This document shows, piece after piece, positions 1 to 28,052 of a stretch of DNA of 28,052 nucleotides. This DNA is from Phycisphaerae bacterium (GTDB taxonomy: Bacteria; Planctomycetota; Phycisphaerae; SM23-33), in contig JAOZNE010000004.1 in NCBI GenBank assembly GCA_029933955.1, forward strand, positions 1-28,052, written 5' to 3'. A program made the position numbers and the translations under genes. Within the stretch, counting starts at the first letter, position 1; each line of letters begins with the position of its first letter. The notes beneath the pieces are model-generated. The model saw only the letters and a list, made by a program, of their open reading frames with translations. It did not search any database and was not told where the DNA came from.

Positions 1-1072
1 CCTTTTTAGTTACGGTTTTCTTGGCTGCTTTCTTGGGTGAAGTTTTCTTAACGACCTTCTTGGCAGCGGTTTTTTTAACAACTTTTTTCACAGCCTTTTT
101 AGCTGGGGTCTTGGCAACCTTCTTCACAACTTTTTTCACAACCTTCTTCGGGGCTGTTTTTTTTGTAGCTGATTTCTTGGCTGGGGTCTTGGCAACCTTC
201 TTCACAACTTTCTTGGCTGGGGTCTTTTTCACAACTTTTTTAACAGCCTTCTTTGGGGCTGGTTTTTTCTTTGCGGCTTTCTTCGCGGATTTTTTCGCGG
301 CCTTGGCTTTCTTAGCCTTCTCGGCTTGCTTTGCTTCCTCAGCCTGCTTGGCAGCAGCCTGTGCAGCTCGCTTGGCTGCTTCCTTGGCTTCCTTTTCCTC
401 CGCTGCCCGTTGAGCGTCAGCTTCGGCTTGGCGAGCTTCGGCGTCAGCTTGTCGTTTGCGTTGGAGTATCGTCGCGTTTTTAGCGACATATTGGCGGAAA
501 AATTCGTGGGCAGTTGGGCCTTTTTTCTGGGTTATAATCCGTTCGAGGAAAGCCTGGGTGTCCAGCAGGTCTGCTCCGGGGTGGATTTGTTCTTTCATCT
601 CCAACAGGTCTCGCAGCGAGTCGTCCACCGGTACCGTGTGGGTGTCGTAGCACCTCATCGAGACCACCGCCTCGGCAAAGGGCGGACAGCCCAGTTCACG
701 CAAATGTCGCCTGGCGTCTCGCTTGCCCAGCGAAACGAGGTGCTCCATCTTAACATCGGACACCTGGTCAAACAGGCCATTGAGCACCATAACGAGCACG
801 TCAGCTTTGCGACGGATGTCGGGCAACTCTTCGCCGACGCATTCCACTATTTCCTTAGCCTGGGTTACCCGCAGCTCGTTGAAATCCACAAACTCAGCCT
901 CGATGGCAGCGAGAGCTTTGTCCGCCTGGCGACTCGTCGCGTCGGCAAGCAAGATAGAGTGAATCAGCACGCGAACATGCTGCTCAGGCTGTACCTGGGC
1001 GGGAGGAGCGATGTCCTTCAGGCCCGCGAGAAGTTTTTTTATCTTAGGCTCGTAACTCTTGGCGTTTTTCAT
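1..1072 (-). CDS. Degenerate HhH-GPD/endonuclease III-like protein with Ala/Glu coiled-coil linker and Lys/Ala/Val/Pro-rich histone H1-like C-terminal tail (3'-partial)
   Basis: Translated by hand from ATG 1072, open to the window edge (357 codons): MKNAKSYEPKIKKLL...ILLADATSRQADKALAAIEAEFVDFNELRVTQAKEI...IRRKADVL...HTVPVDDS...EEKEAKEAAKRAAQAAAK...KKAVKKVVKKTPAKKVVKKVAKTPAKK. Absent from the ORF track because no stop lies in the window. Helix order and the VPVD motif align by eye to Nth. Confidence 0.8.
   Translation of the reverse strand, partial: MKNAKSYEPKIKKLLAGLKDIAPPAQVQPEQHVRVLIHSILLADATSRQADKALAAIEAEFVDFNELRVTQAKEIVECVGEELPDIRRKADVLVMVLNGLFDQVSDVKMEHLVSLGKRDARRHLRELGCPPFAEAVVSMRCYDTHTVPVDDSLRDLLEMKEQIHPGADLLDTQAFLERIITQKKGPTAHEFFRQYVAKNATILQRKRQADAEARQAEADAQRAAEEKEAKEAAKRAAQAAAKQAEEAKQAEKAKKAKAAKKSAKKAAKKKPAPKKAVKKVVKKTPAKKVVKKVAKTPAKKSATKKTAPKKVVKKVVKKVAKTPAKKAVKKVVKKTAAKKVVKKTSPKKAAKKTVTKK
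102..211 (-). repeat. In-frame 78-bp-period coding repeat in the Lys-rich tail
   Basis: GCTGGGGTCTTGGCAACCTTCTTCACAACTTT occurs at 102-133 and 180-211 (encodes KVVKKVAKTPA, 26-codon period). Confidence 0.85.
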
Positions 1073-1196
1073 CGGTGTTTATCCGTGGTTCGCTGTTTTT
1101 TTCTTGTTATTCCCGTTTTCGCGTTCTTTTGCGCATTTCGTAGTTTGTTGTTTTTGTTTTTTTAATTAGTGTCTATTCGTGTTCATTAGTGGTTCG
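1070..1196 (-). repeat. ACCACG-headed tandem 9-10-mer repeat cluster between rbfA and the downstream gene
   Basis: Minus strand: CGAACCACTAATGAACACGAATAGACACTAAT (1196-1165), TACGAAATGCGCAAAAGAACGCGAAAA (1142-1116), CGAACCACGGATAAACACCGATG (1092-1070). Confidence 0.8.
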
Positions 1197-1595
1197 CTTT
1201 TCGGTTGGTTCTTCGTCCAACTCTTGCTGGGCTTGTTCTTTCAGGCGAAGTTCTTTTGACACTTCCGATATCAAGCTGAGTGTTTCCAGCGTGTTGCGAT
1301 ACTGGATATCTATCTTAAACTCCAGCCTGGGCGTGATGCGAAGTTGCACCCGCTTAGACATTCTGTCCTGCAAAAAACCAGCTGCATGTTGCAAAGCTGC
1401 GATGGTTTTGGACTGCTCAGCCTCGCTGCCAGCCACGGATATATAAACCCTGGCCCGCAGCAGGTCCTCCGGCACCTCCACCCGCGTTATCGACGTCTTA
1501 ACCGGATCGAACCGGGGGTCGGACATCTTGGCCAGCAGCAATTGCCCCAGCGTGTTGCGAATCAAATTGCCAACTCTTTCAGTTCTTCGTGACAT
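1173..1595 (-). CDS. rbfA: Ribosome-binding factor A
   Basis: MSRRTERVGNLIR, ITRVEVPEDLLRARVYIS, ALQHAAGFLQ, LRITPRLEF; lies directly after infB. Confidence 0.95.
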   Translation of the reverse strand: MSRRTERVGNLIRNTLGQLLLAKMSDPRFDPVKTSITRVEVPEDLLRARVYISVAGSEAEQSKTIAALQHAAGFLQDRMSKRVQLRITPRLEFKIDIQYRNTLETLSLISEVSKELRLKEQAQQELDEEPTEKRTTNEHE

Positions 1596-1641
1596 ATCTT
1601 TAAAGCAAATCCTAATATCGAAATTCGTATTTGCTGTAAAC

Positions 1642-4302
1642 TTATAATGTTCGTGCTATTTCGACGGTTTTGTAGAACTCCAGCACGTCGCCTTCTTTTA
1701 TGTCGTTGTAGCCTGCTATCTTCAAGCCACACTCCAAGCCTGCTTTGACTTCGCGGGCGTCGTCTTTTACTCGTTTCAAGCTGTCCAGTACGCGGTCGTC
1801 CTCGACGACTACGCTGTTGCGGATGATACGCACCTTCGCGCCGCGTTGCACAACGCCTTCGGTAACGTAACACCCAGCCACGGTACCCAAACGAGAGACC
1901 TTGAAGGTCTGGCGAATTTCCGCTCTGCCCAGCGATTCTTCCTTTATCTCCGGAGCCAGGCCCTGCTCCAGCGCCCGGTGAATATCCTCGATGATATCGT
2001 AGATAACGCGGTATCGGCGGATTTCGATCTTCTGATCCTCCGCCAATTTCCGGGCCTGGCTGTCCGCTACGACATTAAACCCGATAATCATCGCGCCGGA
2101 GGCCTCTGCCAGGGTTACGTCGCCAGTGCTTATTCCGCCAACGCCGCAGTGGAGGATATTTACGCGAACTTCCTCGGTGTTCAATTTGTTCAGCGAGCCT
2201 ACGATAGCTTCGATCGAGCCTTGCACGTCAGCTTTGAGGATGACAGGAATTTCCGTCGCTTCGCCCGCTTCGATCTTGCCGAAGAGTTCTTCCAGGTTAC
2301 TGGGAGCACTGGCCAGGGCTGCGAGGCTTTTGGTGCGGGCTTCGCTGCGACGATGTTCCGCGACGCTTCGGGCTTCGTCGATATCGCTTACTACGAAGAA
2401 CCTGTCGCCCGCTTCGGGCACTTCATCCAGCCCGGTTATCAGCACGGGCATAGAAGGCCCTGCCTGTTTGAGCGTCTTGCCCTTGTCGTCATAAATTTGT
2501 CGAACCCGTCCATAGCCCCTGCCCGCCAGGATAATATCGCCAACTTTCATCGTGCCGTCGATGTTCAACAGCGTCGCCAACACACCCCTGCCCGGGTCCA
2601 TGCGAGACTCGACCACGAACCCCCTGGCCGGTGCTTCAGGCTCAGCTTGTAGCTCGAGAATTTCCGCTTCGAGCGACAACAACTCGACCAGCTCGTCGAT
2701 GCCCTCGCCGGTTTCTGCGGAGGTTTTTATCACCTCGGTATCGCCGCCCCACTCGCGGGGCTGGAGGTCGTGTTCCGCCAATTGACCCAGCGCGCGTTGG
2801 ACGTTGGCGTTGGGGACGTCTATCTTGTTAAGGGCGACCACGATCGGCACGCCCGCAGCTTTGGCGTGATTTATAGCTTCGACGGTTTGCGGCATGACGC
2901 CATCGTCAGCTGCGACCACGAGTACGACCACGTCGGTCATATTCGCACCGCGGGCGCGCATGGCGGTGAAAGCTTCGTGGCCTGGCGTGTCGAGGAAGAC
3001 CACATGCTTGTCCTCGAAGTCGTGTCGGTGGGCGCCCATTGCCTGGGTAATGCCCCCAGCTTCGCTGGAAGCTACCTCGGTTTTGCGGATGCGATCCAGC
3101 AGCGAAGTCTTGCCGTGGTCAACGTGCCCGAGGAACGTAACCACCGGAGCTCGCCCGGTGAGTTTGCCTTTGTCGCGGGCGTCGAGCCTGACCATCAGCT
3201 CGTCCTCGACCGACTGGGCCTTGGCGACGACGAGTTCGATGTCGAACTCCAGCATGACAGCCTCCGCCTGTTCGGTGCTGATGGTCTGGTTTATCGTCGC
3301 CAACGTACCGCTGGCCATGAGTTTTTTGATAATCTCTCCGCTCTTGACGCCGGTCGTGGCGGAGAGATTTTTTATCGTCATAGGTTCCTGGATTTCGACC
3401 TTGCCGGTCTTGGCTCCCCCGCCAGCCTGGCTGACCCTCCCGCCGCCACCTATCGTATAGCGACGTCGACGGTGGGCTGCCCCTGCGATGCGTTCTGCCC
3501 GCTCAGCGACGTCCTTGTTTCGCCATTCCTGGAGCTTCTCGCCGCTCTCAGCTCGGCTTCCTGTCTTGCGTCGCGGACTTCGCTTGGATGTCTTGGTCGA
3601 CTTTGAGAACTTCTTGCCCTTGCCCTTGCCCGTGCCAGGCCCAGCCTGGGCTGCACTTTCCTGCTGCATTCGTTCGTCGAGCAGGCTTCTGCGCCGGCCT
3701 CCCCTGGGGGCGAATTGGCCTGGCGCGCTTTGGCGAGGCTGGGGACGGGGTGCGTAGTCGGGCTTCTCCACGCGGATAACGCGCGGGCCCTTCAGTTGTG
3801 CGGGCCTGGGCACGACCTGAGGCCCAGCTGGCAGGACAGGTTTTTGCTCGGGAGGCTCTTGCTCCTCTTCCTCGACGGGAGGTTCCTCGACGACGGCAGC
3901 GACAGCGGGTTCCTCAGCCACGGGCTCAGGCGCCGGCTTCTTTTCCGCGACCTCTGGGAGAGCCTGTTCGTCGCTACTCTCAGCTTCAACTTCAACAGGC
4001 TCGGTTACCGCGACAACCTTAGCTGGAGTCTCAGCCTCAGCAGCTTCGGTCTTCTTGCTTCGCCGACGCCTGGCCTTGGCTGCCTTCTTCTTGGCCTCGA
4101 CCAGGTCGATATGCTCGGTTGTCTCCACCGCGTGATGCTCACCGCCATCGGCACTGAACCATTCACGAATGGTCTCTTCCAAACCGGCGGAAAGCGCAGT
4201 CATGTGGTTCTTCAGGTCAATACCCTCCGCACGACATTTGTGCAGAACGACCTTACTGGTTACGCCAAGCTCGCGGGCTAATTCAAATACACGTGTTGCC
4301 AA
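1642..4302 (-). CDS. infB: Translation initiation factor IF-2
   Basis: [48 protein letters not shown] and C-terminal GLECG motifs; TTG start preceded by GGAGG. Confidence 0.98.
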
Positions 4303-4316
4303 AGGAACCTCCAGGC

Positions 4317-4385
4317 CAGTTGGTTTACTGGTTTACTGGTTCACTGGTTAATTAATTGGTCGATTAGTTGACTAGTCAACCAGTT
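4317..4385. repeat. 8-mer tandem tract and 14-bp palindrome between nusA and infB
   Basis: TTTACTGG TTTACTGG TTCACTGG at about 4325-4348 and perfect palindrome GTTGACTAGTCAAC at 4367-4380. Confidence 0.75.
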
Positions 4386-5865
4386 ATTCAGGCTGCTCGG
4401 GCTTGGCTGGGACATCGGCCCCAGGCTCAGCCTTGGCAGTTTCTTCTGCTGGTTCTGCTGCGGTCTCTTCCACAGCTGGTTCTGCTGCCGGTTCCGCTGC
4501 TGCGGTCTCTTCCACAGCTGCCTCTGCTGCCGGTTCCGCTGCTGCGGTCTCTTCCACAGCTGCCTCTGCCGACCCGGTTACTTCTGCCGCAGGTTCAGCC
4601 GCGACTTCTTTCGTAGATTCTGCGGCTGGTTCTTCTGCTGTTTTTTCCATGGTTTTTCCCACCGATTTCTTTTGATCAGCTGCAGCTTGCTTCTTCTCAG
4701 CCTTGGCATCAGCCCGAGCCTGGGCTACAACCTTGGCCTGCTCGGCACAGCGGATAACCATTTGCTGGGCAAGCTCAGGTTCCATCTTCAGCTCGTTGAC
4801 CAGCGGGTCCGGGCCTACTTCTTCCACGTCCATCACGCTGACCATGCCCATCGCGATTATCTGATCCAGAATCGTCGAGTCGACCCCCTCGACTTCCCGC
4901 AGGGTTTGCTCCAGCGTGTCAAGCCCGGCGTTGAACTCATCGGGTGTGAGAATATCGACGTCCCAATTCGTCAGCCTGGCTGCCAGGCGGACATTTTGGC
5001 CTCGCTTGCCGATGGCCAGGGACAGCTGGTCGTCCACGACCACCACCGTCGCTCTGCCCAGCTCGAAGCTCAGCGATATTTCCGCTACCTCCGCAGGCTT
5101 GAGCGAGTTGGCAATAAGCAACTTCGACGAGTCGTTCCAGCGGACGATGTCTATCTTCTCGCCGCCCAGTTCGTCGACGATGTTTTTGATCCTGCTGCCT
5201 CGCACGCCCACGCAGGCGCCGACGGCATCGACCTTCGAGTCCAGGCTGTTGACCGCGACCTTCGTGCGATACCCAGCCTCGCGGGCCAGGGCCTTTATCT
5301 CGATAATGTGCTCTGCCACCTCGGGCACTTCCAGCTCGAACAAGGCCCGGATGAAATCCGGATGCGTGCGCGAGAGTATAATTTTCACATTGCCCGGCGT
5401 CTCGCGGACGTCCAGTACCATCGCCCGGACGCGTTCCTCAGGCTGATGCGAATCGCCGGGAATTTGCTCACTTCGGGGCAGCACAGCTTCGCAGCGGTCA
5501 AGCTCGACGACCAACGAGCCACCCTCCCACCGCACAACTCGGCCTGTTACGATTTGGCCTTTCCGCTGGAGATATTCGTCGTAAATGCTGCCACGCTCAG
5601 CTTCGCGTATCCGCTGGATCATCACCTGCTTGGCGGTCTGGGCAGCAATGCGACCCAGAGCCTGCATCGACATAGGCTGGCCATTGATCTTGGCGATAAT
5701 CTCGCCGTCCTCGCGGTTGATGCGAACCTCGATCTCGTCTTCGAGCGTGTTGGCTTTGCGAATGGCAGAGACCATCGCCAACTCGAGGTCCTCGATGACA
5801 ACCTCCGGGTCGATGTTCTTGTCCCGGGCTATCCCGTCAACAATTCGTAAAAGTTCTTGTGTCAT
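4384..5865 (-). CDS. nusA: Transcription termination/antitermination factor NusA with acidic low-complexity C-terminal extension
   Basis: GRIAAQTAKQV, S1 domain, LSRTHPDF, AREAGYRTKVAV, GACVGVRGSRIK, AIGKRGQNVRLAARLT. Confidence 0.97.
   Translation of the reverse strand: MTQELLRIVDGIARDKNIDPEVVIEDLELAMVSAIRKANTLEDEIEVRINREDGEIIAKINGQPMSMQALGRIAAQTAKQVMIQRIREAERGSIYDEYLQRKGQIVTGRVVRWEGGSLVVELDRCEAVLPRSEQIPGDSHQPEERVRAMVLDVRETPGNVKIILSRTHPDFIRALFELEVPEVAEHIIEIKALAREAGYRTKVAVNSLDSKVDAVGACVGVRGSRIKNIVDELGGEKIDIVRWNDSSKLLIANSLKPAEVAEISLSFELGRATVVVVDDQLSLAIGKRGQNVRLAARLTNWDVDILTPDEFNAGLDTLEQTLREVEGVDSTILDQIIAMGMVSVMDVEEVGPDPLVNELKMEPELAQQMVIRCAEQAKVVAQARADAKAEKKQAAADQKKSVGKTMEKTAEEPAAESTKEVAAEPAAEVTGSAEAAVEETAAAEPAAEAAVEETAAAEPAAEPAVEETAAEPAEETAKAEPGADVPAKPEQPE
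4452..4570 (-). repeat. 42-bp tandem coding repeat (about 3 copies, AAVEETAAAEPAAE) in the nusA tail
   Basis: GCGGTCTCTTCCACAGCTG starts at 4460, 4502 and 4544. Confidence 0.9.
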
Positions 5866-5916
5866 AATTCACGCTTTCCAAAACAAGCCTATCAGGCCAT
5901 AAAAAACATTAAATGC

Positions 5917-5983
5917 ACCACGAAGGACATGAAGATAACGAAGTTGGTTTTTTTATCTAAAAAATCTTCATAAACTTCATGGT
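5917..5983. repeat. Imperfect inverted repeat of the CATGAAG 9-mer family upstream of nusA
   Basis: ACCACGAAGGACATGAAG (5917-5934) faces CTTCATAAACTTCATGGT (5966-5983). Confidence 0.7.
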
Positions 5984-6027
5984 AAAAATAAAATCCGTAG
6001 CCTCGTGTTCGTCTGCCAAGAGTCCAT

Positions 6028-6055
6028 AAAAAAAAGCGGACCATTTCGCCCACTT
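6028..6055 (-). terminator. Intrinsic terminator/attenuator hairpin in the nusA-operon leader
   Basis: Minus strand AAGTGGGC-GAAATG-GTCCGCTT followed by a T run; resembles the AGTGGG...CCCACT-U hairpin commonly seen ahead of rimP-nusA operons. Confidence 0.65.
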
Positions 6056-6371
6056 CCCAAGCAACACAACTGCGAGTTTCAGCCAACTGAACCCCCGCAA
6101 CGCCTACGACGCGCGAAAGCCAGCTGCCCAAAGCTCAGCCTGGCGGACCGGTGCACATTTCCGCACCGCTACGCCCCTGGGGCGATATCAACATGGACCC
6201 TGGCCAACTCACTGACCAAAATCCTCGATAAATAACAGGCCATTCGTCACGACATCGACTCCATGACCAAAAAAACTTTCGTATGCATGTTCGTTTCCTC
6301 GCGCCAGTCCGTTGGCTCAAGACCCTGCCGAAAAACTGCCAATATATCACCGCTAAAACATAAGTCGCGTA

Positions 6372-6401
6372 ATTCTACGAAACTACAACCCACCCGGTCA
6401 A
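6372..6401 (-). promoter_or_regulatory. Putative sigma-70 promoter of the nusA-infB-rbfA operon
   Basis: Minus strand TTGACC (6401-6396), 18 nt, TAGAAT (6377-6372), with T-tracts upstream. Confidence 0.55.
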
Positions 6402-6428
6402 TAAAAAAAAGTAAAAAAGTAAAAAAGT

Positions 6429-6450
6429 AATCCGTGTAATCCGTGGACTC
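6429..6450. repeat. AATCCGTG(T/A)AATCCGTGGACTC repeat copy
   Basis: AATCCGTGTAATCCGTGGACTC shares its core with the copies at 24525-24552 and 24924-24951. Confidence 0.75.
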
Positions 6451-6501
6451 GTGATGATAGCGGACTCTTGATGGTAACAGGCAAGCTGGGAATAGGAGAT
6501 G

Positions 6502-6526
6502 CAATCCGAAATCAAAAATCCGAAAT
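6502..6526. repeat. 25-bp AATCCGAAATC-family repeat
   Basis: CAATCCGAAATCAAAAATCCGAAAT is identical to 27116-27140. Confidence 0.85.
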
Positions 6527-6538
6527 GGACTAATGGAT

Positions 6539-7054
6539 TTATCGGTTGCGATTTACGCGTGGGCAGGCAGAGGCTGAGAATTGTCTCATGCCGCTGGGCG
6601 TGTTCAGCGTGATGGTAACGGTTACCAGCGAGACGAACGAGCCATCGCCGTCAGCTCCCGTGCCGACGGTGGTGGTGAACTCGCTCACCGAGACGCCGTC
6701 TCCAGTTCCCAGCAGGTCGTAGCTGGTGCTCTGCCCGGCGGCGGTGGTGGTGTAAATGAACACGCCGTTGTCGAGGACGTACTGGATAAGCTCAACCTGG
6801 CTTGTGTCAGCTGGGGTAATTTGCAGCAGATTTGCAGAGCTTGTAACATTGGCAGCAGCCCGGATTTCCCGCATCATCCTCTCCAGGATAGCCCGGGAGG
6901 ACTGGTTCATCTCGCTGCTGTTGATATTTTCTTCGTAGTTCGTCAGTGCGCTGCTAAGGGCCATGCTGGTCGCACCCATCAGCAGAGCAAGCAGCACGAC
7001 GCTGACAAGCAGCTCGGCGAGGGTAAAACCATGGTTTTTCGGGGATTTACACAT
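6539..7054 (-). CDS. Prepilin-type N-terminal cleavage/methylation protein (pseudopilin, PulJ/PilW-like)
   Basis: KNHG|FTLAELLVSVVLLALL: Gly at -1, Phe +1, Glu +5, then a hydrophobic helix. Confidence 0.85.
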   Translation of the reverse strand: MCKSPKNHGFTLAELLVSVVLLALLMGATSMALSSALTNYEENINSSEMNQSSRAILERMMREIRAAANVTSSANLLQITPADTSQVELIQYVLDNGVFIYTTTAAGQSTSYDLLGTGDGVSVSEFTTTVGTGADGDGSFVSLVTVTITLNTPSGMRQFSASACPRVNRNR

Positions 7055-7242
7055 CTTGCATACAACCCGTCCATATCGTCAGCCTGGCCTGATCGAAGCA
7101 CAATCAGCCTGTGTGCAACGTAGGATATCTTTTGGAACAAGGCAAATAAAAGTGGGTTTTTATAGTAAGAAAAAGAAGTCTACCGCGAAAGAACGCGAAA
7201 AAACTCAAAGATAAAAATAAGTAGAAAAGAAAAACAAAAAAA

Positions 7243-7298
7243 ACTTCATGCTCTTCATGTGCTTCATGGTGAATTGTTGTGTAGCTGTGAACGGTTAC
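7243..7298. repeat. GTGAACGGTTAC-ended repeat (half element), copy 1
   Basis: CTTCATGGTGAATTGTTGTGTAGCTGTGAACGGTTAC (7262-7298) matches 22321-22357 at 36 of 37 nt. Confidence 0.85.
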
Positions 7299-7429
7299 GA
7301 AAAAACATGGACGAGACGTCCAAGCCGCGAATAAACACAGCGTCCTCTCGTGTCATTCAAGCCTCTGATGATATCGTGGTTGCGAACGCCGCAACCACGA
7401 CACCCGGCTGTTTTTGTTTTAAAAAATCG

Positions 7430-7600
7430 GTAACCGCTCACAGAAAAGAACCACGAATGAACACTAATAAACACGAATTATCGTAAAAAAACAAAGTTTA
7501 CCATGAAGTTTTTTGTTTTTTCTTTCGTGTTTTTCGCCGTTTTAAATATCTGTGTCTATCTGTGTTTATCCGTGGTTCTTGTTTTTGTGTAAACGGTTAC
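7430..7600. mobile_element. Non-coding MITE/REPIN-like element with about 50-bp imperfect terminal inverted repeats
   Basis: Left end GTAACCGCTCACAGAAAAGAACCACGAATGAACACTAAT; right end, read as reverse complement, GTAACCGTTTACACAAAAACAAGAACCACGGATAAACACAGAT. No ORF inside and no clear target-site duplication. Confidence 0.5.
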
Positions 7601-7624
7601 CAAAATTCGATATTCGAATTTGTT

Positions 7625-8554
7625 TCAAACTTGGCAGGCTGGTTCTGGCGAGGCTGCGACGGCTTTGTTTCGGCCTGTTTCCTTGGCCTGGTACAGCGCC
7701 TGGTCTGCCAGTTTCACAAGCTCGTCTATATCGTCCAATCCAAACACGTCTGACGAAGCCAGGCCCATGCTGAGGGTTACGGGGATTTTTTGGTCGCCGA
7801 TATCGAAAGGCTTCTCCGCGATGCACCGGCAGATTCGCTCAGCCTGGCCCATGCCAACCTCACCATCGCCGTCGGGCAGAACCATCAGAAATTCCTCGCC
7901 GCCATACCTGCCAAGCGTGTCGTATTTTCTGATATGCTCGCTCATTCGGCGGGTTGCCTCCTTCAGCACGATGTCCCCGGCACCGTGGCCATGCGTATCG
8001 TTGACCGCTTTGAAGTGGTCAAGGTCAGCCATGATAACCGTCAACGGCAGGCCTTTGCGGATAGACCGGGCCTGTTCACGCTGGAGTACTTCGAAGATAG
8101 CAGCGCGATTCAGCACGCCGGTCAGGGCGTCGTGGGTAGCCTGGATTTTCAACTCGTCGCGTGCTTTTATCAGCTCGGACTGGAGGTCCACGATACGTTG
8201 GCCGCAACGTATTCGTACTTTCAACTCGCGTGGGTCGAATGGCTTGATAATATAATCGTCAGCTCCGGCGTCCAGGCCTTCGACGATATTTTCCTTCGTG
8301 CCCTTGGCGGTGAGCAGAAGCATGTAGAAGTACTCGCCACCTGGCATGGCGCGGACGTTTTTGCAGACGTCAGGCCCAGCCAGGCCGGGCATCATCCAGT
8401 CAACCACCGCCAGCCTGGGGGCGTCTGGAGCCTGGAGCTTCTCCCAGGCCTCTTGGCCATCGCGGGTTACCTCTACTTCATAGCCCCATTTTTTCAGGGT
8501 AGACTCCAGCACTCTGCAGGATATGGGATCGTCTTCAGCTATAAGGATTCGCAT
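7625..8554 (-). CDS. Response regulator with diguanylate cyclase (REC-GGDEF)
   Basis: Likely start MRILIAEDD at 8554, overlapping the kinase stop; VVDWMMPG receiver; HDALTG; RKYD I-site; GRYGGEEF active site. The track's 394-aa version is over-extended into the kinase gene. Confidence 0.93.
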   Translation of the reverse strand: MRILIAEDDPISCRVLESTLKKWGYEVEVTRDGQEAWEKLQAPDAPRLAVVDWMMPGLAGPDVCKNVRAMPGGEYFYMLLLTAKGTKENIVEGLDAGADDYIIKPFDPRELKVRIRCGQRIVDLQSELIKARDELKIQATHDALTGVLNRAAIFEVLQREQARSIRKGLPLTVIMADLDHFKAVNDTHGHGAGDIVLKEATRRMSEHIRKYDTLGRYGGEEFLMVLPDGDGEVGMGQAERICRCIAEKPFDIGDQKIPVTLSMGLASSDVFGLDDIDELVKLADQALYQAKETGRNKAVAASPEPACQV

Positions 8555-11500
8555 GTTTCGCCCTCCTGGCTCATCTTCTCGATGTGTGTTTTGAGGAATG
8601 CTATTTGCCGTTGCAGTTCTTTTGTTTCCCTGGCTGCAGCGACGATGTCGTCTCGTTTGGCAGCTTCTTCCAGCTTGAGGGCGGCTGCGCGCGACCCGTT
8701 TGCCGAGACGTTGGCCATGGCGCCTTTTATGGTGTGGGCAGCGGTAGCCAGCAGCGTGCAATCTCTCGCTTCGATAGCTTGGTGCACCATATCCATCATT
8801 TCGTCGCACTGATCAGCTACCATGCCCAGCAATTCCTGAAGTATCTCCTCGTCGCCATCGAGCCTGTCCAACGCATCTGCGCGGTCGAAAATATCGCCAG
8901 GCTTTGGCGGGGCTGGCCCTGCCTCGACGACGCTGTCGTCACAGACAGCCTGGCTGGCCGCACCCTTGGCCTGGGCTGTGCCGAACTGGTCTATCATCCG
9001 TTGTATTTCCGCTGCCAGCAGGTCGCGGTTTATGGGCTTGGAGACATAGCCATCCATTCCGCCAGCGAGGCACCCCTCCTTGTCCCCAGCCATGGCATTG
9101 GCGGTCATAGCGACAATCGGTATATGTTGGCCCGTGGTTTCTTCCTGTTTGCGGATATGGGCGGTAGCTTCCATGCCACCCATTTCCGGCATTTGTATAT
9201 CCATAAGTATCAGGTCAAAACCATTCTCGTCGTCAGCCAGTGCGTCCAGAGCTTTTTGCCCATCGCCCACGATGGTAATGCTGTGGCCCATTTTCTCCAG
9301 CACCGCCCGGGCGAGTTTCTGGTTAATCGGGTTGTCCTCTGCCAGTAGCAGTCGGCACTTCGTTCCGGTGTATTCCACCTTCGCCGTTGCTTTTTCCATT
9401 TTTTTCTCCGGTACAGGTTTTATTACGTTAACGATACTGTCCAGAAGGACAGATTGATTGATAGGCTTCATGAGGAAGTCGTCGACAAGTTTTTTGTCAT
9501 CAGGCCCGGTCGCCTTCCATTGTGCCGCCGAGGCCAGGACTATGATGGCAGGCTGCTGAAAACTCTCAGCCCGAATGGCGCGGATAAGTTTGATTCCGCT
9601 GCTGCCTCGGACGCCGACATCAACGACAACCAGCGGGTACGGGTCGCCCTCGTCAGCCTGTTTTTGCATCTTTTCCAGCACCTGGCTCGGCCCGACAGCT
9701 TCGTCCGGTGTCAAGTCCCAGTTCGAGAGCATGTCGCAGAGAATATGTCTATGCGTATCGTTTCGGTCGGCTACGAGCACCTTCATATCCATCAGGCTGC
9801 CGGCAGCCTGGCTGGAGGCGTTTTGTGGCGACAGGGCTTGTCTTATCGGGCACTTTGCGGTGAAGTGGAACGTCGAACCTTCTCCCGTTTTGCTCTCGAC
9901 CCAGATTCGCCCGCCCATCATTTCGACGAGTTGCGCCGAGATAGGCAGCCCCAGCCCGGTCCCGCCGTATTGACGGGTAGTCGAGCCGTCCGCCTGCTCG
10001 AAGGCTTCGAAAATACTGTCGAGCTTTTGTTCGGGAATTCCGATGCCCGTATCGCTGACGGAGAAATGCAGACAGGCTATGTCGCCTTCGGTGGAGGTTT
10101 TTTCCACCCGGACGACTATCTCGCCAGCTTCGGTGAACTTGATAGCATTGCCGATGAGATTGATGATAATCTGCCTCAGCCTAAGCGGGTCGCCGCAGAT
10201 CATACTGGGCACGTCGGGACGGATGTGGCACATAAGCTCCAGCCCCTTGGAGTGCGTCCGTTCGCCGAGCAGCCGCACAGCGTCGTCCACGCACTGTTCG
10301 AGGTTGAAGTCGATATTGTCCAACGCCATTTTACCAGCTTCAATTTTCGAGAAGTCGAGTATGTCGTTGATAACCTCCAGCAGCGAGTCAGCTGACTGTT
10401 TGACTATCATGAGATACTCGCGCTGCTCGTCCGTCAGATCGGTGTCCAAGGCCAGGGCCGTCATACCAAGCACGCCATTCATGGGCGTGCGTATCTCATG
10501 GCTCATCTTGGCAAGGAAGTTGCTTTTGGCGACATTGGCACACTCTGCCTGGATAGCCATCTCTTTAGACTTGGCGGTGGACTCTTCCAGCTGCTTGTTC
10601 GCCGCGGCTAGTTGCTCGTTGGCAGCCTGGGCATCCTCGCGGGCTTCGACCAGGTTCGTAACGTCGATGAACGACTCGATGCCGCCGACGACCTGGCCCT
10701 CATCGTCATAAAGCAGATCGGAGTTTTTGATAATCGCCAGCCTCCTGCCGTCAGCTGCGCACATGGCGCACTGCCGCTTCTGCACAGGCCCGTCGCTGTC
10801 GCTGCTGAAAAGCCCGCAATGCTTCAGGCAGTCTTTCAATGCCAGGGCAGAGCATTGCTTGCCGAGGATGTCATCCCGCTTAAAGCCTGTGATTCGACAG
10901 AACTCGTCGTTGACGGATGTGATTTTCCGTTTGCGATTGACGGTGAATATAGCCGTAGCCGCGGTGCTGAGGAGCTTTTGGGACAGCTCGTTTGACCTTC
11001 TAAGTTCGTCGGTTTGTTGAGACAGCTCGCGGGTCGTTTTCTCTGCCTGTTGTTTTGCCTGGACAAGTTCCGTAACGTTCACGACATTCAGCAGCACGCC
11101 GTCGTATTGTCCGTCCCGATAGATAGGCTGAATGCGGAACATAGCCTCAGCCTGACCCATGCTGTGTTCGAGCACAATCGCCTTGCAGTCAGCCTGGCTA
11201 CGGAACCTGGCAAGTATCTGCTCGATGTCGATGGGGATATCGCCCTGCAATTCGGTTATATTTCCGCCAAGCAGGTCTATCTGCGAGAGGCCTATCATTC
11301 GGCAGAAGTACTCGTTCGCCTCGACGATAATGTCGTCCACGTCGGCGAAAACCACGCCCTCTTCCATGCCCGCTATCATCGAGGACAGCCTGCTGTGCTG
11401 TTTGTGGGCAAGTTCCATCGCAGCTTTGCGGTCGCTTATGTCTCGGGCGAAACAACATATCCGTTCCTCGCCATCGAGTTCGAGATAGTTGATTTGAATC

Positions 11501-12426
11501 TCAGCCGGGAAGGTGCTGCCGTCCTTTCGGCGGAGGCGCATCTCGCGAACATGAGAGGCGCTGCGTTTGAATTCTTCCCAGTGTTGCGTCCAATTTTCCC
11601 GTGAGCAGGACAGGTCTACCTGCCCGTAGTGCATCTCCTTGAGTTGCGTTTCGCTAAACCCGAGCTTCTGACAGGCAGAATCGTTGACGTAGGTAATTCG
11701 TCCGGTCTGGTCGGCCCAGAATATCGCGTCACCCGCCCGCTCGACGGCAAAACTAAGCCTGCGGAGGTGTCCCTCTGCCAGCTTTCGCTCGGTGATATCC
11801 CGAGCCATGGTAACCACAAGAGTTCGCCCGCCGGACTCCATCGACCGCAACGACAGCTCGACGGGGAATTGCGAACCGTCCTTGCGACGGTGGATGGTCT
11901 CGATGACAGCTACCTGGTCGCGACCCTGTAGTAGCCTGTCGTACTGGGCTTCCAACCTCTCAGCGGTATATCCTGGCCTGATATCGCAAGGCCCCATCTG
12001 CAACAGCTCCTCGCGCGAGTAGCCCAGCGAATAGCCAATCGAGTCGCAAGCTGTTTCGTTCATCTCCACAAACTTCATGGATTTTCGATCCACCAGAAAA
12101 ATAGCGTCGGCGGAATAATCCAGCGCGGTCTGAAGCCTCTTGCTTTCCTCGTCCGCCCGCTTGCGACCTTCGATTTCCGCCTTCAGCCTGCGGTCGACCC
12201 TGCCAAGAAACGCGTACAACCCCGCGATCATGCAACAACCAAACAGCAAACTTGCACCCATCGCAGCAGCCAGGCCCCAATGCGAAGCCTCCACCGAAAC
12301 AAGCCCCAAGCTCAACATCGCCGCCATCAGCGGCCCTATTATTTTCCTTCGCACAGAAGTCGTTTGTTCTCGCTCATTGTCCTGCTGCTGTCCCCCAGCC
12401 GTATTTGTCAGTAATTGACTTGTCAT
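8539..12426 (-). CDS. Hybrid sensor histidine kinase (TM, 4 PAS, HisKA, HATPase, 2 REC, Hpt)
   Basis: H-box FLAKMSHEIRTPMNG, N-box QIIINLIGNAIKFT, DTGIGI, GGTGLGL, second REC AEDNPINQ...MDIQMP, Hpt AHTIKGA; PAS ends ARDITERK and ARDISDRK. Confidence 0.95.
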   Translation of the reverse strand: MTSQLLTNTAGGQQQDNEREQTTSVRRKIIGPLMAAMLSLGLVSVEASHWGLAAAMGASLLFGCCMIAGLYAFLGRVDRRLKAEIEGRKRADEESKRLQTALDYSADAIFLVDRKSMKFVEMNETACDSIGYSLGYSREELLQMGPCDIRPGYTAERLEAQYDRLLQGRDQVAVIETIHRRKDGSQFPVELSLRSMESGGRTLVVTMARDITERKLAEGHLRRLSFAVERAGDAIFWADQTGRITYVNDSACQKLGFSETQLKEMHYGQVDLSCSRENWTQHWEEFKRSASHVREMRLRRKDGSTFPAEIQINYLELDGEERICCFARDISDRKAAMELAHKQHSRLSSMIAGMEEGVVFADVDDIIVEANEYFCRMIGLSQIDLLGGNITELQGDIPIDIEQILARFRSQADCKAIVLEHSMGQAEAMFRIQPIYRDGQYDGVLLNVVNVTELVQAKQQAEKTTRELSQQTDELRRSNELSQKLLSTAATAIFTVNRKRKITSVNDEFCRITGFKRDDILGKQCSALALKDCLKHCGLFSSDSDGPVQKRQCAMCAADGRRLAIIKNSDLLYDDEGQVVGGIESFIDVTNLVEAREDAQAANEQLAAANKQLEESTAKSKEMAIQAECANVAKSNFLAKMSHEIRTPMNGVLGMTALALDTDLTDEQREYLMIVKQSADSLLEVINDILDFSKIEAGKMALDNIDFNLEQCVDDAVRLLGERTHSKGLELMCHIRPDVPSMICGDPLRLRQIIINLIGNAIKFTEAGEIVVRVEKTSTEGDIACLHFSVSDTGIGIPEQKLDSIFEAFEQADGSTTRQYGGTGLGLPISAQLVEMMGGRIWVESKTGEGSTFHFTAKCPIRQALSPQNASSQAAGSLMDMKVLVADRNDTHRHILCDMLSNWDLTPDEAVGPSQVLEKMQKQADEGDPYPLVVVDVGVRGSSGIKLIRAIRAESFQQPAIIVLASAAQWKATGPDDKKLVDDFLMKPINQSVLLDSIVNVIKPVPEKKMEKATAKVEYTGTKCRLLLAEDNPINQKLARAVLEKMGHSITIVGDGQKALDALADDENGFDLILMDIQMPEMGGMEATAHIRKQEETTGQHIPIVAMTANAMAGDKEGCLAGGMDGYVSKPINRDLLAAEIQRMIDQFGTAQAKGAASQAVCDDSVVEAGPAPPKPGDIFDRADALDRLDGDEEILQELLGMVADQCDEMMDMVHQAIEARDCTLLATAAHTIKGAMANVSANGSRAAALKLEEAAKRDDIVAAARETKELQRQIAFLKTHIEKMSQEGETCESL

Positions 12427-12637
12427 CTACTACATCTCTCCATCTACGAGTCCAGTTTTTTGGCGTTTTTTAACGCACAGGCCACCGCCTGGCTGAAACG
12501 ATCAGCCAACACCGGGGTACAGAGCTACACAAACTCCAATCCGTCCCTACCAAGGGGACACACATCTAATCGGTATCCCAGCGGGGAAACTTTTCTAACT
12601 TCTTGCCATAAAAATCATTTTTTCATATCCTGCTGAA

Positions 12638-13111
12638 ATGACGCGTATAGGACTAGGCTTCGATTCGCACCATTTCGTCCCGGGCAGGGCGTTGGTGCTG
12701 GGCGGTGTGAAGGCGGAACACTCCGCGGGCCTGGGGGCCCACAGCGATGGCGACGTGGTGCTCCACGCCCTGGCTGACGCTATTTTCGGCGCGCTCGCAG
12801 CTGGGGATATCGGCGAGCATTTTCCCGATACCGACCCGCAATGGGCAGGAGCTGACAGCAGCATCTTCGTCGCTCGGGCGCTCGAGCTGGCAAGCGAGGC
12901 TGGGTATACGGTGGGCAACTGCGACATAACCATCCTGGCTGAGGCTCCGAAGCTCGGGCCTGTGAAATCAGCCCTGGCTTGCAATATCGCCAAGCTGTTG
13001 GAAGTCCCCGCCAGCGACGTCTCCGTCAAGGCCAAAACCGCCGAGGGCATGGGACTGATAGGACGCAACGAAGGCATCGCCTGCTACGCGATAGTTTTAC
13101 TGGGCAAGTAG
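12638..13111 (+). CDS. ispF: 2-C-methyl-D-erythritol 2,4-cyclodiphosphate synthase
   Basis: RIGLGFDSH, HSDGDVVLHALADA, GDIGEHFPDTD, VSVKAKTAEGMG. Confidence 0.97.
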   Translation: MTRIGLGFDSHHFVPGRALVLGGVKAEHSAGLGAHSDGDVVLHALADAIFGALAAGDIGEHFPDTDPQWAGADSSIFVARALELASEAGYTVGNCDITILAEAPKLGPVKSALACNIAKLLEVPASDVSVKAKTAEGMGLIGRNEGIACYAIVLLGK

Positions 13112-13119
13112 GGGGGGTG

Positions 13120-14775
13120 TCAGATATTTTCTCTCGCGTCGGAGATTTCGCGAAGTTTTTCCAGGGCTTGGATCTCTATCTGCCGGACGCGCTCCTTGGA
13201 TATCCCCAGCCTCTTGCCTAGCTGATCGAAAGTTTTGGTGCGCCCCGCTTCGTCCAGGCCGTAATGCTCGGTCAGAATCGTCCGCTCTCGCGGGGTGAGG
13301 TGCTGCATCAGCACGTCGATGGTTTCGCGCATCTCGGCGGAGTTGTTTTCCCGCGGGTCGTAGCTTCTAAGCCCAGCTGCGATATCGAGTATCTCCTCGT
13401 TGCCCGTGGCGAAACGGTCGAGACGATATCGCTCTTTGGGCACCGATCGGGCGAAGTTTCGCATAATAGCCCACGATGCGTATGTACTAAAGCGAAAGCC
13501 TCGCGCGAAATCGAACTTTTCCACCGCCCGCATAAGCGAGATATTCCCGTCGCTGATAAGTTCGAAGAGGTTCAGTGGGCCTCGGAGGTGCCTCTTGGCG
13601 ATGGAAACGACCAGGCGGAGATTCGCCCGGACGATGTGGTTCTTGAGGACGTTGGCCTGGAGCAGAAGCGACTCGACCTCTTTGACCTGCTTGGCCAGGG
13701 CGTGCTTGGGGTCGATTTGCTTGCGACACTTGTCAGCTTTGAACTTGAGAAAATTGTATTGGCAAAACAGCTGATATTCCTGCTTGGCCGACAGCAGCGG
13801 CACGTCGTAGAGCGTTTTGAGATATGGCGGGAGATCAGCGGGAGCTTTGACCTTTTTCGTCGCATCAGCCTGGGCTTCGTTATCCTCAGCGAAGATACTC
13901 TTCTCGGCGTTGGGCGACTCGAAACATTCGTTGTAGACAAACGATACGGGCTGTTCCAACAGCTGATGTGCCCGCATCTCGTTTACGATGCGATAAATGC
14001 TGCCGCGTGTGCGACGATATCGCTGAGCGAGCTTGCCCACAGACTCACCCCGCAGAAAGCTGCGATAAATCAGCCTTTTTTCCTGGCCACCGACTGAGCT
14101 GAGCAGGTGTGGGAAGATAGCTTTGTCCGGGAACTCCGTGTCGTGCTTGCGGATGGTGTATCGTATGGTTTCGACAGCCCGGCCCGTTCGCCGGGCTAGT
14201 CTGCGGGCGATTTCGATCAGGGTGCAGTTGGCAAAAGTAGCCATGCGTCTGGCCCGGGTGATGATTTTGTCTCGCTCAGCCTGGGAGAGTTGCGAGAACT
14301 TCATCGACCGCTGTACGTCGGCGAGGTGGTCGTGCAGGAACCACTCGACGGAGCTGTCGAGAAAGCCTATGCGTCGTTTGCCGTCGGGGAAAATCAGTCG
14401 CCGGGCGGGCAGGCCCCGCAGCCTCCAGCGCTGGATGGTTTTGGTGGACACATCGAACCGCCGGGCCATCGCAGCCGTGTCGTAGACCTTCTCGCTGTAG
14501 TCGCTCGTGTGCAGCTCGAAGCTGTCGGAGACGTCGAGCATAAGCACCAGCAGGTCATTTCGCAGCCCCTTGCCGTCGAATACCCGCTTGGTCCGGGCTT
14601 GTGGCCGATAACCGGTCAGCCGAAAAACCACAAACTCGTAGGGATACGCCTGATCTGGGTTAGTCAGTTGCAGCAAGTCCTCCGCTGCGTCGAGAAACCC
14701 CTTCCGCAACCTGGGCAGGCTTGAACACAACTCGCCGGAAAGTTCGGCAATAGCTTTGTTTTTATACTTTCGCAT
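13120..14775 (-). CDS. Sigma-70 family RNA polymerase sigma factor with long N-terminal HTH-containing extension
   Basis: Region 2 NLRLVVSIAK...AVEKFD...FRFSTYASWAI; region 4 LGISKERVRQIE; about 300 extra N-terminal residues. Confidence 0.9.
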   Translation of the reverse strand: MRKYKNKAIAELSGELCSSLPRLRKGFLDAAEDLLQLTNPDQAYPYEFVVFRLTGYRPQARTKRVFDGKGLRNDLLVLMLDVSDSFELHTSDYSEKVYDTAAMARRFDVSTKTIQRWRLRGLPARRLIFPDGKRRIGFLDSSVEWFLHDHLADVQRSMKFSQLSQAERDKIITRARRMATFANCTLIEIARRLARRTGRAVETIRYTIRKHDTEFPDKAIFPHLLSSVGGQEKRLIYRSFLRGESVGKLAQRYRRTRGSIYRIVNEMRAHQLLEQPVSFVYNECFESPNAEKSIFAEDNEAQADATKKVKAPADLPPYLKTLYDVPLLSAKQEYQLFCQYNFLKFKADKCRKQIDPKHALAKQVKEVESLLLQANVLKNHIVRANLRLVVSIAKRHLRGPLNLFELISDGNISLMRAVEKFDFARGFRFSTYASWAIMRNFARSVPKERYRLDRFATGNEEILDIAAGLRSYDPRENNSAEMRETIDVLMQHLTPRERTILTEHYGLDEAGRTKTFDQLGKRLGISKERVRQIEIQALEKLREISDARENI

Positions 14776-14788
14776 CGCCTGGGTTTGC

Positions 14789-16492
14789 TTAGAAGAGTTT
14801 TTTCAAGACCCCGTTTTTTTTCGGGTGGGTCGGCTTGGCTGGCGCTTTGGGTGCCGTTGATTTGGCTGGTTTTTTGGGTGCTGTTAATTTTGCCGGCGGT
14901 GCTGGCGATGCCGGTTTTTCCGTTTTCATTCCGGTTAGTTTTTTTAGCCCGGCTATCGATTGCTTCTGCTCGGCTTGTCTTGCCTGGCGCTCAATTTGCC
15001 CGACGAGTTCGCGAGCCTTGCTCAGCATTGCCTGGGCCTGGTCAGGCTGACCTGCTGCATCGAGCGACTGGGAATAGCGGACATACGCACCTACGAGGTC
15101 TCGCTGATAATACCACCGTCGGGCTGGTGGGCTGGCCTGGCTGGCTTGGGTTCGCAAAGTCAAAGCTGCCTTGCTCTGGGCCAGGGCGTCCTGTGCGCTG
15201 CTGGCGGTGCGGTCGAGAAAATCCTTCAAAGACTTATCGACAGGCTCCGCAGGCCTGGCCGCGTGAAGCTGGCCCCACAGAGCCTCAGCTTGCTTGACAA
15301 ACCTGTCGACTCGGCGGTTCATGTCCCACAAGGTCATCTCCATAGCTGAAGCCAGGGCCTTGGACTCGCCATTGATAGAGAGAATCGTCGCCTGCTTGTT
15401 CGACCCCAGCCGACCGGCCTGGCTTAGCTCTTCCCCAGCGGAGCTCCATGCCCTCCGGGCCTGACCCGCCAGGTCAAGAGCTTCGCTGCACGCACGACCA
15501 GCCTGGGCCTGGGCCTCGCTGGCCAGCTTCCACAACGCAGCTACCTCCCCAGCCTGGACGCGGAGAAACTCCGCATCGCGCGAGGCTGTGAACTTGCAAT
15601 TTTTACGATTGGCTGCGATCTGCGAGAGCTTATGATCAGCTTGACTTAGCTGATAGTCGCAATAATCCCCCTGCCCTTTGAGCCCCCGAACCTGGTCTTG
15701 AATCTTCGCGATTTTCACTCTGTCCGTGCGAATGCCTTCCTCGATTTTCAATGCGGCGTCGAGTTTTGCCAAGCTGGCTTCGCCGGTCGACAACGAACTG
15801 TCCTTTCGCAACGAACTGGCCTGGGCACCATCAGCTTCTATCGTTTTGTTCAACTTGGCGATGGTAGCCTGGCGGGCTGCGATGTCCCTCGCCAACCTGG
15901 TTTTCTCCGCGGAAATGGTAGCTTTGTTCTTCTCAATCGCCTGGGCTTGGGCATCGAGGTCTTTCAGGGTTTGCCTGGCGTTGCGAACTCGCAAATCGAA
16001 AGCCTGGACGAAGCTGTTCCCTCGCTGGGCCTGGTCCAACTGTTCCTTCGCTTTATTCAGCGACGCAGCCGCCCGTCGCAAAGCCATCCTGGCAGAGTTT
16101 GCATAACATTGGCCTTGCAGGTTCCGCACCTCGCCGAGTGTCATCTTGGCCAGGGCCACGTCAGCATGTGGGACAGCGTTGTCGGGTCGGCCTTGATAAT
16201 TTTCCTTCAGCGCCGTCGTCAGCACAGCCTCTGCTTGACTTAGCAATTTGAGAATAGCTGGGTCCAGCGATTTGTCCTCGCCGGGCAAAGGCTTCCCGTC
16301 AGTGGCCAACTGGGCCTGGCCGAGCAAGCTATTAGCCTGGGCGTAAAGCGCGGTCGCCTGCGCGGTAGCCTTTTGGATATTTCGCCCAGCCGCTCGCTTG
16401 GTAGCGTCCCAGCAGCCCATCAACGAAAGGATGCCAACAAAGCAAAGCAGAGTCCCCATTGTAACCCCAATATGTTTTTTTTTATTTCGCAC
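14789..16492 (-). CDS. Hypothetical coiled-coil lipoprotein with Pro/Lys/Ala-rich tail
   Basis: GTG at 16492 with GGAG 9 nt upstream gives MRNKKKHIGVTMGTLLCFVGILSLMG|C (lipobox); Ala/Gln/Lys-rich helical body. Confidence 0.7.
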   Translation of the reverse strand: MRNKKKHIGVTMGTLLCFVGILSLMGCWDATKRAAGRNIQKATAQATALYAQANSLLGQAQLATDGKPLPGEDKSLDPAILKLLSQAEAVLTTALKENYQGRPDNAVPHADVALAKMTLGEVRNLQGQCYANSARMALRRAAASLNKAKEQLDQAQRGNSFVQAFDLRVRNARQTLKDLDAQAQAIEKNKATISAEKTRLARDIAARQATIAKLNKTIEADGAQASSLRKDSSLSTGEASLAKLDAALKIEEGIRTDRVKIAKIQDQVRGLKGQGDYCDYQLSQADHKLSQIAANRKNCKFTASRDAEFLRVQAGEVAALWKLASEAQAQAGRACSEALDLAGQARRAWSSAGEELSQAGRLGSNKQATILSINGESKALASAMEMTLWDMNRRVDRFVKQAEALWGQLHAARPAEPVDKSLKDFLDRTASSAQDALAQSKAALTLRTQASQASPPARRWYYQRDLVGAYVRYSQSLDAAGQPDQAQAMLSKARELVGQIERQARQAEQKQSIAGLKKLTGMKTEKPASPAPPAKLTAPKKPAKSTAPKAPAKPTHPKKNGVLKKLF

Positions 16493-16615
16493 GTTCGTTC
16501 TCCAAATTTTCGCCATAGGCCGACAGGGACAGGGGCGCAAAGCGACCCGAACATTTTTATGGCATTTTTGTATCACACGCCAAGTGAGTTTTCAAGATGA
16601 TTGTCGGACGAGAGG

Positions 16616-16662
16616 TTTTCGATTTCGGATTAAGCCCAATCCAAAATCCACAATCCGAAATC
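16616..16662. repeat. AATCCGAAATC-family imperfect inverted repeat
   Basis: TTTTCGATTTCGGATT faces CAATCCAAAATCCACAATCCGAAATC. Confidence 0.65.
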
Positions 16663-16707
16663 AAATCTTGCACACGAGCTTACTGTTCCGCCAAAAAACT
16701 CCGTTTG

Positions 16708-17871
16708 TTACCGCTGGCTGTATGCTGTGCCTTTCCAGGTGATTTTCGCACCTGGGATGTGTTTGAGCATGGCTTGGAAAATCGTCCATGCCGTCAGCAA
16801 AACTCCGAGGGGGTATGTCCAGAACAATTCCCACCGCACGCGGATCAGCCTGTAAAACCCGGCCATGAGGGTCAGCTGCAGTACCACCGTCGCTACGCCC
16901 AGATAGCCACAGACCCGCCAGAGGTTGTCGCCCTCGCCCAGCGACAGGCCCATCGCAGCTGCGAGATACGGAAACAGGCCTACCATTAAAATCAGAGTCA
17001 GCGAGATTGTCAGCCTGGTAAGGCTCGGAAACGAGCCGAAGAAAATCCGCGTCCAGCCCTGTATCGTCTGGGCGAAGGTGGTGTACATGCGGACGCTGTA
17101 AAGTCCGTTGCTGCGGGCGACGCTCAGGCCCAGCTGTCGTTGTTTGACCAGCCCGGCGATGGCCATGTCTTCCTGCATGACGTCTCGCAGGGCCTCGTGG
17201 CCTCCGATGGCGTCGTACACGTCCCGCCGAAACAGCATAAACGCGCCGTTCGCATAGGCGTGAGGCTTGCGGGGGTTGTTGACTTTTTTCGGGTCGAACC
17301 AGACCATCAGTATCCCGCTGCCGACGGGCTGAACGACGTTCTCCCAAAACCCCTTCATTTCCAGGTTCGGCAACAGGCACAACAGCCCAGCCTGGCGGTC
17401 AGCCATCAGCTGCATCGCCACAGAGAGGCTCCGCGGCGAGAGCTGTTTGCAGTCCGCGTCGATGCACAACAAATACTCGCCCGTCGCCAATTGCGACGCC
17501 AGGTGCATCGCGTGGTTCTTGCCCTTCCAGCCCGGGGGCAGCTCAGCGACGTCTATCGCGCGGATGCGCGAATCCTCCGCAGCGAATTTGTGGATTATCT
17601 CGCCGGTAGCGTCGTCGCTGCGGTCGTTGCAGACGATAATTTCCAGGTTCGGATAGTCCTGCATAAGCAGGCTTTCGATGCACGGAGCGATATTGGCCTG
17701 CTCGTCCTTGGCGGCAATGAGCACGCTGATTTTCCCAATCTCGCCAGCTGGACATGGATAGTCCTCGGTAAGCTCAAAACCATTTCGCCGCTCAAGCTCC
17801 AGCTGAATGTGTCGCGACACCCAAATCAGCGTAACAAGCCCAGCCAATATCGTCATAACAATAGCCATCAT
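16708..17871 (-). CDS. Membrane-anchored family 2 glycosyltransferase (CrtQ/HpnB-like)
   Basis: N-terminal TM, ISVLIAAKDE, NDRSDD, GWKGK, IDAD (DxD), ANGAFMLF, EDMA, C-terminal TMs. Confidence 0.88.
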   Translation of the reverse strand: MMAIVMTILAGLVTLIWVSRHIQLELERRNGFELTEDYPCPAGEIGKISVLIAAKDEQANIAPCIESLLMQDYPNLEIIVCNDRSDDATGEIIHKFAAEDSRIRAIDVAELPPGWKGKNHAMHLASQLATGEYLLCIDADCKQLSPRSLSVAMQLMADRQAGLLCLLPNLEMKGFWENVVQPVGSGILMVWFDPKKVNNPRKPHAYANGAFMLFRRDVYDAIGGHEALRDVMQEDMAIAGLVKQRQLGLSVARSNGLYSVRMYTTFAQTIQGWTRIFFGSFPSLTRLTISLTLILMVGLFPYLAAAMGLSLGEGDNLWRVCGYLGVATVVLQLTLMAGFYRLIRVRWELFWTYPLGVLLTAWTIFQAMLKHIPGAKITWKGTAYSQR

Positions 17872-19058
17872 CTCGCCCCCCCAGCCCAGGCTTGGCGGGC
17901 GGCGGCGATAACTTCTCGCACCGCGACATGGTGGGCATCGGCCTGGGCCTGGCAGTCGACAAACTCCGGCGAGGCGGTTATCGCCCGCCCGTCAAGCCAA
18001 CCCAACTTGACGCGAATGGGCCCGAATGCCGTCTCGAGGGTTTCGATAGACCGGGTGAGCTTGGCTCGACAGGCCTCGCGCTGGCGGATGCCCAGCGTTG
18101 TGGTCTCGGTGAAAATTATTCGCTGGGCCTGGGCAAGGTCAGCTGGGTTGCACAGTGCGCAGAGAAGCCAGGCTGGGCGAGATTTTTTGGTAAACACCGG
18201 GCTGGCCCAGGCGTCGAGACAGCCCGCGGATATGAGCTTCTCGATGGTCGCTCCGAGAACCTCGCCGGTGCAGTCGTCGATGTTCGCTGCCAGCTCGATG
18301 ACGGTGTCCCCCTGGCCTGCCGGGCTGGGCTTGCCGAGGATTACCCGCAGCGCGTTTGGCAGGTTGGCGAAGCGACGCGTGCCAGCTCCATAGCCTATTG
18401 CTGATATTTCCATCGCCGGAGCCGGGCCAAAACCCTCCGCCAGTTCCGCGAATATCGCCGCTGCCGTCGGCGTGGTCAGCTCGCCGGTGCAATCAGCTGG
18501 GCCTGGACAGGTTTGTGCGCCGATGAGCAGCTCAGCCGTGGCTGGGGCCGGGACGGGCAAGGTGCCATGCTGACAGGTAATCGTGCCGCTGCCCAGCGGA
18601 ATGGCAGAGCAGAAAAGTTTGTCGATGCCCAACAGTTCCATCGCCACCGCTGTAGCGACGATGTCGACGATGCTGTCAGCTGCGCCGACCTCGTGGAAAT
18701 GCACCGCCTGGATATCGCAGCCATGCACCTTGGCTTCCGCTGCGCCAAGTCGCGTGAATATTCGCCTGGCCAGATCTGCAGCTTCGGGGGTCAGCTTGGC
18801 GTTGTCTATAAGTTCGAGGATGTCCCCCAGGTGTCGATGAGGCTGCCTGGCATGGGGGTCTATGTCTACTGAAAATTGCCCGCACACCAAGCCACCCAGC
18901 GTAACAGGCCCGAAGCGGACAGACACCCCGCCAAGCTTCAACTTGGCAAGCTCGCCCTCAAGGGCCTGGAAGCTAGCCCCTGCCGAAAGCAGGCTCGCGA
19001 CGATCATGTCGCCCGCTGCGCCGGTAAAACAATCGAAGTATGCAATAGCCATAGCCAA
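17868..19058 (-). CDS. larC: Nickel pincer cofactor biosynthesis protein LarC
   Basis: YFDCFTGAAGDM, HFHEVGAADSIVD, HGTLPVPAPAT, GELTTPT, GYGAG, ANIDD, ETTTLGIR. Confidence 0.92.
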   Translation of the reverse strand: MAMAIAYFDCFTGAAGDMIVASLLSAGASFQALEGELAKLKLGGVSVRFGPVTLGGLVCGQFSVDIDPHARQPHRHLGDILELIDNAKLTPEAADLARRIFTRLGAAEAKVHGCDIQAVHFHEVGAADSIVDIVATAVAMELLGIDKLFCSAIPLGSGTITCQHGTLPVPAPATAELLIGAQTCPGPADCTGELTTPTAAAIFAELAEGFGPAPAMEISAIGYGAGTRRFANLPNALRVILGKPSPAGQGDTVIELAANIDDCTGEVLGATIEKLISAGCLDAWASPVFTKKSRPAWLLCALCNPADLAQAQRIIFTETTTLGIRQREACRAKLTRSIETLETAFGPIRVKLGWLDGRAITASPEFVDCQAQADAHHVAVREVIAAARQAWAGGAR

Positions 19059-19099
19059 ACTTTATCACGAATAGCTACAAAAAACAAAAACAGAAAAAA

Positions 19100-19122
19100 C
19101 ATGGGCAAGATGCCCACGCTAC
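19100..19122 (-). repeat. GTAG-type REP sequence
   Basis: Minus strand GTAG-CGTGGGC-ATCTT-GCCCATG: GTAG tetranucleotide followed by a 7-bp GC-rich hairpin. Confidence 0.65.
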
Positions 19123-19234
19123 GGTCGGGTGGCGGCCGAGGCCGGGGTTAGCCTAAACCGCCTGGCCACCGTCAAGCTGTCCCACCGAAAAAATTCCGCT
19201 GACAAATTTTCGCCAGGCCTTGTGCCAGGCCTGC

Positions 19235-20215
19235 CTATAATTCTCCCGTGATTTCCTCGACGAAGTCTTTGACGGTAACGATTCCGACGTGTTGCCCCGC
19301 GCGGGTTACGATGGCGAAGACAGCTCGGCTGCGTTGCATTTGCACCAGAGCGTCGCGGATGTTGGCCTCTGCTGGGACGAACATAGGCTGCGTCATGAAC
19401 TCCGCCGGCGGGCGACTTTGCTCGTCAGCTAGCACGTCGTAAACGTCGACAACCCCGACGACCTGCCCAGCCTGGCCTATAAGAGGAAGACGAGAGAAAT
19501 CGTGCTTGCGAATAATCGTCAAAAAATCAGTCAGGCTAATATCTCGCGGAGCTGATACTACTTGCTCCATAGGCTGACAGACGTCTGCTACTTTCAGTTT
19601 GTCCATGTTCATGACCCGCCGGGCCATGTTCGTTTGCGACAGCGACAGCGCGCCGCTGGCTTGGCCTTCAGCCAGCACAGCTGATAGACCCTCGTGCCCT
19701 AACAGCGACGAGGCTTGTTTTTGGCCCAGCAAGGCTAGCAGCGCTCTGGAAACCAGCCTGACGAGATAGCTTAGGCCCGTGATTTTGAAGAAGATATCCG
19801 CTGCCCGCAGCACTGGCGTCAGACGGTAGATTAAGCTGCCCATGCGTTGGAAAACCAGCTTTGGCACGCTGTCGCCCAGGACGAACATCATGGGCGTTAT
19901 AATCGCCAGCGTGTAGAGTTCAGCCCGGTCTTCCCGCCCAGCTAACACTACCATGGCACTGACTGCGAAGGTTGCGAAGTAGTTGTGAATATTTGTACCC
20001 AGCAGCAACATAGCCAGGAGGTTGTCGCTGTTTCGCACCATGTTTCGCAGTGTTTTGGCCCTGGCCTGGCCTGCCTCTGCCCGCAGCGACAGTCGTACCT
20101 TGTTGGCCAAATAGACGCCCATTTCCAGCCCGCTGTACAAGGCTGCCAGGACGACATTCACCGCCAGGGCGGCAAGCCAGGCTATCCAGAGAAGCTCTTG
20201 CGACATCGCTAGCAT
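19235..20215 (-). CDS. CNNM/DUF21 + CBS domain membrane protein
   Basis: Likely ATG at 20215 after GGAGG, overlapping the upstream stop; YSGLEMG, MLLLGTN, GDSVPK, FSRLP, GIVTVKDFVEEITG. Confidence 0.88.
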   Translation of the reverse strand: MLAMSQELLWIAWLAALAVNVVLAALYSGLEMGVYLANKVRLSLRAEAGQARAKTLRNMVRNSDNLLAMLLLGTNIHNYFATFAVSAMVVLAGREDRAELYTLAIITPMMFVLGDSVPKLVFQRMGSLIYRLTPVLRAADIFFKITGLSYLVRLVSRALLALLGQKQASSLLGHEGLSAVLAEGQASGALSLSQTNMARRVMNMDKLKVADVCQPMEQVVSAPRDISLTDFLTIIRKHDFSRLPLIGQAGQVVGVVDVYDVLADEQSRPPAEFMTQPMFVPAEANIRDALVQMQRSRAVFAIVTRAGQHVGIVTVKDFVEEITGEL

Positions 20216-21486
20216 GTCAGGCCCTCCAGCAGTTTCAGCCTGACAGCTCCGACGCGTCGCCCAGCGACCTGCTCGACCGTAAACTGCAAATTCCCAAGCC
20301 TGCCCGTGTCGCCCATCTGGGGTATCCTGCCCAGCTGCCAAGCAACAAGCCCGCCGACTGTGCTGATGCGATGATGACTAAGATCGATGTTGAAAACCTC
20401 CGCCCAGTCGTGCACCGACAAGTCGCCGGAGATAATATATTCGTTTTGACGTATATGTTTCACCGGCTCGTCCAGCTGGGCTTGGCCTGGCTGGGGTATC
20501 TCGCCGACGATTTCCTCCAGCACATCTTTCAGCGTTATAAGCCCAGCCGATCCGCCGTACTCATCGACGACGATGGCTAGCTGCTTGCCAGTGGCGCGAA
20601 GTTGCGACAGTACCCTGTCCAGATTCGCAGAAGCTGGAATAAACGAGACAGGCTGAAGCAACTCTCGCAGGGGTGCCCCGGGGCGGAGCAGCAGATGCTT
20701 GGCATGGACGACGCCGAGGATGTTGTCGAGGTCTTTCTCGAAGACGGGCACCTTGCGGAGTCTGGTTTTGCGGAAAAGCCTGGCCAGGTTTGCCGGGTCG
20801 TCGTCGATATCGCAGGCGACCATGTCCACTCGCGGCACCATCACGTCGCAGGCCTTGATGTCGGTCAGCCCCATGATTTCCTGGAGCAACTCGCCGGCGT
20901 TGCGGTCGATGATGCCCGCCCGGGCAGATAGCTTCATCATTGCCGCAAGTTCCTCGGCACTGAGGATGTCGGTTTGCTCAGGCCTGGGCGCGACGATCTT
21001 GGCGATGGGCCCGACCAGCAAAGTTTCCAGCACCCACAAAGCGGGGACGAGCAGTTTTTGCGATGCCCACACAGGCCCGGCTGCCAGCGTGCTCCACTGC
21101 GGCGCCGCGGAGTAGGCTAGCATTTTCGGAATAACCTCGCCCAGGAGTATCACTGTCAACAAAGGCCCAGCCGAGGCTGCTATGAGTATCCAACTGGCTG
21201 CCCCGCTACGTTGCAGCTCCAGAACCATCACCGCTGCGGTGGCGGAGAAAGCGACGTTGACCGTCATATTTCCCAGTAGCAGCGTGTTCAAAAGCCGACG
21301 AGGCCGACGCCTCAGCTGCACCGCCAGGCGCGAAAAGACATTGTTGCTGCGGGCCAGGCTGTCGCGATGAGCGGCGCTGAGACAAAACAAAGCCGTCTCC
21401 GAACCACTGAAAAAAGCACTAGCCACCAGTAGCAGGCCCATCGACACAAACGTCCAGTCATAGCCTGTGATTTGAGCGAACATCAT
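20209..21486 (-). CDS. Hemolysin/CNNM family protein (DUF21-CBS-CorC_HlyC)
   Basis: SAFFSGSETALF, LLNTLLLGN, GEVIPK, VMVPRVD, VVDEYGG, GLITLKDVLEEIVGEI, C-terminal CorC domain. Confidence 0.93.
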   Translation of the reverse strand: MMFAQITGYDWTFVSMGLLLVASAFFSGSETALFCLSAAHRDSLARSNNVFSRLAVQLRRRPRRLLNTLLLGNMTVNVAFSATAAVMVLELQRSGAASWILIAASAGPLLTVILLGEVIPKMLAYSAAPQWSTLAAGPVWASQKLLVPALWVLETLLVGPIAKIVAPRPEQTDILSAEELAAMMKLSARAGIIDRNAGELLQEIMGLTDIKACDVMVPRVDMVACDIDDDPANLARLFRKTRLRKVPVFEKDLDNILGVVHAKHLLLRPGAPLRELLQPVSFIPASANLDRVLSQLRATGKQLAIVVDEYGGSAGLITLKDVLEEIVGEIPQPGQAQLDEPVKHIRQNEYIISGDLSVHDWAEVFNIDLSHHRISTVGGLVAWQLGRIPQMGDTGRLGNLQFTVEQVAGRRVGAVRLKLLEGLTC

Positions 21487-21564
21487 AATCCCAGCTTTGA
21501 AAAATTATCGTAACGGTTCTTTTTGCTTTTACTGATAACTGACTACTGATGACGGATAACTTTT

Positions 21565-21828
21565 TCACTTATACCCTTCCACCGCGCCGGATGTGTATTT
21601 TTCGATAGCCTGGGCGAGGTCGACGTCGTTTATATTCGCTAGCGTGCAAAGCCAAGCCAACACGTCGGCGAACTCCTCTTCCTTGTTGGCCTGGTCGTCG
21701 CCAGCCAGGGCTGTCGCCAGCTCACCGACCTCTTCGATAAACCACATAAACGTCGCAGGCGTACCGCGGGCGCTGTCGGTAGTGTAGTATTTTTCGCGGA
21801 TGAATTTCTGGAACTCTTCGATAGTCAT
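21565..21828 (-). CDS. MazG-like nucleotide pyrophosphohydrolase (single domain)
   Basis: Start MTIEEFQ at 21828; EEVGELA and EEEFADV metal-binding motifs. Confidence 0.88.
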   Translation of the reverse strand: MTIEEFQKFIREKYYTTDSARGTPATFMWFIEEVGELATALAGDDQANKEEEFADVLAWLCTLANINDVDLAQAIEKYTSGAVEGYK

Positions 21829-21964
21829 CCCCCCATTGTCCGGTTTTAACCGGACCGCGTCAACAAAATGTCCCGCAACCACAACACAGTGCCGTGGTTG
21901 CGGTGTTTGCAATCACGACTGGGTAACCATGCCACCAGTCAACCAGTCAACCAACGATCGGATG

Positions 21965-22267
21965 TTACTCAGATTTGTTTTGCTCGACAAGTCGGCCTGT
22001 GTTCTCCGCGATCCGGAACATGACGATGATAAGCTCCAGCCAAATTCTCGCGAAAAGAACATAGAGAAGAAAAAACAATGGCGACAGCAGAAGCATAAAA
22101 ACTCCCATGGTGGCAGATTTGCTAAACCCGCTGATAATCAATCCAATTGTCCCCAAACCGACCATGACAATAGCTACGACAAATAAAGTCTTGATTACCC
22201 TTGTCGTTACAAATTCGGAAAAGGAGAAATCAAAAAGACTGCCTAGGAAACCTGTTTTTTCGCTCAT
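21965..22267 (-). CDS. DUF4282 family small membrane protein
   Basis: LFDFSFSEFVTTRVIK, two hydrophobic helices, RIWLELIIVMFRIAENT. Confidence 0.8.
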   Translation of the reverse strand: MSEKTGFLGSLFDFSFSEFVTTRVIKTLFVVAIVMVGLGTIGLIISGFSKSATMGVFMLLLSPLFFLLYVLFARIWLELIIVMFRIAENTGRLVEQNKSE

Positions 22268-22310
22268 GTTAATCCCTTTCAATATAGTGTTCTCTGTGAT
22301 ATGGAACAGA

Positions 22311-22357
22311 ACTTTATGCTCTTCATGGTGAATTTTTGTGTAGCTGTGAACGGTTAC
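22311..22357. repeat. GTGAACGGTTAC-ended repeat (half element), copy 2
   Basis: 36/37 identity with 7262-7298. Confidence 0.85.
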
Positions 22358-22553
22358 CGTTTTTCTTTAATGTCAAAGAGAGGATAAATGGCTATACGGG
22401 ACATTGCAACCGTGTTGCGGAAAAAATTGCGAAAAAAAAATTGCGGAAAAATCGTACGCTTTTATCAGACCGGGTGTTTGAGTATACTGACCGCCTGCGA
22501 CGAAGCTTATAATAAGCTGCGAGGATAACCTTCGCAGCTGACTGGAGACTGAT

Positions 22554-23621
22554 ATGCGAGTTTGTTTTATAGGCCCAAGTCAATCGGGCAAAACTGCGTT
22601 GTTCGCAGCCGTAGCTGGGGCGGGCGGGTCGAATGTGGATATATCCAGGCCAGACCAACCCCACCTGGCAGTGGTGAAAGTGCCCGATGCGCGACTGGCC
22701 TGGCTGAGTGAGCTGTACAATCCCAAGAAGACCACCCCCGCTGAGCTGGAGCTGCTGGACCTGCCGGGGATGGACCTTTCCGACGAAGCAGGCCGGGCCC
22801 GGGCCAAGGCCCATTGGCCCGCGATTCGACAGTCCGACATGCTGGTTTTCGTTGTGCGGAGTTTCACCAGTGACGAAGCTGCGCCATATCGAGGCCGGGT
22901 TGACGCCGCAGCTGATGTGCGGGAGTTGCTGGGAGAGATGCTCTTTGCCGACCTGGAACAGGTTACCGCACGGGTCGAGAAACTCGCCGACGCTGTGAAA
23001 AGACCCACGCCCAAACGCGACGAACAACAACGCGAACTGGAGCTGATGACCAGGCTCCAGGACGCTCTGGAAAACGAAACGCCGATATCCCAGGCTATAA
23101 AAACCGAGGCTGAGGATAAGCTGATTCGCAGCTTTGGGCTGTTTTCGCAGAAGCCCGCTCTGGTGGTGGTAAACTGCGACGAGGACGATCTAGCTGGGGC
23201 TGACACTATCGAGTCGTTGCCAGCCTTGCGACTTTCAGCCCGGATCGAGCAGGAGATATCCCAGCTGCCGCCGGAAGATCGCAACGAGTTCCTGGCGGAC
23301 CTGGGCCTGGCTGAGCCAGCCTGCGACAGACTCATCCGAGCCTGCTATCAGCGGATGAAACTCATCAGCTTCCTCACCAGCGGCCAGGACGAGTGTCGCG
23401 CCTGGACGATATCAGCAGGCACAGAGGCCGTAGAGGCAGCTGGGAAAATCCACTCGGATATCGCGCGGGGATTCATTCGCGCAGAGACAGTTGCCTACGA
23501 AGACTTTCACGCAGCCAAGGGCAGTATGAAAGACGCCAAAGCCGCGGGAAAAGTACGGCTGGAGGGCAAGACCTACTCAGTACAAGACGGCGATATCATA
23601 AACTTCCGATTCAATGTTTGA
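22554..23621 (+). CDS. ychF: YchF/Obg-family P-loop NTPase with C-terminal TGS (DUF933) domain, divergent
   Basis: GPSQSGKT P-loop, VKVPDARL, DLPG, RAWTI, AAGKIHSDIARGFIRAE, RLEGKTYSVQDGDIINFRFNV; GGAG RBS. Confidence 0.85.
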   Translation: MRVCFIGPSQSGKTALFAAVAGAGGSNVDISRPDQPHLAVVKVPDARLAWLSELYNPKKTTPAELELLDLPGMDLSDEAGRARAKAHWPAIRQSDMLVFVVRSFTSDEAAPYRGRVDAAADVRELLGEMLFADLEQVTARVEKLADAVKRPTPKRDEQQRELELMTRLQDALENETPISQAIKTEAEDKLIRSFGLFSQKPALVVVNCDEDDLAGADTIESLPALRLSARIEQEISQLPPEDRNEFLADLGLAEPACDRLIRACYQRMKLISFLTSGQDECRAWTISAGTEAVEAAGKIHSDIARGFIRAETVAYEDFHAAKGSMKDAKAAGKVRLEGKTYSVQDGDIINFRFNV

Positions 23622-23624
23622 ACG

Positions 23625-23697
23625 CCGCAACGTTTGGGATAACCCGCCAGTAAAACGCGCAGCGTTTTACTGGTCGGCGTTCATCCCGTTGTTATGC
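23625..23697 (-). other. Integron attC site (73 bp)
   Basis: Minus strand GCATAAC-AACGG-GATGAAC-GCCGACCAGTAAAACGC-TGC-GCGTTTTACTGGCGG-GTTATC-CCAAAC-GTTGCGG: R'', 5-nt spacer, L'' with extra G, central stem with one bulge, L', 6-nt spacer, R'. Confidence 0.88.
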
Positions 23698-24291
23698 TTT
23701 TCTTCACGCTTTCCGGGAATAGACACTCGGACAAAATTGTGACCAAATCTGATGTTAAAAATACTGGTCATAAGCACAAAATTATCGACGGTTCCTGCTA
23801 CGTGTTCGATTATTGAAGAGGGGAACGAAAGCCTGCCGGAGGCGACGTAAGTCGGCCATGGAAAGTAGCGACGGCGTAAGAGTGTGACATGATAAACATC
23901 ATCGTTTTCGGAATGAAGAACATCCTCCATCATATCATCCAGTAGTGGGTCGCCGCCGTAGCCGCCAATCGTGGCGTTCTTTGTGATACGACCATACGCA
24001 TCGAGGAAAAGAGGGAATAATGTGCGTGCTTCTTCATTCCACCACGACCGAAAAGTATATTCCTTATTAAAGTCGTCGGGACGGGTAATGAGATAATTCT
24101 TGAGGTACGCGAACATCTTCCGCTCGTACGTCTTGCGTGTGGCAGGGCTGACATTGTAACCGACGACGTCTATTGCGTTGCCTTCGGCAAGGCGCCGCAC
24201 CAAATCGGTTTCCTCCTCGTTGGTGAGAACGATATGAATACCTCTATAACTCCAATAGAACATAATGTAATCTTATCTCCCTAAAGCATAA
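23631..24291 (-). mobile_element. Integron gene cassette (single), no intI in window
   Basis: Begins G|TTATGC at 24292-24286, the exact complement of the attC R'' GCATAAC; one promoterless ORF; ends at the attC G|TT. Confidence 0.82.
23667..24263 (-). CDS. Hypothetical cassette protein (198 aa)
   Basis: Fills the cassette, has GGGAG upstream and its stop lies within attC; visibly more AT-rich than neighbouring genes; no family recognised. Confidence 0.75.
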   Translation of the reverse strand: MFYWSYRGIHIVLTNEEETDLVRRLAEGNAIDVVGYNVSPATRKTYERKMFAYLKNYLITRPDDFNKEYTFRSWWNEEARTLFPLFLDAYGRITKNATIGGYGGDPLLDDMMEDVLHSENDDVYHVTLLRRRYFPWPTYVASGRLSFPSSIIEHVAGTVDNFVLMTSIFNIRFGHNFVRVSIPGKREEKHNNGMNADQ

Positions 24292-24319
24292 CAGTTATTC
24301 TACGACGTTGATTCTTTGG

Positions 24320-24348
24320 AGATTAGCATGGGGCGGAGTCAGATGCAA
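24320..24348 (-). promoter_or_regulatory. Putative Pc-like sigma-70 promoter facing the cassette
   Basis: TTGCAT (24348-24343), 17 nt, TAATCT (24325-24320) with an extended TGn, about 28 nt before the crossover G|TT. Confidence 0.4.
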
Positions 24349-24413
24349 CACTGACTGTATGACTGGTTTTTTGGCTGTAAAACGGGTGGTTGTCGCATGA
24401 TATGCTGTGTATG

Positions 24414-24446
24414 AAAAAACCGCGCCGCAGGGCTGGTGGCGTGGTT
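24414..24446 (-). terminator. Possible intrinsic terminator after the tkt/DUF2442 unit
   Basis: AACCGCGCC...GGCGTGGTT 9-bp stem flanked by A6 on + (T run on minus); one pair is a mismatch on the minus strand. Confidence 0.35.
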
Positions 24447-24502
24447 ATGTTATTTGACAGAAAGATTAGTTTTGGGGTGCCGATTGTTTTTTATCAAAAA
24501 GA

Positions 24503-24633
24503 AAATCCGTGTAATCTCTTTTTAATCCCGTGAAATCCGTGGACTCCTTTTTTCCTATTGCCTATTTGCCTATTTGCCTATTGCCTATTGCCTATTTGCC
24601 TATTGCCTAATCCCTACTTGCCTATTTGCCTAC
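24503..24633. repeat. Composite repeat: CACGGAT block plus (TAGGCAA)n heptamer tract
   Basis: ATCCCGTGAAATCCGTGGACTCCTTTTT at 24525-24552, then about 10 CCTATT(T)G units at 24554-24633. Confidence 0.9.
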
Positions 24634-24925
24634 TTGCGTGTCTTGAGCCAGCGGTCTAGCGACGATTGACTTTCACCAGACGGTTGCCCCGCAACGAGAC
24701 CAGCTACGCTGATGTCCTCGTCGAGATCAGGCCAGTGTATTCCCTCTCCACGCCCAATAAGACTATAATTCTCCCGCTCTGATGGGAGGCCATGCAACAG
24801 TCGTGGATACCATGCCAGCGGGACAGAAATTGTGCGCCCGTCAGTAAGCTCAACCGTGAGGTTGTCCGCGGTTACAGACACAGACTGCGCAACAGAGATT
24901 TTACTTCAACAGCCAAAGTATTCAT
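24630..24925 (-). pseudogene. DUF2442 family protein (antitoxin-like), frameshifted near the 5' end
   Basis: LTDGRTISVPLAWYPRL and GEGIHWPDLDEDISV motifs. ATG 24925 gives MNTLAVEVK and then falls out of frame at an A4 run; adding one A restores MNTLAVEVKISVAQSVSVTADNLTV. A GTG restart at 24881 is possible. Confidence 0.6.
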
Positions 24926-24983
24926 CCCGTGAAATCCGTGGACTCCTTTTTCACTATTGCCTACTCCCTATCTGCCTGTTGCC
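24924..24983. repeat. Second copy of the composite repeat
   Basis: Identical 28-mer at 24924-24951, followed by degenerate CTATTGCCTACTCCCTATCTGCCTGTTGCC. Confidence 0.88.
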
Positions 24984-24986
24984 TGA

Positions 24987-26936
24987 TCAAACTGATCGGT
25001 CGAAGAGTTTTTGCGCGGTTTTGGCGATGTCCCTGGCGGTCAGGCCTGCCATTTTCAGCGTTTCTTCTGGCGAGCGTGTGCTCTTGGGAGGCTGGGTTAC
25101 GCACATCGTTTCGACCATTACGCCGAAGTCGCTCTTGGCTGCGGCTGCAGCTATCTCGTCGCCGAACCCGCCGGTAAAATTGTCCTCGATAACCAGTATC
25201 TGTCCGCGATTATCGTCGCCAATCCGGAGAATCTCATCAGTCGCCAACGGCAGTGCATAAGCGTCGATTAGGCTGACGCTCAGGCCGGCCTGGTCTTCGA
25301 TCATTTTGGCAGCCTGTCGCGCGACGGAGACCATATACCCGCTTGCCACGATAAGCAAATCCTCGCCGTCGAGGAGCAGCTTGTATCCGTCGAGCGAAAA
25401 TTCCTCGTTCTCTTTGTAGATAAACGGCACGTTTGGGCGGTGCGTCCGCATATAGCACATGCCGTCGATATTGGCCATCAGCTCGGTCAGCTTGAATGTG
25501 CTGATAGCGTCGGACGGCTGGAACAGGCGGATAGCGGGCTGGCCATCGGCTCGGGTTGCATGGGCGAAGCTGCGGAAGAACGCCACGTCGGGCAGCCCCA
25601 TTTGGCTTGGCCCGTCCGCGGCCAGGCTGATGCCCGCGTGCGAGCCTACTATTTTGACGTTCGAGTTCGTTATCGACGCCATCTCGATTTGGTCGTATGC
25701 CCGGACGATGAACTTGGCGAAGCTCGACGCGAACGGGATTTTCCCGCCACTGGCCAGGCCCACCGCAGCGGATATCATGTTCTGCTCCGCTATCTTGGCT
25801 TCGAAGAATCGCTCGGGGTATACCTCCTCGAACATGTTCGCAAAGGTCGAGCCTTTCACGTCGGCGTCCAGGCTGACTATCCTGCTGTCCGCTCCCATAG
25901 CTGCCATCGCTGCGCCCCAGGCCTGGCGGGTGGAGAGCTTCTTTTTCTCCAACGCCTTGTCAAGCCCGGCAGCCCGGAGAGCCTCGGCGAACGAACCAGC
26001 TGAGATATCCCCGACGCTGTGTTGCGTAGCTGGGAGAGGCTCTTTCAGCTCGTCGATGTCCTCGTCAGCCAAGTCCGCTACGCCCAGTTCCTCAGCCTTG
26101 ACGTCAAGCTCCCCCAGGGCACTGGCCAGGTCGTCCTGCCCCAACGCCTTGCCGTGGGATGTGGTTTTTTGCAGCTCAGCCACGCCCCAACCCTTGACGG
26201 TTTTGGCGACGATAGCGATGGGCCTGCTGCCAGGCTCAGCTGCGGTGGCTTCGAAAATATCGTGCCAGTCGTGGCCATTGATTGTGCGGACTTCAAAACC
26301 AAACGCTTCGAGCTTCCGCCCCAGTGCGTCAGCTTGCTGTTGCGGCGAGACATAGTCGCTCTGCCCCTGGCCGTTGCAGTTGAAAATCGCGCGCACGGCG
26401 GTGAGTTTGTGGTCGACGATAAAGTCCAGCGCCTCGGAGACCTGGCCTTCTCTGCTCTCGCCGTCGCCACAGATGCAGAAGAATTTTCGGTCGCTGCCGT
26501 CGAGCCTGGCTGCCAGCGCAAGCCCCGCTGCGACGGAAAGTCCCTGTCCCAGCGAGCCTGTCGCCGCGTCGAAAAGCGGCATGCCGATGGCGGGGTTCGG
26601 GTGGCCATCCAATACGCTGTCAGCTGCCCGCAGGCTCACAGCGTCGTTGAACCGCAGCTGGGACGCCTGCTCGGGGAAACCCACAATGCCCCCCAGGTCG
26701 CAGTAGGCAGCGTAAATAATCGGCACGGCATGGCCTTCGGATAGAATCAGCCTGTCCGAACCCGCATTCCAGGGGTTTTTCGGGTCGTATCGCATCTGGC
26801 GATACATCAGGGCTGTTACGATATGAGCCAGCGACAACGAGCTGGAAGGGTGCCCCGTGCCAGCTTCGCTGCACATCCGCACCACCTGCTTGGCCAACTT
26901 TATGAGTTTTCGATCCAGTGCTTTATATTTAGCCAT
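24987..26936 (-). CDS. tkt: Transketolase (single-chain, animal TKT-like subtype)
   Basis: Start MAKYK at 26936 after GGAG; GHPSS, GHA, GHP, ATGSLGQG, GDGE, IAEQNM, SHAGISLAADGPSQM. Confidence 0.93.
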   Translation of the reverse strand: MAKYKALDRKLIKLAKQVVRMCSEAGTGHPSSSLSLAHIVTALMYRQMRYDPKNPWNAGSDRLILSEGHAVPIIYAAYCDLGGIVGFPEQASQLRFNDAVSLRAADSVLDGHPNPAIGMPLFDAATGSLGQGLSVAAGLALAARLDGSDRKFFCICGDGESREGQVSEALDFIVDHKLTAVRAIFNCNGQGQSDYVSPQQQADALGRKLEAFGFEVRTINGHDWHDIFEATAAEPGSRPIAIVAKTVKGWGVAELQKTTSHGKALGQDDLASALGELDVKAEELGVADLADEDIDELKEPLPATQHSVGDISAGSFAEALRAAGLDKALEKKKLSTRQAWGAAMAAMGADSRIVSLDADVKGSTFANMFEEVYPERFFEAKIAEQNMISAAVGLASGGKIPFASSFAKFIVRAYDQIEMASITNSNVKIVGSHAGISLAADGPSQMGLPDVAFFRSFAHATRADGQPAIRLFQPSDAISTFKLTELMANIDGMCYMRTHRPNVPFIYKENEEFSLDGYKLLLDGEDLLIVASGYMVSVARQAAKMIEDQAGLSVSLIDAYALPLATDEILRIGDDNRGQILVIEDNFTGGFGDEIAAAAAKSDFGVMVETMCVTQPPKSTRSPEETLKMAGLTARDIAKTAQKLFDRSV

Positions 26937-27037
26937 CTTGTAAGTTTCTCCTGATTGTATAGTCGTGGTAAGATATCGTTCTATCAAAGATTTGGTACCT
27001 TACCGCACAGAGGCCAAAAACGCAATAACCAAAAAAA

Positions 27038-27140
27038 GGCGGCAAGAGGTGAGAGGTGGGGCGGGAGACGGGGCAATTTCGGATTTTAGATTTCGGATTG
27101 GGGCTGTTCGGGACACAATCCGAAATCAAAAATCCGAAAT
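27038..27140. repeat. Heptamer tract plus 25-bp-arm inverted repeat
   Basis: AGAGGTG AGAGGTG tract; ATTTCGGATTTTAGATTTCGGATTG (27076-27100) pairs with 27116-27140 at 24 of 25 positions. Confidence 0.85.
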
Positions 27141-27155
27141 AACTTCCCCCGCGTG

Positions 27156-28052
27156 TTAGGTGGCGTCGTGATGGTTGGCTTCGCCGTTTTGTTTTTTGTT
27201 GGCGTTTTCCTTGTCCTGGCTGGGGTATGCGATTCGTCCGTGATACATGCCGCACAGGCTCTTGACGAGCGAATCCTCTATCTGGTGCACTTCCCGGAGC
27301 GTCAATTCGCAATCGTCAAATTGGCCATCTTCCAGCCGAGATGTTACCACAGCGTGAACCTGCGCCGCAATCCGCGTTGGCGTAGGCTCGGACATCGCCC
27401 GGATGGAAGACTCCGCCGCGTCGGCAAGCATGAGGATAGCAGCTTCCTTCGAGTGGGGCTTCGGGCCTGGGTAGCGGAACTGACTTTCGTCCGGAGCTGG
27501 AGCTTTGTCCGTCTCGCTTTGTTGCGTTGCGGTGTGATAAAAATACTGCACCAGCGTCGTGCCATGATGCGTGCCGATAAACTCCCACAGGGCGACGGGC
27601 AGGTTGTATTTCCGAGCCAGCTCAAGCCCGTCTTTGACATGGCCCAGGATAATCAGCACGCTCATAGCTGGGTTGAGTTTTTCGTGTTTGTTCTCGCCAG
27701 CCTGGTTTTCGGTAAAATACTCGGGCTTGTTTATCTTGCCGATGTCGTGATAGTAGGCTCCGACCCGGGCAAGCAAGCCTCGCGCGCCGATGGTCTCCGC
27801 AGCGGCTCCGCACATGGCTCCCAGCTGCAGCGAGTGGTTGTACGTTCCGGGCGACTCCATCGCAAGTCGCTTGAGCAGGGGCTTGGACGCGTCGCACCAT
27901 TCCAGCAGCGTGCTGCCCGTCGCTACGCCAAAGATGTGCTCGATGGCTGGGAGCAAGCCCTGCACCAACAGCCCCGCCAGCAAAGCTCCCGCAGCAGACC
28001 AGAGACATTCGCCCAGCGAGAACCGCCAGAGCACCCCCGCCTGGGTTGCCAT
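27156..28052 (-). CDS. HDIG-domain membrane phosphohydrolase (PgpH/7TM-HD-like), 5'-partial
   Basis: PGTYNHS, YYHDIGKINKPEYFTENQ, HHGT, YPGPKP, MLADAAES; the start lies outside the window. Confidence 0.9.
   Translation of the reverse strand: MATQAGVLWRFSLGECLWSAAGALLAGLLVQGLLPAIEHIFGVATGSTLLEWCDASKPLLKRLAMESPGTYNHSLQLGAMCGAAAETIGARGLLARVGAYYHDIGKINKPEYFTENQAGENKHEKLNPAMSVLIILGHVKDGLELARKYNLPVALWEFIGTHHGTTLVQYFYHTATQQSETDKAPAPDESQFRYPGPKPHSKEAAILMLADAAESSIRAMSEPTPTRIAAQVHAVVTSRLEDGQFDDCELTLREVHQIEDSLVKSLCGMYHGRIAYPSQDKENANKKQNGEANHHDAT

Follow-up and report, generated by a model that had tools for sequence, protein, structure and literature searches.

An integron gene cassette without a linked integrase at a probable reused docking site between ychF and tkt of an uncultured hydrothermal-sediment bacterium

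We describe a genuine attC site that closes a genuine integron gene cassette between two convergent housekeeping genes, ychF and the transketolase gene tkt, of an uncultured bacterium from hydrothermal sediment. In related strains different cassettes are found at the same place, with junctions that are identical to the base, and the assembly lacks a gene for an integron integrase. We think it likely that the ychF-tkt interval is a reused docking site, AATAACTG/TTGCGGCG (here and below a slash marks the crossover point), which has no linked integrase and is served either in trans or by an integrase encoded on unassembled DNA. The window, by which we mean the whole stretch of DNA that was analysed (28,052 nucleotides), belongs to MAG G000, an assembly of 2.34 Mb in 450 contigs that is 90% complete.

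Results

The interval between ychF and tkt

The cassette is hosted by an interval of 1.36 kb between ychF on the plus strand and tkt on the minus strand, and the features of this region are collected in Table 1. The congener G001 has a ychF gene with 81% identity. The crossover point falls between 23631 and 23630, 9 bp past the ychF stop codon (23619-23621), in good agreement with the insertion about 10 bp past this stop that had been given in a preliminary description of the window. The right half of the target, TTGCGGCGTTCA, is the reverse complement of the stop codon together with the next 9 bases. On the other side, some 340 bp separate the cassette from DUF2442 and tkt, most of it terminator and repeats. 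Judged from its sequence, the hairpin at 24418-24446 likely terminates the transcript of tkt and DUF2442, which lie upstream of the cassette. The DUF2442 gene sits in a 399-bp unit with 28-mer direct repeats at both ends, and this unit varies between strains and is missing from the metagenome contig L010. The GC content of the window's cassette, which we call cassette A, is 47%; the genome as a whole has 55% and the genes on either side have 59%.

Table 1. Coordinates of the features in and around the cassette, in window positions
Feature	Coordinates	Strand	Evidence and remarks
ychF (redox-regulated ATPase YchF family)	22554..23621	+	Open reading frame; Pfam YchF-GTPase_C, 4.7e-35; convergent with the cassette
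Right half of the target site, TTGCGGCGTTCA on the minus strand	23619..23630	-	Overlaps the ychF stop codon
attC, 73 nt	23625..23697	-	Fold statistics; covariance model R1
Cassette A, 661 bp, TTATGC...attC...G	23631..24291	-	Boundaries are the two G/TT points read from the sequence
Single cassette open reading frame, 198 aa	23667..24263	-	Last 10 codons extend into the attC
GGGAGA, Shine-Dalgarno-like motif	24276..24281	-	12 nt before the ATG, within the cassette; read from the sequence
Left flank of the insertion point (...GAATCAACGTCGTAGAATAACTG/), left half of the probable reused site	24292..24417	-	60 nt identical in L088
TTGCAT-17-TAATCT, promoter candidate	24320..24348	-	TTGCAT 24348-24343, TAATCT 24325-24320; 7 of 12 positions
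TTTACA-16-TACAGT, promoter-like, facing the cassette	24354..24381	-	9 of 12 positions; a lead only
GC-rich hairpin followed by TTTTTT on the minus strand	24418..24446	.	Terminator-like site; sequence
DUF2442 gene	24630..24881	-	Pfam DUF2442, 7.9e-22; outside the cassette
Transketolase (tkt), housekeeping gene on the far side	24987..26987	-	Pfam Transket_pyr, Transketolase_N, Transketolase_C

The attC site

Read on the minus strand from 23697 to 23625, the site is GCATAAC-AACG-GGAT[G]AAC[G]CCG[A]CCAGTAAAACGC-TGC-GCGTTTTACTGG-CGG-GTT-ATCC-CAAAC-G/TTGCGG. The inverse core sites of an attC are present, with R'' GCATAAC at 23697-23691 and R' G/TT. L' is GTTATCC, the two spacers measure 4 and 5 nt (AACG and CAAAC), and the L'' arm (R''-L'' 5' arm, top strand) carries three bulged bases, G, G and A. 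The A at position 3 of R'' departs from RYYYAAC. For this reason, and because R' is a hybrid with the target, strict scans for RYYYAAC...GTTRRRY missed the site.

Folded as single-stranded DNA, the site reaches -23.7 kcal/mol (z = -5.2), and none of 200 shuffles was as good. When all intervals flanked by AAC and GTT in the whole assembly were folded, it was the only bulged, attC-like hairpin, and the other strong hairpins of this kind proved to be near-perfect palindromic repeats. A second hairpin with GCATAAC, at G000:C99:1519-1579, lies inside an open reading frame and was rejected as a chance occurrence.

Rfam has no attC family and returned no match, and RNAalifold on a MAFFT alignment of attCs gave no consensus structure. 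The structure of our covariance model, R1, was set by hand from the geometry that is common to 14 independent attCs, R''(7)-4 nt-L''(4 bp, one bulge, 2 bp)...L'-5 nt-R'(7), and was checked by pair counts; the window's attC was left out of the 14 sites from which the model was built. In the alignment of these sites 82.6% of the cells are paired, compared with 22-45% when the partners are slid, and its covariation score was reached by none of 500 shuffles. The model is small and lineage-biased and its E-values are rough; read in this way, it recovers 23625-23697 on the minus strand end to end with 24.4 bits (E 8.5e-4 in the window, where the runner-up has 12 bits), and in the whole assembly this is its only match at E<=1 (E 0.07). 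Neither the fold scans nor R1 found a second attC upstream of the cassette or elsewhere in the genome. The 73-nt attC of the preliminary description is thus borne out by its fold and by R1. A score below threshold in an attC covariance model had been named there as evidence against the cassette, and the 24.4 bits scored with the small model R1 do not count against it.

Cassette A and its open reading frame

The left junction of cassette A is CGTCGTAGAATAACTG/TTATGC. Its start, TTATGC, is the exact complement of GCATAA in its own R'', which is one of the hallmarks that we tested and is the footprint that a circular intermediate leaves in a cassette. A cassette of 661 bp with one open reading frame, starting at G/TTATGC and complementing R'' GCATAAC, had been read from the window before, and all of these sequence statements are correct.

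The encoded protein of 198 aa has no match in Pfam, NCBIfam or PADLOC. Only three homologues were found, at 99%, 46% and 43% identity, with conservation up to about residue 182, and the gene is missing from all 91 other genomes of the same family that were searched. No attC was seen in the gene contexts of the two distant homologues. The AlphaFold model has a mean pLDDT of 50 and is unusable. In the ESM Atlas the neighbours of the protein are heterogeneous and have few features in common.

Strain variants at the junction

Contigs from public metagenomes that have the window's flanks fall into four occupancy states, A to D, and their ychF genes are identical at 297-299 of 300 nt. State A, with the window's cassette, is found in L010, L077-L080 and L082 and in the Logan runs X2 and X6, and one X2 contig equals 23466-24464 without any difference. 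In state B (L088) a cassette of 477 bp, TTGGGT...ACCCAAC, with an open reading frame of 129 aa lies between the same left and right flanks. The left flank of this contig (...AGAATAACTG/) is identical to that of the window over 60 nt and is followed by the different cassette. The start of cassette B, TTGGGT, complements ACCCAA in its own R'', and its attC has R'' ACCCAAC, L'' GCAT[T]CACCCT and the spacer TTAAC, after which comes G/TTGCGGCGTTCA. State C (L087) consists of cassette B with a further attC on its left, GCATAAC-AA-GCGGCT[C]AAG[T]CTG[A]CACG... (fold z = -4.7), which makes an array of at least two cassettes. In state D (L071, L073 and L084) an hsdS-prrC-hsdM operon is followed after 28 nt by an attC, GCCTAAC-AACA-GCAT[G]CA[G]CGG[A]CGGCGC..., and by the same right junction. 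An X11 contig matches the window as far as 23632 and then diverges as D does.

The 40 nt past the crossover are identical in the window, L088, L087 and L071, and the attC that precedes them is a different one in each. The right junction is base-identical in all four states and the left junction in two of them (A and B); for C and D the contigs end within the array, and the left ends of these variants lie beyond them. All of the cassettes have the same orientation, and their GC content ranges from 38% to 55%. The four hairpins share their spacing, an R'' of the RYYYAAC type, a C-GTT end and the arm on which bases bulge. Nothing interrupts the left flank on its way from the cassette across the terminator to tkt in the window, L010, L077-79 and L088. 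A number of the assemblies may go back to shared samples, which means that there are fewer independent observations than contigs; records of JGI, ENA and Logan from different studies agree on the variants. This base-exact natural swapping of cassettes is the noteworthy part of the case.

The occurrence of different cassettes at the same boundaries had been set beforehand as a test of the cassette, and it is seen in L088 between identical flanks and in L087 and L071 at the right junction. The preliminary description had also suggested looking for an empty site. None turned up in the contigs, the runs or the relatives, and no contig or Logan joint skips the cassette. The same-genus genome G001 shares ychF only and has no synteny on either side, and in a sister species ychF ends with TAA and TAGGCAA repeats, without the site.

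Cargo of the other variants

The 129-aa family of the cassette B gene is 65-78% identical across MAGs of Verrucomicrobiota, Desulfuromonadaceae and Planctomycetota. In the Desulfuromonadaceae MAG the gene lies between two attCs with the same ACCCAAC and GTTGGGT boxes. Variant D carries PrrC (1e-123), HsdM (3e-120) and an HsdS domain, and represents a type I restriction-modification (R-M)/PrrC anticodon nuclease defence locus. Its operon is longer than 3.6 kb and has at least three genes, with the 5' boundary beyond the contig, and it probably includes hsdR as well. The search for HsdS homologues returned no identical full-length protein, and the nearest were from R-M loci of other organisms. 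Defence systems borne on cassettes have been described (bioRxiv 10.1101/2024.07.02.601686; 10.1101/2024.07.02.601719) and share with variant D an anti-phage cargo that is closed by an attC. The reported systems are compact, and long multi-gene loci are rare or absent among them (bioRxiv 10.1101/2024.07.02.601686), whereas the operon of variant D already has the size given above without its 5' end. Should the operon form a single cassette, that cassette would be unusually large.

The left junction

The preliminary description had called the left junction attI-like and had seen a Pc-like promoter in it. The 125 nt between the terminator hairpin and the crossover contain no attC-like fold (z = +0.18), and local alignments of the left flank with four attI regions of the same family scored within the range of shuffles. 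There is also no remnant of intI in this flank, nor room for one. At the level of sequence, the likeness to attI was therefore not confirmed. The Pc-like TTGCAT-17-TAATCT is present but matches at 7 of 12 positions, which falls below the threshold of our promoter scan (9 of 12) and is no better than chance. Two promoter-like sites, of which TTTACA-16-TACAGT at 24381-24354 is one, were found in the region, compared with 2.2 expected from shuffles.

The target reads ACTG/TTGC and so offers 5'-GWT-3' in unstructured double-stranded genomic DNA, as an attG site does. At +6 to +9 it has GCGT and not the CRGM motif of IntI1 attG hot spots, a motif that was defined in E. coli and is of uncertain relevance for another integrase; CGGC is present at +4 to +7. 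Just left of the crossover lies GAATAAC, and 14 nt upstream there is a direct repeat, GAATCAAC; we speculate that the two are candidate integrase-binding boxes.

Several features recall the attI of a complete integron. The left flank stays constant before the first cassette, C equals B with one cassette added upstream, the crossover is at G/TT, and the AAC-containing GAATAAC resembles an L box. Unlike an intI-Pc-attI platform, the junction has no adjacent intI, no similarity to the attI regions of its kin and no promoter above chance. On its sequence, then, the junction would be classed as a genomic attG-type site, and by its behaviour it is attI-like. The different cassettes at the same boundaries are what makes it behave like an attI, and they favour service in trans over a dead relic.

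Integrases and integrons in the same family

Neither the contig nor the 90% complete MAG as a whole nor its only congener (6 contigs) yielded an integron integrase, and the absence of an integrase that had been noted from the window alone holds with the TIGR02249 profile. The best score in G000 is 142 bits, compared with the cut-off of 265. The MAG has three tyrosine recombinases, of which one is XerC-like, one is XerD-like and the third is without the IntI-specific insertion of about 40 aa. Given the completeness of 90% and the division into 450 contigs, an intI may be unassembled or unbinned.

IntI above the TIGR02249 cut-off is found in 6 of the 91 same-family genomes, mostly in one genus, g19. 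The array beside one of these genes starts with ...GATACATTG/TTAGC. The attCs beside or near the IntI genes of the family read GCATAAC...ACGTTATGC, and this pair of boxes has 11 matches in the family and none in the reversed control, which marks the R'' and the start TTATGC of the window as a signature of the integron cassettes of this lineage. An A at position 3 of R'' is the rule in these attCs. The chromosomal integrons of g19 have the same R boxes (GCATAAC and GTTATGC) as the window, the same spacer lengths and the same bulge after the fourth L'' pair. They differ from it in their L boxes and loops and in their arrays, which start at an attI (…GATACATTG/TT) divergent from intI. They also have IntI, whereas none is detectable in the genus of the window.

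Discussion

A single attC without a neighbouring integrase defines a SALIN and two or more define a CALIN, so the window's element is a SALIN and variant C is a CALIN. All the features of integron cassettes and SALINs that we tested are present in the element, and it lacks those of a complete integron, as there is no integrase and no attI like that of its kin. With one attC, one promoterless CDS and no nearby integrase it resembles the SALINs and small CALINs of Loot et al. and of the IntegronFinder 2 categories. Loot et al. reported that recombination between attC and attG inserts cassettes at genomic GWT sites, with excision at the insertion point, and described the formation of SALINs, cassette expression driven by resident promoters, and hot spots at which frequencies resemble those of attI (bioRxiv 10.1101/2022.09.11.507474). 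Our case shares with a SALIN formed by attG insertion the G/TT in ordinary double-stranded DNA between housekeeping genes and the target without an attC-like fold. It differs from a one-off landing at an attG in that at least three or four alternative cassettes occur in wild strains with base-identical junctions, which is the behaviour of a standing attI.

As for the identity of the recombinase, the timing of the events and the expression of the cassettes, we infer the following. Recombination of the IntI type would insert and remove circular cassettes at the docking site. The integrase would bind two partners, the bottom strand of the attC in its folded form and the genomic site as double-stranded DNA. 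It would exchange one strand at G/TT, and replication would resolve the junction. The single-strand exchange and its resolution by replication would thereby fix the orientation of the cassettes. In the circular cassette the expected junction is …CCCAAACG/TTATGC…. The integrase probably acted in trans, and it may have come from an unassembled part of the genome, from a mobile element or from a past donor. Homologous recombination of the flanks may later carry variants from strain to strain, and the observed strain differences could have spread in this way and not by repeated site-specific events. To be expressed, a cassette would have to rely on read-through out of tkt/DUF2442 or on weak promoters within the 125 nt of the left flank.

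Other explanations fit the locus less well than a reused docking site does. The cassettes might be the relic of a sedentary chromosomal integron whose intI-attI platform was deleted and whose leftovers were then shuffled by homologous recombination. CALINs and SALINs can arise through the loss of intI (Cury et al. 2016, as cited in bioRxiv 10.1101/2022.09.11.507474), integrons are present in the same family and variant C has at least two cassettes. We nevertheless regard a relic as unlikely. The contig has no fragment of intI and the congener is without IntI too, the short stretch from the cassette to DUF2442/tkt is mostly terminator and repeats, and the left flank is unlike the attI of relatives. 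Moreover, two different single cassettes between identical flanks mean that at least one precise site-specific exchange took place here after any loss of an integron, and the swap between A and B needs just such an exchange. Service in trans and the leftover of a lost integron had been offered side by side in the preliminary description; the swapping of cassettes favours the former, and no remnant speaks for the latter.

The breaks of the C and D contigs inside the array raise the question whether this is an ordinary chromosomal integron, with intI and attI just beyond the contigs, to which C and D extend and of which the window is a reduced form. In MAGs, intI and arrays of cassettes often go unassembled, and a larger array or even an integron may be present in the strains with C and D, where the left ends lie beyond the contigs. 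For the locus as a whole we find this explanation quite improbable, as the left flank is unbroken to tkt in the window, L010, L077-79 and L088, which leaves no room for intI, and IntI was not found anywhere in G000 or G001. It could also be argued that integrons are not involved at all, and that the hairpins are terminators or REP-like palindromes and that homologous recombination exchanges the genes as a strain-specific islet. Palindromic repeats abound in the genome, and terminators are to be expected between convergent genes, which is where the hairpin lies. But such an islet would have to account for four different hairpins with common attC hallmarks and spacing, for cassette starts that complement their own R'' and for boxes that equal those of attCs near true IntI genes. 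The R1 match is in addition unique in the genome, whose palindromes are near-perfect and without these features, and we consider this explanation very improbable indeed.

An integrase-less cassette is a known kind of element, and what distinguishes the docking site between ychF and tkt is that its natural documentation is unusually good. That cassettes insert outside integrons is known from laboratory work and from counts in genomes, and the repeated use of such sites in nature is largely undocumented. The site therefore offers a natural test case for trans-acting integrases, for the determinants of attG hot spots and for cassette-borne defence, including an unusually large one. For annotators, the case means that small orphan genes beside housekeeping genes in MAGs can be integron cargo. 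We suggest, tentatively and with some doubt, that a species without an integrase of its own keeps an attI-like orphan slot here that is repeatedly loaded and unloaded by visiting integrases, including with the giant R-M/PrrC cassette. If this is true, the site would be a natural standing attG hot spot that works as a minimal integron platform.

Alternative cassettes at the ychF junction

In the strain contigs of variant D (L071, L073 and L084), 28 nt separate the end of an hsdS-prrC-hsdM operon from the attC at the ychF junction, and in relatives hsdR is found upstream of this operon. We suggest that operon and attC may together form a giant defence cassette, the 5' boundary of which would lie beyond the assembled sequence.

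Cassette B encodes a 129-aa protein whose family lacks annotation and shows 65-78% identity across MAGs of Verrucomicrobiota, Desulfuromonadaceae and Planctomycetota; the family members are mostly found on short contigs. On a Desulfuromonadaceae contig (L101:5943-6461) the family gene has an attC on either side. The gene seems to be cassette cargo that travels widely.

The third tyrosine recombinase of the MAG (G000) reaches 142 bits with the integron-integrase model, above the Xer proteins of this genome, and the IntI-specific insertion of about 40 aa is missing from it.

Features noted at the ychF junction, across the genome and in a sister species
Feature	Location	Remarks
Type I R-M operon with PrrC anticodon-nuclease gene, hsdS-prrC-hsdM	L071:308-3766	also L073, L084
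129-aa protein gene, cassette B	L088:7150-7536	- strand
Third tyrosine recombinase (L002)	G000:C296:195-1100	on 1.1-kb contig
DUF2442-gene unit	window 24525-24951	399 bp; bounded by identical 28-mers
TAGGCAA/CACGGAT repeats	window 24453-24626	
Palindromes (G000)	C91:1773-1850, C143:96-181, C253:1-87, C154:10386-10491, C379:2894-3001, C107:2127-2229, C431:2091-2188, C154:12772-12848, C170:17309-17385	
ychF loci, sister species	L096:5834-7991, L097:1788-4899	

Repeats and the surroundings of ychF

Long palindromes that are nearly perfect and fall into several families (CACGGATTACACGGATTTT..., CTACGAAAGACGCGAAAAAACGCG..., CACAGCCGCCCTCGGCTGTG..., CCAGCACTTATTTGC...) occur in G000. Across the TAGGCAA/CACGGAT repeats of the window, Logan word depth rises to 500-2250x; these repeats are therefore multi-copy elements. 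Both 28-mers of the DUF2442 unit adjoin TAGGCAA-type repeats, and exactly this unit is missing from strain contig L010; it is therefore a second presence/absence polymorphism near the cassette, of a non-integron type. The unit lies 240 bp away from the cassette.

In the sister species, ychF is identical at 271 of its last 300 nt and stops with TAA, not TGA. Immediately 3' of the gene come TAGGCAA repeats and palindromes; no cassette site is present after ychF at these two loci, and the neighbouring genes are not the same.

On the plus strand, the attC hairpin together with the TTATGCTTTT behind it (window 23675-23700) resembles an intrinsic terminator right after ychF. With each alternative cassette, ychF would thus receive a different terminator-like hairpin.
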